From Campylobacterales bacterium (GTDB lineage: Bacteria > Campylobacterota > Campylobacteria > Campylobacterales > SZUA-545): a stretch of DNA of 64,000 bases. The DNA lies in the NCBI GenBank assembly GCA_050297855.1, contig JBNKTC010000009.1:9221-73220 (forward strand), given 5' to 3'. The position numbers were made by a program, and so were the translations under genes. Shown one piece after another: positions 1-64,000 of the stretch. The notes under the pieces are model-generated. The model did no database searches, had not been told where the DNA came from, and was given only the letters and a program-made list of their open reading frames with translations. The stretch's first letter is position 1, and the number at the start of each line of letters is the position of its first letter.

Positions 1-361
1 CTTTGAGGGTCTTGAGACGGACCGGTTTGAAGATAAACCGCTTGGCCCCAAGCTCCACCGCCTTGACGACCAGCATCGGCTCTTTGTGGGCGGTCAGGAA
101 TACGATCACGGCATTTTTGTCGATCTCCTTGATCTCCGCAGCCATCTCGACCCCGCTCATTTTGGGCATCTTGATATCGGAGATGACGATATCGGGCCGG
201 AACTCCTTGAAAGCCTCCAGCCCCTCCTCCCCGTTTTTCCGGACGATCAGGTTATCGGTCATCCTTCCCAGCAGGTTCTCCAACATCTCCCGCGCGATAT
301 CGTCATCCTCGACAAACAGTAGGGTCAGTCCCTTTAATTGCTCATATGATCCGTCTTGCAT
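1..361 (-). CDS. Response regulator, receiver (REC) domain; C-terminal part lies beyond the window start
   Basis: Own reverse translation from ATG at 361-359: MQDGSYEQLKGLTLLFVEDDDIAREMLENLLGRMTDNLIVRKNGEEGLEAFKEFRPDIVISDIKMPKMSGVEMAAEIKEIDKNAVIVFLTAHKEP... It has the acidic EDD pocket, the DIVISD phospho-acceptor context and the MPKMSG turn. The frame is open to the window edge, so it is absent from the ORF track. The + ORF 3..434 is its antisense shadow. Confidence 0.85.
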   Translation of the reverse strand, partial: MQDGSYEQLKGLTLLFVEDDDIAREMLENLLGRMTDNLIVRKNGEEGLEAFKEFRPDIVISDIKMPKMSGVEMAAEIKEIDKNAVIVFLTAHKEPMLVVKAVELGAKRFIFKPVRLKTLK

Positions 362-451
362 ATATCTACTTTCCGTTGACTTTCCGATGATTTTTTCTTA
401 TAATACTAATATTATATTCGTAATATACAGATAACTCTAAAAGTACATTTT

Positions 452-949
452 ATGTTTGATTCGCTAAAAAAAATGTTTTCCGAAGATGTCAAACCCCTCG
501 AAAACAGTATCAAAGAGACCATCAACCGCTGGAACCTGAACGACATCGACCTCTTTCTTAATAAAAAACAGGAGTATATGGGGGTACCTTACAACGACCA
601 GGTACTGGGGGAGATCCTGCGACGTTTCCTCGAAGTCAAACGGGTCAACGGCCAGGACGAGATCGAGCCGAAGAGCTACAATAAGATGACCCGTAAATAT
701 ACGATCCCCGAACGTACCCAAAAAGTGATCAAGATCATCCAGAAGATCTCCAAAAGCAATGCACTGGGCTATAAATCCAATGAGCTCATCTTCGGGATTA
801 TTAACAAGTATGTCACGGAGAACGGTAAAAAAGAGTATGAACCGGAGCTGATGCCCTACTATAAGATGGCGCTGGAGAGGATCCTGCTCAAGTCGGAGAT
901 CGAACAGGAGATCAACCTGGAATTCGGGACCAAGGTAAAGCTGAAGTAG
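452..949 (+). CDS. Hypothetical protein (165 aa)
   Basis: Track ORF with an ATG start and ordinary Lys/Glu-rich globular composition. It fills the gap between flanking genes. No family recognised by eye. Confidence 0.5.
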   Translation: MFDSLKKMFSEDVKPLENSIKETINRWNLNDIDLFLNKKQEYMGVPYNDQVLGEILRRFLEVKRVNGQDEIEPKSYNKMTRKYTIPERTQKVIKIIQKISKSNALGYKSNELIFGIINKYVTENGKKEYEPELMPYYKMALERILLKSEIEQEINLEFGTKVKLK

Positions 950-1444
950 TCAGTTCCCCTGTTTAAGGGCGACCTCATTGGTCTTCCGGAGTTTGTCGGA
1001 GAGGATATCCACCAGCTCTTTATACATCTTGATAAAGACCTCGGCATTCTCATCATTGATATCGTCATCGATCCGGAAACTGATCAGCATCGTATCGGGA
1101 TCGTAGGCCGTAGCCCGGGCCGAACGCTTCTCCCCCGTGATCGCCGACATCTCCCCGAAGACCGCCTTGACCGGGAGGTTGACGATCGTCTTGAAGTTGG
1201 CGTAGCGTTCCAGCAGGCCGACGCGCTGGAACTCCCCCACCGAGATGTTCACACGCCCTTTGGCCACGATAAAGGCTTCATCGTCTTTACTGTCCTGTTC
1301 GAAGATCACTTCGAACTTGTTGTACTTTTTAAACTGTACATCGCGGACGATCGCCATCACTTCGCCGTCGCTCAGCTTGGAGAAGAAGGGGATGCTCTTT
1401 TTGATTTTCAGCAGCGTGTTTTCAGCATTACTACGTTCAGCCAT
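950..1444 (-). CDS. Stand-alone cyclic-nucleotide-binding (CAP-effector type) domain protein
   Basis: Track ORF 950..1534. I prefer the internal start MAERSN at 1444 (cat at 1442-1444, AAGGTGA-like RBS about 8 nt upstream). ...FFSKLSDGEVMAIV...FIVAKGRV...AVFGEMSAITGEKRSARATA is the classic cNMP-binding beta-barrel signature (FGE...RSA). No HTH domain follows. Confidence 0.75.
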   Translation of the reverse strand: MAERSNAENTLLKIKKSIPFFSKLSDGEVMAIVRDVQFKKYNKFEVIFEQDSKDDEAFIVAKGRVNISVGEFQRVGLLERYANFKTIVNLPVKAVFGEMSAITGEKRSARATAYDPDTMLISFRIDDDINDENAEVFIKMYKELVDILSDKLRKTNEVALKQGN

Positions 1445-1629
1445 GGGTAGGATCACCTTACAAAAAAAGAGTACTGTATCACATTTTGGATAAATGGGAA
1501 GCGCTGTTTTCTTATAATCGACACGGGAACCCATTTCATAAAAAAAAACTTAAAAAGGCTGTTTTGGCTATTCCATTTTGTCACGGTTTTATGTTATACT
1601 AAGGAAAATTTAAAGTTAGGTGAGATTGG

Positions 1630-2331
1630 ATGAAGATTCTTATAATTGAAGATAATAAAGATTATAGCAAGCAGCTTGCAGACAAACTGAAAGAAAAGGG
1701 GTATGATCCTTCGGGTGCCACCTCTCTCACAAGTGCTGAAAAAGAATTGGAGCAAACCGTCTACAACCTTATATTTATCAACTGGTCCCTCGCAAAAGAG
1801 AAGACAGTCGAATTTATCCACGAAGTCAAAAAGAGCGGCAGAAAAAGCTCCGTTATCGTCCTCTCCGATACCGGGGACAAATACGATGAGATCACAGCCC
1901 TTAACGGCGGTGCCGACGATTACTTCCGGATGCCGTTTGAAAACGGAAAGCTCCACGAAGGGGACTTTAATGTCCTGAGTGCACGCATGGAAGCACGGCT
2001 GCGATTCGGCGGCACCAACGTCATCAGCATCGACGACCTCGTCATCGACCCCGACGAAGAGAAGATCTTCTACCAGGGCAAAGAGATCGAACTCAAAGGA
2101 AAGCCGTTCGAGGTCCTGACGCATCTGGCAAAACACCGCGACCAGATCGTCTCCAAAGAGCAGCTGCTAGATGCGATCTGGGAAGAGCCGGAACTGGTCA
2201 CACCCAACGTCATCGAGGTAGCGATCAACCAGATCCGCCAGAAGATGGACAAACCACTGGGTATCGGCACGATCGAGACCGTACGTCGCCGCGGCTACCG
2301 TTTCTGCTTCCCCAACTGCATGGGTGAATAA
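1630..2331 (+). CDS. hsrA: Atypical OmpR-family response regulator, HP1043/HsrA-like
   Basis: 233 aa with a receiver-like N-terminus and a winged-helix C-terminus (...VRRRGYRF). From memory, the C-terminal half closely matches H. pylori HP1043 (KGKPFEVLTHLA.HRDQIVSKEQLLDAIWEEPE.VTPNVIEVAINQIRQKMDKPLGI). The phospho-acceptor position reads LIFINWSL (Asn, not Asp) and the conserved Lys position reads YFRMPF. Confidence 0.85.
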   Translation: MKILIIEDNKDYSKQLADKLKEKGYDPSGATSLTSAEKELEQTVYNLIFINWSLAKEKTVEFIHEVKKSGRKSSVIVLSDTGDKYDEITALNGGADDYFRMPFENGKLHEGDFNVLSARMEARLRFGGTNVISIDDLVIDPDEEKIFYQGKEIELKGKPFEVLTHLAKHRDQIVSKEQLLDAIWEEPELVTPNVIEVAINQIRQKMDKPLGIGTIETVRRRGYRFCFPNCMGE

Positions 2332-2339
2332 TAATCAAA

Positions 2340-2357
2340 GGCAGGTATCGGCCTGCC
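2340..2357. terminator. Hairpin between convergent hsrA and aguB-like genes
   Basis: GGCAGG-tatcgg-CCTGCC, 9 nt after the hsrA stop. It is followed by a C-run rather than a T-run, so only weak as an intrinsic terminator. Confidence 0.35.
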
Positions 2358-2372
2358 CCCCCTTCTTCTCCT

Positions 2373-3257
2373 CTATTTTCCGTATCGTTTTAACAGATCA
2401 TCATAGGCATCGATCCGCCGGTCTCTGAAAAAGGGCCAGATTCTCCGTACGTCGTCACTCCGTTTTCTGCTCAGCTGGGCATAGAGGATCGTCTCATCCT
2501 TTTCGTCGGCATGGGCCAGGAACTCCCCCTGCTCGCCGCAGATAAAGCTGTTGCCCCAGAACGCGGAGCTCTCCTCCACGCCGATATCGAAACCGACGCG
2601 GTTGGCGGAGAGTACGGGGATGCCGTTGGCCACGGCATGGGAGCGCTGGACTGTGATCCAGGCGTTCTTCTGCCGTTCCCGCTCGTCCTCCGTATCGTTC
2701 ATATCCCAGCCGATGGCCGTCGGATAGATGAGCATCTCCGCCCCGTCCATCGCCATGAGGCGGGCCGCTTCGGGATACCACTGGTCCCAGCAGACCAGGA
2801 CCCCTAGCCGCCCCACACTCGTATCGATCGCCTTGAAACCGAGGTCCCCGGGTGTAAAGTAAAACTTCTCGTAAAAACCGGGATCGTCGGGGATATGCAT
2901 CTTGCGGTAGACCCCGGCGATGGAACCGTCCTTTTCCAGTACGACAGCCGTGTTGTGATAAAGCCCCGGTGCACGCTTCTCAAAAAGCGAGATCACCAGG
3001 ACGATCCCCAGCTCCTTGGCCAGCGCACCGAACTCCTCGGTAGAGGGCCCCGGAATGCTCTCGGCCAGGTCAAAAAACTCCACATCCTCTTTATAGCAGA
3101 AATAGACCGTATTGTGCAGCTCCTGCAGTACGACCAGTTTTGCGCCGTTTGACGCGGCCTCTTTAACCGCATCCTTGATCTTGAGTTTGTTTTTAAAGAC
3201 GTCCAGGCAGAGTTCGCGCTGGATGACCGCCACTTTAAGCGTGTCCGATTGTGCCAT
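2373..3257 (-). CDS. aguB: Carbon-nitrogen hydrolase, N-carbamoylputrescine amidase-like
   Basis: 294 aa. Nitrilase-superfamily pattern: VVLQELH (Glu), YRKMHIPD (Lys), LVCWDQWYPE (Cys). Overall resemblance to AguB/CPA. Confidence 0.75.
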   Translation of the reverse strand: MAQSDTLKVAVIQRELCLDVFKNKLKIKDAVKEAASNGAKLVVLQELHNTVYFCYKEDVEFFDLAESIPGPSTEEFGALAKELGIVLVISLFEKRAPGLYHNTAVVLEKDGSIAGVYRKMHIPDDPGFYEKFYFTPGDLGFKAIDTSVGRLGVLVCWDQWYPEAARLMAMDGAEMLIYPTAIGWDMNDTEDERERQKNAWITVQRSHAVANGIPVLSANRVGFDIGVEESSAFWGNSFICGEQGEFLAHADEKDETILYAQLSRKRSDDVRRIWPFFRDRRIDAYDDLLKRYGK

Positions 3258-3316
3258 TTAGTATCCCCGTTATCAATAGAGTAATATGTACGGAATTATA
3301 GCCAAAAAAAAGCCTT

Positions 3317-4585
3317 TTATCCCGCCAGCCACGGGCTTGTATAGGATGCGGGCCCCTTCTCCTGCCCCACTTCCGCCTCCCAGGCCGTGATCAGCCCCGG
3401 ATTATCCAAAACCTGGACCGGCGCTTTGATCCCGATAATGCTCAGGCTCGGATGTTCGCCTTTGCCGTCAAAAAGGGTCCAGAGATCGGAGTTGTCCACC
3501 ACGTCGCCGTTGTCGGTGAGGTAGTTCATGGAGTCCGGGCCCATGATATAGGGCTTGGTCGTACCCCCGGCCGTCAATTCGCCCCAGATGTTTTCGTTCT
3601 GGATGATCAGTCTGAGGGACTGCCCCGAAAACGTCCCGTCACCCGTGATCTCGACATAGCCGTTATCCAAAGAAGAGGTCGCCTCCTTCATATCAGTGAC
3701 CGTACCGTGGAATATCTCCCTGGCCTCACGCCCCATCGTGCCGGTAATATAGGAGAGTACCCGGGATACCCGCGTACTCCCCGCCGTCGTGTTGATGATC
3801 TTTCCAAGGGCCTGCGCATCGGTGATCCCGCCCGGAACGGGACTACACCCCTGGAACTCCGGCCCCGATGCGGCGTAGATCGCAAGACCTGAGACATCCC
3901 CGAAGGCTTCGGAATCGATCAGTCCGAGGCAGGCGGTCTCCAGTGTCGTCTCGTCCTGTACATTTAACGAGGCGTAATCAAAATAGTCCGATCCCTTTTC
4001 GGTGTTGTTGTTCCCGCCCAGGATATTGGGATAGAGTGCCAACTGCCGGGCATAGGTCGTCAGCGGCAGGGTCGGAACCGCACGCCCCGCCCCGTCGGCA
4101 TCAATGACATAGAGCCGAAACGGAGCCGGAACGACCGTATCGATCCCGTTGGCGACGATCATCGGGACCAGGGAGTTGACCGCCCCGATCTCAACCGGCA
4201 GACAGAAATCCATCAGTTCCAGGCTTCCAAAGCGCTCCCGGCCCACAGCTTTAAACGAAAAAGCCAGTTCTGTCAGCTTCTCGTAAGCGGGAATGGCACT
4301 CTGCACCAGTGCCGGGTCCTCGAACATCTTCAGCGGCGACCCCATGCCCGCGACCACGGCACCCCAGTCTCCGCTCCAGCCCAGCTGCTCCACCCCCGCC
4401 AGGCTGATCTGCGTCTCTTTGCCGAAAAACTGCGGGATGATCTTGGTCAAAGCCAACTGCAGCGAGCCTCCGCCTCCCGAAGCCAGGAAGCAGGCCCCCT
4501 GGGCTACATCCCTGATCTCGTCCAGACCTAAAACCCGGTACCCCGCTGCACTGCAAAGCCCTTGTCCACTATTACTTTTTCCCAT
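3317..4585 (-). CDS. DUF917 family protein
   Basis: Track ORF 3317..4630. Likely start is MGKSNS at 4585, with a GGGGAGA RBS upstream. Motifs FLASGGGGS, VEIGAVNSLVPMIVA and VIDADGAGRAVPTL match my memory of the DUF917 pattern (GGGG ... EiGG.N ... DaDgmGRA.P). Confidence 0.65.
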   Translation of the reverse strand: MGKSNSGQGLCSAAGYRVLGLDEIRDVAQGACFLASGGGGSLQLALTKIIPQFFGKETQISLAGVEQLGWSGDWGAVVAGMGSPLKMFEDPALVQSAIPAYEKLTELAFSFKAVGRERFGSLELMDFCLPVEIGAVNSLVPMIVANGIDTVVPAPFRLYVIDADGAGRAVPTLPLTTYARQLALYPNILGGNNNTEKGSDYFDYASLNVQDETTLETACLGLIDSEAFGDVSGLAIYAASGPEFQGCSPVPGGITDAQALGKIINTTAGSTRVSRVLSYITGTMGREAREIFHGTVTDMKEATSSLDNGYVEITGDGTFSGQSLRLIIQNENIWGELTAGGTTKPYIMGPDSMNYLTDNGDVVDNSDLWTLFDGKGEHPSLSIIGIKAPVQVLDNPGLITAWEAEVGQEKGPASYTSPWLAG

Positions 4586-4709
4586 CGTCTCCCCTTTAAA
4601 TATAATGCTCCCATTGTAGGAATATCTCACTTATGTTTATTTGACGGCACCGCCCGCCCTTTTATCCCCCTTTTGGTAAAATACGCAAAAAACTCCAAGG
4701 TATTTTTTG

Positions 4710-7319
4710 ATGAGCGAAAAGCAGCTGCACATCGGTGCAAACGAAGAAGAAGCAATCTATAAAATATGGGAAGCGCGCGGCTATTTCGGCCTGGACGGTA
4801 ACAAGGCGATCCAAAAAGAGGGCAAGCGGTTCAGCATCTCCATGCCCCCGCCCAATGTCACGGGAAGCCTCCACATCGGCCATGCCCTGACCTATACCCT
4901 GCCGGACATCATGGTCCGATACAAGCGTATGGACGGATTCGAGACCCTCTGGCAGCCGGGGACCGACCACGCCGGGATCGCGACGCAGAACGTCGTGGAG
5001 AAACAGCTCCTGGCCAAGGGGATCAAAAAAGAGGACATCGGACGCGAAAAGTTCCTGGAACACGTCTGGGCCTGGAAAGAGGAGAGCGGCAATAGAATCG
5101 TCTACCAGCAGAAAAAGCTGGGGATCTCACCCGACTGGTCCCGCCAGCGCTTTACGATGGACGACGGCCTTAAAAGCTCCGTACGCAAAGCCTTTACCGA
5201 GCTCTACAACAGAGGCCTCATCGTCCGGGGCAACTACCTGGTCAACTGGTGTACCAACGACGGGGCCCTGTCTGATATCGAAGTCGAATACGACGAAGAG
5301 AACGGCAAGCTCTACCACATCAAATACTACCTGGAAAACTCCGACGAATTTATCATCGTCGCCACAACGCGGCCAGAGACCTATTTCGGGGATACGGCTG
5401 TTATGGTCCACCCGGATGATGCACGCTACAAACACCTCCTGGGCAAAAAGGTGGTCCTGCCGATCATCGGTAAAGAGGTGGAGATCATCGCCGATGAACA
5501 CGTCGATATGGAGTTCGGGACGGGGATCGTCAAGGTCACGCCTGCCCACGATACCAACGACTACGAAGTCGGCAAACGCCACGACCTCAAGTTCCTGACG
5601 ATCTTTGACGAAAAAGGGATCCTCAACGAACACTGCGGCGAATTCGAAGGCCTTGAGCGCCTCAAAGCGAGAAAAGTCGTCGTCGACCGCCTCCAGGAGG
5701 AGGGTTTCATCGAGAAGATCGAAGACCACGTCCACCAGGTCGGCCACTGCTACCGCTGCGGCAACGTCATCGAACCCTACATCTCCAAACAGTGGTTCGT
5801 CAAAAAAGAGACAGCCGACAAGGCGATCGCTGCCGTTAACAAAGGCGAGACGAAGTTCTTCCCCGCCAACTGGAAGAACAACTACGACGCCTGGATGCGG
5901 GAGCTTCGCGACTGGTGTATCTCCAGACAGCTCTGGTGGGGGCATAGGATCCCTGTCTTCTACTGCGAAGATTGCGGACATGAGTGGGCCAGCGAGACCG
6001 AAGAGGAGCATGAGTGCCCCAAATGTCAATCCCACAACATCTACCAGGATCCCGATGTCCTGGATACGTGGTTCAGCTCAGGCCTATGGCCCTTCTCGAC
6101 GCTCGGCTGGGGGAACGAGGAGAACCCGCAGGTGCGCCCTGATGACCTGGCCAAGTTCTACCCCAACTCCCTGATGATCACAGGATTCGACATCCTCTTC
6201 TTCTGGGTCGCCAGAATGCTGATGATGGGGACGGAACTTAAAGGAGATATCCCGTTTAAAGATGTCTACCTCCACGCCCTGGTCCGCGATGAAAACGGCC
6301 AGAAGATGAGTAAATCCAAAGGGAACGTCATCGATCCGCTCGATATGATGGAGCAGTACGGGGCGGATGTCCTGCGCTTCACGCTGGCGGTCCTGGCGGT
6401 CCAGGGACGCGATATCAAACTGAGCCGTTCCCACCTGGATCTTTATGCCAACTTCTGCAACAAGCTGCTCAATGCCAGCAAATACCTGCAGATGAAACAG
6501 CCGACCCACCCGGACCTGAAGGATATCACGGTCAAAACAGAGCTGGGACGCTACATGCAGAGCCGCCTGGCACTCTGCACACAGGAGGTACGGGACCATA
6601 TGGAACAGTACCGTTTCAACGATGCGGCGACGACGCTCTACCGCTTTATGTGGAACGAGTTCTGCGACTGGGGGATCGAGTTCTCCAAAGTCGATGCCGA
6701 CTCCATCCCGGAACTGGGTGCGATCTTCAAAGAGGCGCTTAAACTGCTCCATCCGTTTATGCCGTACTTCAGTGAAAAGCTCTACCACGAACTCAGCGGA
6801 ACGTCGCTGGAGGAGAGCGAATCGATCATGGTCATGCCCTATCCGGCGAATACTGCCCGTGACGAGAAGATCGAGACGAGCTTCGAGCGGGTCATGGAGG
6901 CGATCATCGCTATCCGCCGCGCCAAAGTACCGATCGATATGGCCAACAAGACGATCGCCAAAGCATGCATCAAAACAGACGAACAGGCACTCTTTAATGC
7001 GAGCTACATCATGAAGCTCGCCAAGGTCGAAGCGATCGAGTTCGTTACCGCCAAACCGGAAAATGCCGTCAGCGACGTAAGCGAACACATGGAGGTCTAT
7101 ATCCCGACCGACTCCATCGACTTAGGACCTATCATCGCCAAACTGGAAAAACAGCAAGAGAAGCTGGAGAAAGAGGCGGCCAAACTAAACGGCATGCTCT
7201 CCAATGAGAAGTTTGTCGCCAATGCACCGGCGGCGGTCGTCGAAGAGAATAAAAAAGCATACGCGGAGCTGCAGGAGCGTATTGAAAAAGTCGAAAACGA
7301 ACTGAAAAGTTTTAAGTAG
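4710..7319 (+). CDS. valS: Valine--tRNA ligase
   Basis: About 869 aa. Class I HIGH motif (GSLHIGHAL), KMSKS motif (QKMSKSKGN) and a C-terminal coiled coil. The ATG at 4710 directly follows the TTG at 4707. Confidence 0.97.
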   Translation: MSEKQLHIGANEEEAIYKIWEARGYFGLDGNKAIQKEGKRFSISMPPPNVTGSLHIGHALTYTLPDIMVRYKRMDGFETLWQPGTDHAGIATQNVVEKQLLAKGIKKEDIGREKFLEHVWAWKEESGNRIVYQQKKLGISPDWSRQRFTMDDGLKSSVRKAFTELYNRGLIVRGNYLVNWCTNDGALSDIEVEYDEENGKLYHIKYYLENSDEFIIVATTRPETYFGDTAVMVHPDDARYKHLLGKKVVLPIIGKEVEIIADEHVDMEFGTGIVKVTPAHDTNDYEVGKRHDLKFLTIFDEKGILNEHCGEFEGLERLKARKVVVDRLQEEGFIEKIEDHVHQVGHCYRCGNVIEPYISKQWFVKKETADKAIAAVNKGETKFFPANWKNNYDAWMRELRDWCISRQLWWGHRIPVFYCEDCGHEWASETEEEHECPKCQSHNIYQDPDVLDTWFSSGLWPFSTLGWGNEENPQVRPDDLAKFYPNSLMITGFDILFFWVARMLMMGTELKGDIPFKDVYLHALVRDENGQKMSKSKGNVIDPLDMMEQYGADVLRFTLAVLAVQGRDIKLSRSHLDLYANFCNKLLNASKYLQMKQPTHPDLKDITVKTELGRYMQSRLALCTQEVRDHMEQYRFNDAATTLYRFMWNEFCDWGIEFSKVDADSIPELGAIFKEALKLLHPFMPYFSEKLYHELSGTSLEESESIMVMPYPANTARDEKIETSFERVMEAIIAIRRAKVPIDMANKTIAKACIKTDEQALFNASYIMKLAKVEAIEFVTAKPENAVSDVSEHMEVYIPTDSIDLGPIIAKLEKQQEKLEKEAAKLNGMLSNEKFVANAPAAVVEENKKAYAELQERIEKVENELKSFK

Positions 7320-7328
7320 GGAAAGAGA

Positions 7329-7350
7329 CAAGGCACCGGCTGGTGCCTTG
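7329..7350. terminator. Bidirectional hairpin between convergent valS and hup
   Basis: CAAGGCACC-ggct-GGTGCCTTG, a perfect 9-bp stem, 10 nt after the valS stop and 20 nt from the hup stop. Confidence 0.65.
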
Positions 7351-7369
7351 TACTAGGAAAGACGAAAAA

Positions 7370-7642
7370 TTAAGCGACAGTATCTTTAAGTTTTTTACCG
7401 GCTTTAAAAGAGACCGCTTTTTTGGCAGCAATTTTGATTTTTTGTTTTGTTCTCGGATTAATACCTTCACGTGCAGCACGTGTTTTTACCTCAAATGTAC
7501 CGAAACCGACGAACTGGACGGAATCACCTTTCGCCAGTGCACCCTGGATTGTTTCAAGAGCCGCGTTTACTACTCTTTCTGTTTCAGCTTTTGTGGATCC
7601 TGCACTGTTGGCTACAGCAGCGATGAATTCAGGTTTTGTCAT
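7370..7642 (-). CDS. hup: HU-family DNA-binding protein
   Basis: 90 aa: MTKPEFIAAVA...GFGTFEVKTRAAREGINPRTKQKIKIAAKKAVSFKAGKKLKD. Canonical HU arm. Confidence 0.95.
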   Translation of the reverse strand: MTKPEFIAAVANSAGSTKAETERVVNAALETIQGALAKGDSVQFVGFGTFEVKTRAAREGINPRTKQKIKIAAKKAVSFKAGKKLKDTVA

Positions 7643-7820
7643 GTCGTAATTCCTTTTCTCTGTGAATTTACTGCTATTCTACTACACTTTTTTTCAAAAA
7701 TTCTTATGTCTGGCTCTATTTTTTATCAAAAAACTCTTTTTTTAGGAAAAAAACACGCTTTTTTACCAGTTTTGCCCGGAGAGGGATGTGTTATAATGCC
7801 GCAGCTTCTATAGAGGATAT

Positions 7821-8504
7821 GTGATGATACTTGGTCAGTCCTACCTGTTTTGGACCTTTTTTACCCTTCTGGGCCTTCTTTTTTACTTTTTTCCCGAAAC
7901 CGACATCTGGTTCAGTTCGCTCTTTTTTAAAGAGGGAGAGTTTTACCTGCGCAACGATCCGCTGGTCATGTTTGTCTACGATGTCACCCATCCGCTCGTC
8001 GCCCTCTTCTTCCTGGGGGTGCTGAGTGCCCTTATCTATACGCTCATAACCAAAAAGACACTCTTCTCCCTAAAAAAGCAGGCCCTGACCTTTATGTTGA
8101 TCTCCGTGATCATGGCCCCGGGCGTTGTGGTCAATCTGACCCTCAAGGATAATGTCGACCGTGCCCGCCCCAAACACGTGACGCAGTTCGGCGGGGATAG
8201 GCAGTTTACCCCCGCCTTTGTCGTCAGCGACCAGTGTGAAAAGAACTGCTCCTTTGTCTGCGGACATGCGGCGGCGGGTTTCAGCTTTATCGCCCTGGCA
8301 CTGGTATTTAGTGGGAAAGTGCGGCGGCGGATCTTTATCGCCTCGGTGACGGCGGGTTTCCTCATCGGCCTTGTACGGGTGATCCAAGGGGGTCACTTCC
8401 TCAGTGACGTCTTCTTCTCGTTCTTTTTTACCTACCTGACGATCCGCCTGCTCTATTATCTCATCATGGAAAAACTGACGACTGCCTACGAAAAGGTCTA
8501 TTAA
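7821..8504 (+). CDS. PAP2-family (type 2 phosphatidic acid/lipid) phosphatase, membrane protein
   Basis: Multi-TM protein with the three PAP2 motifs KDNVDRARP, SFVCGHAA and VRVIQGGHFLSDV. Confidence 0.85.
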   Translation: MMILGQSYLFWTFFTLLGLLFYFFPETDIWFSSLFFKEGEFYLRNDPLVMFVYDVTHPLVALFFLGVLSALIYTLITKKTLFSLKKQALTFMLISVIMAPGVVVNLTLKDNVDRARPKHVTQFGGDRQFTPAFVVSDQCEKNCSFVCGHAAAGFSFIALALVFSGKVRRRIFIASVTAGFLIGLVRVIQGGHFLSDVFFSFFFTYLTIRLLYYLIMEKLTTAYEKVY

Positions 8505-9349
8505 AAAGGTTCGGGGCGGTTATACTCGACTGCGGTGATCCGGACATCGAAATACTCAAAGTCTCCCGATTCGAGGTTCCATACTGCCTTGCCTTTGACG
8601 GGGACCTTGATCCCCCCGAACTCACCGTATTCGCTGATGGGGGTAGACCAATGCTCCACGACAAATTTTCCCTCCACTTCGCGGTGACGTTCGGAGACGA
8701 CATTGACGACACGCCCCTCTTTATCAAAAAGGAACTGTGCGGCGACACTGATCCCCCCATAGCTGAGCGTCGCCTGGGCACTGTCCTCATCCACCGGTTC
8801 CCAGAGGATGTATTCGCTTAGTGCCGCGCTGGGAAACCAGATGATCTCATCCAGGTAACGCAGCAGGGTTCCCCGGTCGATCTCCTCGCTGTAGACATCG
8901 GCTACGGTAAAGAGCGAGAGCAGCCTGATGAGCATATTCCCTGTACGTCCCTCCAGGCGGTCCCTGGCACTGATGCTAAAAAGCGACCCCGCCTGCATAT
9001 CGGCAGCCCAGATAAATCCCGGTATATGGGTCGTATAGTACTCTTCGGCTTCAAAGGGGAGCCACTCCTGCTGCGGGGTCTGCCGAAACTTCCCCTCCTG
9101 CTTGATACGCACTGCCAGTGCTTTCGGTTTGCCGATCACACCGCTGAACGCGAGCCAGCGCTGTACCGGTTCGGGAAGCTGGATCACCTCCTCCTCGCTG
9201 ACGATATCGGCATGCATGCCCGCCACCTCCTGGAACATGGCACGGACCTCCATGTTCACCTGTTTGTTAAAACTGTAATGGCCGTAGAGAAGGACCGAGA
9301 CGAGGAAAAGGGCGATAATCGAAAGGGAGACAAGGAAAAATTTCAGCAT
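8501..9349 (-). CDS. Membrane-anchored hypothetical protein (282 aa)
   Basis: N-terminal TM helix (FFLVSLSIIALFLVSVLLY) followed by a globular domain. No family assigned by eye. Its stop shares TTAA with the PAP2 gene stop. Confidence 0.6.
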   Translation of the reverse strand: MLKFFLVSLSIIALFLVSVLLYGHYSFNKQVNMEVRAMFQEVAGMHADIVSEEEVIQLPEPVQRWLAFSGVIGKPKALAVRIKQEGKFRQTPQQEWLPFEAEEYYTTHIPGFIWAADMQAGSLFSISARDRLEGRTGNMLIRLLSLFTVADVYSEEIDRGTLLRYLDEIIWFPSAALSEYILWEPVDEDSAQATLSYGGISVAAQFLFDKEGRVVNVVSERHREVEGKFVVEHWSTPISEYGEFGGIKVPVKGKAVWNLESGDFEYFDVRITAVEYNRPEPF

Positions 9350-9383
9350 AAGAGCTCCTTGGATGTGAGAGGAGTGGGGCCGG

Positions 9384-10766
9384 TTACAGCCCCATTTTAT
9401 TCGGATTGAGGATGTTATTGGGGTCGAACGCTTTTTTAAGTGTTCGAAAGAGGTTCATCTCCTCCGGGGAAAAGGCGATGTCCATAAAGGGGGCCTTGGA
9501 GAGACCGATACCGTGCTCACCGCTGAGTGTGCCTTCCAGCTCGACAGCCGCTTCGAAGATCGCATGGATCGCCTTTTCGGCATTGAGGTATCGGACCGGG
9601 TCATTCTTGTCGGTCATGACATTGACGTGGACATTTCCGTCCCCGGTATGACCGAAACACGGGATCTGGTGGTCGTACTCTTTGCCGATCGCTTCAATAC
9701 GGCGCAACAGTTCAGGAAGCTTGCTTCGCGGAACGGTGATATCTTCGTTCAGTTTGGTCGGTCCGTACGCTTTAAGGCTTGGACTGGCATTACGTCTGGC
9801 AAACCAGATGTCCGCAGCCTCTTCGGGTGTCGCCGCCTTTTTAAAACCGACGGAACCGTTTGCTTTGAAGACCTTTTCCAATGCACCCAACTGGAACTCC
9901 AGATCTGCTTCCGTATTGCCGTCTACATCGGCGATCAGGATCGCCCCCGCATCCAGTGGCAGGCCTTTTTTATAGATCTTCTCCACCGACTGGATCGTCA
10001 GGTTGTCCAAAAACTCCATCGCCACGGGGCTGACACCCTCGGCAAAGGTCTTGAACGTCGCATTCATCGCCGCGTCCACGCTGGGGAAGATCCCCATGAC
10101 GGTACGCTGCATCTTAGGCTTAGGGATCAGCTTGAGCGTGATCTCCGTCAGGACCGCCAGGGTCCCTTCGCTGGCGATCAGGATCCCGGCGATGTTATAT
10201 CCGGCGACGTCCTTGATCGTCTTTTTCCCGGCACGGATGACGTCGCCGTTGGGCAGGACAGCACGAAGGGCCATGACGTAATCCTTCGTGATCCCGTATT
10301 TGGCTGCCCGCATCCCACCGGCATTCTCGCTGACGTTTCCGCCGAGTGTGGAGTAGTCCTGGCTGGCAGGATCCGGCGGATAGAAGAGCCCCTGGGCTTC
10401 GACCGCTTTTTGGAACTCCATGTTAACGACACCCGGCTGGACACGGGCCACGAGGTTTTCCATGTCGATCTCCAGGATCTTGTTCATATGTTTTTCAAAG
10501 GCCAGGATGATCCCGCCGTTGGCGGGGAGCGCCCCGCCGGTAAAACCGCTGCCCGCACCGCGCGGGACGATGATGATTTGATGCTCGTTGCAGTATTTTA
10601 GAATCTCGCTTACGTCTTTCTCGTCACGGGGGAAGACGACCGCATCGGGCTCGTACTCGTTGCGGGTCGCATCGTATGAGTAGGCCAGCGTATGGGCCTT
10701 GTCAGAGGAGACGTTCTCCTCGCCTATCATCGCCTTCAGGTTTGCCACATGTTTCAGATCAAGCAT
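9384..10766 (-). CDS. glcD: FAD-linked oxidase, glycolate oxidase subunit GlcD-like
   Basis: 460 aa. FAD-binding PCMH-type domain (IIVPRGAGSGFTGGALP) and a C-terminal FAD-oxidase domain (GEHGIGLSK). Confidence 0.85.
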   Translation of the reverse strand: MLDLKHVANLKAMIGEENVSSDKAHTLAYSYDATRNEYEPDAVVFPRDEKDVSEILKYCNEHQIIIVPRGAGSGFTGGALPANGGIILAFEKHMNKILEIDMENLVARVQPGVVNMEFQKAVEAQGLFYPPDPASQDYSTLGGNVSENAGGMRAAKYGITKDYVMALRAVLPNGDVIRAGKKTIKDVAGYNIAGILIASEGTLAVLTEITLKLIPKPKMQRTVMGIFPSVDAAMNATFKTFAEGVSPVAMEFLDNLTIQSVEKIYKKGLPLDAGAILIADVDGNTEADLEFQLGALEKVFKANGSVGFKKAATPEEAADIWFARRNASPSLKAYGPTKLNEDITVPRSKLPELLRRIEAIGKEYDHQIPCFGHTGDGNVHVNVMTDKNDPVRYLNAEKAIHAIFEAAVELEGTLSGEHGIGLSKAPFMDIAFSPEEMNLFRTLKKAFDPNNILNPNKMGL

Positions 10767-11461
10767 TATTTAACACCTATTATCTTTTTATAATACGCCG
10801 TAAAGTCATCCACGGCCTCGTCGCTAAAGTCAAAAAAGCCCCGCTCGATTTCACCCACTCTATGATAAAACGGCTTATCGTTGTCTTTATCATCAAACTG
10901 CACCGGTTTTTTCCCGATGACGCGGAAACTGAGGCAGTCCACCTCGTACAGTCCGTCGTTCAGTGCGAAGGCGAGCACGCCGATAAAGTTCTCCCTGCAA
11001 TAGGCCATAAAGGTGTCTCTGTCAGGTGCCGGGTTGTCGTCATATTTGAGTGTCACGGCCAGCAGGTCCGGATGGAACAGGATGGCATCAGGATACTGCG
11101 CCTTGGCGGCCAGGTAACTCTTCTGGTCCGGGGCGATCAAGGAGATGCTCCCGTTCAAAAGCCCCACAGCGACACGGTCACCTTTTTTCACCCCATCCTG
11201 TACCAGGGAGAGGGACTCGTGGTAAAGATAGTCAAACTGCTTGCAGTTCAGCTCACCGCGCTCTGCCGCGGTAACACTGCACTGGGCGATCACCGAGCCG
11301 TGATCGCTGTCAAAATCCCGGATGACAAAAGCGCTCATACCATTCTCCAGCCCCTGGGCGGATGCGACTTTGACCACACTCCCGTTCACTTCGGCCACCT
11401 CGGTCCGAACGGCCGAAAAGGCCAGTGTCGTCACTAAAAAAAACAGATAGATTCTCTTCAC
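10766..11461 (-). CDS. Secreted hypothetical protein (possibly PgbA-N-like)
   Basis: Signal peptide MKRIYLFFLVTTLAFSA. The stop overlaps the glcD start by 1 nt (TAATG). In H. pylori, as I recall, the gene next to glcD is pgbA. The functional call is weak. Confidence 0.55.
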   Translation of the reverse strand: MKRIYLFFLVTTLAFSAVRTEVAEVNGSVVKVASAQGLENGMSAFVIRDFDSDHGSVIAQCSVTAAERGELNCKQFDYLYHESLSLVQDGVKKGDRVAVGLLNGSISLIAPDQKSYLAAKAQYPDAILFHPDLLAVTLKYDDNPAPDRDTFMAYCRENFIGVLAFALNDGLYEVDCLSFRVIGKKPVQFDDKDNDKPFYHRVGEIERGFFDFSDEAVDDFTAYYKKIIGVK

Positions 11462-11503
11462 GTAATTCCCTCAAAACAGTTTCGATGCGGCACGGCCGCG
11501 TTC

Positions 11504-12505
11504 ATGGTAAAACAATCTTTAGTTGAAGTGGGTATTATATCAAACAAACAAAAATTACGGATAAATGCGATGGTATTTGAATCACTGGATCTCTTTGAAA
11601 AAATCTTCCGGGAAAAGGAGTGTGACGCGGCCGCCGGACATATCGTCACACCCCAGCGGACCCCTCCGACCCGAAAGGAGGACCGGAGCTACCTGATGCT
11701 CTCGGCCAATAATGTAAAACACCTCAACAAACTCGATACCCTTACGGCTGACAACGTCATCATTAACTTAGAAGACGGCGTAGCCCCGGAGCAGAAGGAG
11801 ATCGCCCGCTATATGGCGGCGGTCTTCATCTCCAACCTTAAAGCGAGCCATACCCGCATCATCGTACGGGTCAACCCGCTGGGCGAAGGGGGTGAAGCCG
11901 ATATCGCCCTGCTGAATACGGCCCGCCCCGACGCGATCCGCGTCCCCAAGATATACAACGGGGATGACGCCCAAAAAGCGTGTGCCCTGATCAACCCCGA
12001 AATCGAGGTCCACTTCTCCGTCGAGACCAAAGAGGCCTTTGCCGATATCGGAGCACTCAAGATCGCCCCCCGGGTCACGACGTTCTACCTCGGGGTCCTC
12101 GACCTCCTGGCCGACCTGGCCGTCCCCCAATCGGTCATCGCCTTTGGCAACCCGACCATGACCTATCTTCTTTCCAAGTTTCTTATCGACTGTAAAACGT
12201 CCGGGGTCACGCCCGTCTCCTTTACTTACCAGGAGTATACGAAGCTGGAGAGTTTCCGCCACTGGTGCAAAACGGCACTGGAGATGGGCTATACAGGGAC
12301 GTCGTGTCTTTCACCCAAACAGGTCGCCGTGGCCAACGAGGTCTTCGGTGAACGGAAACGGGAGTTGGAAAAGGCGAAATATGTCATCGAGCGTTTCGAA
12401 GCAATGGCACGCACCGGCGTAACCGGCTTTAAAGACGAACGCTACGGTTTTATCGACGAGCCGATCTACAAAGGGGCCCTGTCACTGATTAAAGGCACTC
12501 GATAG
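11504..12505 (+). CDS. HpcH/HpaI aldolase - citrate lyase beta (CitE)-like protein
   Basis: RSYLMLSANN...VIINLEDGVAP...FSVETKEA pattern of the CitE/malyl-CoA-lyase family. Start uncertain (11504, 11570 or 11696). Confidence 0.7.
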   Translation: MVKQSLVEVGIISNKQKLRINAMVFESLDLFEKIFREKECDAAAGHIVTPQRTPPTRKEDRSYLMLSANNVKHLNKLDTLTADNVIINLEDGVAPEQKEIARYMAAVFISNLKASHTRIIVRVNPLGEGGEADIALLNTARPDAIRVPKIYNGDDAQKACALINPEIEVHFSVETKEAFADIGALKIAPRVTTFYLGVLDLLADLAVPQSVIAFGNPTMTYLLSKFLIDCKTSGVTPVSFTYQEYTKLESFRHWCKTALEMGYTGTSCLSPKQVAVANEVFGERKRELEKAKYVIERFEAMARTGVTGFKDERYGFIDEPIYKGALSLIKGTR

Positions 12506-12920
12506 CCGCGATCTCCCTGAGGATAAAACCGATGTTGTCGTGGGCAAAATCAAGGATCACATCCTGCTCTTTTGCCACCTTTTGGAGGGCTTCGAAGTTC
12601 TTTTTGAGAAGCGTCAGGTCCGCAATGGTCTGTTCGGCCACATAGCGGTAGGTGACCTCCCCTAAGGGATCGTCTTTGATCTTTCTGTTTTTATCCAGGT
12701 CAGAAAGGGTAAGGTGGGGTTTTTCATCCAGCTGGATGATGTGTTCGGCGCTGTCGTTAAAGACACGCTCCATATAGTCGTGAAGCTGTTCGGTCATATT
12801 CTGGACCGCCATGAAGTTCATCCCCTCGATGTTCCATTTATAGCTGTGAAGCTTGATAAACAGCGCATGGGAATCGGCCTGGATCTGTCGGAGCCATTTA
12901 ACGCTTTTTTTATTACTCAT
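12489..12920 (-). CDS. dps: Dps-family ferritin-like DNA-protection protein
   Basis: 143 aa. ...ADSHALFIKLHSYKWNIEGMNF...LHDYMERVFNDSAEHIIQLDE fits the Dps ferroxidase-centre pattern (H..W...G, D...E). Confidence 0.85.
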   Translation of the reverse strand: MSNKKSVKWLRQIQADSHALFIKLHSYKWNIEGMNFMAVQNMTEQLHDYMERVFNDSAEHIIQLDEKPHLTLSDLDKNRKIKDDPLGEVTYRYVAEQTIADLTLLKKNFEALQKVAKEQDVILDFAHDNIGFILREIAAIECL

Positions 12921-12943
12921 CGCGTACCCCTTATCTCAAAGGA

Positions 12944-12964
12944 GGGAGAGTATCAAACTCTCCC
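12944..12964 (-). terminator. Hairpin after the chemoreceptor gene
   Basis: GGGAGAGT-atcaa-ACTCTCCC, a perfect 8-bp stem, 19 nt downstream of the MCP stop on the minus strand. Confidence 0.5.
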
Positions 12965-12982
12965 CGCGTAATAAAAGCCCGG

Positions 12983-15133
12983 TCAGGCTTTGCCTTTTTC
13001 ACCCTCTTCAATGATGGTATTGATGATATCAAAGAGTCGTTTACTCTCCTCTTCGGCCGCTTTAAACTTGGCGATCACCGTCTCGCTGTTCTCCAGGCAG
13101 TCGCCGGAGTTGACGCACTGGATCGCCTCTTTGATCAGATCATGCAGATGCTGGTGCGGTGCTGCCAGTTGCTGGTAGCTTGCCACGTGGCCGAAATGGG
13201 TCTTCCCGTCGCCGCTTTCGTACCATTTGCCCAGGTTGCAGGCGTGGTGGTCGGTAAACTCGCCGGTGACCTTGTCCTCAAAGATACTCATGTAGCCGTT
13301 GGTCTTGTAGATCAGGTGGTCCAGCTTGACCAGGCTGGCAAAGAGTTTATAGGAGATGTTCTCGTTATAGTTCTTGATCAGGACGGCGTTGTCGATAAGG
13401 GTGGAGAGGATCTCTTTAAAGGCATCCAGCTTTTCCGCCGACTGGCTCGCCATCACCTCGGTCTTCTCACTGCTTTCGACCATATTGGTACTGTTCTGCT
13501 TGAGAATATTGATACTCGCCTCCACCTCGCTTGTGGCACGCTGGGTCCGCTCGGCCAGCTTCCGTACCTCGTCGGCGACGACGGCGAAACCGCGTCCGTG
13601 CTCCCCGGCTCTGGCCGCTTCGATGGCGGCGTTGAGTGCCAGCAGGTTGGTCTGGTCGGAGATATCCTTGATCAGGGAGATGACGCTGTTGATCTCTTCG
13701 ACACTGTTGTTCAGCTGCTCGGAGTTGGCGCGCGAATCGTTGGTCATCTCCAGGATGTTGCTGATCGTCGAGATCACCTCGTCGGTGGAGATATTGACAT
13801 CGTGGATGACTACCTCGGTCTTTTTGTTGATCTCGTTGACCGTATTGAGGCTGTCGATATTCTTTTTCATACCGCACTGCAGGTCCAGAGCGTTGTGGAC
13901 GGTCCCGTCGATCATCCCTTCGGAGAGTCGGATCGTCATATTGGATTTCTGCAGGTTGCGCTCCACCTGGGACTTGGCTTCGGCTGTTGCCTTGGCATCC
14001 GCCTGCGCCTTCTGGGCGATCTCTTCCACCTTGGCGATAAAGGTATTAAAGCCGCGGGCCGCCTTCCCGATCTCATCGCCCGATTTGATATCGATCCGTT
14101 TGGTCAGGTCCGCATCACCCTGGGCCAGTTCGACCGCTACCTCTTCGAGGTGGTTGATCGGCTTCGTCACACCGTATTTGACGACCAGCAGCAGGAAGAT
14201 CAGGATGATCATATCGATCACGGCCATGATGATCACCTGTTTTAACAGGGCGCTCTCAGACTGGGAGATCACCCGGTCGACGTATGCAAGGTCCCGGGCC
14301 ACGACGGCATACCCCACCGTTTCACCCTTAAAGTCGACGATCGGGTTGGAGACAATAAAGTAGTTGTCGTTGGTGAGGACGTTTTTGGTATCTTTGATGT
14401 TGAGGCCCTTCAGGCCGGCAAAGAACTTCTTGTCGATGATCTCGGGACGTACGGCGAGGGTATAGCCGCCGTTAAGCTTGGGAGCGTCTTTGAGGGCAGT
14501 CGCCACATCGAGGTATTTGTTGTCCATGACGATGATGACGTTCATGTTATGTTTTTTCTTGGCATCCCGGACGATGGAGTTAAGCCCCTGCATAAACTCG
14601 ACCGATCCCAGGTACTCTCCCTGCATGATGATCGGGGAGATCCCGCGCAGGACAAGGCCTGCACGGCCCAGTTCTACCGCCACCAGCGGCTGCTTGCTCG
14701 CTTTGACCTGGTTGATCGTATGCCTGAACCCGCTCAGGTCGTCACCCCACTTCTTCGGTTTCCATGCCCGCAGGAAACTCCGGACGTTGCGGTCGTGGAT
14801 GTGGATCTTGATATTACGGAACTTCGTATTCTCTTTATAAAGCCCCGACATCTCGCTAAGCCCCTGGATCGCCAGGGCACGGTTGCCGCTTTTGAGTGCT
14901 TCGACCACATAGTAGTTTTTTGAGATCGCCAGCGCATTGGTGATCCCAATGTTGTTTTTCTCGTCGATCGCCTCGTTAAAGAAAGATCGGAGCGTACTCT
15001 CCTCTTCGGCGTACACATCCCCTTTGATCTCGTTGACCGAGCTGAAAAAGCTGCTGATGATGATCACAAACCCGACCGCGATCGATGCGATAAGCGGGAC
15101 ATGGATCTTCTGACTGATGGAAAAATTTTTCAT
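12983..15133 (-). CDS. Methyl-accepting chemotaxis protein with Cache-like sensor and C-terminal CZB zinc-binding domain
   Basis: 716 aa. N-terminal TM, a periplasmic region of about 280 aa, a second TM ([18 protein letters not shown]) and HAMP. Signalling hairpin [35 protein letters not shown]-terminus [10 protein letters not shown]...HQHLH...C is the chemoreceptor zinc-binding motif. Confidence 0.9.
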
Positions 15134-15204
15134 TGATTGTCACCCTTTTGAAATAATACTCTGCTAACAGTCTAACGAAAATGTGTAAAAAAAACGTAAA
15201 TTTT

Positions 15205-15993
15205 CTAATTTCTTCCCTTGATCGCTCTCACAGCTGCGCTCAGATCATCCTGGCGCATGAAGTGTTCCCCGATCAAAAAGGCGTCGACCCCCGCATCGGA
15301 GAGTCGCTTGAGCTGATCGTTCTCATAGAGACCGCTTTCGGCCACGATGATCTTGCCGTTGGGGATCATGGACATCAGTTTGAAGCTGAGCTCCATATCC
15401 ATATCGAAGGTATCAAGGTTGCGGTGGTTGATCCCGATAATATTGGCCCCGGCGAAGATCGCCTTTTTAAGATCCTCCGCGTCGTGGATCTCCACCAAAG
15501 CCTCCATCCCCAGCTTCCAGGTATCTTCCAGCAGCTCTTTGAGCTCTTTTTTGGAGAGGGCTTTGGCGATCAGCAGGACGAAGTCGGCGCCATATACAAG
15601 GGCCTCCATCAGCTGGTAGCGGTCGACGATAAAGTCCTTGCGCAGCAGCGGAAGGCCGACGTAACGGCGGATCATCGGGATATATTCGAGGTTGCCTTTA
15701 AAATAGTGCGGCTCTGTCAGGACCGAGATGGCGTTCGCCCCGCCCTTTTCATAAGCCACGGCGATCTCTACGGGATCGAAATCTTCGCGGATCACCCCCT
15801 TGGAGGGACTCGCTTTTTTCACCTCGGCGATTATCTTGTAGGGGTCCTCCTCCGTCTTGGTCAGAAAGGGCTTCACATCCCGGGGGAGGTAGGGGTTGTA
15901 GCTCAGGCTCATCCCCATCATGTCGATGGACATCTTCGCTTTGCGCTCCTCCAGGTCCGCTTTGGTCTTTTTAATAATCTCATCTAAAATCAT
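15205..15993 (-). CDS. trpC: Indole-3-glycerol phosphate synthase
   Basis: 262 aa. [18 protein letters not shown]..., [30 protein letters not shown]. Confidence 0.93.
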
Positions 15994-15999
15994 CGAAAT

Positions 16000-17271
16000 C
16001 TATTTCCTCTTTTTGGTCTTGTTGTGTACGGCATCGTACTTCTTTTTGATGGTCCGGTAGTGCTCCTTGACGATCGGGTCGTCCATCACCCGCTTGACCT
16101 TCTGCATCAGTTCGTATGCCTTGGTATATTTTTTCTGCTTGTAGTACCCCCACGCCAGTGAGTCGAGGTAGGAGAGGTTCTCGCGGTCCTGCTCCAGGGC
16201 TTTTTTTACCAGCCGGATCCCCTCGGCGACGTCAAGGTTGTTGTCGATCAGAAGGTAGCCGAGGTAGTTGAGGTAGACGTGGGAGTTGCTCTCTTTGAGC
16301 ACGCTGCGCAGGTTTGCCACCGTCTTCTTGATCAGCCCCCGGTCCTTCTGGTCCCCCGATTCGAACTGGAACATCGCATACTGGGCGAAGTAGTCGATCT
16401 CGCCGCTCTTTTTATAGATACGGTGGGCTACCTCGGCGGCCTTTTTATAGTCACGGTTGTGCTTCAGGAGTTTCAGCAGCATCATATCGTCCAGCTGTGA
16501 CGTCTCCAGGAACGCCTGCAGCCCGACATAGTCGTTTTTAAGTAGGTAGAGATCGATCACCTTCCGGCCGATCAGGTCGTCCCCCTCGATCTCGTAGATC
16601 CGTTTGTAAACGGCGATCACCCCGTCGATATCCCCCTTGCGGGCATAGAGCGACGCCAGGCGCTGGCAAAGATACTGTCCGCAGCCGTGGAAGCGTACAT
16701 GGGTCTCGTAGTACTGGATCGCTTCATCGCTCTTTTTCATGTAGAGGTAGAGTACTTCGGCGATCTTGTCGACGGCGTAGTCGCTGGGGTTGATGTCGTA
16801 CGCTTTTTTATAATACTCGATACTCTGCTCATAATCCTTCAGAAGCAGGTAGACCTCGGCAGCCATAATAAAGCTCGATTCGCTCTTCTCTTCAGCAAGC
16901 AGCTTCTTCACTTCCGCCAGGGCCTCTTCATAGCGCTTGGCGTTCTTCAGGGCCTCGATCAGGAGTTTGCGGATCGTGGCGTTATCCTCTTTTTCCAGGA
17001 AAGCCGCGGCGGATGCGGCAGCTTTTTTGTACTCTTTTTGGTAGAGCTGGATCCGAAGCGACTCTTTGAGATACTCCCCGTTGCCCGTCTCATTGTAGAG
17101 GCGCTGGAAGTAGTCATCTGCGGTATCGTACTCTTTTTGAAGCAGGGCGTCGTAGGCGATCAGGACCAGCTCGTCCTCCTGGGCCGCATGGGGTTTGGGT
17201 GCGGTCGGGGCACACCCGGAGATGATCAGTGAGGCCAGGAGGATTAGGAGTGGTAGACGATACCTGGACAT
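16000..17271 (-). CDS. TPR-repeat lipoprotein
   Basis: Track ORF 16000..17331. Likely start is MSRYRL at 17271, with lipobox LIISGC. The remainder is TPR-like repeats (A..YY.KA...). Confidence 0.75.
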   Translation of the reverse strand: MSRYRLPLLILLASLIISGCAPTAPKPHAAQEDELVLIAYDALLQKEYDTADDYFQRLYNETGNGEYLKESLRIQLYQKEYKKAAASAAAFLEKEDNATIRKLLIEALKNAKRYEEALAEVKKLLAEEKSESSFIMAAEVYLLLKDYEQSIEYYKKAYDINPSDYAVDKIAEVLYLYMKKSDEAIQYYETHVRFHGCGQYLCQRLASLYARKGDIDGVIAVYKRIYEIEGDDLIGRKVIDLYLLKNDYVGLQAFLETSQLDDMMLLKLLKHNRDYKKAAEVAHRIYKKSGEIDYFAQYAMFQFESGDQKDRGLIKKTVANLRSVLKESNSHVYLNYLGYLLIDNNLDVAEGIRLVKKALEQDRENLSYLDSLAWGYYKQKKYTKAYELMQKVKRVMDDPIVKEHYRTIKKKYDAVHNKTKKRK

Positions 17272-17618
17272 TCTTTCCCTGCTTCCTTCGGATTTTTTAA
17301 AAAGTAGTCCCAAAACGGGAATGTGCGACACTGTGTCGGTCTGACATCATATATGCTGCACCCTGAAACTCCACTATCGAAAAAGACGCATTCGTAGCTC
17401 TCGCCCTTTTTGACCTCGCGGATTGAGTATTTATACCCCACCTTCTCCAGGTAGTCGTGTTTAAACGCCTCGACCTCCATCCCCAGCCTTTCGGCTATCC
17501 TGACGATCTCCTCGGGGGAGACCCAGATGTAGCCGCTCTCGCCGATGCAGCAGTGGCCGTTGCAGCTCTCGCACGCTGTCTCGTCAAAGGAAAACGGGAA
17601 GCCCTCTTTTTCTATCAC
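17244..17618 (-). CDS. YkgJ-family cysteine-cluster protein
   Basis: 124 aa with CESCNGHCC...C and ...CVFFD...GCSIYDVRPTQCRTFPFW, the UPF0153/YkgJ signature. Confidence 0.8.
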   Translation of the reverse strand: MIEKEGFPFSFDETACESCNGHCCIGESGYIWVSPEEIVRIAERLGMEVEAFKHDYLEKVGYKYSIREVKKGESYECVFFDSGVSGCSIYDVRPTQCRTFPFWDYFLKNPKEAGKECPGIVYHS

Positions 17619-18286
17619 ACCATACTCTCTGTTTTTGATTTTTTGCCCAGGGCGTCCAGGTAGGCCGCGTCGTCCATAAAGAGCGGCGCTTCCAGGACGA
17701 CTGTTCCCTGGCGGTATTTTTTTGCCTCGATCAGTACCAACCGGGCGGGCTTGGTCCGGTCCGGGTGCACCAGCCGCATGCGGACCAGATGAAACTTCTT
17801 AAGCGTCAGCTCATGCATAAGGCGCTGCAGGGCCCGTGCATCGAAGCAGAAGATAAAACTCCCCCGGTTATGGATATGGGCGTTTACGCTTGCCAGAAGC
17901 TGCTCGAAAGGGAGATTCTCCTCGTACCGAGCGATGTTTTTGGAGACATTCTCCGACTGCGTCCCGCCCGACGGGTAGAAGGGCGGGTTGCTGACGACCA
18001 GATCGAATTTTCCCGGATGGGAGAAAGCCGCCGCATCCCCATGGAAAAACTCCGCTTTGATGCGGTTATGGGAGGCGTTCTTCTTTGCATAGGCGATCAT
18101 CGCTTCCTGCCGGTCGATCCCCATCAGGGAACACTCCAGGTCGCGGGCAAGCAGCAGACCGACGATGCCGCTGCCGCAGCCGATATCCAGGATCTTCCCC
18201 CTGACCCGGCTCCCCAGGGCAAAATCGTAAAGTAGCAGCGAATCGCTGTTGTATCGGAACCCCTCTTCGGGCTGATAGATCTTCAC
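17615..18286 (-). CDS. N6-adenine-type SAM methyltransferase (tRNA m6A37 TrmN6/YfiC-like)
   Basis: FRYNSDSLLLYDF, SAM motif ILDIGCGSGIVGL, catalytic VVSNPPFY. Confidence 0.75.
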   Translation of the reverse strand: MKIYQPEEGFRYNSDSLLLYDFALGSRVRGKILDIGCGSGIVGLLLARDLECSLMGIDRQEAMIAYAKKNASHNRIKAEFFHGDAAAFSHPGKFDLVVSNPPFYPSGGTQSENVSKNIARYEENLPFEQLLASVNAHIHNRGSFIFCFDARALQRLMHELTLKKFHLVRMRLVHPDRTKPARLVLIEAKKYRQGTVVLEAPLFMDDAAYLDALGKKSKTESMV

Positions 18287-18394
18287 TCCGCTATACCCTT
18301 CTTTTCCGGGACCTGCATCGCCAGTTTATGCTCTGTTTGTATATAATTCTACCAAATTAATGGTAAATGAACCGACATCCACACAAGGGCAACT

Positions 18395-19102
18395 ATGATA
18401 ATCATCCCCGCACGCATCGCAAGCAGCCGATTCCCCAAAAAAGTCCTGGCGGACATCAACGGCGTCCCGATGGTGATCGCCACGGCCCGACGGGTCGAAA
18501 ACCTTGATAACGTAGCCATCGCCACCGACTCCCAGGAGGTTTGCGACATCGCCAAGGCACATGGTTTTGAAGCGGTCATGACCAGCGACGCCCACCAGAG
18601 CGGCACCGACCGGATCCACGAGGCGGCCGAGCTGCTGGGGCTTAAGGACGACGAGCCGATCGTCAACGTCCAGGCGGACGAACCCTTTATCGAACCGGAA
18701 GTGGTCCAGCAGGTGATCGACAAAGTCAAAAGCCTCAACCGCGATTTTACGATGGTCAGCTGCTACCGCCGGATGGACCCGGAGTTTGCCACCGACCCCA
18801 ACCATGTCAAGGTGATCACCGACGTCTACGGCGACGCGATCTACTTCTCCCGCTCCAAGATCCCCTACGACCGCGAGGAGCATCACGACTACTACGGCCA
18901 CCTGGGAATCTACGGGTTTGACAAAAAGAGCCTCAAGGCCTTCTGCCAGTACCGCCCCGCCCCCCTGGAGAACATCGAAAAACTCGAACAGCTCCGTGCC
19001 ATCTATAACGGCCACAAGATCGCCATGGTGGAGGTCAACTCCAGAAGTTTCGGTATCGACTCCCCCGAAGACCTGGAAAAAGCGCTGCGGGAACTAAGCT
19101 GA
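18395..19102 (+). CDS. kdsB: 3-deoxy-manno-octulosonate cytidylyltransferase
   Basis: MIIIPARIASSRFPKKVLADINGVPMV..., SGTDRI, VNVQADEPF. Confidence 0.93.
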   Translation: MIIIPARIASSRFPKKVLADINGVPMVIATARRVENLDNVAIATDSQEVCDIAKAHGFEAVMTSDAHQSGTDRIHEAAELLGLKDDEPIVNVQADEPFIEPEVVQQVIDKVKSLNRDFTMVSCYRRMDPEFATDPNHVKVITDVYGDAIYFSRSKIPYDREEHHDYYGHLGIYGFDKKSLKAFCQYRPAPLENIEKLEQLRAIYNGHKIAMVEVNSRSFGIDSPEDLEKALRELS

Positions 19103-19188
19103 TAAGAAAATTAAAAGAAAGCTTTCAGATAGTTTATAAATCATATTTGGAATAAAGCGTGCTATAGTACCTCCAATAAGGAGTAAAA

Positions 19189-19905
19189 GTGTCTTTTATT
19201 CAGTTTGTACGGTACACGGTCGTCGTGATCTTTTTTGTCGCGATCGTGGACAGTTTTGCCTATGTCCAGTTCCGTTACATCCTGAAACTGGTGTTGGAAC
19301 CCTACTTCTTTTTGATCCCGTCGCTGCTGGGGATTATCTTCGGGACCCTCTTTTTCCTCTTCCGCCACTACTACCTCCAGGCCAAGGAGAAGCAGCTCTA
19401 CGAGAAGGTCGCCAAAACCGACCTGCTGACCGGGTCATTGAGCCGTTACGCCTTTGACGCCCTCTACCAAAACGAAATCGACCGCTACAAACGGACCCGC
19501 CGGCCCTTCTCGCTTCTGATGCTGGATGTGGACAACTTCAAGAAAGTCAACGACCGCTTTGGGCACCATGCCGGGGATTGCGTGCTTCGGGAGATGTGCG
19601 GGGCGATCCGCCACGAACTGCGCAGTATCGACCTGCTCTGCCGATGGGGCGGCGAGGAGTTTATCATCCTGCTCCCAGAGACCCCAAGAGAAGAGATCGC
19701 CACGATCGCCGAACGGATCCGCCGACGGGTCGAGACCTACAACTTCCGTCTGGGTCATCCCGTCACCATCAGCCTGGGGGGCATCGAGGTCAATGATGAA
19801 AAGGGATGGGAGAGCGACACCTTCTTGAAAAAGGTGGACGAGGCGCTTTATGCCTCCAAGCGGGGAGGAAAAAACCGTACCGAGATCTGCTGCGACGAAG
19901 CGTAA
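19189..19905 (+). CDS. Membrane-anchored GGDEF diguanylate cyclase
   Basis: GTG start after an AAGGAG RBS. Two N-terminal TM helices, then DLLTG...LDVDNFKKVNDRFGHHAGD...RWGGEEFIILLPET...SKRGGKNR. Confidence 0.88.
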   Translation: MSFIQFVRYTVVVIFFVAIVDSFAYVQFRYILKLVLEPYFFLIPSLLGIIFGTLFFLFRHYYLQAKEKQLYEKVAKTDLLTGSLSRYAFDALYQNEIDRYKRTRRPFSLLMLDVDNFKKVNDRFGHHAGDCVLREMCGAIRHELRSIDLLCRWGGEEFIILLPETPREEIATIAERIRRRVETYNFRLGHPVTISLGGIEVNDEKGWESDTFLKKVDEALYASKRGGKNRTEICCDEA

Positions 19906-19908
19906 GGG

Positions 19909-20652
19909 CTACTTTTTCCGTTTGTCCCGGATATAGATCGCCTTGCGGCCGCTGCGCTCCTCGAAAAACTCGTCAAAATCAAACAGCTTGGTCGCCCGGA
20001 CCAGTTCGCCCAGTTTCGTGTAGCCGTAGTTCCGTGCATCGAACTCGGGTGCCTGTTTGGCGATACTGCTCCCCACGGCACCCAGCTGCGCCCACCCGAT
20101 CTCGTCCGAAGCCGCTTCAGCCGCATTGCGCAGGAGGTTGACCAGGCGGGTATCCTGTTTGAGCTCGTTGGTCGATGCCGGCTTGATCCGCTCGGGCTGC
20201 TCTTCGCCGCCCTGGCGCAGGACCTCGGTGTAGATAAACTTGTCACAGGCTACGACGAATGGATCGGGAGTCTTCTTCTCGCCGAAGCCGTAGACCGTCA
20301 GTCCCGATTCGCGGATACGGGAGGCGAGCTTGGTAAAATCGCTGTCGCTGGAGACGATGCAGAAGCCGTCAAAACGGTCCGTATAGAGCAGGTCCATCGC
20401 ATCGATGATCATGGCACTGTCGGTGGCGTTTTTCCCCGTCGTGTAGCCGAACTGCTGGATCGGCTGGATCGAGTGCTGAAGCAGCATCTCCTTCCAGCCG
20501 TTGAGCCGGTTGGATGTCCAGTCGCCGTAGATCCGCTTTACGTTGGCCGTCCCGTACTTGGCGATCTCTTCGAGCAGTCCGTCGATGATGGAGGGCTGGG
20601 CATTGTCCGCGTCGATCAGGACCGCCAGTTTTCCCGAGTTTCCGTTTGCCAT
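19909..20652 (-). CDS. NYN (LabA-like) ribonuclease-fold domain + OST-HTH/LOTUS domain protein
   Basis: LAVLIDADNA...GKNATDSAMIIDAMDLLY...FCIVSSDSDFTKLASRIRESG is the NYN pattern. The C-terminal roughly 80 aa (WAQLGAVGSSIAKQAPEFDARNYGYTKLGELV) look like OST-HTH. Confidence 0.8.
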   Translation of the reverse strand: MANGNSGKLAVLIDADNAQPSIIDGLLEEIAKYGTANVKRIYGDWTSNRLNGWKEMLLQHSIQPIQQFGYTTGKNATDSAMIIDAMDLLYTDRFDGFCIVSSDSDFTKLASRIRESGLTVYGFGEKKTPDPFVVACDKFIYTEVLRQGGEEQPERIKPASTNELKQDTRLVNLLRNAAEAASDEIGWAQLGAVGSSIAKQAPEFDARNYGYTKLGELVRATKLFDFDEFFEERSGRKAIYIRDKRKK

Positions 20653-20859
20653 CTATTTAAATCCTTTGGGGATGATCTCTTTGACCCGTCCGACCTGGCC
20701 GTCGGTGAGACGGACCTTGATGCCGTGGGGATGAAAGGCGGAGTTGGTCAGCAGCTGGGCGACAAACCCTTCGGTCAGTCTCCCGCTGCGCTGGTCTTTT
20801 TTGAGTACGATAAGCACGTGGGCTCCCACTGTGACATCGTCGCGTTTTCGTCCGTCCAT
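20653..20859 (-). CDS. YwbE-family small protein
   Basis: 68 aa. VLIVLKKDQRSGRLTEGFVAQLLTNSAFHPHGIKVRLTDGQVGRVKEI closely resembles B. subtilis YwbE as I recall it. The stop abuts the NYN gene start with no gap. Confidence 0.8.
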   Translation of the reverse strand: MDGRKRDDVTVGAHVLIVLKKDQRSGRLTEGFVAQLLTNSAFHPHGIKVRLTDGQVGRVKEIIPKGFK

Positions 20860-20915
20860 CTTCTCCCCGCTTTTTTGATATCACATAATACCATCTAAAC
20901 CCCTTTCTTTGTATA

Positions 20916-21860
20916 ATGCCCGAAACGACCGAAGGGATCATCGTGACCGCCGTCTTCCTCTCCATGTTCGCCATCTACCTCTTTATCGCCGTCGGATTCA
21001 TGGCCAAGTCGACCCTGAAGGAGAAGCTGGACGAAAAGACACTGGTCCTGCTCTCGATCTTTTTCCTGCAGCCCTTTCTCAACTTCTGGGGACTGATGCA
21101 GCGCCCCATCGATACCGGGCTCGTCTACGCACCCCTGCTCTACCTCGCCATCGTACTCCTGCTGCTTCCGATGATCTTCCTGCTCGGAAAACAGCTCTTT
21201 GCCGACATGAAACAGCGCTCGATCTTTATCGTTTCCGGCCTCGTGGGAAACACCGCCAACCTGGGAATCCCCGTCGGCATCGTCATCTTCGGAGAGGAGA
21301 GTATCCCCTACACGACGGTCATCAACATCGCCAACGTCTTCTTCGTCTACACGGTCGGCGTCTACTTCTACTCCCGGGGCAACTTCTCGGTCCGGGAGTC
21401 CCTGATTAATATTATCAAGCTCCCCGTTCTCTGGTCGGCCCTCCTGGCTATTGTCTGTAACCTCGCCGGTATTACCCTGCACCCGTCCATCGACCGGGTC
21501 CTGGAGATGGGGGCCTATGCCAGCATCGTCATGCAGCTGCTGATCTTCGGGATCTACCTCCACTCCGTACAAATCAGAAGTATCACCCCGCGGCTTCTAG
21601 CGGGTGTCCATACCGTCAAATTCGTGCTGCTACCGCTCGTTGCACTGGCCGTTTTGCTCCCGGTCGATCTCGACCCGATGATCAAAGGGATCCTTTTTCT
21701 GGAACTTCTGATGCCCCTGGCCATCGCCAATGTCAACTTTGCCTCGCTGTATGACTGCCGTCCCGGTGATGTGACCGTCTTGATCCTGATGAGCAGCGTA
21801 CTTTTTATGGGGATCGTCTTCGGAGGCATCCGGGTCATCCAGCACTTCGGATGGCTCTGA
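20916..21860 (+). CDS. AEC (auxin efflux carrier) family transporter
   Basis: 314 aa with about 10 hydrophobic helices and typical AEC/permease topology. Confidence 0.7.
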   Translation: MPETTEGIIVTAVFLSMFAIYLFIAVGFMAKSTLKEKLDEKTLVLLSIFFLQPFLNFWGLMQRPIDTGLVYAPLLYLAIVLLLLPMIFLLGKQLFADMKQRSIFIVSGLVGNTANLGIPVGIVIFGEESIPYTTVINIANVFFVYTVGVYFYSRGNFSVRESLINIIKLPVLWSALLAIVCNLAGITLHPSIDRVLEMGAYASIVMQLLIFGIYLHSVQIRSITPRLLAGVHTVKFVLLPLVALAVLLPVDLDPMIKGILFLELLMPLAIANVNFASLYDCRPGDVTVLILMSSVLFMGIVFGGIRVIQHFGWL

Positions 21861-21973
21861 CCGCTCCGCTATCTAAAGCGAAGGTTAACCCTTAAAAGTA
21901 ACTTAAAATCAAGTTGAAATATGGCCGCTGCCGTGCTACCATCTTAATAAAACCAGACAGGTGACAGGATCAG

Positions 21974-22549
21974 ATGAAAGTCTTAATAATCGATGACAGT
22001 ATCGCTGCGCGGAAAGTCGTACTGCGCGCGCTTCACGCCCTGGGCATTAAACGGGTCTATGAAGCACAGAACGGACGGGAGGCTCTCCATATCCTCCATA
22101 AAAACCCCGACGTCAACATGGCGGTCGTAGACTGGGAGATGCCCCAGATGGACGGGCTGGAGTTTATCAAAAGCGTACGGGAGGATAAGGCGTACCAGGG
22201 GCTGAAACTGGTCATGGCATCCGCCAGAAGCAGCAAAGAGGATGTGATCACCGCCCTCAAAGCCGGAGCCGACAACTATATTGCCAAACCCTTCTCGGAC
22301 CAGAGCCTCAAAACCCACCTCAAACCGGTGATCGACTCCCTCAAGCCGGCCAAAAGCACTGAAGAGTTTATCAGCTACTTCTCCAAAAAACAGGTACGGG
22401 ACGTCGTGATCAAAGAGGAGACGATGCACCTTGATTTCGGCGACAAAAAGATCGCCATCGACATCCCGCTCATGATCTACCACGGCGCGATACAGATCGA
22501 GGAGGAAGCGGCCGAAGAAGAGAACTTCGTCCCCCTCAAAGAGGAGTAG
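21974..22549 (+). CDS. CheY-like response regulator with unassigned roughly 70-aa C-terminal extension
   Basis: MKVLIIDDS..., VDWEMPQMDG, MASARS, YIAKPF. All canonical receiver residues are present. The C-terminal part is not recognised. Confidence 0.88.
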   Translation: MKVLIIDDSIAARKVVLRALHALGIKRVYEAQNGREALHILHKNPDVNMAVVDWEMPQMDGLEFIKSVREDKAYQGLKLVMASARSSKEDVITALKAGADNYIAKPFSDQSLKTHLKPVIDSLKPAKSTEEFISYFSKKQVRDVVIKEETMHLDFGDKKIAIDIPLMIYHGAIQIEEEAAEEENFVPLKEE

Positions 22550-22550
22550 C

Positions 22551-23600
22551 CTACGGGGTTGCGACCCGGTTTTTCCCCGCCGCCTTGGCACGGTACATGG
22601 CACGGTCCGCCTCCTGGATGAGAGCATCGGCATCCATGCCGTCGCAGTAGGCTGCCACGCCGAAACTGCAGCTTACCTGCCCCACCCCTTCGACAGAGAT
22701 CTCCGAAACGGCACGCCGCAGCGCTTCGGCCGTTGCCACCGCCTGCTCCAGTTCAGCTCCCGGTAGTACGACCAAAAACTCCTCCCCGCCCCAGCGTCCA
22801 AAGGCGGCTTCGCCGGAGATATGCCCAGAGACAGTCTTGGCCACGGCAACAAGGACATCGTCCCCACTGAGGTGCCCGTAGCTGTCGTTGATCTTTTTAA
22901 AATCGTCGATATCAAAGAGGATCAACCCCAGCCGATCGGTTGCGCCTATGGCCTCGCCCAGTGTCCGGTCGATCTTCAGGCGGTTATAGATACCCGTCAG
23001 GGTATCGGTCTCCGATATCCGCGTGACGCTTTCGATCTTCTCCTCCAGCTCGCGGTTGAGCTGACGGATCGTCTCGGTACGTTCCTGGATGACCGCCTCC
23101 ATGTGTTCGTTCAGGAACTTGTTCTCCAGGACATAGCCGATAAAGCTGGAGAAGAGCTTGAGGGCATTGATGTCGTCATCTTCAAAAGCCCCTTCAAGCT
23201 TGTTGATCACCTCGATCACCCCCAGCAGTTTTCCCGATGAGTCAAAGAGGGGATAGGCCAGGATGTTCTTGGTCTCATAACCGGTCTTTTTATCGATCCC
23301 GGCGTTAAAACGGATATCGTCGCTCACGTCCTGGACCACCTGGAGTCTCCCCTCCCGTATCGCCCCGCCGGCGATACTGCGGTCCACCGGGACCCGGATC
23401 TCGTGCCCGACCCCCTCGGCGATCAGCGTCCATATCTCGTCACGCGCTTCGTCGTAGAGGAAGAGCGAGCTCCGGTCCGCCCGCGTCAGCCGCGTAATGA
23501 TCCCGGTCAGGTGGTGCAGCAGCTGACCCAGGTCCCGTTCCCGTGTGATCTCGTTAATAAAGTCCCGGACGATCTCCAGTTTTTCAAAGCAATCCATCAT
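22551..23600 (-). CDS. GAF-domain diguanylate cyclase (GGDEF)
   Basis: N-terminal GAF-like region (ADRSSLFLYDE...LAYPLFDSSGKLLGVIEVINK), then DTLTGIYNR...FDIDDFKKINDSYGHLSGD...RWGGEEFLVVLP...AKAAGKNR. Confidence 0.9.
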   Translation of the reverse strand: MMDCFEKLEIVRDFINEITRERDLGQLLHHLTGIITRLTRADRSSLFLYDEARDEIWTLIAEGVGHEIRVPVDRSIAGGAIREGRLQVVQDVSDDIRFNAGIDKKTGYETKNILAYPLFDSSGKLLGVIEVINKLEGAFEDDDINALKLFSSFIGYVLENKFLNEHMEAVIQERTETIRQLNRELEEKIESVTRISETDTLTGIYNRLKIDRTLGEAIGATDRLGLILFDIDDFKKINDSYGHLSGDDVLVAVAKTVSGHISGEAAFGRWGGEEFLVVLPGAELEQAVATAEALRRAVSEISVEGVGQVSCSFGVAAYCDGMDADALIQEADRAMYRAKAAGKNRVATP

Positions 23601-23606
23601 CCTCTC

Positions 23607-24017
23607 CTATTTAGCCGTTTTCAGGCTGTCGATCCAGCGCTCAAGGATCAGTTTGGCCGATACGCTGTCGAGCTTGCCGTCTTTTTTGTGACGGAAGAGT
23701 CCGGCAGTCATCTCCTTGGCCTCCATGGAGGAGCCGTACTCGTCCTGGTAGACCACCTCCCCCTCAAACCCGAGCAGCGAGACAAAATGCTCGATGCGCC
23801 GCCGCATCTCCTCCTCGCTGCTGCCGCCTTTGGGCAGGCCGACCACCAGCCGCGTGATCTTGTATTCATCCAGGAACGCCTTGACGTCACGGCTTGCCTG
23901 TTCACGGTTTTTGCGCAGGATCGCCTCCTGGGGAAAGACCAGTTTCCCATCAGGTGAATAGGCCACGCCGATCCGTTTGAGGCCGACATCGATTGCCGCT
24001 ATCTTTTCCATTATCAT
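23607..24017 (-). CDS. ruvX: Holliday-junction resolvase-like RuvX (YqgF)
   Basis: IAAIDVGLKRIGVA...VVGLPKG...DEYGSSMEA. Confidence 0.88.
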   Translation of the reverse strand: MIMEKIAAIDVGLKRIGVAYSPDGKLVFPQEAILRKNREQASRDVKAFLDEYKITRLVVGLPKGGSSEEEMRRRIEHFVSLLGFEGEVVYQDEYGSSMEAKEMTAGLFRHKKDGKLDSVSAKLILERWIDSLKTAK

Positions 24018-24790
24018 ACCACCGTAATTGTGTTGTTTTTAACGACGATCTTACCGTCCAGTTCATACTCGTCGACCCGCTCGCCGAAACGGGCCACCGC
24101 CTCGTGATAGCCGGGATTCTCCCGAAGATAGGCCAGCATCGCGTCATCAGGCCCTTTTGCAGGAGTAAGCCCCAGGTCACGCACGAAGGCGTCGATATCG
24201 TAGATCGGCCGGGCCGCCCCCTGGCGAAGCAGCGTGTTGGTCCCTTCACTCTCGCCGATGCGGTGGGGCAGGACATAGATCGGCCGCCCCATCTCACCCG
24301 CCAGCCTGGCACTGGTCATAGAGCCGCTTTTAAGATCCGCCTCGGTGATCACGACCGCTTCGGAGAGGCCCACGACGATGCGGTTGCGCAGCACAAAGGA
24401 GTAGGGTCTCGCTTCGTACCCGGCTTCATATTCGCTCAAAGCCAGCGCATCATTGTAGATCGCCTCTATTAACGCTTTGTTAATCTTGGGGTAGATGATA
24501 TCGAGCGAGTTGCCCATGACGGCGATCGTCTGCTCCCCCGCACCCCGGTGGGCGATGGCGTCGACCCCCATGGCCGCCCCGCTGACGACGACCCCGCCTG
24601 CATCGGCCAGGGCCTTGGCCAGGCGGTAGGTCATCCCCTTCGTATAGGCCGAGGGGCGCCGCGTGCCGATGAGGGCGATCTTGCGCCCTTCCAGAAGCTC
24701 ACGCCTGCCCGTATAATAGAGCCGTTCGGGGGCATTGGCGATGGATCGAAGCTCTGCCGGAATCTTCCCGAGCGCTTCGATCCGCGGCAT
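24014..24790 (-). CDS. dprA: DNA-processing protein DprA
   Basis: IALIGTRRPSAYTKGM...VVSGAAMGVDAIAHRGA...SEYEAGY...RNRIV...SGSM.TAR. Overlaps the ruvX start by 4 nt. Confidence 0.9.
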   Translation of the reverse strand: MPRIEALGKIPAELRSIANAPERLYYTGRRELLEGRKIALIGTRRPSAYTKGMTYRLAKALADAGGVVVSGAAMGVDAIAHRGAGEQTIAVMGNSLDIIYPKINKALIEAIYNDALALSEYEAGYEARPYSFVLRNRIVVGLSEAVVITEADLKSGSMTSARLAGEMGRPIYVLPHRIGESEGTNTLLRQGAARPIYDIDAFVRDLGLTPAKGPDDAMLAYLRENPGYHEAVARFGERVDEYELDGKIVVKNNTITVV

Positions 24791-25890
24791 CAGATCATCT
24801 CTTTGACGTAGACGACCTCCACATCCCGGAGGATGGAGGCGGCCTTTTTCAAGGCCTCGATCGTCGTACTCCGGGGGTGGCCGATGGCGATGGCCCTCCC
24901 CCGTTTCTTGGCAAGGGCCACCGCTTTTTTGAGCTGCTTGTGGATATACGCCACATCGGCTACGTTGTCCAGGAAGATATCCCGGGCTACGACCGGCATC
25001 CCCACCGCCTCTCCGGCCAGCTTCGCCTTGGTCTTGGCCGTGGTCTTGCTGTCGACGAAGGTGAAGCCGTGCTTTTTCAGAAGATAGAGCAGCACCTTCA
25101 TGGAACGCGTATCGGCGGTAAACTTGCTCCCCGTATGGTTGTTTACCAACATCGCATTGGGGAAAAGCCGGCGGATCTCCTTGACCCGTCCCTCTACCTG
25201 CACAGGTGTACTTTCGACCGTCAGGGTCTTCTCCTGCGGACTGGCGAAGTTAAGCGCCTCCAGGGGAAGATGGATCATGTAAAAATCAAGCCCCCTGGCG
25301 ATCTTCGGCGTCGAAGGGAACGTGCTGGTGGGCGGGAAGATCGACAGCGAGAGCGGGATCCCCGTACTCTTGAGGCTCTTGACCTGCGCATAGGAGGATA
25401 CGTCGTCGATAATAATGGCCAGTTTCGGTTTTTTGGGAAGGACTGCCGGCTTGAGGGGCGGCTTCTTCTCCACGACGACCGGGGGCTTGGGCACCGGTTT
25501 TTCCGCGACGGCAGGTTTTTCGGGCGGAGCGGGAAGCGGCTTGGGTTCGACGGCCGGCTTGGGCGGAAGCGGCTTGATCAGCTCTAGGGCGTGCTCGTAG
25601 TCCTCGCTCTCGGACGGCATCGCCGGGGGATAGGGTTCGGCCGAGACGATCTCTCCCATCTTCTTGATCAGGGCGTCCGCTTTACTGACCGGTTTTTCCG
25701 CTTTGGGCGGTGCGGTGACAAGGGGCTTGCGCTTATCCTCGAAAAACGAGTAGATCAGGATCGCCGACGATGTCAGGATCAGGGTAAGGGAGAGGAACAG
25801 GAGGGTATTGATCAGGTGACGGCGGATGGGACCGCCATCGTGATAGTGGTAACCGGAATCGTGGTGCTTTTTTCTTCGTTTTTTGTGCAA
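24790..25890 (-). CDS. Divergent polysaccharide deacetylase (YibQ-like) with TM anchor and Pro/Lys-rich linker
   Basis: N-terminal TM, then linker PKPAVEPKPLPAPPEKPAVAEKPVPKPPVVVEKKPPLKPAVLPKKPK, then KLAIIIDDV...NNHTGSKFT...AIGHP. Confidence 0.75.
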   Translation of the reverse strand: MHKKRRKKHHDSGYHYHDGGPIRRHLINTLLFLSLTLILTSSAILIYSFFEDKRKPLVTAPPKAEKPVSKADALIKKMGEIVSAEPYPPAMPSESEDYEHALELIKPLPPKPAVEPKPLPAPPEKPAVAEKPVPKPPVVVEKKPPLKPAVLPKKPKLAIIIDDVSSYAQVKSLKSTGIPLSLSIFPPTSTFPSTPKIARGLDFYMIHLPLEALNFASPQEKTLTVESTPVQVEGRVKEIRRLFPNAMLVNNHTGSKFTADTRSMKVLLYLLKKHGFTFVDSKTTAKTKAKLAGEAVGMPVVARDIFLDNVADVAYIHKQLKKAVALAKKRGRAIAIGHPRSTTIEALKKAASILRDVEVVYVKEMI

Positions 25891-25900
25891 ATAAAACCCG

Positions 25901-26134
25901 CTATTTCAGAGAAACGTCGATCTCGATGACATCGATATCCTGGTTTTTATCCGTCGTGATCGTAACGTCTTTGACCTGGGTGTACTTCTTGATCACTTCG
26001 ATGATGTCACGCTTCATATCTTCCATATAGGGAAAAGCGTTGCTGGCGCGCTCCTTGGCCAGGGTCACCATGAGACGGTCTCTGGCGACGGATGCAGAGT
26101 TGTTTTTGCCCAGGAATCGGTCGATGAGGCTCAT
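25901..26134 (-). CDS. minE: Cell division topological specificity factor MinE
   Basis: 77 aa: [30 protein letters not shown]... Confidence 0.9.
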
Positions 26135-26940
26135 TTGAACAGCCCTTTAAGCAGCTTGCCCAGCCCCTTTTTCTCGTTGAGGTCCATATACTCCACCTCT
26201 TCGCCCAGCACGCGCTTGGCGATCCGGCGGTACGCTTCGCCCGAACGGGAATCGGCATTAAGGACGACCGGCTCGCCTTTGTTGGTGGAGGAGACGACCT
26301 TCTCGTCATCGGGCACTACGCCGATCAGCGGCAGGGAGAGGATCTGCAGTACGTCATCGATCGCCAGCATGTCCCCTTTGGCGACCAGGTCGGGTTTGAT
26401 CCGGTTGATGATAACATGCTTTTCGACCTCGCTGCCTGCTTTGGCTTTCTCGCTCTTGGCATCGATGATCCCGATCACGCGGTCCGCGTCACGAACGGCG
26501 GAGACTTCGGGAGTCGTCACGACCAGGGCACGGTCGGCCAGGTAGATGGAGTGTTCGAACCCGCTCTCGATCCCGGCGGGGGAATCGATGAGGATGTAGT
26601 CGTAGATCCCCTTGAGCTCTTCGAGCAGGGCTTTGATCTTTTCGACGTCCAGGATGTTTTTATCCTTGGTCTGGGAAGCCGGCAGGAAAGAGAGTCCCTG
26701 GGTCTTTTTATCATTGATAATGGCCTGGGAGAGGTTGCAGTTGCCCTCCATCACATCGACAACGTCGTAAACGATCCGGTTTTCAAGCCCCAGGAGCATG
26801 TCCAGGTTTCTCAGACCGATATCAAAGTCGATGGCGATGACTTTTTTTCCCTCTTGTGCCATAGCTGTGGCGATATTGGCAACGGTCGTCGACTTCCCGA
26901 CGCCCCCTTTACCGCTAGTAATGGTGATGATCTTCCCCAT
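26131..26940 (-). CDS. minD: Septum site-determining ATPase MinD
   Basis: [19 protein letters not shown] deviant Walker [11 protein letters not shown], and a C-terminal amphipathic helix [13 protein letters not shown]. Confidence 0.96.
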
Positions 26941-27029
26941 TGAGTACCTCTTCTTTAATTATTCGTAATTGTAGTTGCTTAGCAATAATAGTTCCATTAA
27001 GACGCCTCGCTTGCTAAAAAATAAGAAAT

Positions 27030-27800
27030 TTATCGTTCGAAGAGGATATCGGTCCGGATGATGTACTTGGTTCCGCCTAGGACCGGCTCGGAACTGTGGA
27101 GGCAGTGGAGCGGATGGAACCCGTGGGGGAAACAGAGCACCCCGCCGGCCGGGGTCCGTACATCCACCAGCATCGCCGTATCGGGACGGGTCGCGGGTTT
27201 TGACGGGTCGTCCTGGTCGACCCAGAACTGCGTCGCACCCCCCTCGAACCCGTCGCTGAGCAGTACCAGGAATGTCATCCGGCTATAGCGGTCCCTAAAA
27301 GCGTTTTGGACCAGTCTCCTTTCCACAACCCGGCTCCCGGGCCACGCCCCGTCGGTGTGGGGTCTGAAAAAGTCCCCCTCCCCGTATTTGTAGAAACGGA
27401 ACCGCTGGTTCAGCCCCAGCGCCCGCTTCCCGCCGAAGATCCCGTCCCGGTCATCCAGGAAACCCCTGCAGCGTTCCCAGATGATCCGGTGGGTCGTATC
27501 GTCTACGATCCAGACGAAGTTTTCATTGTGCCGTACGCTGCGCGGCAGGGAGACGGAGGCATCCTGGGTATACCCCTCCGCTTCCGTCGCCGCGATAAAC
27601 GCCTCGCACTCGGCCCGGCTCAAGACGTTGAGGAGCTGAAACGCCCCGGGCACACCGGGGACATCGACCCGCCGGATCTCCCCGAACGGGTGGTCATCCA
27701 GCCCCAGCGGGTTATCCGTCTCACTGGCCCAGGCCGGCAGCGGCGTCCCCTCCGCCCCCGTCTCCCGGGCAACGATATAGAGCCTACTTGGCGAGGTCAC
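27030..27800 (-). CDS. 2OG-Fe(II) oxygenase (prolyl-4-hydroxylase-like)
   Basis: FRFYKYGEGDFFRPHTDG (HxD) ... CFPHGFHPLHCLHSSEP ... KYIIRTDILF (Arg for 2OG). Confidence 0.7.
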   Translation of the reverse strand: MTSPSRLYIVARETGAEGTPLPAWASETDNPLGLDDHPFGEIRRVDVPGVPGAFQLLNVLSRAECEAFIAATEAEGYTQDASVSLPRSVRHNENFVWIVDDTTHRIIWERCRGFLDDRDGIFGGKRALGLNQRFRFYKYGEGDFFRPHTDGAWPGSRVVERRLVQNAFRDRYSRMTFLVLLSDGFEGGATQFWVDQDDPSKPATRPDTAMLVDVRTPAGGVLCFPHGFHPLHCLHSSEPVLGGTKYIIRTDILFER

Positions 27801-28998
27801 GCAGGGTCCGTTTTTTAAACCCGATATTAAGCCGCAGTTTCAGACCGAAATAGTAGCTCTTGGTGATCAGCTTTTTGAGCAGGTAGGCCACCCTTCCCCG
27901 CACTTTGATAAAGCCGAAGACCTCGCCCACTGCGTAGTGGCCGCCGAGTGCGACGAACACCCCGTCGACCCGGGCATGGAACGGTACCGGTTTTTTGCCT
28001 TCCATGCGCCGGATAATGCTTGCGGCCACATACTCCGCACTCTTCTCCGCCGTCTGTGCCGTAGGGGGAAGGGGTCTGCCTTTGATATCTTTCATCTCGA
28101 TGCAGTCGCCGACGGCGTAGACCTCCGGAGCGATCTGCAGGTAGCCGTCCACCACGTACTGACCGATACGAGAGAATTCGCCCGGCGTGCTGCAAGAGAT
28201 CGTGTTTGCTTTGATCCCGCCCGTAAAGACCATAAAACGGTAGGAGAGTTGGCTGCCGCCTTTAAAATAGATATGCCCGTCATCGATCTTTTCGATAAAG
28301 GCCTCGGTCATGATCGTCACCCCCAGCGACTCGAGGCGCTTTACTGTACTCTCGATGATATACTCGCTCATCCCCGGCAGGATGGTCCTGGCCGCATCGA
28401 TCAGGTAGATATGGATCTCGCCGGCCGCTTCGCCGATACTTTTGGTGTGCTTCTGGATCACATCGGCCATCTCGGCTGCGATCTCCACCCCGCTCAACCC
28501 CGCCCCGCCGATGGCGATGTTGACGTTTTTGACTTCCGATTTTTTCGGGTGGATCACCTTCTGGTAGAGCAGCTCTTCAAAGGCTGCACGGAATTGGAAC
28601 GCGCGCGGCAGCGCCTTGACCCCGACACTGTGCTCTTCGAGGCCCGTGATGAAGCTGAAGAAGTTGGTCTTCGCCCCGGTGGCGACGACCAGGTAGTCGT
28701 ACACCACCTCGCCCCTGTCGGTCCGGACGAGCTTTTTCTCCGTGTCGATAAAGGTGGCATACGCCTGCATAAACGCGACGGTCTTGCTGAAACCGTGGCA
28801 CCAGTTTTGAAGATCCAGCGCCACGTCGTGCAGGTCGAAGCGCCCGGCTACATAGCCGTAGGCCTCGGTCTGGAGGTAGTGGTAGGGGTTTTTATCGATG
28901 AGGGTGATATCAAGCTCCGGCCGCTTGCCCAGGCGCTCGATGGCACGGAGCCCCCCGTACCCGGCCCCGATGATCACGACCTTCTTTTTATTTAACAT
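27784..28998 (-). CDS. FAD/NAD(P)-dependent oxidoreductase, type II NADH dehydrogenase-like
   Basis: VVIIGAGYGGLRA (FAD fold), IAIGGAGLSGVEIAAEM (second Rossmann fold), VYAVGDC. The sulfide:quinone reductase family is not excluded. Confidence 0.75.
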   Translation of the reverse strand: MLNKKKVVIIGAGYGGLRAIERLGKRPELDITLIDKNPYHYLQTEAYGYVAGRFDLHDVALDLQNWCHGFSKTVAFMQAYATFIDTEKKLVRTDRGEVVYDYLVVATGAKTNFFSFITGLEEHSVGVKALPRAFQFRAAFEELLYQKVIHPKKSEVKNVNIAIGGAGLSGVEIAAEMADVIQKHTKSIGEAAGEIHIYLIDAARTILPGMSEYIIESTVKRLESLGVTIMTEAFIEKIDDGHIYFKGGSQLSYRFMVFTGGIKANTISCSTPGEFSRIGQYVVDGYLQIAPEVYAVGDCIEMKDIKGRPLPPTAQTAEKSAEYVAASIIRRMEGKKPVPFHARVDGVFVALGGHYAVGEVFGFIKVRGRVAYLLKKLITKSYYFGLKLRLNIGFKKRTLRDLAK

Positions 28999-29042
28999 GA
29001 CTGTCCATTCACTTTTTAAAGCGAATTATAACCAGCGATCCT

Positions 29043-29507
29043 TTACTCTTTTTCGGCCCACTCGCGGAGTTTGCGTTTGAGCTTTTTCTCCACCTTCTCG
29101 CCGATCTCCTGCCACTCGGCCGCATCCTCGCTCAGCTCCTCGTCCTCGGCCCACTCTTTCATCTTGCGCATCACCTTCTTCTCGACCTTCTGGCCGATCT
29201 CATCCCACTCCTTTTCCTTCTGTTTCTGGGCGGCTGTCTTACACTTGATCTTGTGGCTGCCGCCCCAGACCATCAGAAAGCCCAGCACAAACCCAAAGTC
29301 ATACCATGCGCCGTTGTTGTAGACGGCATAGACCGCCACCTGGTCGTCAAAAAGCGAAATGACAAAGGCGATCACCGCGATCATTCCGTGCCAGAGCCCG
29401 TACCAGAAGCCTACGGGCATCACCTCATCACTGAGGGTATAGTCGACAGTGTCGGCACAGCCGCTGATAAAGAAAAGAGCAAAAAGCGAGAGTAATAGTA
29501 CGCGCAT
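29043..29507 (-). CDS. Small lipoprotein/membrane protein with tandem charged C-terminal repeat
   Basis: Lipobox FFISGC, two or three hydrophobic helices, and a C-terminus that repeats EW.EIG.KVEKK..RK..EWAE twice. Confidence 0.7.
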   Translation of the reverse strand: MRVLLLSLFALFFISGCADTVDYTLSDEVMPVGFWYGLWHGMIAVIAFVISLFDDQVAVYAVYNNGAWYDFGFVLGFLMVWGGSHKIKCKTAAQKQKEKEWDEIGQKVEKKVMRKMKEWAEDEELSEDAAEWQEIGEKVEKKLKRKLREWAEKE

Positions 29508-29613
29508 GGTGTCCCCTTTTTAGATGGCTTACAATAAGCACAGCTTATCATATCCGGGGATAAAAACAAGCTGTAAGTTTTTTTGTTTACACTTTCACAA
29601 ATGAAGGAGTCCC

Positions 29614-30447
29614 ATGCCAAAGTCCATACTGATCACCGGATGCTCCGAGGGGGGCATCGGCTACGCCGCAGCCCATGCGCTGAGAGCACGCGGCTACCGC
29701 GTCTTTGCCACCGCCAGGCAGCCGGAAGATGTCAAGCAGCTTGCCAATGAAGGCTTTGAAGCCTACCGCCTCGACGTCACGGACTACGAAAGTATGGACA
29801 CTGCATTAACCGCTATTTTGGAAAAGACGGGCGGGACACTCGACGCCCTCTTTAACAACGCAGGCTACGGCCAGCCCGGAGCAGTCGAAGACATCCCGAC
29901 GGACGCCCTGCGGGCACAGTTCGAGACCAACCTCTTCGGCCTGCATGAGCTCACCCGCCGCGTCATCCCCGTCATGCGGGCCCAGGGACACGGGCGCATC
30001 ATCCAGCACTCCTCGGTGCTGGGTATTATTTCGCTGCGCTTCCGGGGTGCCTACAACGCCAGTAAATACGCCATCGAAGGGCTGGCGGACACCCTGAGAC
30101 TGGAGCTGATGGGCACGGATATCTTCGTCTCGACCCTCAATACCGGCCCGATCATCTCACGCTTCCGAGAAAACGCCACGAAGAAGTTCCTCGAGAGCGT
30201 GGACATCGAAGGCTCCGTCCACAAAGAGGAGTATAAAAGTGAGGTACTCAGACGCCAGGAGACAAAAGAGGAGATCAACTGGGTCAACCGCACCCCCGAC
30301 GCAGTCATCAAGCGCGTGACCCACGCCCTGGAAGCCAGCCGCCCCAGACCCCGCTACTACATCACCCCGGCGACCTATCTGCTGGGGACATTTAAACGGA
30401 TACTATCTACCAAGCTGCTGGACCGGCTGCTTCGCACAGTTCAGTAA
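29614..30447 (+). CDS. Short-chain dehydrogenase/reductase (SDR)
   Basis: ILITGCSEGGIGYA, NNAG, YNASKYAIEG catalytic Y..xK. Confidence 0.88.
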   Translation: MPKSILITGCSEGGIGYAAAHALRARGYRVFATARQPEDVKQLANEGFEAYRLDVTDYESMDTALTAILEKTGGTLDALFNNAGYGQPGAVEDIPTDALRAQFETNLFGLHELTRRVIPVMRAQGHGRIIQHSSVLGIISLRFRGAYNASKYAIEGLADTLRLELMGTDIFVSTLNTGPIISRFRENATKKFLESVDIEGSVHKEEYKSEVLRRQETKEEINWVNRTPDAVIKRVTHALEASRPRPRYYITPATYLLGTFKRILSTKLLDRLLRTVQ

Positions 30448-30533
30448 AAACTCATTTTTTTCTAATAAAAAGTAGCGCTGATTAATCGTTGTTATGATAA
30501 ATTTGTTCAAAACCGTTTGACAAAGGGGAAATC

Positions 30534-31463
30534 ATGGCTGATTCAAAATATAGACTGGTTACGCGAAGCGATATGGACGGGCTTGTCTGCGCGGTCCTTT
30601 TAAAAGAGCTGGACATCATCGACCAGATCGATTTTGTCCACCCGAAGGATATGCAGGACAGCAAGATCGAGATCGGTCCGAGGGATATTACGACCAACCT
30701 CCCCTACGTCGAGGGGGTCCACCTCGCCTTTGACCACCACCTGAGCGAAACGATCCGGAACGAAAAGCGGGACAACCACATCATCCTCCCCGATGCCCCT
30801 TCCGCGGCACGGGTCGTCTACGACTACTACGGCGGCAGGGAGCGTTTCCCGGCGCGCTTTGACGAGATGATGGCCTTCGTGGACAAGGCCGACTCGGCGC
30901 AGTTTAACGAAGCGGAGGTGCTTAACCCCAAAGGGTGGGACCTGCTGAGCTTTATCATGGATGCCCGGACCGGGCTGGGACGCTTTCGCGACTTCCGCAT
31001 CGCCAACTACCAGCTGATGATGGAGCTGATCGACTACTGCAAGAACCATACGATCGACGAGATCATGGAGCTTCCCGATGTCAAAGAGCGGGTCGACCTC
31101 TATATGGACCACCAGGAGAAGTTCAAAGAGCAGTTAAAACGCTGCAGTACGGTCCACGGTAACCTGGTCGTCCTCGACCTGCGAAACGAAGCAACGATCT
31201 ATGCGGGGAACCGCTTTATGATCTACGCCCTTTTCCCCCAATGTAATATCTCTATCCACGTACTGTGGGGCTTCAAACAGCAAAACACCGTCTTTGCCAC
31301 GGGTAACTCGATCCTTAACCGCTCCTCCAACACCAACGTGGGTGAACTGATGCTGAAGTACGGCGGCGGCGGACACCAGAACGCCGGGACCTGCCAGATC
31401 GACAACGACAAAGCCGAAGCAGTCCTGGGCGAGCTGATCCAAGCGATCACGGCCAACGGCTGA
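30534..31463 (+). CDS. DHH-family phosphoesterase-like protein
   Basis: TRSDMDGLVCAVLL (DxD-like), LAFDHH (DHH motif), C-terminal GGGGHQNAG (DHHA1-like GGGH). Confidence 0.7.
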   Translation: MADSKYRLVTRSDMDGLVCAVLLKELDIIDQIDFVHPKDMQDSKIEIGPRDITTNLPYVEGVHLAFDHHLSETIRNEKRDNHIILPDAPSAARVVYDYYGGRERFPARFDEMMAFVDKADSAQFNEAEVLNPKGWDLLSFIMDARTGLGRFRDFRIANYQLMMELIDYCKNHTIDEIMELPDVKERVDLYMDHQEKFKEQLKRCSTVHGNLVVLDLRNEATIYAGNRFMIYALFPQCNISIHVLWGFKQQNTVFATGNSILNRSSNTNVGELMLKYGGGGHQNAGTCQIDNDKAEAVLGELIQAITANG

Positions 31464-31464
31464 T
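31444..31464. repeat. Direct repeat copy 1 (CGATCACGGCCAACGGCTGAT), includes the DHH gene stop
   Basis: 20/21 identical to 32208..32228. Encodes ...ITANG* of the DHH gene. Confidence 0.9.
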
Positions 31465-31491
31465 TTCCTTTACGAGGAGAAGAGGAACGGT

Positions 31492-32133
31492 TTATCCAAT
31501 CGGTTCTTCTCCCCTTCTTCCATCCACTTGACGCCGGAACAATGCATAAATATACGGTCTCTCCAACCCGGACGGGTGAACAAAGAGATACTCCTCACTC
31601 TCCACCAGGAAGAAATCATCCCCCAGGCGTACCTGCATCTCCTCGACTGAATAGCGGTGGACATCTAGTCCGGCACACTGTGAAGCACCGCTGTCAGGAT
31701 ATTCAGCCAGCAGAACATATCCACCCTTTTTGACCGAGCGACGCACATTCTCGAAATATGCCGTAATATCCGCCTCCTCCAAAAGAAAGTGCAAGACCGC
31801 ACGATCGACCCAGAGATCCGCACGATACCGACGCGGCAGCGGCCGGGCGATATTGTGGAGCAGCCGTTCGTATCTCCCGCCGCCCAGCCGCGCATCCAGC
31901 CGATCCAAAGCCCGGTCGCTGATGTCATTAAGGATCAGATACGCACCGGATTTTGCCAATCGGTCCGCAAGCATCGAGGTACCCGCCCCGGGAATGAATA
32001 CGGTAGACCCGGAAGCAAGGCCGCACCGGTCGATAAACTTCATTGTCTGTGACGTATCCGCTTCATACCACCCCAGCGCCTTATCGTCCGTTGCGGCGAA
32101 TATGTTATTCCAGTGCTCCTGCGCTTGTGCCAT
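31492..32133 (-). CDS. Class I SAM-dependent methyltransferase
   Basis: 213 aa. VFIPGAGTSMLADRL (motif I), LNDIS, VLHFL. It is the only gene between the two 21-bp repeats. Confidence 0.8.
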   Translation of the reverse strand: MAQAQEHWNNIFAATDDKALGWYEADTSQTMKFIDRCGLASGSTVFIPGAGTSMLADRLAKSGAYLILNDISDRALDRLDARLGGGRYERLLHNIARPLPRRYRADLWVDRAVLHFLLEEADITAYFENVRRSVKKGGYVLLAEYPDSGASQCAGLDVHRYSVEEMQVRLGDDFFLVESEEYLFVHPSGLERPYIYALFRRQVDGRRGEEPIG

Positions 32134-32207
32134 TGCTCTTCTTCCGACTCTCCCGTCATTTTGTTTTGATTATAGTACAGCGCAGGCAATAGTCTCTTAA
32201 ATCGAAA

Positions 32208-32228
32208 CGATCACGGCCAACGGTTGAT
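32208..32228. repeat. Direct repeat copy 2 (CGATCACGGCCAACGGTTGAT)
   Basis: Intergenic. It keeps the ITANG-stop reading of copy 1 with one synonymous-type change (GGC to GGT). Confidence 0.9.
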
Positions 32229-32242
32229 CATTCATGCAACAA

Positions 32243-32276
32243 GGGGAGAAAGGAAATACATCCATACCTTCTCCCC
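32243..32276. terminator. Strong hairpin between repeat copy 2 and the lipoprotein gene stop
   Basis: GGGGAGAAAGG-(13 nt)-CCTTCTCCCC, about 10 bp with one bulge. It lies 15 nt after repeat copy 2 and 9 nt from the stop of the minus-strand lipoprotein gene. Confidence 0.55.
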
Positions 32277-32284
32277 TCCTCATG

Positions 32285-33529
32285 TTAATTGGAGAGATCC
32301 GGCCGCAGGGTACATCCTTTACCATAGATACTGCCGCTGTCACCATCTTGGGACCAGTAAGTATTGCTCAATGTACCGTTGGCAAGGTCTATCGAACCGC
32401 TCACCGTCGCCCCGTTGCTTACCTGAAGACTCAAAGTGCCGCCTGACGCGGTACCTGTGAGAGAATACTCTTTATTCTCCTCCAGGTCATGAATCCGTCC
32501 GGTCGCCGTCCCGTCGGCATCCACATCCATTGTAAAGACGCCGGCGACGTATCCGCTCACATTATAATAACCGCTAAAGCGGTAGGCCGCACTGGGACTC
32601 CCCCCGACACGCTCGGCACTAAAGCTTCCGCTGGAATCACCGCTGAAACTTCCGGACATATGATCCGTCGTATCGAGCGATGCGTTTGAGACATTGATCG
32701 TTCCTTCCACCCCATATGGACTGTATATGGTACCGCTGAAGGAGATAAACGCACTGCCAAGGTTCAGGGAACCCGACGTGATCTCCACCCAGCTGCCGCT
32801 TCCGGGACCGCTTGTCGACCAGGAGCCACCGTAAACGCTACTGCCATCGGGCATAATCAATATTCCCCATGAACCGGCAGTTCCGTCACTGGCTGAAAAG
32901 GTTCCTACATATCCCCCACTATACGCACACTGCAGCGTTTCGGTAAAGTGGGTCTGCGCAGTGGTAGCCGTCGGCAGTGATGCCACCCCTGAAGTGAGCA
33001 CACCCATCGTCGTCAGCGAATCGATAATGGCAGATGCATTGGCATCTGTCCCGAAATCGCCGACCGCACTGCCGGTCCCCGCGGAGAAGTCGGGTGTATT
33101 CCACGCTGCTGCCGCCGCCCGGACTGTTTCGTTAATATCGATCCCATTCGAGGGATCACCGTCACTGTCCAGAGCCATTAGGAGGCGAATCCGGTTCAAA
33201 ACGCCATTATTGTTCAGACTGGTAGCATTGGCCAGCTGCAGCGGGGTTACCGTAGGCGAGCCTGTGGTTTTCCCCAGCGTGAGGTTGCCATCCCCTATGG
33301 TGTAGGTCAGGACTTCACCGCTTAGATACTGGAAGGAACCTCCTGCGCCCGTGATACCCTGGCTGCCTTTATTACCACTATAGGCAACACCTTTTACCCC
33401 GTTGTCAAGCAGGTATCCGGTCAGGGTGGTTGAGCCGCCACCTCCCCCGCTGCTGCTACTGCCGCACCCTGCAACCATTAATATCGACACAAAAACTACG
33501 GAAACTTTCATAAGATCATATGTTCTCAT
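32285..33529 (-). CDS. Gly/Ser/Thr-rich secreted lipoprotein
   Basis: Track ORF 32285..33562. I prefer the start MRTYDL at 33529 (AAGGAG RBS, 6-nt spacer). Lipobox MVAGCGSSSSGGGGGS. The mature part is beta-rich with G/S/T-rich composition. Confidence 0.75.
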   Translation of the reverse strand: MRTYDLMKVSVVFVSILMVAGCGSSSSGGGGGSTTLTGYLLDNGVKGVAYSGNKGSQGITGAGGSFQYLSGEVLTYTIGDGNLTLGKTTGSPTVTPLQLANATSLNNNGVLNRIRLLMALDSDGDPSNGIDINETVRAAAAAWNTPDFSAGTGSAVGDFGTDANASAIIDSLTTMGVLTSGVASLPTATTAQTHFTETLQCAYSGGYVGTFSASDGTAGSWGILIMPDGSSVYGGSWSTSGPGSGSWVEITSGSLNLGSAFISFSGTIYSPYGVEGTINVSNASLDTTDHMSGSFSGDSSGSFSAERVGGSPSAAYRFSGYYNVSGYVAGVFTMDVDADGTATGRIHDLEENKEYSLTGTASGGTLSLQVSNGATVSGSIDLANGTLSNTYWSQDGDSGSIYGKGCTLRPDLSN

Positions 33530-33705
33530 GACTACTCCTTTTTTAGTGTTGAGACCATTCATTGTAAGTCGTTATGCTCCCCTTGTCAAGGGCACGTTCA
33601 TAAGATATTTATGCACCTTGCTCACCTGCTATCCTCTTTTTTCCAGTAAAAAGATGTATCATATTCCAGGATTTTCTGACAACAGCTTATGGGAAAAGGG
33701 AATGG

Positions 33706-34662
33706 ATGAAGCACTACCGGGGTATCCGAAAAAAACTCATCCGGCATATCGACGCATTCCTCGAGACCGGGGAGAAGGTCGAAAACCTCCGGGACATCTG
33801 GTATAAGTTCAAAGGCGACATCGAACCCCTTAAGAATATGCCTGATGACAAGTGGGATATCTACGTCAACCACCTCATCGGTGAATACCTCTACGAACGT
33901 TTTTTAGACGGTGACATCGATATCTACACCCGGCTCAATATCATCACCAAGGGCCTCAGCAACGACAAGCACGACTACAATACCCCCATCGTCCTTTTTG
34001 CCGAAAAACCGACCCGCAGCACCGACACCCTGGCAGACGCCCTGCTTTGCGGCATCTACAACAGCACCGGGCAGATCCCCTCTTTCGAGTCGGTCAACGT
34101 CGCCCGCTACCTCGACCGCACGGCAAAGCACAACGAAGCCTACCTCATCGCCATCACCGACTACGATCCGTCCGGCGACAGCATCTTCCACTCCCTGGCC
34201 GAGAAGGTCGAAGCCGACCTGAAGCTGATCAACCCCGAAACCCGTTTCACCGCCGTGCATATCGTCTTCGGGGAGGATTATGAGGATATCGTCTCCCACT
34301 ACCCCACCTATACCCTCAGCACCAATAAAAACAACCAGCTCAACCAGGCCTGGATCAAGGTCGGTCATACCCTGGGCGTGGAGCTCAACGTCGTGGAGAA
34401 CAAAGCCGAACTTTTGGAAAACGCCATCCTCGACTTCGTCGCCCCCGAAATCGCCGAGGAGCTGAGCAGGCACCGGTGGAAAAAGCATAAAGAGGAAGAG
34501 CTCCTCTCCACCGACGAACGCTACCTGGAACTCAACAGAAAACTCAAAAAACGGATGGCTAAGATCAAGGCGGAGGTTGAGTCTATGGAAACTGTATTCG
34601 ATGCGAAGTGGTCCCCCCCGATCGATGCCGACGGGGTGCGGGATATGACGCGGGAGAAATAA
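33706..34662 (+). CDS. Topo-VIA/Spo11-type Toprim-domain protein (orphan)
   Basis: 318 aa. VLFAEKPT (Toprim Glu), then about 60 aa later AYLIAITDYDPSGDSIF (DxD...G) and LGVELNVV. Order and spacing match my memory of the TopoVI-A / DUF2220 (JetD C-terminal) Toprim pattern. C-terminal charged coiled coil. Confidence 0.55.
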   Translation: MKHYRGIRKKLIRHIDAFLETGEKVENLRDIWYKFKGDIEPLKNMPDDKWDIYVNHLIGEYLYERFLDGDIDIYTRLNIITKGLSNDKHDYNTPIVLFAEKPTRSTDTLADALLCGIYNSTGQIPSFESVNVARYLDRTAKHNEAYLIAITDYDPSGDSIFHSLAEKVEADLKLINPETRFTAVHIVFGEDYEDIVSHYPTYTLSTNKNNQLNQAWIKVGHTLGVELNVVENKAELLENAILDFVAPEIAEELSRHRWKKHKEEELLSTDERYLELNRKLKKRMAKIKAEVESMETVFDAKWSPPIDADGVRDMTREK

Positions 34663-34684
34663 AAGAGCCGTACCGGATTATCTT

Positions 34685-36898
34685 TTATGAGCTGATGCTC
34701 TCCGTATCCATGACGACACGCTCCCGGGATCGGCCGGATGCTTCGTCCCCCAACGATACCACGACCCGGTTTCGCCCCCTCTCCTTGGCCTCGTACAGTG
34801 CCTTATCCGCACGTTCGACTATGCTTTCGGGGGAATCGTCCGTACGATAGGTGCTCACCCCGAAACTGCAGCTCTTGTGCCCGACCTTTGAAAAGTCGTG
34901 CTCTTCGACGGCTGTTCGGAGTTTTTCGGCCATCAGCCCGGCATGGTGAAGATCCGTTTCCGGACATATGACCAAAAACTCTTCCCCTCCCCATCGGCCG
35001 ACGGTATCGGATTCACGGATATTCCGGGTAAAGATCGTCGCCAGCTCCTGCAGCACCTTGTCCCCGGCCTGGTGGCCGTAGGTATCGTTGACGCTTTTGA
35101 ACTTGTCCATATCCATCATAATCACCGACAGGCCTCCCGTATAGCGGTGAGCCTGGTGCACCTCATATTCGATCACCTCATCCAGCTTCATCCGGTTATA
35201 AAGCCCCGTCAGACGGTCCGTTACTGCAAGCTCTTCGACATGTTTTTTATCGGAGATGTCCTGGCGTATCGCCGTATACCCGACTTTATGTCCATTCTCA
35301 TCCCAAAGCGGGGAGATGGTGGCGTATACCCAGTAGGAAGTACCGTCTTTTCTAAGGTTCTTCATCTCCCCCTCCCAAGGAATGTTATGTGTAATCGCAT
35401 CCCACAATTCCGTAAATAGTGCTTTATCCGTATCCGGGTGACGGACTAGACTGTGCTTTTCCCCCAGCAGTTCCTCTTTGGTATAGCCGCTGATTTCGCA
35501 GAAAGCCTGGGAGACGGATGTGATATTTCCATTTACATCGGTTGACGAGACAATGACATACCGGTCAATCAACTCGGCATACCGCTCCTGGAGGTATTCG
35601 AGTTTTTTCCGCTCCGTGATATCCTGTACGGTTCCGTTGACAAAGACCGGCGTATCGCCTTCGTATTTGGCAGTCCCGTTTTCCAGGACATACTTTATCC
35701 GGCCGTCGTGCATTTTAAGACGGTGGGTGATGTGATAGGGCTGCTTTGTCTGCAGTGCCGTCTCAAAAGCGTGCTTGACCGATGCCACGTCTTCCGGGTG
35801 AATGGCATCCAGGAAACCTTCATACGTCGGTTCGATCTGGGATGCATCCTTTTCAAAAATTCGGTAGATCTCGGCAGACCATGTCAGCTCGTTGGTTTTC
35901 ATGTCAAGCGTCCAGCTTCCTACCTTGGCGATATGCTGGGCCTCATCGAGGGAACGGTTGACGCATTCGAGTTTTTCATAGGCTTTTTGTAAAAGATGTG
36001 TCCGTTCGTCGATAATGGACTGCATCGCATTAAATTCATCCATCATCGTTTTAAACTCGTCTTTGCAGCATGTTTTGGAAAGATCGAAGTGAAGTGTGTG
36101 GTCACGGCTTTGCCTGATCTTGTTGGTCATATAGGAGATGATGCGGATAATCCGTTTATGCAATATGATAATGATCAGCAGATTGACGGCAATAAACAAC
36201 CCGATGATATACCCCAGAAGCATTTCATTGTGCCGCAGGGACTTTTGAGCCTCTCTGACCTGATCGCCCGTACGGTTGTCCAACATCAACATAAATTCAT
36301 CGATCGGCTGCATGATCTTCTGTTTGGCCATATGATACTCTCCCGAATGGAGCAAGGCGATCGCTGCCTGCTGATCACGTTTCGCCGCTTTTGTATAGCT
36401 GCCGTAGAGATCTTTGGTACGCCCGGCCATAAGAGAAAATGCTTTCTCTTCGAGTTTGACCAGCTCATCGGAATTGAGATGGGAGAGGTGAAGCTTTTGG
36501 CGCTCCACGCTGGAAAAGGGCAGATGCTCTATGATCTTCTCCAGGGGAAGAGGCTTCCCATCCGGGTGCAGCGTAGAACGCAACGGCTCCATGTAGTCCC
36601 AGTAAATGTCCTCATAGTTCTTTGGTCTTGGCACATTGCCGTTACGGATGTCGAGAACCCTGTAGTAGTCGTTTTTATAGCGTTCATCGCCCGTAACGAC
36701 ATAAGTCCGTGCCATACGTGTCAGGTCGTCAGAACTCTGTTGAAGACCTTGGGCGACCCGGTTCATTTTATAGCGCTCTTTTTCAACCGCGCTTAATCGG
36801 TCCGCTATCTGAATATTCTGTTGGTGGATCAGGCCGATCAATGAAATCAGAAGAATCTCAATTACGGTAAATAGGGAAAATAAGGTTTTAATCTTCAA
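34685..36898 (-). CDS. Sensor diguanylate cyclase: TM - extracytoplasmic helical sensor - TM - 2x PAS - GGDEF
   Basis: 737 aa. TM1 FTVIEILLISLIGLI, TM2 LLGYIIGLFIAVNLLIIIIL, two PAS/PAC-like segments (...WTLDMKTNELTWSAEIYRIF...; ...NGNITSVSQAFCEISGYTKEELLG...), then DRLTGLYNR...MDMDKFKSVNDTYGHQAGD...RWGGEEFLVICPET. Confidence 0.9.
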   Translation of the reverse strand: MKIKTLFSLFTVIEILLISLIGLIHQQNIQIADRLSAVEKERYKMNRVAQGLQQSSDDLTRMARTYVVTGDERYKNDYYRVLDIRNGNVPRPKNYEDIYWDYMEPLRSTLHPDGKPLPLEKIIEHLPFSSVERQKLHLSHLNSDELVKLEEKAFSLMAGRTKDLYGSYTKAAKRDQQAAIALLHSGEYHMAKQKIMQPIDEFMLMLDNRTGDQVREAQKSLRHNEMLLGYIIGLFIAVNLLIIIILHKRIIRIISYMTNKIRQSRDHTLHFDLSKTCCKDEFKTMMDEFNAMQSIIDERTHLLQKAYEKLECVNRSLDEAQHIAKVGSWTLDMKTNELTWSAEIYRIFEKDASQIEPTYEGFLDAIHPEDVASVKHAFETALQTKQPYHITHRLKMHDGRIKYVLENGTAKYEGDTPVFVNGTVQDITERKKLEYLQERYAELIDRYVIVSSTDVNGNITSVSQAFCEISGYTKEELLGEKHSLVRHPDTDKALFTELWDAITHNIPWEGEMKNLRKDGTSYWVYATISPLWDENGHKVGYTAIRQDISDKKHVEELAVTDRLTGLYNRMKLDEVIEYEVHQAHRYTGGLSVIMMDMDKFKSVNDTYGHQAGDKVLQELATIFTRNIRESDTVGRWGGEEFLVICPETDLHHAGLMAEKLRTAVEEHDFSKVGHKSCSFGVSTYRTDDSPESIVERADKALYEAKERGRNRVVVSLGDEASGRSRERVVMDTESISS

Positions 36899-37032
36899 AT
36901 AACATCCTTTAAAAATCAGGACTGGAAAAAGGACTCTCGCTATAGGTTATTATACGGAAACTATATCCATTATCATCAAACCATGCTTACGTCTAATTAA
37001 TTTTTAATATTTAATGCTGTTGAGAGATTTGA

Positions 37033-37057
37033 AATAAAGGGAGAAATCCCTTTTATT
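37033..37057 (+). terminator. Terminator-like hairpin in the porin gene leader
   Basis: AATAAAGGGA-gaaa-TCCCTTTTATT (10-bp stem, one bulge, GNRA-type loop, T-rich tail), about 58 nt upstream of the porin ATG. No upstream + strand gene for it to terminate. Coordinates not anchored by an ORF; could be off by 1. Confidence 0.4.
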
Positions 37058-37114
37058 ACAGGATACAGTGCATCATCCGATATAAAAAAAATACTACACT
37101 AAGGAATATTTTTG

Positions 37115-38371
37115 ATGAATAATCTTTCACGGACCCTTCTTCTTGTAACGCTTCTGATAAACGGGGCAGATGCCATGGACATGGCAACAGGCAAGCTTGA
37201 AGGTGATATTAGGGCACAATATTACAGTGAGACGACGGAAGGGTATACAGATGCCGCAAATGTCAAGCATGACCCGGAACCTGCCCTTGGCATGTCGGGG
37301 ATCGGCATCAACCTCGTCACGACACTTGATTCCGGTACGGGGGTACAGGTGGAGCTGGGTGCGGGCATGGCGATACCGACGTCAGAGACGAATAGCACCG
37401 ATGCCGGTTCGAATGCTTTCGGCAGGGTAAACGACGCCGGTGACGGGTCGGAGATGTATACGACCCTGACCCGGGCAAACGTATCGGCTGCATCATATTG
37501 CGGTTTTTTTAAGATCGGGTACCAGGAGCTGGATACCCCGATGGCGGGCAGCGATGACGTCAGGCTCGTACCCAACAGCTTCCTGGCAGCGACAGCCGGC
37601 CATACCGGCATTAAAAACGTCGCGTTGGTCGCGACCTATATCTCGCAGATGGCCGGGCTTGTGGACGGGAATGCGGACCATGCCGAGCGGTACAGTTCGA
37701 TGGCGGCACAGACGGTCGGCTCCACCTATCTTGATGGCAATACTACGACCGACGTAGAGGAGATACCGGTGCTAGCCGTAGCCGCCATCTATGAGAACGA
37801 GGAGCAGGCGTTTAACTGGCAGGTGTGGCAATATATGATGGCCGAACCGGTCCCCGGTATGGGCGCCGTCACGTCGGGATATGCCGATACCTCCATCGGG
37901 ATGGGACCGATGACGCTTTCAGCCCAATATATCACCTTCGATACCGAGCAGTGGTCAAATACTGCAGCGGGTCTCATGGCAGAGTTCAGCTTCGGGGCGT
38001 TTGGGATGAGTGCCGCGGCCAACACCTACATGTTTGAGGACAACGGTGCCGGATCGGTGCAGACGCCGCTTTATTACGCCTGGGGCGGATACCCCGAGTA
38101 TGTTGCCGGAGAAGAGGTCGATGCCAGCGGCGCAGACTGGGATAATGGCTCCAGTTATATGGTCTCCATGGCATACGACGAACCGGGCTTTTTGAACGCA
38201 TCGGCTACCTACCTCTCCTATTCGGATGTATACGATGTGGTCGACCTGATCGTAGGATATGAGGGGGAACATACCCATATCAATATGGTCTACGAGATGG
38301 TTACCGTAGCCGACAACAAAGTAGAAGGAAACTATGCCGTAGGCAAGGTACACCTCTCCTACCACTTCTAA
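37115..38371 (+). CDS. Outer-membrane beta-barrel porin-like protein
   Basis: Signal peptide LLLVTLLINGADA, alternating-hydrophobicity G/A/T/Y-rich sequence, and a C-terminal ...VHLSYHF ending in Phe as in OMP barrels. Confidence 0.7.
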   Translation: MNNLSRTLLLVTLLINGADAMDMATGKLEGDIRAQYYSETTEGYTDAANVKHDPEPALGMSGIGINLVTTLDSGTGVQVELGAGMAIPTSETNSTDAGSNAFGRVNDAGDGSEMYTTLTRANVSAASYCGFFKIGYQELDTPMAGSDDVRLVPNSFLAATAGHTGIKNVALVATYISQMAGLVDGNADHAERYSSMAAQTVGSTYLDGNTTTDVEEIPVLAVAAIYENEEQAFNWQVWQYMMAEPVPGMGAVTSGYADTSIGMGPMTLSAQYITFDTEQWSNTAAGLMAEFSFGAFGMSAAANTYMFEDNGAGSVQTPLYYAWGGYPEYVAGEEVDASGADWDNGSSYMVSMAYDEPGFLNASATYLSYSDVYDVVDLIVGYEGEHTHINMVYEMVTVADNKVEGNYAVGKVHLSYHF

Positions 38372-38678
38372 CAAGCGGGGCTTTTTGACACCGTATAGAC
38401 TATATCCTCAGTCCATAGTGATCAAAAAGCTCTTTTATATGTCCTGGATTATGGAACTCCTCATACCGGCTATCCAATCAGAAGGGCTATCCACCCCATC
38501 ACAAAAAACATTTTTATCGCATCCACAACAGCACTCCTCCTCCAAAACGACTTATTAAGAGAAAGTCTATCAAAATAATTTATTGGAGACGGTAAGCATC
38601 TGAAGCGGATGATCCCCACGGGGTAATCTAAAGTGTACCTGCTATGATGATGCGATAAACCTTTTATGAGGAGATGCG

Positions 38679-39437
38679 GTGCGATACAGGTGGCTAAAGA
38701 TTTGCACGGTGTGGATGGCAGTGGGGCTGGCAGTTGCCGACGCGATGGGCGCGACACACTATTTTCGCACCGTTGATGCGACACTCCTCAAAGATGAACA
38801 CCACCGTATCATGGATATCTTCTTAGACGGCACCTACCTGGTGATCGAGGGCAACACCACGGCCCCGTTCCGGGTCAGTAAAGTCCTGGAACAGGGAGAG
38901 TGGAAACGGCGGCCCGGTTGGATCAAAGCGAAAGGGATCGACGTAAGCGAAGTGGTGCGTCAGGCCCGGCTTGACGGGAGTGCCCGCTTTATCCTGGTCA
39001 GCAAGTCCCGTTTTTTGCTGGAGGTGTTCGACTTTGACGGCAGACTGGAGACAAAGCAGTTTGAAGCGGAAGTCGGACTGGGGATGGACCGCTGTCTGCC
39101 GCCCGAAGAGGGAGGACGCTGCTACTATACCGACCCGGGGGTCTACCGGGTCCGCTGGAAGGTCTACGACCCCGAAGGGATCGAGTGGTGCATCCCCGAA
39201 TCGATGGCCGATGAGGAGCGCTACGCCGAGGACCTGGAGTCGGGCCGGCGCTGCTTCCGCGACTCGCTCGGGAAGTATGCCCTCAATATCGGCTCCAGCT
39301 ACGCGATCCACGGCACAAACGACCCCGCCTCCCTGGGCGAAAAACGCTCCCACGGCTGTATCCGCATCGGCATCGAGCCGATGGAGCGTCTCTATCGTCT
39401 CATGGACGAAAGGGATATGGTCTACATCGTACCGTGA
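38679..39437 (+). CDS. L,D-transpeptidase (YkuD domain)
   Basis: GTG start 6 nt after an AGGAG RBS, signal peptide, and catalytic YAIHGTNDPASLGEKRSHGCIRI. Confidence 0.88.
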   Translation: MRYRWLKICTVWMAVGLAVADAMGATHYFRTVDATLLKDEHHRIMDIFLDGTYLVIEGNTTAPFRVSKVLEQGEWKRRPGWIKAKGIDVSEVVRQARLDGSARFILVSKSRFLLEVFDFDGRLETKQFEAEVGLGMDRCLPPEEGGRCYYTDPGVYRVRWKVYDPEGIEWCIPESMADEERYAEDLESGRRCFRDSLGKYALNIGSSYAIHGTNDPASLGEKRSHGCIRIGIEPMERLYRLMDERDMVYIVP

Positions 39438-39955
39438 CGTTGATGGACCACTTCAATAGTAAACCCTTCCTCTTCGGTCGGAGCCTGAAAAAAAGCAGTC
39501 ACCTGGTGAAACGTCTCTTCCGTGTCGAATGAAGCACGTTCGGGTGCGCTCTGCCGCCGCAAGGCAAGCCGCTCCAGGCACAACCCGTCATCAGCTTCCA
39601 GGTAGATCAGTTTGTGTGGGATACCCTCCCCGGAAAAGAGCTCTTTAAACCATGCCCGCTGCTTTGTCGTATTCCCCGGGAAATCCATGACGACCGAAAC
39701 CCCCGAATGCTGAATGCTTCGTACATGATCTTTGAGCAAAGGCTTCAGGCGTGAGGAATATTTGATGTAGTCGTTAAAGTCCTTGATCTCCTCCGGGTAA
39801 ACGGCGGCAAGCCACGCATCTTCCGATAACAGAATCGCATTCTCTTCATCGGCCAGCTTTTTTGAGTAGGTCGACTTCCCTGCCCCCATCTTGCCGGAGA
39901 AAAAAAAGAGTGTTCCTTTTGTATTCATATTCTGTTTCCTTGTCTGTGGGGTCAC
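39422..39955 (-). CDS. P-loop ATPase/kinase-like protein
   Basis: Walker A FFFSGKMGAGKST. Small AAA_33/zeta-toxin-like kinase fold is possible. The start may be MNTKG at 39928. Confidence 0.65.
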   Translation of the reverse strand: MTPQTRKQNMNTKGTLFFFSGKMGAGKSTYSKKLADEENAILLSEDAWLAAVYPEEIKDFNDYIKYSSRLKPLLKDHVRSIQHSGVSVVMDFPGNTTKQRAWFKELFSGEGIPHKLIYLEADDGLCLERLALRRQSAPERASFDTEETFHQVTAFFQAPTEEEGFTIEVVHQRHGTM

Positions 39956-41523
39956 ACCCCGGTTTCAATAAGCCAAAGGGCCATCAGCATCATCACGAAA
40001 TAGCCCGCCAGCAGCGTGTCCGTCCGCGTCCACGCAAGTTCCACGGTATGTTCGGCGGTATAGTCGGAGTCCGTCTTCCGCTCTTTGCAGCAGGTGAGTG
40101 AAAGCAGCCACGCGCTCCCATACGCGACAACGACCCCCGTGACGTTCCACCACATCCACATCACCTCCGGAGCGGCCACCCATAAAAAAAGGTTGACGCC
40201 CACGCCCGCGAAGAGTCCGGTCAGGATGGCGTGGCTCCCGATCCGCTTATGCAGCGCTCCGGCTAAAAACACCGCCAGGACCGGCCCGTAGAAAGCCGAA
40301 CCGATCTTGTTGATCGCCTCGATGACGGTATCGGCGATGGAGCCGACCATAAAGGCGAACCCGATGATGGCAATCCCCCAGAGAAACGTCGTCAGCTGAC
40401 CCAGCCGGATCTCTTTTGCCCCGTCGGTATGCTTCTCGTTGAGCTCGAAGTCGTGGAGCGTGACGGCGGAGAGGGAGTTGAGCGCCGAGTCGATGCTGGA
40501 CATGGCAGCAGCCAAAATGGCGGCGACCAGCAGCCCCTTCACCCCGACGGGGAGGTAGGCCAGGATAAACTCGGGGATCAGGTGGTCCGGCGTTGCCGCC
40601 GCAACGCTGGCCTGAAGCGAGGCATCCTGCAGGTAGAGCACGCCCACCGCAATCCCCAACATCACATAAAGCAGCGTCAGCGGGAAGCGTGCGAAGCCGT
40701 TGAAGTAGAGCGAACGTTTGGAATCCTCGACCGTCGTGGTGGAGAGCTCACGCTGGACCTGGCTCTGGTCGGTCCCGTAATAGGCGGTGTAGAGGAAAAA
40801 CCCGCCGAAGAGAAACGCCCAAAACGGCATCCCGCCGTCCGCGCCAAGCCCCCAGCTAAAATCCAGCGTCTGCAGCCGCTCTTTGGGAAAGGCCTCGAAA
40901 ACGGCCCCCATCCCCCCGATGATATCGACGGCGATCCAGATGGAGACGATCACCCCCAGCAGCAATAGCCCCATCTGCAAAATATCCGAGTAGACGACGG
41001 CCCGCATACCGCCCAGGGTATCGTAGATCAGGATGATCAGCCCCATGCCGAGGATGGAGACCCACAGCTCGAATTCGGTGATGCTCTGCATCACGATCGC
41101 CGTGGCATACAGGGCGATCCCGGTCCCCAGCCCGCGGCTGATCAGGAAGATCACGGCGACCGTATTGCGGACACTCGTCCCGTAGCGCAGCTGCAGGTAT
41201 TCGTAGACACTGACGAGCTTAAGCTGGCGGAAGAGCGGGATCAGGAAGATGGAGGTGACGATCATGGCAAGCGGTAACGCCAGCTCATACTGCAGCCACG
41301 TCAGCCCCCCGCCCTCTTTGACCGCCACAAAGGCGGGGATGGAGATAAAACTGATCGCCGAGCTCTGCGTCGCCATCGTCGAGATCCCAACGGCCCACCA
41401 CGGGAGCTTGCGGTCGGCGACATAGTAGTCGTCCTGGTCACGGTTTTTCCGGCCGATAAAATAACCGAAAATCAATAGAAAAATAAAGTACGCGCCGATA
41501 ATCGACCAGTCCAATACACCCAT
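39952..41523 (-). CDS. Sodium:solute symporter (SSS) family transporter
   Basis: Track ORF to 41604. Likely start is MGVLDWSIIGAYF at 41523. About 13 TM helices, with GRKNRDQDDYYVADRKLPWWAVGIS typical of an SSS N-terminus. Confidence 0.85.
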   Translation of the reverse strand: MGVLDWSIIGAYFIFLLIFGYFIGRKNRDQDDYYVADRKLPWWAVGISTMATQSSAISFISIPAFVAVKEGGGLTWLQYELALPLAMIVTSIFLIPLFRQLKLVSVYEYLQLRYGTSVRNTVAVIFLISRGLGTGIALYATAIVMQSITEFELWVSILGMGLIILIYDTLGGMRAVVYSDILQMGLLLLGVIVSIWIAVDIIGGMGAVFEAFPKERLQTLDFSWGLGADGGMPFWAFLFGGFFLYTAYYGTDQSQVQRELSTTTVEDSKRSLYFNGFARFPLTLLYVMLGIAVGVLYLQDASLQASVAAATPDHLIPEFILAYLPVGVKGLLVAAILAAAMSSIDSALNSLSAVTLHDFELNEKHTDGAKEIRLGQLTTFLWGIAIIGFAFMVGSIADTVIEAINKIGSAFYGPVLAVFLAGALHKRIGSHAILTGLFAGVGVNLFLWVAAPEVMWMWWNVTGVVVAYGSAWLLSLTCCKERKTDSDYTAEHTVELAWTRTDTLLAGYFVMMLMALWLIETGV

Positions 41524-41618
41524 TCCGGCTCCTTTGCCGTTTATGATACGCAAAAGGAGCTGATGGGAAACAGCCGCATGGATTTGTGATATACTGGAAA
41601 ACAACCTAAAGGAACCTC

Positions 41619-43040
41619 ATGAAAGTACTTGTTACCGGGGCTAACGGCTATATCGGACGCCGACTCAAACACGCGTTGCTCAGTGAGCGTGACACCGCTG
41701 TCAGAATACTGGTCCGCAATAAAAAAAGTGTTTCGCCCTCTGTCGCGAAGCGGGTGGAAGTATTTGAGGGGAATACCTTTGATATCGACTCACTGGATAA
41801 GGCCCTCGAGGGTATCGATACGGCCTACTATCTTATCCACAGCATGGGCAGCGGCGAGAACTACCGCGAACTGGACCGAAAAAGCGCCGAGAACTTTCGT
41901 GACGCCGCGATCCGTCAGGGAGTCAAGCGCATCATCTACCTGGGCGGGCTGGGAAGCAAGGAGAGTGCGAGTGAGCATCTCCTCAGCCGTATCGAGACGG
42001 GCGAATGCCTCAGCGCAAAACCCGACAAGATCCAGACCGTCTGGTTCCGTGCCGGGGTGATTATCGGTTCGGGCAGCGCCAGCTTCGAGATCATCCGGAA
42101 CCTCGTGCAGAAACTGCCGGTGATGATCACCCCGCGATGGGTAGAGACCATGGCGCAACCCATTGCCGTAGACGATGTGATCCGCTACCTTGAAAGTGCG
42201 AGGAACTTGCCGCAAAACGAGAACCTTGTCATCGATATCGGCTCCGAACAGATGCCCTACAAAGAGATGATGCTGGGCGTCGCCAGGGTGATGGGGCTCA
42301 AACGCCTTCTGATTCCCGTTCCGCTCTTGACCCCGACACTCTCCTCCTACTGGCTCGGACTCTTCACCCCCGTTCCCGTCAGTATCGCCTCGGCCCTGAT
42401 CGAAGGATTGAAGAGTGAAGTGGTCCGGCAAAATGATATTGCCGATACGCTGTTCGATTTTCGCCCCGTCCCGTTTGATACGGCGGTGCAACGTGCTCTG
42501 GACGAGATCGAAAAGAACCAGGTGATCAGCCGATGGAGCGACACCGGCGGGGAGACCTGGGAGCATGACCACGACCGTGATATCGCCAACGCACTCTTCG
42601 TAGACAGGCAGCGGATCGGCATCGCACCCGCTGCCAAAAAAGAGGTCTTTGACTCTTTCATGTGCATCGGCGGGGAAGAGGGGTGGTTCGGCTACTCCTT
42701 TTTATGGCAGCTACGGGGTCTGATCGACAAGCTGATCGGGGGCGTGGGACTCAACCGCGGACGCCGGGACAGCTGCAATGCGCGCATCGGCGACAGCATC
42801 GACTTCTGGAAAGTGGTGGATATGGTACCCGATGAACGGCTGCTCCTGTATGCCCAGATGAAGCTTCCGGGAAAAGCGTGGCTGGAGTTCAAAATAGAGG
42901 GCGACGAACTGATTCAGACGGCGTACTTCTACCCCGACGGTCTTTGGGGCAGGTTTTACTGGTACATGATGCTGCCGTTTCACCTTTTTATCTTCAAAGA
43001 CATGGCGACAAAAATTGCTTCCGTTAGCAAAAAAGACTAG
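41619..43040 (+). CDS. NAD(P)-binding SDR/NmrA-like domain fused to DUF2867-like C-terminal domain
   Basis: MKVLVTGANGYIGRRL Rossmann motif. The C-terminal roughly 150 aa (...FWKVVDMVPDERLLLYAQMKLPGKAWLEF...) resemble DUF2867. Confidence 0.7.
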   Translation: MKVLVTGANGYIGRRLKHALLSERDTAVRILVRNKKSVSPSVAKRVEVFEGNTFDIDSLDKALEGIDTAYYLIHSMGSGENYRELDRKSAENFRDAAIRQGVKRIIYLGGLGSKESASEHLLSRIETGECLSAKPDKIQTVWFRAGVIIGSGSASFEIIRNLVQKLPVMITPRWVETMAQPIAVDDVIRYLESARNLPQNENLVIDIGSEQMPYKEMMLGVARVMGLKRLLIPVPLLTPTLSSYWLGLFTPVPVSIASALIEGLKSEVVRQNDIADTLFDFRPVPFDTAVQRALDEIEKNQVISRWSDTGGETWEHDHDRDIANALFVDRQRIGIAPAAKKEVFDSFMCIGGEEGWFGYSFLWQLRGLIDKLIGGVGLNRGRRDSCNARIGDSIDFWKVVDMVPDERLLLYAQMKLPGKAWLEFKIEGDELIQTAYFYPDGLWGRFYWYMMLPFHLFIFKDMATKIASVSKKD

Positions 43041-43567
43041 TGATGAAAACGTTTTGGATATTTTGCAGAGTGTTGCTAAGCGGCGTTTTTCTCGGTGGAT
43101 GCACGTCTTCATATGCCCCGCTGCCGACGGTAGAGACTGTAGACATCGGGCAGTATCTCGGCACATGGTATGAGATCGCACGCTATCCCAACCGTTTTGA
43201 AAAAGGGTGCACCGGCGTCACCGCGGAATACCGGCAAAAGAGTGAGGAGTCTATCCTCGTGACGAACCGATGCCGCCTGCACGATCCTTCCGGCGAAGAA
43301 AAAGTTGCAAACGGAAAAGCCAAAATCATCGAGGGTTCCAATAACGCCAAACTCAAAGTGACGTTTTTCTGGCCCTTTTACGGGGATTACTGGATCATCA
43401 AGCTGGACCCGGACTACCGGTATGCCGTCGTAGGCGAACCGTCCAGAAAGTACCTGTGGATTTTGGCAAGGGAAAAGCGAATAAGTGAGACAGTTAAAAA
43501 TGAGATAGTGTCATGGCTTCCCCAAGTGGGCTATGACCCGGAAAAGCTTGTCTGGACGCAGCACTAG
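43040..43567 (+). CDS. blc: Bacterial lipocalin (Blc-like outer-membrane lipoprotein)
   Basis: Lipobox FLGGC and lipocalin motif YLGTWYEIARYPNRFEKGC...YWIIKLDPDYRYAVVGEP...LWILAR. Confidence 0.9.
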   Translation: MMKTFWIFCRVLLSGVFLGGCTSSYAPLPTVETVDIGQYLGTWYEIARYPNRFEKGCTGVTAEYRQKSEESILVTNRCRLHDPSGEEKVANGKAKIIEGSNNAKLKVTFFWPFYGDYWIIKLDPDYRYAVVGEPSRKYLWILAREKRISETVKNEIVSWLPQVGYDPEKLVWTQH

Positions 43568-43590
43568 CGTGTCTAATAAAAAAGAGAACA

Positions 43591-43611
43591 TAAAGGGGAG
43601 AGCCCCCTTTA
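43591..43611. terminator. Bidirectional intrinsic terminator between blc and purC
   Basis: TAAAGGGG-agagc-CCCCTTTA flanked by A- and T-runs, between convergent stops. Confidence 0.7.
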
Positions 43612-43619
43612 TTCAGATG

Positions 43620-44732
43620 TTAATCGATGAGCTGATACTCATCCCGTAAGATAGCGATCACTTCCGCTTTCGGGTTATCGGAGAGTACGATCTTCTCACC
43701 GGTGATCTTCTCTGCGATGTCCGTATAGGTCTTGGAGACCTGCATCAACACCTCGGTCGGCAGCGCATTGTCACGTGCCAGCGCTTCGCGCTCATCCATA
43801 CGGGATTTATTGAGCAGGATATCGGGGTCCGGGAAGTGGTTCAGCAGCAGCTGGCGGAACCCCTCTTTGGAATTCTCCACGACTTTGCCCTTTCGGTACT
43901 GTTCACCGTCCCAGATACGGGAACTATCCGGCGTGCCCACTTCGTCCATGTAGATCAGCTTGTCGTTGCCCTCCGTGTCTTTCACGTAGCCGAACTCGAA
44001 CTTGGTATCGACAAAGATCTGGTCAAGCTTTTCAAGCTCTTTGGAGATCACCTCAAAGCCCTCTGTTAAAAGCTTCTCATACAGGGCAATATCATCACGC
44101 GATTTAAAATTAAACGCTTCGTAGTTGTCTTCGATGTTTTTACGCGTGATATTGACGTCATCCACCTCCGGCACGCCCGGGATGCCTTTGAGTACGCCCT
44201 TGGTAGAGGGAGTCTGGAGCAGTTCCGGGAGTCTGGAGTCTTTTGTCAGGCCTTCAGGGATCTTGATACCGCAGAACTCGCGTTCGCCTTTTTCGTATGC
44301 ACGCCACATGGAACCGGTGATATACTGGCGGCAGATCGCTTCGATCATCACGGGCTGGGCTTTTTGTACGATCCAGACAAACGGATGGGGGATATCGAGG
44401 ATATGGCTGTCGGCAAGCCCTTTTTCCTTAAAGAGTCTGAACCAGTGGTTCGAGATGGCGTTCAGCGCCGCCCCTTTGCCGGGAACGCCCTGCATATTCC
44501 CCTCGCCGTGCCAGATACAGTCAAACGCGGAGATACGGTCACTGATCACCATGATCGCCAACGGCGTGTCGGCAGGCACGTCATACCCTTTCTCTTTGAT
44601 CAGCCGCTTGCTGTCGGCTTCTGTCAGCCAATAGACCGAGCGCACCTTCCCGCTGTGCACCGGAGAATCCGTACGGATCGGAAGGTCGTTATTTACTGCC
44701 AATACTTTGTCAGCTAAGTTCATTGTTATCAC
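43620..44732 (-). CDS. purC: Phosphoribosylaminoimidazole-succinocarboxamide synthase (long form)
   Basis: 370 aa. [26 protein letters not shown]-like [20 protein letters not shown]. Confidence 0.92.
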
Positions 44733-44835
44733 CTTTTAATTATCAAGAAATAGATTGTTTGTTTTTACATTTTTGGAATTTTAACAAAAAACATCAAGGT
44801 AATGCTGCAAGAATCAAAGCATGCAAAGTGCGGCA

Positions 44836-44867
44836 GGTGAAAATAAAGTTGCTTGTCACCTTTTTTC
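44836..44867. repeat. AT-rich roughly 32-bp element, copy 1 (GGTGAAAATAAAGTTGCTTGTCACCTTTTTTC)
   Basis: 9 nt 3-prime of the ParE-pseudogene stop. By-eye alignment gives 26/31 identical to copy 2. Confidence 0.7.
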
Positions 44868-44876
44868 TCAGGAGTT

Positions 44877-45179
44877 TTAGTCTTTTCGGTAATTTTCCAA
44901 AAGTTGCTTGCCGTGTACAATGGCAACAATCAATATTTCATCTTCACCCACAGCATAGATCATACGATAGCTGTAGACAAAAATCTCACGAATCTCTATG
45001 CGCATCACCTCCGGGACCACCCGTCCGGACTCGGGAAAAGTGATGAGCATTTCAGCTTTTTCGAAAAACGTGGTGACTACTTACTTCGCATAAACAGGAG
45101 AGTCTTTTTCAATATATCGGGCAATAGCCTCGATATCTTCAAGAGCCTCCGTGGACCAATTTAGCTTTCGCTCAGCCAC
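44877..45179 (-). pseudogene. ParE/RelE-family toxin gene interrupted by an in-frame TAA (codon 33)
   Basis: Own translation from GTG 45179: MAERKLNWSTEALEDIEAIARYIEKDSPVYAK*VVTTFFEKAEMLITFPESGRVVPEVMRIEIREIFVYSYRMIYAVGEDEILIVAIVHGKQLLENYRKD*. Stop at 45081-45083. Typical ParE pattern (W...A..D...I..YI, FP..GR.V.E, YR..Y......I.I..I.H). The start overlaps the antitoxin 3-prime end. Confidence 0.8.
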
Positions 45180-45352
45180 TTATGCATCTTCTCTTTGGCC
45201 TGATCGTGGGAGAGGGCCTTCTCCTCTTCAGCCCGTTTGAGCCCTTTTTGGACTTTTTCGATTACGTATAGGTGATACTGAATGTCTTCATAGGTGCAGT
45301 CGTCCGGAAGTGTTTCCAGCATTTGACGTACTTCATCTTTTACGGCAGTCAT
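45161..45352 (-). CDS. Putative antitoxin partner of the ParE-like pseudogene
   Basis: 63 aa, ...LETLPDDCTYEDIQYHLYVIEKVQKGLKRAEEEKALSHDQAKEKMHKWL. It is the upstream, overlapping small gene in the usual antitoxin-toxin order. Confidence 0.65.
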   Translation of the reverse strand: MTAVKDEVRQMLETLPDDCTYEDIQYHLYVIEKVQKGLKRAEEEKALSHDQAKEKMHKWLSES

Positions 45353-45384
45353 TCCGATCCTTTTTAGGGTAATACTTTATGAAC

Positions 45385-45413
45385 ATTGTAGCAAATTGGG
45401 TAAAAAATTGAAA
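45385..45413 (-). promoter_or_regulatory. Possible sigma70-type promoter of the antitoxin/toxin module
   Basis: On the minus strand: TTTCAA - 17 nt - TACAAT, about 30 nt upstream of the antitoxin ATG (RBS AAGGA). Sequence resemblance only. Confidence 0.3.
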
Positions 45414-45467
45414 TTTTGGATTACGAGGAGAGATAGGTATTATGTCTCCGGTTTTTTCCCAAATTTT

Positions 45468-45707
45468 TTAATCTTCATCACTTTTTCGCCCCAAGATTCC
45501 AAACACCAAGTAAAGAAAATAGATATTTGCGATCAAAAGAATTGCACCTACAACCACCGCAGTGGTACCATCAAAATTCATATTCATCTTGCGTGTATTT
45601 TCATGGATTGACTGTAATACAATACCCTGATACGCAAGGTCAACAAGCATGGCTGAAACAAGCAAGAAAAATAATATCATTCCCAGCTTCTTCAATTTCT
45701 CATTCAC
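45468..45707 (-). CDS. Small two-TM membrane protein
   Basis: 79 aa with two hydrophobic helices (LGMILFFLLVSAMLVDLAY; AVVVGAILLIANIYFLYLVFGIL). It lies 17 nt downstream of the ICMT-family gene. Confidence 0.55.
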   Translation of the reverse strand: MNEKLKKLGMILFFLLVSAMLVDLAYQGIVLQSIHENTRKMNMNFDGTTAVVVGAILLIANIYFLYLVFGILGRKSDED

Positions 45708-45724
45708 CCTGTGCCCTTTATAAC

Positions 45725-46444
45725 TCAGTAGATCCCCGGGAAGAGACGGAAGCGTACACGCGCGGCATACTCGCTGTAACCCGGTAGCTCGTCTTGAAGT
45801 GTCCTGTCCTCCAGTGTGGTGCGGATCACCGCGATGACCAGCGCCAGCGCGGCTGGGATCAGGGTCCAGAGCGTGTTAAGCGCCATGATGATACCCGCAA
45901 CGGCCAGCAGGTTCCCCGCATAGCCGGGATGACGTACGATGCGGTACGGGCCGCTGTCGCAGACCGAATGCCCCCGGTCTGTCTGGATACGCACCGTGGT
46001 GGAGAAAAAGCGGTTCTCGACCAGCGCCCACGTGGCAAAGGCGTACCCGACCGCAATAAGAACAAGCCCCAGAATATTAACCCATCCCGCAAACAGCGGC
46101 GTCCACCCATAACGGTGATCCAGCCCCGCAACGATCAGAAGGGGGAACGTAAGGCTGACCGCCATCAAGGGCGCAAGCACCTTGTCCCACGACTTCGCAC
46201 CCTTAGCCTTTTCCGTACTAATCCGCTCAACCATAATCCCCGGATGCCGCCTCTCGGCCAAAACACGCCCCCCGACCCCGGCACAAAACAGCAGCACCCC
46301 ATAAACCCAAGCCTGCCACCAGCCAAAATCCCCCGCACAGAGGAAAAGAACCAGCGGGATAATGAGATAGAGGAGGACCTCACCCAGCCACAAACGAGGG
46401 CTTGGGGATTGGTTGGTGTTTGGATCGGTGGCTTGGGATGTCAT
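45725..46444 (-). CDS. Isoprenylcysteine carboxyl methyltransferase (ICMT/PEMT) family membrane methyltransferase
   Basis: 239 aa, multi-TM. ...SGPYRIVRHPGYAGNLL...E...L matches the ICMT family signature. GGAGG RBS. Confidence 0.75.
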   Translation of the reverse strand: MTSQATDPNTNQSPSPRLWLGEVLLYLIIPLVLFLCAGDFGWWQAWVYGVLLFCAGVGGRVLAERRHPGIMVERISTEKAKGAKSWDKVLAPLMAVSLTFPLLIVAGLDHRYGWTPLFAGWVNILGLVLIAVGYAFATWALVENRFFSTTVRIQTDRGHSVCDSGPYRIVRHPGYAGNLLAVAGIIMALNTLWTLIPAALALVIAVIRTTLEDRTLQDELPGYSEYAARVRFRLFPGIY

Positions 46445-46477
46445 TTTTTATTACCTCCGTAACTTACTGGGAGCAGT

Positions 46478-46510
46478 GGATGAGAATAAAGTAGCTTGTA
46501 CCCTTTTTTA
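46478..46510. repeat. AT-rich roughly 32-bp element, copy 2 (GGATGAGAATAAAGTAGCTTGTACCCTTTTTTA)
   Basis: Directly abuts the RelE-like toxin stop (46511). Confidence 0.7.
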
Positions 46511-46756
46511 CTACTTATACGAATCTCTCCTATGCATTACCCGGTAGACTTTTAACGTATCCCCCTCAATGTCAAAAAGGATTCGGTAGTTTCCTACCCG
46601 GTAACGGTATCTGGGAATATGGTTCGTAAGGCGTTTAATGTTGGAGATATTCGGAAAGTCCTGGAGGGCTTCGATTTTTTCAAACAGCCTGGATGCTTCT
46701 TTTTTGTCAAGTTTCGAGAGGTCTTTGAACGCTTTGTCATCAATGACGACAGTCAT
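46511..46756 (-). CDS. RelE/StbE-family type II toxin
   Basis: 81 aa. ...FKDLSKLDKKEASRLFEKIEAL...IKRLTNHIPRYRYRVGNYRILFDIEGDTLKVYRVMHRRDSY. ATGA overlap with the upstream antitoxin. Confidence 0.85.
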   Translation of the reverse strand: MTVVIDDKAFKDLSKLDKKEASRLFEKIEALQDFPNISNIKRLTNHIPRYRYRVGNYRILFDIEGDTLKVYRVMHRRDSYK

Positions 46757-46965
46757 TCAAGACCCAGTTTTTCTTTTGCCTGTGCGAGAGTATGGGAAGG
46801 ATTGTTTTCTTTCTTCACTTCTTCAATCAAATGATAATCCGGGTCGTTCGGGTCAAGCAGCTCGATATCTTTTTCGATACTGATCCCCTCTTTCAGACCG
46901 GCAACGAACTCTTTGAGTTTGGTCATAACAGTTTCGTTTTCCACATTCAAAACAACCGTATGCAT
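46753..46965 (-). CDS. Putative antitoxin of the RelE-like toxin
   Basis: 70 aa acidic protein. Its 4-nt overlap with the toxin start is the usual TA operon layout. Confidence 0.7.
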   Translation of the reverse strand: MHTVVLNVENETVMTKLKEFVAGLKEGISIEKDIELLDPNDPDYHLIEEVKKENNPSHTLAQAKEKLGLE

Positions 46966-47111
46966 CTGAAAGCCCCTTTCTTTTGTTTTTTGAATATTAT
47001 ATCACATCATTTAGAGAAGGAAAATCATCCCTTACTTATACTTATTTCATGACCCTATTTCACTTTTGTAAACTGTAGCGCCATGTTCTCTTTAATCTAT
47101 TATATAAGTCT

Positions 47112-47143
47112 ATGAAAAAAGTAGACTGACTTCTTTATTTACA
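47112..47143. repeat. AT-rich roughly 32-bp element, copy 3 (ATGAAAAAAGTAGACTGACTTCTTTATTTACA), more diverged
   Basis: Abuts the stop of the 82-aa ORF (47144). It aligns to copies 1 and 2 best in inverted orientation (GATGTAAATAAAGAAGTCAGTCTACTTTTTTC). The element is a partial A/T palindrome, so orientation is ambiguous. Confidence 0.45.
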
Positions 47144-47392
47144 TCATGAATCAGAAATCCCATGTAACTCAAGACGGTCTATATACCGGATCAAAGCCCC
47201 CATTTTCTCCTCGATCAAAACCAAGTGATCATGAAACGTCGGAACATACCGAACCTCACGATCATTCTCTGAAATATATGCCATCGCATAATCAAGTGAC
47301 TGGAGCAAGCTTTGGATATTGCAAGCCTGAATCTGGAGCGATGAAATACTGTAATCGGACGGTTTTTGGTCTTTTTTTTCGTTTTCACCCAT
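47144..47392 (-). CDS. Hypothetical small protein (82 aa)
   Basis: Track ORF in AT-rich DNA, divergent from the HTH gene. No family recognised. Confidence 0.45.
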   Translation of the reverse strand: MGENEKKDQKPSDYSISSLQIQACNIQSLLQSLDYAMAYISENDREVRYVPTFHDHLVLIEEKMGALIRYIDRLELHGISDS

Positions 47393-47503
47393 ATTGCATC
47401 CTTAAAGAAAATAAAACTGAAAATGTTTATTTTCATTATTTTAAACATTATTGATGTGTTATAACATTTCAAACTTAAATCTAAGATGTATCGATGGTTA
47501 AAA

Positions 47504-47524
47504 TCTCACATTATTTATGTGAGA
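47504..47524. promoter_or_regulatory. Perfect 8-bp inverted repeat (TCTCACAT-tattt-ATGTGAGA), candidate operator
   Basis: It sits immediately upstream of the RBS (AAGAGG) of the HTH gene. A second perfect inverted repeat, AATGTTTA-12 nt-TAAACATT, lies at 47422-47449. Confidence 0.4.
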
Positions 47525-47535
47525 AAGAGGCTGTG

Positions 47536-47754
47536 ATGACTTACAAAGAATTTGAGGATGCGCTAAAATTAGCTGGGATCGATAAAAAAGCATTTTCCAG
47601 AATGACAGGTCTTAACTACACTTCAATCACCAATTGGAGTCAAGAGGGAAAAACGATTCCATTCTGGGTAAAGTCATACCTAGAATACTTCACGAAATCC
47701 AAGCTTTATGACGAGATGGCTTCAAAAATGGCAGAGGTTCAGAAACGGTCGTAA
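47536..47754 (+). CDS. Small XRE/Cro-like helix-turn-helix protein
   Basis: Track ORF from 47494. I prefer MTYKEF at 47536 (AAGAGG RBS). ...IDKKAFSRMTGLNYTSITNWSQEGK... is a typical HTH_3-like turn. Confidence 0.6.
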   Translation: MTYKEFEDALKLAGIDKKAFSRMTGLNYTSITNWSQEGKTIPFWVKSYLEYFTKSKLYDEMASKMAEVQKRS

Positions 47755-47764
47755 TAAAGAGGGT

Positions 47765-47786
47765 AAAAGGGACTCGTCCCGTTTTT
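47765..47786. terminator. Bidirectional hairpin between the HTH gene and the three-gene operon
   Basis: AAAAGGGAC-tc-GTCCCGTTTTT. GC stem flanked by an A-run and a T-run, between convergent stops (47754 and 47795). Confidence 0.6.
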
Positions 47787-47794
47787 CTGAAGTG

Positions 47795-49078
47795 TTATGC
47801 ACCAGGATTAATATTTGACATATATTCAAAACCATCAGCACTTAGGACAAAACTAAAATTTTCCATACCAAAAAAATCATATATGTCCGGTTTACTATAT
47901 TCTTGGAGTAATCCTTCCCTAAACATCGATTCAAATTGTACAACAAGAGCTGAATATGAAAGATCATCAAAAAGATTTTGAGTAGTAAATTCCAAGCTAT
48001 TTTCACCAGTTTGAATAAGTTTTAAAGACAAAATCCATAAAAGTAATTCTTCAAATTTTGCATCTTTTCTATCATCTGATAAAAAATCGATTGATTGCAT
48101 CAAAATTATGTCAAAAACATCTGCAGGCATGTTATGCGGCAAAAATCTTTCTAATCCGAGTTCAACTTTAAAAATATGTTTATGAAAGGTATTTGTAACT
48201 TCTTCTTCATTTCTGAAAACAGATACATCTTCTGCTTTCAAAAAGTGCCAATCTTTTCGAATACCATCTACGTAACTAGGATATGCGTCACATATATCAT
48301 TAAAAAGGGAAATTAAGCGCTGGTAATGCTCTTCTGATGTCCAATGCTGACCAATAAGCTTTTGATTGGGAAACCTAAATGATATATCCTGATAATTATC
48401 AGATGAGAGAATTGAGTTACAATAATTTGCAAATGAATAATTACCTTTTTCATCTTTTGACTCCAATTTCCCATATGTCATTAATCCAATGTTTTCATGC
48501 TGATTTTTAACACGTAATTTGTATTCAAGTCCATCTCTTGTTTCTCTTCGATTTATTCCAACGATATTTTGCTTTAATGCGTCTTTATAAATTTGTGAAA
48601 AATTTTTTAGATTTTTTGAATTCGAACTTTTTATTTCAATAAGAGGAAGTGTTTTTCTTATCTTTTTAGTAATGTATTGTTGTCTATTTTTATTTATCCT
48701 ACTACTTTTGAACACATCCACTGGTATAGTCTCTGGTCCTTCAAAGAAAAAGCCTTTCGAATTTAACTGACTAGTAATATATTCATTTATATCATCGAAG
48801 CAACCCATTGGATACCATTCAGTTTTTCCATTAGTCTCTTGTTTGAGAGGTATAGTAAAATTGTAATGTGAAAATGTACTCTTGATTTTATCTTCTAGTT
48901 TTTTAGCATCTTTTCGACTATCCATCCTAATCGCTTGAGATTTGCTTCCGAAAGGTCCAAAGTTCTTTAAATCTTTTTGAACTCTTCCATTTTTTACAGC
49001 AAACCTTGATGATATACCCACTTTAAAGCATAATTCATCTTTTCGCACCAAAAGATATAGAAAATGTTTACCTAACAT
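47795..49078 (-). CDS. T5orf172 (MUG113) / GIY-YIG-superfamily domain protein with about 300-aa unassigned C-terminal region (operon gene 3)
   Basis: Track ORF to 49099. I prefer the ATG at 49078 (AAGGTGA RBS 5 nt upstream). N-terminus FLYLLVRKDELCFKVGISS...RVQKDL...AKKLEDKIKSTFSHYNF...NGKTEWY matches my memory of the T5orf172 pattern (Y.l....KIGit...R...L...E..lH..f......g.tEWF). Confidence 0.7.
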   Translation of the reverse strand: MLGKHFLYLLVRKDELCFKVGISSRFAVKNGRVQKDLKNFGPFGSKSQAIRMDSRKDAKKLEDKIKSTFSHYNFTIPLKQETNGKTEWYPMGCFDDINEYITSQLNSKGFFFEGPETIPVDVFKSSRINKNRQQYITKKIRKTLPLIEIKSSNSKNLKNFSQIYKDALKQNIVGINRRETRDGLEYKLRVKNQHENIGLMTYGKLESKDEKGNYSFANYCNSILSSDNYQDISFRFPNQKLIGQHWTSEEHYQRLISLFNDICDAYPSYVDGIRKDWHFLKAEDVSVFRNEEEVTNTFHKHIFKVELGLERFLPHNMPADVFDIILMQSIDFLSDDRKDAKFEELLLWILSLKLIQTGENSLEFTTQNLFDDLSYSALVVQFESMFREGLLQEYSKPDIYDFFGMENFSFVLSADGFEYMSNINPGA

Positions 49079-49154
49079 TGTTTCACCTTTTAAAAGCATA
49101 AGAAAAAAGACCTCTTTATTCCATGTATTTCAATGCTGAATCTTTAAAATATCA

Positions 49155-50843
49155 CTATTCTTCAACACCCTCGTCTTTCGGTTGTATTGGGATAGGAGTA
49201 CTACGAATAATTCGAGATGATGAACTTGGACTAATACCATGCAAGGCATACTCTTTTAGATTTGAAAAATCTGAATAATCCAACTTTCCATCATATCCCC
49301 ACATACCTGATTCATATTCGATATGAGGTCGCTTTTCTCCATCTTTTTCTAACTCTTCTATCCAAAAACATGGATTAAGGTTTGCTTTTGGTCTGATTGC
49401 ACATTTTACTCCTCGTAATCTCGAATAGGCTTGTTCAGCATACGCCTTCATATAGAAGTTCCCTTCTGAATCGATATCTTGTATAAGCCAAGTTAATATG
49501 TGCCCCATAAACTCTTCCGAATGGCTTTCTACCGGGATTAAACAACGGGACCAAAAACAACCTATATTTAAATGTTTTGCCACTCTACCAAGTTGAACAA
49601 TAGATTCAAAAACAGCGACAATCGTCTGCATAGATTTCAACTTGGCTGCATTACAACCAAGGAACGAAAGGCTTTCCATACACCGATAAGCAAAATGTGA
49701 ATTCCCGCTATAAAAGGCCGATACACCTAATTTTTTTATGTCATGTGCATAGACAGAAATATTATATTTATCCAATTCCGCTATACCATCTGATGAATTC
49801 TCTACTTCTAATCGATAGATTCCTAGCTCTATTACATGCTGAAGGGTATTAAGTATTTTTATAGGCTCAATAACGCTCTTCGATTCTAGCATTATTGTAC
49901 CAATCCATACTGCATCCGATGCAACAGATCTTGTCATATCAGAACATGGATGTGCCAAGGCTTCCTTTTTTGTCAAGAATGTACAAAGCTCACTCGAAAG
50001 AGACTGAAAAAACATGCCACTTTTATCTAAATCAGCTATATGAGTAATGATTGCGTGCAAACGTTTTTGTGCAATTTTTTTCATTCCACTATAAATCTCA
50101 TATGTCTCTTCATTTGCTGATTTATATGAATAGGTCGCAAGAACTAATTTCAGAATTGCATTTAGTGACTGTCGAAATACTGGATAATCATTATTCTCAA
50201 TCGATAATTTTGTTATAACTGCAATGGAATCCCATAGATCATTAGGCTCAACCCCCCATACACTTGGTTCAAAATCATATGCATGGGTAGGTATTTGAAA
50301 TTTATCTCTATTTTTTAAATACTCTTGATGATCATCAACCTCTTTTTTTAATTCTCTTGAGATCATTCCTAAATATCTACCTATAGCTTTGTCACTCAAA
50401 CGTTTTTCAATAAACTGACTAGGACTTAAATATTTAGAAGTGAGTTCCGCATTATCTACTGATGATAAGACTAAAACTGGGAGTATCCACAATGCTATTT
50501 TTCCAAAGTATTCTGGAGCGACCAAAAAGGAAACCAGTGGCAAGAATGGCAGAATCAATAAAAGAATTATGTTGAACCATTGCCTTTGAGTAACTTCATT
50601 ATAAATTGCTTTATATTTTGAAAGTTGGTACCCAAAAAAAGTAAAGTTAATTGAGAAAACAGCTATCGTAAAATTTATACCCAATAACCAAGGAGTGATT
50701 TTTTCTAGGTTCTGATTTAATGAACCAATTACTATCAACAGTTCAAGAATCAGTAAAACAATTAATCTCAAAGACAAACTCCAATCGTCTACAATATTTT
50801 GTTTTCTAGATACAGCATAACGAGACAGCATATTCTTTTCCAT
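49155..50843 (-). CDS. Membrane protein: four N-terminal TM helices + about 420-aa unassigned soluble domain (operon gene 2)
   Basis: 562 aa. Hydrophobic segments LRLIVLLILELLIVIGSL, WLLGINFTIAVFSINFTFFGY, WFNIILLLILPFLPLVSFLV and FGKIALWILPVLVLSSV. The rest has no motif I recognise. Confidence 0.7.
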   Translation of the reverse strand: MEKNMLSRYAVSRKQNIVDDWSLSLRLIVLLILELLIVIGSLNQNLEKITPWLLGINFTIAVFSINFTFFGYQLSKYKAIYNEVTQRQWFNIILLLILPFLPLVSFLVAPEYFGKIALWILPVLVLSSVDNAELTSKYLSPSQFIEKRLSDKAIGRYLGMISRELKKEVDDHQEYLKNRDKFQIPTHAYDFEPSVWGVEPNDLWDSIAVITKLSIENNDYPVFRQSLNAILKLVLATYSYKSANEETYEIYSGMKKIAQKRLHAIITHIADLDKSGMFFQSLSSELCTFLTKKEALAHPCSDMTRSVASDAVWIGTIMLESKSVIEPIKILNTLQHVIELGIYRLEVENSSDGIAELDKYNISVYAHDIKKLGVSAFYSGNSHFAYRCMESLSFLGCNAAKLKSMQTIVAVFESIVQLGRVAKHLNIGCFWSRCLIPVESHSEEFMGHILTWLIQDIDSEGNFYMKAYAEQAYSRLRGVKCAIRPKANLNPCFWIEELEKDGEKRPHIEYESGMWGYDGKLDYSDFSNLKEYALHGISPSSSSRIIRSTPIPIQPKDEGVEE

Positions 50844-50855
50844 TTCTCTAAATAA

Positions 50856-51770
50856 TTATTTTTTCCAATATTGTTTCTCCAACGTTTCGTACACAAAATC
50901 TGATAAGAAACTATGAAGGAAAGGTTGTTTTTTTTGCCAATATTCAGAATAAAGGTCACAAACTACCCTTTGACAAACTTTTAAGACCTCCAACAATTTC
51001 TTATCAAGCATAATCAATAATTCTGTCATATGGTACTCATACATAAAATAGTCCCCATATGCAGCATCACTACCTATATCATTATCTTGAACAAACTGTT
51101 TAGGTGTTGGAATATCCCATGCTATGTCTAGAATGAAACATATAGAAAAAATCGAACTTAACAAAAAATTAAAATCAAAGAGAACTTCGTCATCTTCTAC
51201 AAGCATATGAAAATCTCTACGTATATTGTTATAGTAAAAATTTGAAAAAGACTTGTAAAGATTAGGTAATGATATAAATTTCTCTTCCATCTTATTAAGG
51301 TTTTCTGTCCACCTATAAGCATTTAAAAATACTTCTACATTGAACTCATCAGAATTATAAAACTCGTAATAAAAATTATTATCACTTGAATATCTATTGT
51401 AATTTTGTCGAACATAATCAGCAACAGATTTGAAATAGATTTTTTTCTTTGTCTCATCTATGAGAAGTAAAAATGCTGGGATGTTTGAATTCAACCAATA
51501 ATTAGTTGTATTTTTATTTACTTTATATAATCTATATTTTCCAGAATTATCAAAGTTAACATTGGCAGTAGATTTTAGTTGAAATGATGTGAATATTCCA
51601 GTAACTTGGTTTTTGGAGTTTACTAACTCTATCAGAGCGTCTATTCCATAATCTCTTTCTGACAGTTGTCGAACGAGCCAATGATTTGGAATATTATTCT
51701 CAAATACTTTGTATGAAACTGTTTCTTTGATGTGATTTATTGCTCTTATTGGAAAATTTTGTTCAAACAC
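50856..51770 (-). CDS. DUF4365-like (PD-(D/E)xK restriction-endonuclease-fold) protein with about 180-aa unassigned C-terminal region (operon gene 1)
   Basis: 304 aa, GTG start (AGGA 9 nt upstream). N-terminus ...HIKETVSYKVFENNIPNHWLVRQLSERDYGIDALIELV...GIFTSFQLKS... fits my memory of the DUF4365 pattern (E..s......gw.......DyGiD..ie.........vQvK). Confidence 0.65.
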   Translation of the reverse strand: MFEQNFPIRAINHIKETVSYKVFENNIPNHWLVRQLSERDYGIDALIELVNSKNQVTGIFTSFQLKSTANVNFDNSGKYRLYKVNKNTTNYWLNSNIPAFLLLIDETKKKIYFKSVADYVRQNYNRYSSDNNFYYEFYNSDEFNVEVFLNAYRWTENLNKMEEKFISLPNLYKSFSNFYYNNIRRDFHMLVEDDEVLFDFNFLLSSIFSICFILDIAWDIPTPKQFVQDNDIGSDAAYGDYFMYEYHMTELLIMLDKKLLEVLKVCQRVVCDLYSEYWQKKQPFLHSFLSDFVYETLEKQYWKK

Positions 51771-51985
51771 TATAAAATCCTGTACTGTTTTAATAAAGTA
51801 AAAGTATCACTAAGACTAACTTAAAATATTTATGTATTTATCATTATTAAACTATAAGAAGGTGATATAAATTCAAGGAAGAAACAGGGAGAACGACGCA
51901 AAAGTTGCGGTGCTATTTGTTATTTTTTATTTAGTGTGCGTAGATTTGGAGGGTTGGGGGAAGGAGCTTACTGTAGTAAGTGACT

Positions 51986-52012
51986 GAGCACAACATCCGA
52001 AGATGCGTGCTC
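51986..52012 (-). terminator. Hairpin downstream of ilvC
   Basis: Minus strand: GAGCACGCATC-ttcg-GATGTTGTGCTC (TTCG loop, one bulge), 16 nt after the ilvC stop. The T-run precedes rather than follows it, so the assignment is tentative. Confidence 0.35.
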
Positions 52013-52027
52013 AAAATAAAAAAGAGA

Positions 52028-53152
<1,125 letters not shown>

Positions 53153-53226
53153 CTACAATTTAGAAGAAAATATATATAATTGAAAGTAGAATCTGACAAG
53201 CTAAAATTTATGATGACGGGATACCT

Positions 53227-54042
53227 ATGAGTGAACTTGACACCACCTTGACAAAACGAATCAAAGCGCTTCCGCCGCTGCCCGAATCGGTCATCCAGAT
53301 CCAGGCGATCTGCTCGGACCCCAACTCGGGCCTTTCCGACCTGGCCAAAGTCGTCGACAAAGACCCGATGCTGACGGCCAACCTGCTCAAGGCGGCCAAC
53401 TCGCCGCTCTACGGCTTCTCCCGGGAGATCACCAATGTCAACCAGGCGGTCTCGCTTTTCGGGATGGCGACCGTGAAGGGCTTTGCCCTCGCCAGCGCCG
53501 TCAAGGATACGATCAAGATCGACATGAGCCCCTACGGCCGTACGCCCGACGACTTCTCCACCGTCGCCCAGAAGCAGAGCGCGCTGATGCTCAACTGGTA
53601 CACGAAGATCGACCGTGACATGATGAACATCCTCGCCCCCGCCTCATTCCTGGACGGCGTCGGCGAGATCATCATCGCCGCCGAGATCATCAACCAGGGC
53701 AAAACGGCCGAGTTCCTGGCCGATATCGAATCGAGCAAGACGATCGAAGAGGTGGAGCAGAAGTATTTTGACGTCACCTCCCAGCAGGTGGCCGCGGAGG
53801 TCTTTACCAAGTGGCGCCTGGAGCCCCTCATGATCGAAGCGATCGGGGTCAGCCACGATCCGGCGAGTGCCGAAGACGAATCGATCAAACCCTACGCCTA
53901 CGCCCTTAAAGCGGTACGCAACGCCATCAACCTCAAAGAGAGCCTGACCGACGACTCCATCAAGATGGCCCTGGAGGTCCTTGACGAAGCGGGAGTGGAT
54001 AAAAAAGGCTTTTTAGACGCCGTCGAGATCGTGAAGCAATAG
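53227..54042 (+). CDS. HDOD-domain signalling protein
   Basis: LPPLPESVIQIQAICSDPNSGLSDLAKVVDKDPMLTANLLKAANSPLYGFSREITNVNQAVSLFG is the canonical HDOD N-terminus. Confidence 0.85.
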   Translation: MSELDTTLTKRIKALPPLPESVIQIQAICSDPNSGLSDLAKVVDKDPMLTANLLKAANSPLYGFSREITNVNQAVSLFGMATVKGFALASAVKDTIKIDMSPYGRTPDDFSTVAQKQSALMLNWYTKIDRDMMNILAPASFLDGVGEIIIAAEIINQGKTAEFLADIESSKTIEEVEQKYFDVTSQQVAAEVFTKWRLEPLMIEAIGVSHDPASAEDESIKPYAYALKAVRNAINLKESLTDDSIKMALEVLDEAGVDKKGFLDAVEIVKQ

Positions 54043-55980
54043 ATGCGCGAACTCCTTCTCAAGCTGGTTAACGGCGTCAGTAAAAAAGAGCTCTCCAAAG
54101 AGGAGCTAAAACAGCTCAAACCCCTCATTAAAAAACGGATCCTCAAAGAGGGGAAATACTTTAAGTTCAACAGCGACTACCGCGCCGGGAAAGTGGAGAT
54201 CATCCAGAGCTCCGGCATCGGCTTTCTCGTCCAGATCGGCGTTTCCGGCAAAGACCTGGTGATCGAAAAGCGCGACCTGAACGGGGCCAAGCAGGACGAC
54301 CTGGTCATCTGCCGCCGCGACTTCCGTAAAAAAGGGCGCCCGGGCTGCGTCGTCGAGTACGTTGCCCAGCGTGCCGTGGAGTACGCCATCTGTTACCTCA
54401 AAAACGACCCCGACAGCAAAGTGACCGCCTACGACCTGCGGACCGGCGAGCGCATCCACCTGCGGACCAAGCAGAAGGCCCTGCGCCCCCTGCCCGACCT
54501 GACGGTCGTCAAGGTGGACAACACGATCCAGGATATCGTCGAGGTGCTGGGGGTCCTCACCGACCCCGCCGTCGATGAGAAGATCACCCTCGCCTACGCA
54601 GGCCGCACCGAGGAGTTCTCCGGCCGTATCCTCAAGGAGGTGCGCAGCTACGGTGACAGTGTGGACAAAGGGATGTACCCCAACCGTAAGGATATCACCG
54701 ACCTGCCGCTCGTCACCATCGACCCCAAAACGGCCAAGGACTACGACGACGCCATCTATTTCGACGAAGCCAACATGGAGCTCTACGTCGCCATTGCCGA
54801 TGTCACCTCCTATGTCAACCCCTTCTCCGCCACGGACGAAGAGGCGAAAAAGCGGGGCTTTACCCTCTACCTCCCCCACAAATCGATCCCGATGCTCCCG
54901 CGCGAACTCTCCGAGAACCTCTGTTCGCTCGTCCCCAACGAGGAGCGCCTCTCCTTTGTCTTTAAGATCAAGCTCTCCAAGGAGGGGTACCAGATCGTCA
55001 AGTACGACCTCTTCGAGGCGGTCATCCGCTCCAAGCGGCGCTTTACCTACGAGCAGGTCGACGAGATCTTCGAAGAGGGGGTAAAAACGGCGGGGGACGA
55101 ACGCTTTTTCGGCTTCCTGGAGCCCCTGGCCAAGATCACCGAGCGCATCCGCGCCGACCGCCTGGCCAAAGGCTTCGACTTCGAAAACGCCGAGATCCGG
55201 ATGAACCTGGACGAGGAGCTGAACCTCGTCTCTACGGAAAAAGAGGAGCAGACCCTCTCCCACCGGATCATCGAGGAGTGCATGCTGCTGGCCAACCGCT
55301 GCGCGGCGTCGTACTTTAACGAAGGGATCTTCCGGATCCACGAAGCCCCCGACGGCAAGAGCATGAAACAGCTCAGCGAAGCGCTCATCGAGGTGGGGAT
55401 CGAGCCGGTCTTCCACGACAACGTCTACGACATGATCAGCGAGGTCCAGGACAAGGCCGTAGCCCTCGGTGTCAAAGAGCAGGTGGACAGCCTCATCATC
55501 CGCTCCCTCAAGCGGGCCGAGTACAACTACCTCAACAAAGGGCACTTCGGCCTGGGCTTCGACAACTATACCCACTTCACCTCGCCCATCCGCCGCTACT
55601 CGGACCTGATCCTCCACCGGCTCTTAAAGGCGATCATCTACCGCGACGGCAAGCTGGAGCGCTACATCCTCTCCAACCTCCCCTTCCTCACCGAGGACAT
55701 CAGTGCCCTGGAGCGCAAGACGACCAAGGCGGAGTGGGACTACGAAGACCGCGTCTTCGCCCGCTGGGCGGAGAAGAACATCGGCAAGGACTTCGAAGCG
55801 GTCATCGTCGACCTCCACCCGACCAAGGACACCGTCGTCAAGCTGGATGATACGATCTCCGGCGCCCGCATCTTTGTCAAACGGGACAAGATGGAGCACA
55901 CCCTCTTCGAACGGGTCAAAGTGCGCCTGACGGGAAGCAACATCGCCACAACACGCATCTCGGGGGAGTTCGTTGTATAA
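54043..55980 (+). CDS. rnr: Ribonuclease R / RNase II-family exoribonuclease
   Basis: 645 aa. RNB motifs VTIDPKTAKDYDDAIYF, HFGLG..YTHFTSPIRRYSDLILHR, and a C-terminal S1-like region. Confidence 0.9.
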   Translation: MRELLLKLVNGVSKKELSKEELKQLKPLIKKRILKEGKYFKFNSDYRAGKVEIIQSSGIGFLVQIGVSGKDLVIEKRDLNGAKQDDLVICRRDFRKKGRPGCVVEYVAQRAVEYAICYLKNDPDSKVTAYDLRTGERIHLRTKQKALRPLPDLTVVKVDNTIQDIVEVLGVLTDPAVDEKITLAYAGRTEEFSGRILKEVRSYGDSVDKGMYPNRKDITDLPLVTIDPKTAKDYDDAIYFDEANMELYVAIADVTSYVNPFSATDEEAKKRGFTLYLPHKSIPMLPRELSENLCSLVPNEERLSFVFKIKLSKEGYQIVKYDLFEAVIRSKRRFTYEQVDEIFEEGVKTAGDERFFGFLEPLAKITERIRADRLAKGFDFENAEIRMNLDEELNLVSTEKEEQTLSHRIIEECMLLANRCAASYFNEGIFRIHEAPDGKSMKQLSEALIEVGIEPVFHDNVYDMISEVQDKAVALGVKEQVDSLIIRSLKRAEYNYLNKGHFGLGFDNYTHFTSPIRRYSDLILHRLLKAIIYRDGKLERYILSNLPFLTEDISALERKTTKAEWDYEDRVFARWAEKNIGKDFEAVIVDLHPTKDTVVKLDDTISGARIFVKRDKMEHTLFERVKVRLTGSNIATTRISGEFVV

Positions 55981-56947
55981 AAAAGAGTTCGATGCCCTGC
56001 TGGCAAACGGGGCGATGCCCAAATCCCTGATGCTCTTCGGGGAGTCCCACTACTTCGTGGACACCTACGCCAAGGCGGCCCTGGAGAAGCTTCCCGAGAA
56101 CAGCTCGGTCCTCAAGATGTACTACCAGGACTACGACGCCAAAACGGCCCTCTCGCACCTCCAGAACGGCTCGCTCTTCGACGACGCCAATATCCTGATC
56201 ATCCAGACGGACAAGAAGATCCCCAAAAAGGAGCTCGACCCCATCGTCGAGAGCGCGGCCAAAAACGAGAACAGCTTCTTCCTTCTCAAGTACTTCGCCC
56301 CCGATGCGCGGGATAAACAGAAGATCTTTACGAAAAAGAACAGCGCCGACTTCGTCCGCTTTTTTGCGCCCCAGGCCTACGAGGCGATCGCCGTCCTCAA
56401 AAGCCACGCGTCGCGCTTAGGCGTGAAGATCTCCGAACACGCCCTCAGCCACATCCTGACCGTCAACCACAACAACCTCGAGCTCTCCGTCAACGAACTC
56501 GAAAAGCTCGCCGTCCACGACGGGGAGATCGATATCAAGACGATCGACAAGGTGATCAAGGGAAGCGGCGAGATCGATCTGAACGACTTCTTTAACGATA
56601 TCCTGAACAAAAAGAACATTGCCCGCTCCCTGGAGCTGCTCCTGGAGCGCGGCGAAGAGGAGATCCGTATCCTGACCGCTTTCCAGAGTTACGTGGTGCA
56701 GCTGATGATGTTTACGATGTCGGCCAAGATCACGGGGCGCATCGACAGCAAAGAGGTGCTGGGCTACAAGCTTCCCCCGCAGCTGGAGCAGCAGCGCGGC
56801 AACATGGCCGTCCGCCTCAACGCCAAGGTCTACCATTCGCTCCTCTCCGCCCTGCAGGAGTGCGAGTACCTGATCAAGACCTCACAGGGAGATAAAAAAT
56901 CCCTTCTCTTTTCAACCTTAATAAAAATACAAACAAAAATAGTATAA
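55973..56947 (+). CDS. holA: DNA polymerase III delta subunit-like
   Basis: 324 aa, TTG start overlapping the rnr end. The position between rnr and rpsF matches the H. pylori HP1248-HP1244 order as I recall it. Weak delta-subunit pattern (LMLFGESHYF). Confidence 0.65.
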   Translation: MYKKEFDALLANGAMPKSLMLFGESHYFVDTYAKAALEKLPENSSVLKMYYQDYDAKTALSHLQNGSLFDDANILIIQTDKKIPKKELDPIVESAAKNENSFFLLKYFAPDARDKQKIFTKKNSADFVRFFAPQAYEAIAVLKSHASRLGVKISEHALSHILTVNHNNLELSVNELEKLAVHDGEIDIKTIDKVIKGSGEIDLNDFFNDILNKKNIARSLELLLERGEEEIRILTAFQSYVVQLMMFTMSAKITGRIDSKEVLGYKLPPQLEQQRGNMAVRLNAKVYHSLLSALQECEYLIKTSQGDKKSLLFSTLIKIQTKIV

Positions 56948-57045
56948 AATTCCGCGTTTTGTACTAAAAGCGTGCCTTTTCGTACTCAAAAAACATTCCT
57001 TGCTCTTGGAACTAAAAAGGGCTATACATCCATAAGGAGTCACAT

Positions 57046-57546
57046 TTGATTAGAAAATACGAAACGATGTTTATCGTTAAGCCAACACTGACAGAAGATG
57101 AGATCAAAGCACGGATCGAATTCGTCAAAGATACCCTGACAAAACAGGGCGCAGACATCAAAGCTGTCGAAGACATGGGTATGCGAGACCTTGCATACAA
57201 CATCGAAAAGAATGCACGCGGTTACTACACCGTCATCTACTTCACAGCCGAAGCGGCTGCGATCAAAGAACTTGAGCGTGTCTACGGGATTACCGAAGAT
57301 ATCATCCGGTTCAATGTTGTTAAATATGAAAAACAGGTTGAAGTGGCAGCGTGGGAAAACATGGTGAAAAAAGCACTGGGTCAGCCGGTTGAAGAGAAAA
57401 AACTGAGCTACGGACCACGAGGTGACAGAAAACCACGATTCGACCGCGACAGAGGTGAGCGAAAACCTTACCAAAAACGTGACGACAAACCTAGAGAACC
57501 TAGAGAAGAGAAAAAAGAAGAGAAAACTGAAAGCAACGAAGGCTAA
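57046..57546 (+). CDS. rpsF: 30S ribosomal protein S6 (with long charged C-terminal tail)
   Basis: TTG start after AAGGAG. MIRKYETMFIVKPTLTEDE...GMRDLAYNIEKNARGYY. Confidence 0.93.
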   Translation: MIRKYETMFIVKPTLTEDEIKARIEFVKDTLTKQGADIKAVEDMGMRDLAYNIEKNARGYYTVIYFTAEAAAIKELERVYGITEDIIRFNVVKYEKQVEVAAWENMVKKALGQPVEEKKLSYGPRGDRKPRFDRDRGERKPYQKRDDKPREPREEKKEEKTESNEG

Positions 57547-57548
57547 AG

Positions 57549-58043
57549 ATGTTTAACAAAGTAATATTGATCGGCAACCTGACACGCGACGTTGAGCTCC
57601 GTTACACAGGCAGCGGTTCGGCAGTGGCCAAATTCGGCCTGGCAGTGAACAGAACCTGGAAAGACAGAAACTCAGGCGAAAAGCGCGAAGAGGTCTGCTA
57701 TGTCGATATTAACATCTTCGGGCGCTCCGCAGAGATCGCCAACCAGCACCTGGGCAAAGGACGACGGGTCCTCATCGAGGGACGCCTTGTCTTTGAACAG
57801 TGGCAGGATCAAAACGGCCAGAAGCGAAGCAGACACAGTATCTCGGCAGAAAGCTTCCAATTCCTCGACGCACGGGGCGAAGGCGGAAACGGTATGGGCG
57901 GCGGCTACAACAATCAGCAAAATGATTACGGCCAGCGCAACAGTGCCCCGCAAAACGACTCGCCGTTCGATATGGACAGCGGCAACAACAGCAGCTCAAA
58001 CATGGGCAACATTGACATCGACGACGATGATATTCCATTCTAA
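57549..58043 (+). CDS. ssb: Single-stranded DNA-binding protein
   Basis: MFNKVILIGNLTRDVELRYT.SG.AVAKFGLAVNR..., Gly/Asn/Gln-rich linker, acidic tip DIDDDDIPF. Confidence 0.96.
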   Translation: MFNKVILIGNLTRDVELRYTGSGSAVAKFGLAVNRTWKDRNSGEKREEVCYVDINIFGRSAEIANQHLGKGRRVLIEGRLVFEQWQDQNGQKRSRHSISAESFQFLDARGEGGNGMGGGYNNQQNDYGQRNSAPQNDSPFDMDSGNNSSSNMGNIDIDDDDIPF

Positions 58044-58058
58044 AGAAGGTAAATTAAA

Positions 58059-58331
58059 ATGGCAGAACGCGTAAAATATATCAAACGACACTGTAAATAT
58101 ACAGAAGCTAAAATCGACTTTATCGATTACAAAGACCTGAGCCTCCTGAAACACTCCCTTTCAGAGAGATTCAAAATCATGCCAAGACGTCTGACTGGTA
58201 ACTCCAAAGACGCTCAGGACATGGTAAAGATCGCGATCAAACGTGCGCGACACATGGCTCTGATCCCTTACATCGTAGACGGCAAAAAAGTCACGAACGA
58301 TTTCTGGGAAAAAGCTCAGAATAAAAAATAA
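58059..58331 (+). CDS. rpsR: 30S ribosomal protein S18
   Basis: 90 aa. ...[50 protein letters not shown]. Confidence 0.93.
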
Positions 58332-58432
58332 TTAGACCTAGTCTAATCCTCTGCCGCTTTTAGCGGCCAGCGTAGCTAGGGGGGCTTTGTCCTCGCTAGC
58401 TGCGAAATTTCATGCTCCCCTAGCGTTCTTCA

Positions 58433-59053
58433 CTAAATAAAATTCAAAACTTCCGACAGATCTTTTTTATCCACGATGATATTGGCCTCGGCCTTTAGCA
58501 CCTTGTGCGCGCAGAATGCGACTTTTTTCCCCGCATGCTTGAACATACTCCGGTCGTTGGCCCCGTCGCCGATCACCATCGTATCTGCTTCGCCAACACC
58601 CAGGATCGACTGGATACGTGTCAGCATATCGCCTTTGGAGAAGTCAAACATCATATCACCACCCACCAGGCCTGTCAGTACCCCGTCTTTATGGTGAAGG
58701 ATATTGGAAAAGTCGGCATCCAGCCCGAACTTCTCCGTCGCACGCGACGTGGCGTTACGGAAACCGCCGGAAAAGACCATCACCTTGTACCCTTTTTCCT
58801 TCAGTCCAGCGATCAGGGTCTCGGCTCCGGGCATATAGGGAAGATTGGCACAGACGTCATCGACCTTTTTATAATCGATCCCCTTTAAAAGCCCTACCCG
58901 TTTTGTCAATGATTCAAAAAAATCCAGCTGCCCTTCCATCGCCTGGGCGGTGATCTCTGCCACCTGGTCCTTGATCCCCGCCAGCTCGGCGATCTGGTCG
59001 ATCGTCTCCCCGTCCATCAGGGTGGAATCGAAATCCATTACACATAATTTCAT
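58433..59053 (-). CDS. serB: Phosphoserine phosphatase (HAD family)
   Basis: LCVMDFDSTLMDGETID (DxDST), VFSGGF, IGDGANDRSM. Confidence 0.85.
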   Translation of the reverse strand: MKLCVMDFDSTLMDGETIDQIAELAGIKDQVAEITAQAMEGQLDFFESLTKRVGLLKGIDYKKVDDVCANLPYMPGAETLIAGLKEKGYKVMVFSGGFRNATSRATEKFGLDADFSNILHHKDGVLTGLVGGDMMFDFSKGDMLTRIQSILGVGEADTMVIGDGANDRSMFKHAGKKVAFCAHKVLKAEANIIVDKKDLSEVLNFI

Positions 59054-59246
59054 CTATAACCTTTAATGGTATAATTCTATATTTATTACGCAAGGCCGCT
59101 ATGGCGCATGCTGCGAAGCGAAATTGCGCAACGTAGTGAGCCCAAAAGCTAGCCACTTTCGTGGCAGAGAACTTCCTTCACAACTTTTTTCTGAAAGAAG
59201 TCTATTTTACAAACGTAATTATATCCAGTCAACAATAAGGCGGCGA

Positions 59247-60161
59247 ATGTTCGAAAAGCTGATAGAAAAACTAAAAAACGATACCTATATCACCCTGGAG
59301 ACGACACCGGGCCACAGTGCGACGTTTCAGAATGTCATCGACAAGATCGAAAGCCTGGATATCGTCGACAAACTTGACGGGTTTACGACGACGGACAACC
59401 CCCTGGCCAAACTCAAATACAACGCCATCCTGGCTGCCATCAAGCTGCAGAGTGCGTTTAACAAACCGGCCATCGCCACGATGAGTATGCGGGATAAAAA
59501 CCTCCTTGCCCTCCAGTCGGACATCCTGGGAGCCAACGAGTTCGATGTCAGGAGCTTCCTGATGGTCACGGGCGACCCGGCCAAGATGAGCGACCAGCCC
59601 GATGTCAAGGGGGTCTTCGAAGCCGACAGTACGATGCTGCTCAATATCGTCAAGTACTTTAACGCCGGGATCGACTACGCGGGCAAACAGCTCAGCGTCG
59701 CGCCCAGACCGATCTACCCCTTCGCCGTCTCCAACGCCTACAGCAAAAACTTCAGGAATATCCAGAAGAAGATGCACAAAAAGATCGAAAACGGGGCGGT
59801 CGGCATCATCACCCAGCCGGTCTACAACATGGAAAACGCCTGCAAGCTGATCGAGATCTTCAACGAAGCCAAGAGCAGCTTCAGCGACGAACGCAAAGAG
59901 GCGCAGCTGATCCTGGGGCTCTTCCCCATCACACGGCTGAAAACGGCCCAGTTCCTCGCCTCGCATGTCCCCGGCATCCATGTGCCCAACGAGTGGGTCG
60001 ACCGCCTTTTTGAGGCCAATAAGATCTCCGAAGAGGAGGAGAAAAAGGTCGGGTCCGGTCTGAGTGTGGATATGTATAAATCGTTATTGAAAGAGCACCC
60101 GAAGGTGCATATTATGACGGCGAACCGGTTCGAGATCGCCAAGGAGCTGCTGGAGAGTTAA
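59247..60161 (+). CDS. metF: Methylenetetrahydrofolate reductase-like protein
   Basis: Track ORF from 59124. I prefer MFEKLIEKL at 59247. ...ITLETTPG..., TTTDNPLAK, LMVTGDP, ITQPVY resemble the MTHFR family. Confidence 0.65.
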   Translation: MFEKLIEKLKNDTYITLETTPGHSATFQNVIDKIESLDIVDKLDGFTTTDNPLAKLKYNAILAAIKLQSAFNKPAIATMSMRDKNLLALQSDILGANEFDVRSFLMVTGDPAKMSDQPDVKGVFEADSTMLLNIVKYFNAGIDYAGKQLSVAPRPIYPFAVSNAYSKNFRNIQKKMHKKIENGAVGIITQPVYNMENACKLIEIFNEAKSSFSDERKEAQLILGLFPITRLKTAQFLASHVPGIHVPNEWVDRLFEANKISEEEEKKVGSGLSVDMYKSLLKEHPKVHIMTANRFEIAKELLES

Positions 60162-60676
60162 GAGGCGGCTTCCTCGGCTCCCCGTTTTTTCAGCAGTGAG
60201 TCGACTTTGAGGATCGTGAGGATCTTGTCCTCTTTTTTACCGACACCGTAGATGTGGTTGTCCTCGTTGGCCATGTTTTCCGGGATCGGTTCGATATTGG
60301 ACTCTTTGATCCGCAGGGCTTCGGTCAGCTTGTCGATAATAAACCCGCTCACCTGGTCTTTGCTCTTAATGACGATAAATCGCGTCTCGTCCGTATACTT
60401 CTGCTTCGGATAGCCGAACTTCTGGCGCAGGTCGATGAGCGGGATGACGCTGCCGCGCAGGTTGAAGACCCCGATGACGTACGGAGGCGTGTGGGGGACC
60501 CGCGTACTCTCGATCGGTTTGATGATCTCCTGGATCGTCAGGATCGGCACGGCAAACTCTTCGTTGCCGACCATAAACCCGACCAGCTGGACGATATCGT
60601 CTTCAGCAGTCTCTTCGGGTGCGTTCTTCTGCTTCTGCTGGTTTTTAAGAACCTGTTTTAGTTTCTCGTTACTCAT
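60158..60676 (-). CDS. cheW: Chemotaxis coupling protein CheW
   Basis: 172 aa. QLVGFMVGNEEFAVPILTIQEII...VIGVFNLRGSVIPLIDLR. Confidence 0.93.
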   Translation of the reverse strand: MSNEKLKQVLKNQQKQKNAPEETAEDDIVQLVGFMVGNEEFAVPILTIQEIIKPIESTRVPHTPPYVIGVFNLRGSVIPLIDLRQKFGYPKQKYTDETRFIVIKSKDQVSGFIIDKLTEALRIKESNIEPIPENMANEDNHIYGVGKKEDKILTILKVDSLLKKRGAEEAAS

Positions 60677-63075
60677 GACGGCATCTCCACATTGTAGTTA
60701 ATATTTCGTTTGACAACATTCATCAGGTAATCCGGTGAATACGGCTTGGTGATATATTCGCTCATGCCGACCTCGACCCCGCGCATACGGTCGGTCTTGC
60801 TGGTTCGTGACGTGACCGCGATCAGCGGCAGGCTTCTGAAACGGCTGAACTGGCGGATCTCGTTAGCCAGTGTGTAGCCGTCCATCTTCGGCATCTCGAT
60901 GTCGATCAGCAGGGCATCAAAATCCTCGTCGCTCGATTTGACGATATTGAGCGCCTCCTGGCCGTCGGCCGCCTCCACGATCGTCACGCCAAGCGGTTCG
61001 ATCGATTTTTTCATGATCGTACGGTCCGTTTTACTGTCGTCGATCACCATGATGCGGTAGTCTTCGGGCTTCTCTTTTTTCTTCGCCCCTTTGCTGCTGC
61101 TGGTGTCTTTTCCGATACTGGATTTGACGCGCTTGGACATGTGCATCAATACACCCACGTCGGCGATCAGGGTGACGCGGCCGTCGCCCCGGATCGTCGC
61201 ACCGGCGATCCCTTCGATATCCTGGAGGTAGTCACCCAGGGATTTGATAACGATCTCCTCCTGGCCGACCAGCTCGTCGACGATAAGGCCGAGCTTCTGC
61301 TCGGCAAGGCCCAGGACGACGACATAGGTAAAGCCGCGCCCTTCCATCGTGGATTCGACCCCGAAGAGGTCGGAGAGTTTGACCAGGGAGAGGACCTCGT
61401 CACGCAGGCGCATGACCGATTTTCCTTCGACGGTATAAATATCGTACTCGGAGATACGGACCGTTTCGAGGACGGACGCCAGAGGGATCGCGTAGAACTC
61501 CTCCTGGACACCGACCATAAGGGCCTGGATGATCGCCAGGGTCAGCGGGATCTTCAGCTTGATGATGGAGCCCTTGCCCAGTTCGCTGTCAATATCGATG
61601 ATCCCGTTGAGTTTTTCGATGTTAGTCTTGACGACGTCCATACCCACACCCCGTCCGGAGACGTTGGTGACCTTGGCCGCTGTAGAGAAACCGGGACGGA
61701 AGATAAGGGCAAACGCCTCTTTGTCGCTCATCGTATCGGCTTCACGCTCGTTGATCAGGCCTTTTTCCAGGGCCTTGGACTTGAGCATGTCTACATCGAG
61801 CCCTTTCCCGTCATCCTGGATCTCGATGACGATGCTGTTACCTTCGTTGTAGGCTTTGAGGTTGACGATACCCAGTTCCGGTTTGCCTTTGGCCACACGG
61901 TCTTCGGGTGATTCGATCCCGTGGTCCGCGGAGTTACGGATGATGTGGACCAACGGATCGCCGATGACCTCGACGATGGACTTGTCCAGCTCCGTCTCTT
62001 CACCAGAGATGCGCAGTTCGATCTTCTTGCCCAGCTCCCTGGAGAGGTCGCGGATCATACGCGGGAACTTGTTGAAGACTTTACCGATGGCGAGCATCCG
62101 TGTCTTCATAACCGCCATCTGCAGGTCGGTCGTGACCATGGAGACGGAGGAGACGACCTGGTTCAGTTCTTCCAGGAACTGTTCCCCTTCGTAGCGCTCT
62201 TCGACATCGTCGTAGATCTTGAGCAGGCGGTTTTTCCCGAGGACAAGCTCCCCGATCAGGTTCATCAGGTGGTCCAGGCGGTTGACGTCGACCCGGATCG
62301 TCTGTTCGACTGTCGTGACGTGGGTCTCTTTCTGGTCCTTGTCGCTCGGTTCGGCTTTGGCTGCCGGTTTGGGCGCAGCGGGTTTAGGCGCTTCGGCAGC
62401 TGGCTTGGGCGCCTCGGGTTCCGGTGCGGGTGCCTCCTCTTTGGGGGCTTCGGCAGCCGGTGCCGGTTCGGCGGCGGCCTCGCCACCCTCTTCCGCTTTC
62501 TTCTCGGCACGGCGCTTGGCATCCTCTTCCTGGCGCTGTTTGAGAAGACGTTCGATCTCCGCCTCGACCTCGTCGTCGCTCATGTTGGCATAGTCGGGTT
62601 CCTCTTCGGCAGCGGCCTCTTCCGCCGGAGCCTCGGCTGCCGCAGGCGCTTCGGATGCAGCAGCTGCTGCCGCGTCGGGGGACTCCCCGCTGGAGATGGC
62701 GTCGAGTTTGACGACGACCGGTTCGATATCGATGCCCGCTTCCGTATCGTTTCCATTGTCACGGATGGAGCCGAGCAGGCCTTTCATCATATCGATGGAT
62801 TCCAGGACGACGTCCATGACCTCGGGTGAGATCTGAAGCTCGGCACGGCGCGCTTTGTTGAGGACGTCTTCCATGTGGTGAGTCAGTCTCGTTAGAATAT
62901 CAAAGTTTAGAAATGATGAAGACCCTTTGATCGTGTGTGCGACCCGGAAGATCCCGTTAAGCAGGTCCAGGTCATCCGGTCGTGATTCCAGCTCGACCAG
63001 GTCCTGGTCCAGCTGTTCGATCATCTCGAATGCTTCGATCAAAAAATCTTGGGTTAACTCCTGTAGTTCATCCAT
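60673..63075 (-). CDS. cheA: Chemotaxis histidine kinase CheA with C-terminal receiver (CheAY)
   Basis: 800 aa. HPt (FRVAHTIKGSS), Ala/Pro/Glu-rich linker, dimerisation and HATPase (NSADHGIE...GRGVGMDVV), CheW-like domain, receiver (MVIDDS...LIDIEMPKMDG...KP). Confidence 0.95.
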   Translation of the reverse strand: MDELQELTQDFLIEAFEMIEQLDQDLVELESRPDDLDLLNGIFRVAHTIKGSSSFLNFDILTRLTHHMEDVLNKARRAELQISPEVMDVVLESIDMMKGLLGSIRDNGNDTEAGIDIEPVVVKLDAISSGESPDAAAAAASEAPAAAEAPAEEAAAEEEPDYANMSDDEVEAEIERLLKQRQEEDAKRRAEKKAEEGGEAAAEPAPAAEAPKEEAPAPEPEAPKPAAEAPKPAAPKPAAKAEPSDKDQKETHVTTVEQTIRVDVNRLDHLMNLIGELVLGKNRLLKIYDDVEERYEGEQFLEELNQVVSSVSMVTTDLQMAVMKTRMLAIGKVFNKFPRMIRDLSRELGKKIELRISGEETELDKSIVEVIGDPLVHIIRNSADHGIESPEDRVAKGKPELGIVNLKAYNEGNSIVIEIQDDGKGLDVDMLKSKALEKGLINEREADTMSDKEAFALIFRPGFSTAAKVTNVSGRGVGMDVVKTNIEKLNGIIDIDSELGKGSIIKLKIPLTLAIIQALMVGVQEEFYAIPLASVLETVRISEYDIYTVEGKSVMRLRDEVLSLVKLSDLFGVESTMEGRGFTYVVVLGLAEQKLGLIVDELVGQEEIVIKSLGDYLQDIEGIAGATIRGDGRVTLIADVGVLMHMSKRVKSSIGKDTSSSKGAKKKEKPEDYRIMVIDDSKTDRTIMKKSIEPLGVTIVEAADGQEALNIVKSSDEDFDALLIDIEMPKMDGYTLANEIRQFSRFRSLPLIAVTSRTSKTDRMRGVEVGMSEYITKPYSPDYLMNVVKRNINYNVEMPS

Positions 63076-63090
63076 GACACGTTTCCTCTG

Positions 63091-64000
63091 TTAGTTTTTA
63101 ATATGGGCTTTTAGAATTTTGGCGATCTCCGGGTAGAAGACGCTGGCATCGAATTTCACAAGGTAGCCTTCTCCCCCTGCACTCTTACCGCGCATATCAC
63201 TGAAGTGATCGCTGATGGAAGAGTTGAATACGATCGGTATTTTGGCGAAACGCGGGTCTTCTTTGACCTTGGCCGCGAAGTGGAACCCGTCCATCTTCGG
63301 CATCTCGACGTCGCTGATGATGATCTTGAGGTATTTGTCCAGGTCCTCGCCGTGGTGTTCGTAAAGGTCTTCCAGTTTTTTCAGACCGGTTTCACCGTCG
63401 GTGGCTTCGATCACTTCGAGTCCCATATGCTCAAGGGAGTCTTTGACGATCTTTCTGGCCGTCAGGCTGTCATCCAGCACCAGGGCTTTCCCGCTGAACT
63501 GCTCCAGTTCGATGTCGGGATTGATCTCCGGATGGTAGAGGCCGAGCTCCTGGACGATGGACTCGAAATCGAGGATCAGGAGGACGTCGTCGTTCTCTAT
63601 ACGGGTGACCCCTGTGATCTTGCTCTTGTCCAGGGCACCCTGGCCGGTGTTAAAGGAGGCGGGCTCGATATCGCTCCAATTGATACGGCGGATCCGTTTG
63701 GCTTCGTTGACGATAAAGCCGATCAGGATACCGTTGAACTCGGCGATGATGATCCGCTCTTTTTTCTTATACTCTTCGGGGACCTCGATGCTCATCCACT
63801 TGGCGAGGTTCACGACGGGGATCACGACGCCCCGCAGGTCGAAGATCCCTTCGATATATTCGGGGGAGCCGGGCAGTTCCGTCAGCTTCGGGATCTGGAT
63901 GATCTCACGGACTTTGGCGACATTGACACCGTAGATGCCCTCGTAGGTCGAATCTTTTACTTTTTTAAAAATACGAAAGTCGACAAGTTCCATCTCATTG
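63091..64000 (-). CDS. cheV: Chemotaxis protein CheV (CheW-like + receiver); N-terminus probably beyond window end
   Basis: MELVDFRIF...IFDLRGVVIPVVNL (CheW-like) plus VLDDS...IISDVEMPKMDG...K (REC). In-frame codons AAT GAG precede the ATG at 63993. From memory, C. jejuni CheV reads ...NEMELVDFRIF, so the true start likely lies upstream, outside the window. Confidence 0.9.
   Translation of the reverse strand, partial: NEMELVDFRIFKKVKDSTYEGIYGVNVAKVREIIQIPKLTELPGSPEYIEGIFDLRGVVIPVVNLAKWMSIEVPEEYKKKERIIIAEFNGILIGFIVNEAKRIRRINWSDIEPASFNTGQGALDKSKITGVTRIENDDVLLILDFESIVQELGLYHPEINPDIELEQFSGKALVLDDSLTARKIVKDSLEHMGLEVIEATDGETGLKKLEDLYEHHGEDLDKYLKIIISDVEMPKMDGFHFAAKVKEDPRFAKIPIVFNSSISDHFSDMRGKSAGGEGYLVKFDASVFYPEIAKILKAHIKN

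Follow-up and report, generated by a model that had tools for sequence, protein, structure and literature searches.

A low-GC block of three genes between purC and ilvC

The stretch analyzed here (the window) comprises 64,000 nucleotides, in which three genes of the minus strand, referred to as A, B, and C, lie between the housekeeping genes purC and ilvC and close to ParE toxin genes (Table 1). All three ORFs reported in the sequence-only reading are present, and the foreign, AT-rich composition that it described was reproduced, as the GC content is 0.28–0.38 over positions 47000–52000 versus 0.49–0.61 in the flanking genes, a difference far beyond chance. The view of the block as horizontally acquired and uncharacterized was supported. 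The two toxin-antitoxin modules and the purC and ilvC flanks were also recovered. One module carries a ParE_toxin domain (Pfam, E = 8.5e-11) and shares a 4-nt overlap with the 70-aa ORF upstream, which is presumed to be its antitoxin; the other is truncated and retains only the C-terminal half of ParE_toxin (E = 1.9e-7, profile positions 39–88 of 89). The small ORF on the plus strand appeared HTH-like when judged by eye only, and it had no Pfam match at E ≤ 0.01.

Table 1 Features of the purC–ilvC region, in positions of the window
Feature	Position	Strand	Remarks
purC	43620-44732		Housekeeping gene flanking the block
Second ParE remnant and 63-aa upstream ORF	44877-45352	minus	Remnant at 44877-45050
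ParE toxin and overlapping upstream 70-aa ORF	46511-46965	minus	Toxin ORF at 46511-46756
Small ORF	47494-47754	plus	86 aa; convergent with gene C
Weak hairpin	47765-47786		Between the convergent gene C and small ORF
Gene C	47795-49099	minus	434 aa as called; 427 aa from the probable ATG start at 49078
Gene B	49155-50843	minus	562 aa as called; 538 aa from the probable TTG start at 50771
Gene A	50856-51770	minus	304 aa; GTG start
Non-coding AT-rich sequence separating ilvC from gene A	51771-52027	minus	GC about 0.30; direct sequence reading
ilvC	52028-53107		Housekeeping gene flanking the block

The gaps are short, as had been noted, but the 12-nt distance given for genes A and B depends on the start chosen for gene B. 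Since the homologs of gene B begin at the position of the TTG codon in Table 1 and a GGAG motif sits 7 nt upstream of it, this codon is the probable start, which would place gene B 84 nt from gene A. The N-terminal extension that gives the shorter gap is missing from all gene B homologs. The B–C gap is 55 or 76 nt. The non-coding stretch upstream of gene A is presumed to be its promoter region, and a promoter scan was uninformative (26 sites versus 23.8 expected). No convincing terminator or promoter was found within A-B-C; given this, the same strand, and the short gaps, local co-transcription and functional coupling are possible. The bidirectional hairpin said to close the unit did not hold up. 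It has just four G-C pairs with A and T runs on either side, and its fold energy (−5 kcal/mol, z-score −0.55) was not significantly better than that of shuffled sequences, 63 of 200 of which folded equally well.

Domain architecture and conservation of the three proteins

Gene A encodes a PD-(D/E)xK nuclease domain (residues ~1–140) followed by a helical-bundle C-terminal domain (~145–304). The earlier DUF4365 assignment was clearly confirmed by Pfam (PF14280, E = 2.9e-16, 60.2 bits versus a cutoff of 24.3, residues 18–126), with no other family matched at E ≤ 1, and the domain was present in 12 of 12 homologs. The AlphaFold model (pLDDT 84) matched the DREN domain of SPARDA in Foldseek (9qcc_A, E = 2e-7, 145 columns, rmsd 3.6), and a profile search against 9qbq_A (8e-7) placed the GiD..E..QLK..YW..SN motifs in register. 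Across the family, the nuclease domain does not vary at E38, D40, D44, E48, Q64, and K66, and these residues align to the GxD..E..QxK of solved DREN domains. The C-terminal domain has its own invariant residues (R185, W218, E245, H247, D256, W278, and K281), and no structural match was found by Foldseek for this bundle of ~160 aa. Close relatives of gene A homologs are held by Vibrio and Photobacterium.

The predicted product of gene B begins with four transmembrane helices, continues as a cytoplasmic all-alpha solenoid, and ends in a small beta domain rich in Cys and His. The helices appeared in both hydropathy and the AlphaFold model (pLDDT 89.4, pTM 0.86) and are followed by about 420 aa without a family match, just as the sequence-only reading had proposed. 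No match was found in Pfam, NCBIfam, or PADLOC (the latter at E ≤ 1), and those in PHROGs were at chance level (E ≥ 0.079). Foldseek searches of the model against PDB and BFVD returned generic helical-repeat matches and nothing else. All 105 homologs are named 'hypothetical', and the protein is 45–75% identical across distant bacteria. Conservation is highest in the TM2 region (residues 46–80, mean identity 0.83). Among the Cys and His positions, C429 and H441 do not vary, and conservation reaches at least 90% at C388, C397, C434, H448, and C481.

Gene C, which probably starts at the ATG codon in Table 1, has a T5orf172 (GIY-YIG-like) domain at residues ~8–110 and about 320 aa of family-specific sequence. 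Its own score against T5orf172 (PF10544) is just short of the Pfam cutoff (18.9 bits versus 20), whereas the model is matched by 12 of the 15 relatives in the family (E ≤ 0.01, best E = 3.3e-10) and nine of the 15 match the related MUG113 model. The earlier call therefore stands at the family level. Both nuclease-fold calls, for genes A and C, were essentially right. In the alignment G91, E94, and W95 are invariant and E69 is nearly so, while Y15, K26-x-G28, and R39 are conserved in every relative that has the N-terminus. The family is very small: gene C finds only itself in a word-indexed database of 5.8e9 proteins, and when 1.84e9 representatives were scanned in full with HMMER, 16 family proteins were recovered, three of them full length at 27–31% identity. 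No relative of the C-terminal ~320 aa was detected in that scan beyond these 16 members.

Genomic contexts of the three families

We compared 48 gene B loci (about 31 after duplicate removal) with five contexts of gene A and two of gene C, so that independent contexts are few for the latter two. Searches with genes A and C by tblastn against nine genome and 24 metagenome gene B loci gave no match, and family profile HMMs placed neither A nor C in any of the 48 B loci except the organism's own copy. When HMMs of all three families were run on six-frame ORFs of 59 loci, co-occurrence was seen only in one (L021), which is the same sequence as the window, recovered from a read archive. Likewise, the gene B profile had no match in loci carrying A or C homologs. 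Linkage of the A-B-C, A-B, or B-C type was thus absent from every other genome or metagenome locus examined, and elsewhere each family is represented by stand-alone genes whose neighbors are unrelated. As gene C is nearly an orphan with two contexts, missing conservation tells little about this gene.

Homologs of gene A recur beside defense genes, in surroundings that are different each time. One lies next to an insertion sequence and Hachiman, with Cap15 and CBASS E2/JAB genes nearby (L023), another adjoins a GIY-YIG gene with ParE close by (L022), and a third follows an OLD-family ATPase-TOPRIM gene (L058); in L024 there are unknown genes on either side. In the two contexts of gene C, one homolog stands alone, adjoining a resolvase region (L050), and the other is embedded in an ICE-like region that contains ParA, RPA, RadC, and HTH_3 genes (L053).

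Gene B is usually a solitary low-GC gene, in some loci flanked by housekeeping genes. For example, it sits between ubiD and hemY in L011, has a GC content of 0.43 in a genome of 0.68 with no low-GC neighbor in L009, lies between FMN_bind_2 and Y1_Tnp genes in L015–L020, and forms an oppositely oriented moron among the genes of a phage contig in L060. One copy adjoins an integron-integrase-like gene (L008). Clusters at 90% identity reach across genera, and we therefore take horizontal transfer to have been recent.

The family of gene B, which has no name, recurs beside known anti-phage systems. By raw count, at least 12 of the 31 non-redundant loci have a recognized defense gene nearby, and some of the PADLOC neighbor matches (ABC/SMC-type ATPases) are domain-level and promiscuous. 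The neighbors include GajA and GajB of Gabija (L034, L035, L037, and L039; E = 2e-110 and 1e-55), AbiH (6.7e-45) and PDC-S06 (3e-260) in L044, PDC-S31/DUF2971 (L003, L033, and L038), MNT/HepT and SIR2 (L010), an LmuB-like gene (L046), a Ppl-like gene (L045), and an OLD-family gene (L031). Across the Gabija loci, identity is 58–66% for gene B against only 31% for GajA, and the genes are arranged in different orders; these adjacencies therefore arose independently. The defense-like surroundings claimed for the block are in line with this recurrent adjacency of A and B homologs to recognized defense genes.

Comparison with known defense systems

The earlier statement that no named system matches was upheld by PADLOC-DB v2.0.0. 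Gene A had domain-level matches only (Aga_REase-PNTD1-PNTD2 and PDC-M02A, residues 12–125), gene C had no family at E ≤ 1, and no component of its systems (Kiwa, Zorya, Gabija, Septu, Lamassu, and others) was matched by gene B or C.

The closest comparison for gene A is the DREN-APAZ protein of SPARDA (PDB 9qcc, 9jsz, 9jt2, and 9qbq), with which it shares the fold, the GxD..E..QxK motif, and the YW..SN segment. However, its first ~145 of 304 aa align to DREN-APAZ chains of 390–416 aa, it lacks the APAZ domain and an adjacent short Argonaute (MID-PIWI), its neighbors being ilvC and gene B, and it carries the ~160-aa helical bundle instead, as a stand-alone protein. The DREN of SPARDA is inactive alone and activated by tetramerization (PMC12205087); by analogy, gene A probably needs oligomerization for activity. 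A second parallel is Divona, a single-gene DUF4365 defense cassette of the Vibrio cholerae superintegron validated against phage, for which its authors describe a crr6-like (PF08847) C-terminal part (bioRxiv 10.1101/2024.07.02.601686). Both are single proteins in which a DUF4365/Mrr-like nuclease at the N-terminus is joined to a C-terminal domain of non-nuclease type, but gene A has no PF08847 match in Pfam at E ≤ 1, and Divona was compared by its published description. No match was returned when E. coli genomes were searched at the DNA level for this comparison.

Gene B resembles membrane-anchored proteins of abortive infection or exclusion (RexB, KwaA of Kiwa, the TM effectors of CBASS/Pycsar, and the V. 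cholerae integron protein Brigantia) in being a multi-pass inner-membrane, self-contained protein resident in defense islands and, once, a phage moron. Nevertheless, it has no sequence or fold similarity to them (PADLOC at E ≤ 1; generic solenoids in Foldseek), and we found no description in the literature of a single polypeptide that combines four TM helices with an alpha-solenoid of ~400 aa and a Cys/His-rich beta domain.

Gene C shares Y15, K-x-G, R39, E69, and G-x-x-E-W-Y with the T5orf172/GIY-YIG nucleases of phages and satellites (homing endonucleases, Odn of ICP1, and NixI of PLE). In Odn and NixI a nuclease domain is fused to a second domain, and gene C likewise carries a second, presumably targeting, domain. 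It differs in that its C-terminal ~320 aa are confined to the 16-member family, in having no match in phage records, and in scoring under the Pfam threshold.

Interpretation of the purC–ilvC block

The sequence-only reading proposed that A, B, and C are the obligate components of a single anti-phage system made up of two nucleases and a membrane protein. The shared strand, tight spacing, common low GC, and apparently single AT-rich region upstream are what such a system would show, and no named system was matched. We nonetheless regard it as very unlikely, since the synteny test counts against it: the families are never together elsewhere, each being alone or with unrelated neighbors, an outcome that the reading had itself named as refuting its proposal, and the corrected start probably removes the closest spacing. 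A narrower version, in which A and B were coupled recently in this lineage only, with B for example as a sensor or anchor for the nuclease and C as a bystander, deserves hardly any credence. Pairs of a nuclease and a membrane protein are a common theme of defense systems, and A and B would be the two closest genes if the upstream ATG were used; yet this pairing is a single occurrence, its 12-nt gap needs the extension that the homologs lack, and both families function, or at least persist, apart elsewhere.

It is also unlikely, though less so, that the block is not defensive at all and consists of decayed mobile-element cargo (ICE, integron, or prophage remnant). On that view A would be a restriction-like or addiction nuclease and C a homing or mobile-element nuclease, while the small plus-strand ORF would act as a regulator and B would serve the element at the membrane, for example in entry exclusion. 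The ICE-like and resolvase contexts of gene C, together with the fact that T5orf172 proteins are typical of phage homing endonucleases, the integron-integrase-like and phage neighbors of gene B, and the ParE modules, which are addiction genes, all point this way. On the other hand, the window contains neither an integrase nor a tRNA, and neither flanking repeats nor conjugation genes; searches of 72,556 plasmid and 50,697 phage records recovered neither gene B nor gene C, gene A has only two matches in the plasmid records, both domain-level, and the recurrent partners of gene B are defense systems rather than transfer genes.

We consider it likely that the purC–ilvC hotspot is a small defense island, in which separately acquired ParE modules and three self-contained single-gene modules have accumulated rather than one machine, and A, B, and C may be co-transcribed here simply through same-orientation stacking. 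The defense role of the three families is suggested through guilt by association. Gene A would be a DREN-type non-specific nuclease held inactive as a monomer, and its helical C-terminal domain would drive oligomerization on infection and thereby switch the nuclease on, in analogy with SPARDA. Gene C may be a GIY-YIG-type DNA nuclease or nickase aimed by its C-terminal part; whether it acts in defense or in maintaining a mobile element is less certain than the roles of the other two.

The product of gene B would span the inner membrane with its two termini facing the cytoplasm; its solenoid/Cys-His domain would sense a phage cue, and its strongly conserved polar TM2 face would then form or open a membrane lesion, resulting in abortive infection or superinfection exclusion. 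As its fold has no recognizable enzymatic or pore domain, we infer this mechanism from topology and conservation only. Tentatively, and at somewhat less than even chances, gene B may represent a new single-gene anti-phage or exclusion system, with an infection-sensing solenoid/Cys-His domain, the TM2 face as lethal or excluding effector, and a fold unrelated to described defense proteins. In that case it would be spreading among Gammaproteobacteria, Campylobacterota, and Myxococcota in the form of one-gene islands, integron-like cassettes, or phage morons. Gene B is the most interesting of the three genes, belonging to no named family and standing repeatedly beside known anti-phage systems.

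Composition and surroundings of the block

As proposed in the sequence-only reading, three minus-strand ORFs fill the block, and Pfam assigned its flanking housekeeping genes as described. Genes A (DUF4365/DREN nuclease), B (four-TM solenoid protein) and C (T5orf172, GIY-YIG-like protein) run from the ilvC side to the purC side. The low GC content was likewise confirmed (0.28-0.38 over approximately positions 47000-52000, versus 0.49-0.61 in flanking genes).

Coordinates of the three genes of the block and of the genes flanking the island
Feature	Positions	Strand	Description
A	50856-51770	minus	ORF, 304 aa
B	49155-50843	minus	ORF, 562 aa
C	47795-49099	minus	ORF, 434 aa
purC	43620-44732		flank of island, identified by Pfam
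ilvC	52028-53107		flank of island, identified by Pfam

Two toxin-antitoxin modules had been placed within 3 kb of the block. Two ParE toxin ORFs do occur there, but one of them is truncated: the ORF at 44877-45050 (region 44877-45352) matches the 89-position Pfam model only from 39 to 88, and is therefore probably a decayed toxin gene adjoining a 63-aa partner. The gene for an ICMT/PEMT-type membrane methyltransferase (45725-46444), although located centrally in the low-GC island, has a GC like that of the host (windows of 0.52-0.61), which makes the island a mosaic rather than a single insertion. No integrase or flanking repeats that could mark a vehicle were found in the island and its flanks, and searches for tRNA genes and Rfam families returned none in the whole window. 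Promoter and terminator scans of the block stayed at the background level for such AT-rich DNA. The bidirectional hairpin thought to close the unit contains four G-C pairs, and its fold is no more stable than that of shuffled sequence (z-score -0.55), so that it is not significant.

Homologues of B are 504-581 aa long, and their N-termini align with a TTG at 50771, which a GGAG precedes by 7 nt. The gap between A and B is therefore more likely 84 nt than the 12 nt counted before. The homologues of C start level with codon 8 of C, which is the ATG at 49078. A, B and C may be co-transcribed here, given their shared orientation and close spacing.

The three gene families are not linked elsewhere

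B loci were collected from one-genome-per-species GTDB contigs (9) and metagenomes (24), with more added by exact-protein look-up. After duplicate removal, there were approximately 31 contexts for B, 5 for A and 2 for C. Co-occurrence was assessed with tblastn and with family profile HMMs, the latter applied to the complete six-frame ORF sets of the 59 loci. Neither A nor C was found in the B loci by either method, and profile HMMs found no B in the A or C loci among the 59. The sole exception (L021) is the window's own sequence recovered from a read archive. Thus, the families that had been read as one uncharacterised anti-phage system are not co-localised in the 59 loci, and conserved A-B-C synteny is absent from the loci collected for B. 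Given that B loci lack A and C and that B is mostly solitary, the interpretation as a novel three-gene system lacks support, and the block is better viewed as a hotspot that holds three independent candidate genes. The proposal that they match no named system held, as searches of A, B and C against PADLOC, Pfam, NCBIfam and PHROGs gave only DUF4365 and a borderline T5orf172.

Gene B encodes a new family of membrane proteins

B represents a new family and is the best candidate of the three. The family comprises approximately 105 sequence clusters, with 45-75% identity among distant bacteria, and has no significant match in Pfam, NCBIfam, PADLOC or PHROGs; hits to Acyl_transf_3 (16.6 bits; cutoff 31) and Amuc_1101 (14.5 bits; cutoff 650) were dismissed as noise. 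In the AlphaFold model (pLDDT 89.4 and pTM 0.86, with 81 homologues), the four transmembrane helices predicted earlier are accompanied by a long solenoid, entirely alpha-helical, and by a small beta unit at the C-terminus. Foldseek searches of PDB and BFVD retrieved designed or generic helical repeats only (TM-score ≤0.36), and a profile search of PDB sequences retrieved nothing. Literature searches by domain name and by homologue accession number returned no paper, and no likeness to any described system was found.

The most conserved stretch of B is TM helix 2 with its surroundings (ITPWLLGINFTIAxFSINFTFFGYQLSKYK, 0.83 mean identity), which carries a conserved Asn/Ser/Thr/Gln face, so the membrane part probably does more than anchor the protein. 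The C-terminal part ranks second (0.75) and contains a C-x4-C-x6-H-x6-H arrangement (C429, C434, H441, and H448) that is invariant or nearly so, making a metal site plausible. Hydropathy and charge distribution suggest that both termini are cytoplasmic.

As a rule, B stands alone and is foreign in composition to its surroundings. For example, it lies between ubiD and hemY in L011, has a GC of 0.43 in a genome of 0.68 in L009, and adjoins an IS200-type transposase in L015-L020. In Marinomonas fungiae (L008, 6580-9571), B is frameshifted into two ORFs (7956-8876 and 8834-9571), and this copy abuts a divergently oriented 322-aa integron-integrase-like ORF, with a series of small ORFs, all on one strand, coming next. 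In some genomes, integron cassettes may be how B moves. Furthermore, 90%-identity protein clusters of A and B (P0059, P0043, and P0112) span genera (Vibrio/Photobacterium; Shewanella/Vibrio/Moritella; Halomonas/Vibrio/Photobacterium), indicating recent inter-genus horizontal transfer of both genes. Searches with B against 72,556 plasmid records, 50,697 phage records and E. coli gave no match, and a scan of IMG/VR yielded one contig only (UViG_3300009374_000868). There, a homologue with 45% identity (L060:6001-7545) stands as a single gene in opposite orientation among phage genes, with a Mu F-like protein, a cement protein and a 1177-aa Dam-type methyltransferase fusion as neighbours, a position that is moron-like.

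Defence genes around B and its possible partners

Neighbours of B and A homologues supported the defence-island character that had been ascribed to the region. Counting genes close to B, mostly within two genes, a recognised defence gene was present in at least 12 of the 31 contexts (raw count). These included Gabija (L034, L035, L037, and L039; GajA E 2e-110, GajB 1e-55), AbiH (6.7e-45) together with PDC-S06 (3e-260) in L044, PDC-S31/DUF2971 (L003, L033, and L038), MNT/HepT and SIR2 (L010), an LmuB-like ATPase (L046), a Ppl-like protein (L045), an OLD-family ATPase-TOPRIM (L031) and a PDC-S41/AbiO/Nhi-like protein (L037).

Gabija was considered as a true partner of B, which lies 160-285 nt from a short-GajB Gabija pair in those four metagenome contigs. 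This adjacency is confined to 4 of the 31 loci, and both GajA-GajB-B and B-GajA-GajB orders occur, in at least three independently arisen arrangements. Moreover, B is 58-66% identical among the Gabija loci, whereas GajA of L034 shares only 31% identity with the other GajA proteins. The discordant divergence and differing gene order indicate that the adjacencies are independent events, and Gabija was therefore rejected as a partner. In two of these loci (L035:2434-2665 and L039:6472-6754), the B-gajA spacer holds a long imperfect palindrome (GCAAGATTGCAAGT...ACTTGCTATCTTGC) together with a GGGGGAG/CCCCC element, possibly amounting to a REP- or attC-like element; by eye, the two spacers are largely alike. 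Many B loci also have a low-GC neighbour of 220-290 aa. These small neighbours do not cluster together and are mostly without a family match, and so do not constitute a partner family; three of them contain an RNxxxH motif, seen by eye only.

By association, B has a good case for a defence role and A a fair one. We see a serious prospect, with a little under an even chance of being right, that B is a new single-gene system for defence or exclusion. In this view, B would couple a cytoplasmic repeat domain of a protein-binding type to a four-helix membrane domain under strong constraint, and might thus act as a sensor-coupled membrane effector in abortive infection or superinfection exclusion. 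Residence in defence islands, the phage moron and the architecture all fit such an effector. Defence islands commonly contain such candidates.

Gene A encodes a predicted stand-alone DREN-like nuclease

The DUF4365 call on A was upheld by Pfam (E 2.9e-16). Twelve full-length homologues were found (37-58% identity), and the AlphaFold model built with them is confident (pLDDT 84). Its N-terminal ~140 residues superpose on the DREN domain of SPARDA (Foldseek E 2e-7, 145 columns, rmsd 3.6), and the motifs GiD..E..iQLKS..YW..SN line up with solved DREN domains in a profile search. E38, D40, D44, E48, Q64 and K66 are invariant across the family. The rest of the protein, ~160 C-terminal residues, folds into a helical bundle that has invariant residues of its own and for which structural and sequence searches found no relative. 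A had domain-level matches only among 72,556 plasmid records, and a literature search by homologue accession number found no paper.

One homologue of A (L023) lies between an IS and Hachiman, with Cap15 and CBASS E2/JAB genes near. In Pseudoalteromonas sp. JC28 (L058, 4243-7011), the homologue is directly 3' of a gene for a 574-aa OLD-family ATPase-TOPRIM (annotated gap of 33 nt); in this single context, the two could form an OLD + DUF4365 pair. In Halomonas sp. DP5N14-9 (L022, 5124-6918), a 262-aa LEM-3-type GIY-YIG protein is encoded 89 nt upstream of the homologue, and ParE is near. This arrangement recalls the pairing of DUF4365 with a GIY-YIG-superfamily protein in the window; a profile search found no homology between that GIY-YIG protein and C.

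A has a DREN-like nuclease, yet it lacks an APAZ domain and an Argonaute neighbour, and is not SPARDA. It is similar in architecture to Divona, a single-gene DUF4365 fusion that protects V. cholerae (bioRxiv 10.1101/2024.07.02.601686), and is set apart by Divona's description, which reports a crr6-like domain absent from A. The isolated DREN domain of SPARDA is an inactive monomer and becomes a collateral nuclease only upon tetramerisation (PMC12205087). By analogy, the stand-alone DREN domain and conserved helical domain of A would most simply be read as a nuclease gated through oligomerisation, in which the helical domain would serve for sensing or assembly.

Gene C encodes a divergent member of the T5orf172 type

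C comes close to being an orphan. A word-indexed search of 5.8e9 proteins returned only C itself. Among 1.84e9 representatives, a full HMMER search picked up 16 proteins, of which three are full length (27-31% identity). C alone falls just under the Pfam threshold for T5orf172 (18.9 bits against 20), but 12 of 15 family members match it (best 3.3e-10), 9 of 15 match the related MUG113, and the T5orf172 motif residues are conserved across the family; the call therefore stands at family level, and C is a divergent T5orf172 protein. Its remaining ~320 residues are family-specific.

Homologues of C were found in an ICE-like region and beside a resolvase, and C had no match among 50,697 phage records. 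The ICE-like region also encodes a 538-aa protein (L053:11140-12756) that resembles B in size and layout, having TM helices at the N-terminus followed by a helical body; hhalign detected no homology (probability 0.1), and the idea that it is a cryptic B was rejected. With a T5orf172 nuclease head and a private C-terminal domain, C may be a targeted DNA nuclease or nickase, and it would be defensive or serve a mobile element. Its role is the least clear of the three.

Implications

Tight co-directional stacks of genes of the same composition in hotspots can mimic operon-encoded systems without being one. If our reading holds, cloning and interpreting the block as one three-gene system would be a mistake; it provides three genes that can be tested separately. 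A positive phage assay for B would establish a new sensor-plus-membrane-effector architecture among single-gene defences. To our knowledge, the DREN nuclease has so far been understood solely inside Argonaute filaments; A, if correctly read, would extend it to an Argonaute-free switch, and DREN gating would become directly testable within a 304-aa protein.

Follow-up and report, generated by a model that had tools for sequence, protein, structure and literature searches.

A 64,000-nt stretch of Campylobacterales DNA (hereafter the window) holds a 4.7-kb segment of 29-36% GC, within DNA of ~55% GC, in which three co-directional genes follow one another, and it raises a simple question: is the middle one, gene B, the membrane component of a three-gene defence operon, as the first-pass annotation proposed, or a module that travels and acts by itself? 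Gene A (50856-51770) encodes a DUF4365 restriction-endonuclease-like protein, gene C (47795-49099) is an orphan with a weak, sub-threshold match to T5orf172, and gene B lies between them (longest ORF 49155-50843, 562 codons from the ATG at 50843); these and all other window features given below are on the minus strand. The arrangement invites an operon reading, in which B would be a membrane effector or scaffold, and the DUF4365 nuclease A and the GIY-YIG-like protein C would act together with it or by way of it. The gaps are short (12-84 nt; 55 nt), GC is low in all three genes, and the sole clear intrinsic terminator downstream of them, a GGGAC-GA-GTCCC hairpin followed by a T-run that was read in the sequence (47769-47780), comes just after C, so co-transcription of A-B-C in the window genome is plausible. 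That hairpin was not listed by the consensus terminator scan, and a promoter/terminator scan of the island gave no more matches than shuffled sequence.

Judging by its homologues (104 clusters, with E-values of 1e-35 to 1e-276), gene B is a real gene. Its protein is probably 538 aa long (CDS 49155-50771), because nearly all homologues, which are 515-545 aa long, begin at a point equivalent to residue 25, whose codon in the window is a TTG (50771) served by a Shine-Dalgarno-like GGAG 7 nt upstream (50779-50782). Residue numbers used here follow the 562-codon ORF.

Gene B encodes an inner-membrane protein. The four hydrophobic helices that had been noticed within its first ~130 aa are borne out by both hydropathy (residues 27-46, mean Kyte-Doolittle 2.08; 52-72, 1.38; 89-109, 2.40; 114-130, 1.57) and the AlphaFold model (helices 2-41, 50-74, 86-108 and 110-138), which together define a membrane domain spanning residues 27-130 (50454-50765), and the hydrophobicity of all four is kept across the family. 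Mean K+R per segment in the family is 4.1 both in loop 2 and after TM4, 0.7 in loop 1 and 0.1 in loop 3, and the topology predicted by the positive-inside rule is N-in/C-in. Each periplasmic loop is just ~5 residues long, and the cytoplasm contains almost the whole mass of the protein. Conservation in the family has two peaks, TM2/loop 2 and a Cys-His module (0.85 column identity), TM2 with cytoplasmic loop 2 (FSINFTFFGYQLSKYK) being the best-conserved stretch of all.

The remaining ~420 residues are soluble and not of low complexity, since beyond residue 140 no 17-residue stretch exceeds a hydropathy of 1.13 and the composition has an entropy of 4.15 out of 4.32 bits, and they have proved as unassignable as the first-pass annotation found them. 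In the AlphaFold model, which is a confident one (pLDDT 84.8, pTM 0.81), the four TM helices are followed by a cytoplasmic all-alpha, solenoid-like domain (residues 141-477; 49413-50423) and a C-terminal helix/beta module. The best Foldseek match of the full model was a designed repeat protein (E = 1.5e-3, TM-score 0.27-0.32), and no match with E < 1e-3 was found for the full model in the PDB and among the viral models of BFVD, or for the C-terminal module in the PDB. Helical-repeat and 14-3-3 matches were set aside as generic (TM-scores ~0.3). A sequence search of the PDB gave nothing relevant, and the Pfam TPR/HEAT repeat profiles had no match among 35 family members. The soluble part is thus best described as belonging to a predicted alpha-solenoid-like fold class, with no specific repeat family assigned.

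Towards its end lies the family core motif, YRC..LGC(397)...QLGR(420)...C429-x4-C434-x6-H441..H448 (residues 382-456; 49476-49700). R420, C429, C434, H441, R475 and G478 are invariant in 54 family members, down to 18% identity, and G396, C397 and G419 are nearly so. C397, C429, C434 and H441 are candidate ligands of a Cys3His metal site. Directly behind YSRLxG, the motif that closes the last helix and supplies the invariant R475 and G478, comes the C-terminal beta domain (residues 481-547; 49203-49403), which includes the nearly invariant D522-Y523-S524. When modelled separately, the C-terminal module is predicted with higher scores than the whole (pLDDT 90.4, pTM 0.88).

Does any known family resemble this protein, and who else carries it? 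Pfam, NCBIfam, PADLOC and PHROGs returned no family above threshold for gene B, nor consistently among the 35 members, and loose thresholds yielded no more than scattered chance matches. In PADLOC-DB 2.0.0, which includes KwaA, Abi proteins and PDC candidates, gene B was unmatched at E ≤ 0.1, and the 35 members gave only two chance matches at E ≤ 1, each in a single member. The sole Pfam match of gene B, Acyl_transf_3 (PF01757), was rejected, as it scores 16.6 bits against a cut-off of 31, occurs in 2 of the 35 members and involves hydrophobic helices only. The family counts 171 clusters at 50% identity in a library of 1.84 billion proteins, and one fixed architecture is kept throughout its ~100-170 homologue clusters. 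Fusions of the soluble part to alternative effectors, a sign of a swappable sensor, were not found among the homologues. Short matches of 190-255 aa resemble 5'-truncated gene calls and not free-standing modules. The N-terminal extension of P0145 has a sub-threshold EVE match (E = 0.055), to be taken as a lead and not as evidence. The accession numbers of the Vibrio homologues are not mentioned in the papers searched.

The phyletic survey that had been called for depicts a rare and patchy gene, which is present in none of 40 close relatives of the window genome, in one of 400 other genomes sampled from its class or phylum, and in only 8 loci of a pattern scan covering ~186,000 species genomes. 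A tblastn search of 50,697 phage and 72,556 plasmid records gave no match. Gene B is more AT-rich than its flanks in 15/15 loci, by up to 27 GC points. No housekeeping family was matched, and the homologues occur in variable regions, cassette arrays, small islands or a phage, so that neither of the two observations named at first pass as refuting the idea was made.

How gene B moves can be read from its borders. Since the attC scanner that we used (a regular expression combined with folding) is unspecific and has many matches inside coding DNA, only sites coinciding with gene boundaries were counted. In two Vibrio genomes (L002 and L003), the B segment is identical from the junction GCG|TTATGTGCC onward but stands behind different upstream cassettes, for a TPR protein in one case and a 160-aa ORF in the other, which end in attC palindromes ~120 nt long. 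The inverse core ACATAAC follows the gene B stop codon in L002, L003, L015 and L016; in the last, it lies 11 nt after the stop, where it and GTTAGGT close a hairpin of 72 nt (-15.5 kcal/mol, z = -2.0), and downstream come two more attC-like sites in intergenic positions. An attC-like palindrome lies directly upstream of gene B in L020, GTTATGT lies 43 nt upstream in L017, and the Vibrio loci and L016 have several consecutive attC-like sites between co-directional ORFs. In addition, a single 90%-identity cluster unites copies from V. harveyi, V. cholerae, V. diabolicus, members of the V. parahaemolyticus group and Photobacterium. These boundaries identify gene B as a predicted attC-bounded integron cassette in Vibrio and one other gammaproteobacterium.

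The window itself appears to have kept a trace of such a cassette. GTTATGC, which corresponds to an attC R' core, is found exactly 50 nt upstream of the TTG (50815-50821), the same spacing as that of GTTATGT in the Vibrio cassettes L002/L003; GTTATG occurs nowhere else on the coding strand of the 3,976-nt island, and 0.02 occurrences would be expected in the 83-nt spacer. It is probably the relic of a cassette boundary. No attC hairpin folds in the A-B and B-C spacers of the window, the 55-nt B-C spacer is devoid of cores, and no recombinase was seen between 44.7 and 52 kb of the window.

Another vehicle is found in L024, a tailed phage with portal, major head, scaffold and DNA methyltransferase genes, among which gene B is inserted on the opposite strand; by this context, the gene is carried once as a phage moron. 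Such a position is the classical location of exclusion genes, and it suggests an alternative in which gene B would defend non-lethally, through a block to genome entry or to an early membrane-associated step (superinfection-exclusion type), and not by abortive permeabilisation. A membrane-located integron cassette protein, 'Deva', has been reported to interfere with genome injection (10.1101/2024.07.02.601719). However, periplasmic loops of ~5 residues leave little surface to meet an incoming injection apparatus, and the large conserved cytoplasmic domain looks more sensor- or regulator-like, which makes this alternative distinctly improbable in our eyes.

Cassettes, a phage and islands: the company that gene B keeps elsewhere is equally instructive for the operon question. 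In some loci this company is of the defence type: AAA_15 and GmrSD in L005, MNT/HEPN or HepT in L004 and L006, RelE/HTH and an integrase in L013, a YhcG nuclease in L004, a PDC-S31 candidate in L017 and DUF4365 in the window. Known defence genes are a minority among the immediate neighbours in other loci, only one of ten tested neighbours matched a PADLOC candidate family, and several copies stand alone between housekeeping genes (e.g. ubiD-B-hemY, lysE-B-thyA). None of these contexts reproduces the window. When A, C and the adjacent small ORFs were used in tblastn searches, nothing was found in the 22 loci carrying gene B homologues, and an all-versus-all comparison of flanking ORFs revealed no neighbour common to independent gene B sites, none of the ~16 independent contexts having a relative of A or C nearby. 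Conversely, the gene A family consists of solo genes in defence islands, with no B or C relative beside any of four A homologues, and gene C has zero homologues in 5.8 billion proteins. Co-occurrence of A, B and C as a conserved set was not found in other genomes.

On this genomic evidence, neither A nor C is a conserved partner of gene B, a gene which moves between bacteria as a single gene and would therefore be no partner of its two nuclease-like neighbours. To this must be added that the GTTATGC relic between A and B would mark B as separately acquired and that 'Divona', a DUF4365 protein encoded by an integron cassette, is reported to protect against phage by itself (10.1101/2024.07.02.601686). 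For all their shared orientation, low GC and common terminator, it is thus very unlikely that the three genes form a defence operon with B as its membrane effector or scaffold. Of the first-pass description, a membrane protein with a large unassignable domain survives, whereas its pairing with nucleases does not. Nor is gene B the most novel component of the group, as had been suggested, because it is gene C that lacks any homologue, the B family being well populated. The apparent AT-rich operon is better described as a mini-island made up of three independent modules, and gene B is very probably a solo, horizontally mobile module.

What might such a module do? Most integron cassettes are not defence genes. 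Among those of unknown function, phage resistance was conferred by 16 cassettes from the V. cholerae chromosomal integron, ~18% of the ones assayed, and by no fewer than a third of the cassettes from mobile integrons; of the latter, about a third encode TM helices (10.1101/2024.07.02.601686; 10.1101/2024.07.02.601719). We tentatively infer that gene B is a self-contained membrane-anchored anti-phage defence or abortive-infection protein. The competing possibility is that it is a mobile accessory gene with a non-defence role, such as a membrane-anchored enzyme or a signalling/stress protein in which the Cys/His/Arg cluster is a catalytic or ligand site, riding in integrons as most cassettes of unknown function do. 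The invariant Arg, Cys and His would be at home in an active site, several copies stand by themselves among housekeeping genes, PADLOC detected no likeness to known defence proteins in the 35 members, and ~82% of the tested cassettes showed no defence activity (10.1101/2024.07.02.601686). On the other hand, gene B matched no enzyme or transporter family or fold, and its extremely patchy distribution, its strongly AT-biased composition and its occurrence in a phage and in TA/integrase islands are typical of conflict genes and not of niche adaptation, so that we regard a role outside defence as rather unlikely.

Our preferred explanation, which taken as a whole and with its function included is likewise tentative, is as follows. 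Gene B encodes a self-contained mobile inner-membrane protein with (i) four TM helices, (ii) a cytoplasmic alpha-solenoid and (iii) a C-terminal helix/beta module in which two arginines are invariant and a putative Cys3His metal site is found. It very probably moves by itself: in Vibrionaceae and other gammaproteobacteria as an integron cassette, elsewhere as a small-island gene adjoining integrase or TA modules, and once as a phage moron. In the window genome it has come to lie beside A and C, two unrelated solo genes, in an AT-rich island of small size. Its most likely function would be single-gene defence against phage or other mobile genetic elements, with a possible division of labour in which the part formed by the cytoplasmic solenoid and the Cys-His module would detect a sign of infection and the highly conserved membrane domain would respond, whether by permeabilising the membrane (abortive infection) or by interfering at the inner membrane.

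Should gene B defend alone, this would (i) add a new family to the single-gene membrane-acting defences stockpiled by integrons and (ii) show that ~1.6-kb cassettes pass from one to another among Vibrio integrons, phages and other chromosomes. The family also offers a structurally novel C-terminal module and obvious mutational targets, namely C429, C434, H441, R420, R475 and, in the membrane loop, Y77/K78. A little more tentatively still, it might represent a previously unrecognised class of one-protein immune modules, combining a four-helix membrane effector, an alpha-solenoid sensor and a Cys3His/Arg module without solved relative, and spreading among Gammaproteobacteria, Campylobacterota and further groups both as an integron cassette of unusual size and as a phage moron.

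How does this compare with known systems? Lambda RexB is a four-TM channel, Kiwa KwaA has four TM helices, and the TM effectors of CBASS/Pycsar include Cap14, Cap15 and PycTM, all of which act with separate partner proteins or cyclic-nucleotide signals. Gene B resembles them, in logic only, by its TM bundle combined with a cytoplasmic sensing/activating part and by its presence in variable regions, but it has no partner, no nucleotide-binding domain and no match to a PADLOC model. With Avs and DSR2-type solenoid sensors (TPR/HEAT-like), it has in common a long cytoplasmic domain, predicted to be of the helical-repeat type, a solo lifestyle and a patchy distribution; it differs from them by having no NTPase, SIR2 or nuclease effector, and its Foldseek repeat matches are insignificant. 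A further parallel is found in the single-gene anti-phage integron cassettes with TM helices, such as Brigantia and Deva/BRiCs from Vibrio and mobile integrons, with which gene B was compared by description and not by sequence. Although gene B (~1.6 kb) is much larger than typical cassettes, the features that its family shares with them are one gene per predicted attC-bounded cassette, residence in Vibrionaceae arrays, a membrane anchor and the lack of a recognisable domain (10.1101/2024.07.02.601686; 10.1101/2024.07.02.601719).

Gene B lies in an AT-rich island of the window (47.1-51.9 kb, 29-36% GC in surroundings of ~55% GC), flanked on one side by ilvC (52028-53107, minus strand) and on the other by a ParE-type TA pair, a PEMT/ICMT-like gene and purC. 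The island is filled by three co-directional ORFs, all on the minus strand: gene A (50856-51770, 304 aa), gene B (49155-50843, 562 codons) and gene C (47795-49099, 434 aa). Gene C is convergent with a small HTH-like ORF on the plus strand (47494-47754), with which it shares a terminator hairpin (47769-47780), and an 82-aa ORF on the minus strand (47144-47392) diverges from the HTH-like ORF; neither small ORF has relatives near B homologues. The TA region also harbours a 29-30-nt AT-rich repeat, two copies of which (44838-44866 and 46481-46509, 86% identity) sit just past the 3' ends of unrelated small genes, while a third (47114-47143) is inverted and 73% complementary. Judged by its core sites, this repeat is not attC-like.

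The first-pass annotation had cast B as a possible membrane effector or scaffold of an operon with A and C, a reading that finds no echo in other genomes. Contexts of B were gathered from eight homologues by exact look-up, eight loci from named genomes and one IMG/VR contig. When A, C and the two small ORFs next to them were used as tblastn queries, nothing was found in the first 22 B loci, and on the IMG/VR contig only B was found. Likewise, when all ORFs lying up to 4 kb from B were compared with one another by BLAST, common neighbours were seen only between repeat samplings of the same site. Gene A, which matches DUF4365 (E = 3e-16) and PADLOC Aga_REase (8e-14), has 12 homologue clusters beyond itself, made up of DUF4365 proteins of ~305 aa. 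Each of the four homologues whose context was retrieved is a solo gene in a defence island, adjoining Hachiman genes, Cap15/JAB/E2 genes, an OLD-type AAA_15 gene or GIY-YIG genes, with no relative of B or C alongside. Gene C is the true orphan of the island, with no homologue but itself among 5.8 billion proteins at the sensitivity of the search tool and a sub-threshold T5orf172 match only (E = 2e-3). The three genes could be co-transcribed in this genome, because the only clear terminator hairpin comes after C, but in evolutionary terms they are three independent modules, and an A-B-C system is very improbable. The firm results speak against the operon and show B to be a mobile module that stands by itself.

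The rarity and base composition of B fit such a module. B was found in none of 40 close relatives of the genome of the window and in one of 400 other genomes sampled from its class or phylum; from the coordinates of the hit, that genome appears to be Arcobacter sp. CECT 8986, and its label as a member of the same order would put the organism of the window in Campylobacterales. Similarity is non-vertical, since a soil-metagenome protein (75% identity) and a Shewanella protein (70%) are closer to B of the window than that of Arcobacter (63%). At 15 of 15 loci, the GC content of B (24-44%) is below that of the distal flanks; the hosts range from 29 to 68% GC. Its vehicles are diverse. In Pectobacterium it adjoins a P4-type integrase with a RelE/HTH pair; at another locus (L004, 5951-9563) it is inserted between kdpC and kdpD of the kdp operon together with a Fic-like/HATPase_c_4 gene and a YhcG (DUF1016) nuclease, with an MNT/HEPN pair a few kb downstream. 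Several copies stand alone between housekeeping genes. The IMG/VR contig (L024, IMGVR_UViG_3300009374_000868) is a genuine tailed-phage contig, on which a homologue with 45% identity (10001-11545) occupies the opposite strand between blocks of structural genes that include portal, major head and scaffold genes and a 1,177-aa DNA methyltransferase. No homologue was found in the GenBank phage and PLSDB plasmid collections. In Marinomonas fungiae (L021, 9956-11571), the homologue is split into two overlapping ORFs of 306 and 245 aa and is probably a frameshifted pseudogene.

Integrons are very probably a further vehicle. In two Vibrio loci (L002 and L003), B and a 50-nt leader are identical from GCG|TTATGTGCC on, whereas the upstream genes differ and each ends with a ~120-nt palindrome of the Vibrio attC type, the signature of integron cassettes being shuffled at the G|TT core. 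The stop of B is followed by the inverse core ACATAAC in these loci and in L015 and L016. The L016 copy pairs with GTTAGGT to close a 72-nt hairpin (-15.5 kcal/mol, z = -2.0), and two further attC-like sites occupy the next intergenic gaps. Elsewhere, an attC-like palindrome lies directly upstream of B (L020), GTTATGT is found 43 nt upstream (L017), a leader common to L015, L016, L018 and L013 begins at a GTTATGA-like site, and a single cluster at 90% identity takes in five Vibrionaceae species.

These sites bear on where B starts in the window. Its homologues are 515-545 aa long and the alignment begins at residue 25, where a TTG (50771) is preceded at 7 nt by GGAG, so the true product is most likely a 538-aa protein; the gap between A and B is then 84 nt, versus 12 nt with the first ATG. 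GTTATGC stands exactly 50 nt upstream of this TTG; the 3,976-nt island has no other GTTATG on its coding strand, and 0.02 would be expected in the spacer. Hairpins of the attC type are no longer present beside B, and this site, read as a relic of a cassette boundary, supports both initiation at the TTG and independent origins of A and B.

What was first described of the protein itself holds. The ORF is present, hydropathy delineates four hydrophobic segments (residues 27-46, 52-72, 89-109 and 114-130) that keep this character in each of the 35 family members aligned, and the remaining ~420 residues are soluble: none of their segments exceeds KD 1.13, and their compositional entropy is close to the maximum. 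A word-indexed search of 5.8 billion proteins yielded 104 homologue clusters (E 1e-35 to 1e-276, 25-75% identity), from sources including Shewanella, Xenorhabdus, Yersinia, Pectobacterium, Vibrio, Aeromonas, Ferrimonas, Arcobacter and many metagenomes; every named homologue among them is annotated "hypothetical protein". When the profile was run in full with HMMER against 1.84 billion representatives, only 171 clusters reached E <= 1e-3. The full-length hits span the entire profile in essentially every case, so the architecture is fixed, and the short ones look like 5'-truncated gene calls. Two N-terminal extensions occur, one with extra TM helices and one, of ~200 aa (residues 1-200 of the distant member P0145), with a sub-threshold EVE (PUA-like) hit (E = 0.055) that, if real, would tie the family to the recognition of modified nucleic acids. 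Pfam, NCBIfam, PADLOC and PHROGs returned no model above threshold for B of the window and no consistent match for 35 members, and a PDB sequence search found no match.

An AlphaFold2 model from the 35-sequence alignment (mean pLDDT 84.8, pTM 0.81) predicts four long helices in the hydrophobic region (2-41, 50-74, 86-108 and 110-138), an all-alpha domain of ~15 helices (141-477) and a small beta domain (481-547). Across the family, K+R is high in the TM2-TM3 loop and past TM4 (4.1 each) and low in the two 5-residue loops (0.7 and 0.1), so that by the positive-inside rule the N-terminus and entire soluble part are predicted to be cytoplasmic, with almost no periplasmic exposure. Conservation peaks twice in the 35-member alignment, each time at 0.85 mean column identity: in TM2 and the following cytoplasmic loop (residues 61-80, FSINFTFFGYQLSKYK), and at residues 381-400 (YRCMETLSYLGC). 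Such strong conservation of the membrane part argues that it is functional, not a mere anchor. A 54-member alignment reaching down to 18% identity has R420, C429, C434, H441, R475 and G478 invariant, and Y77, P102, P122, G396, C397, G419 and D522-Y523-S524 nearly so (numbering of the 562-aa ORF). The pattern C397...C429-x4-C434-x6-H441 in the cytoplasmic domain points to a putative Cys3His metal site. With the full model as query, Foldseek searches of PDB and BFVD gave nothing at E < 1e-3, the best matches being designed or natural alpha-solenoids with TM-score < 0.3. Modelled alone, the C-terminal module (375-550; pLDDT 90.4, pTM 0.88) has no PDB match by fold (best E = 0.93), which suggests that no structure of a related fold has been solved.

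In view of the cytoplasmic orientation and the two peaks of conservation, we favour, tentatively, a mechanism in which (i) the solenoid/Cys-His domain would detect a phage- or MGE-derived cue, (ii) the four-helix membrane domain would respond, probably after oligomerisation, and (iii) the response would permeabilise or otherwise perturb the inner membrane. Non-abortive exclusion at the membrane is a distinctly less probable use of the same topology, disfavoured because so little of the protein faces the periplasm. The case for defence is circumstantial, resting on solo status, extreme patchiness, AT bias and location in cassettes, morons or small islands; the occasional company includes TA modules, GmrSD/AAA_15, HEPN pairs and a PDC-S31 candidate. 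Published work supplies a prior: among V. cholerae integron cassettes of unknown function, 16 (~18% of those tested) proved anti-phage, as did at least a third of those from mobile integrons, about a third of which carry TM helices (10.1101/2024.07.02.601686, 10.1101/2024.07.02.601719), and Divona, a DUF4365-only cassette, is reported to be anti-phage alone (10.1101/2024.07.02.601686). Against this, most integron cassettes are not defence genes. B has no homology to any known defence protein, only one of ten immediate neighbours tested against PADLOC matched a candidate family, and the family has no effector-swapped relatives. A non-defence accessory function, for example as a membrane-anchored enzyme or sensor, is a serious if rather unlikely alternative to the defence reading that we tentatively prefer. 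The family is uncharacterised and its C-terminal module is without a solved structural relative; as a whole, B most resembles the single-gene, membrane-anchored cassette and island genes of the conflict repertoire, a kind that is already known.
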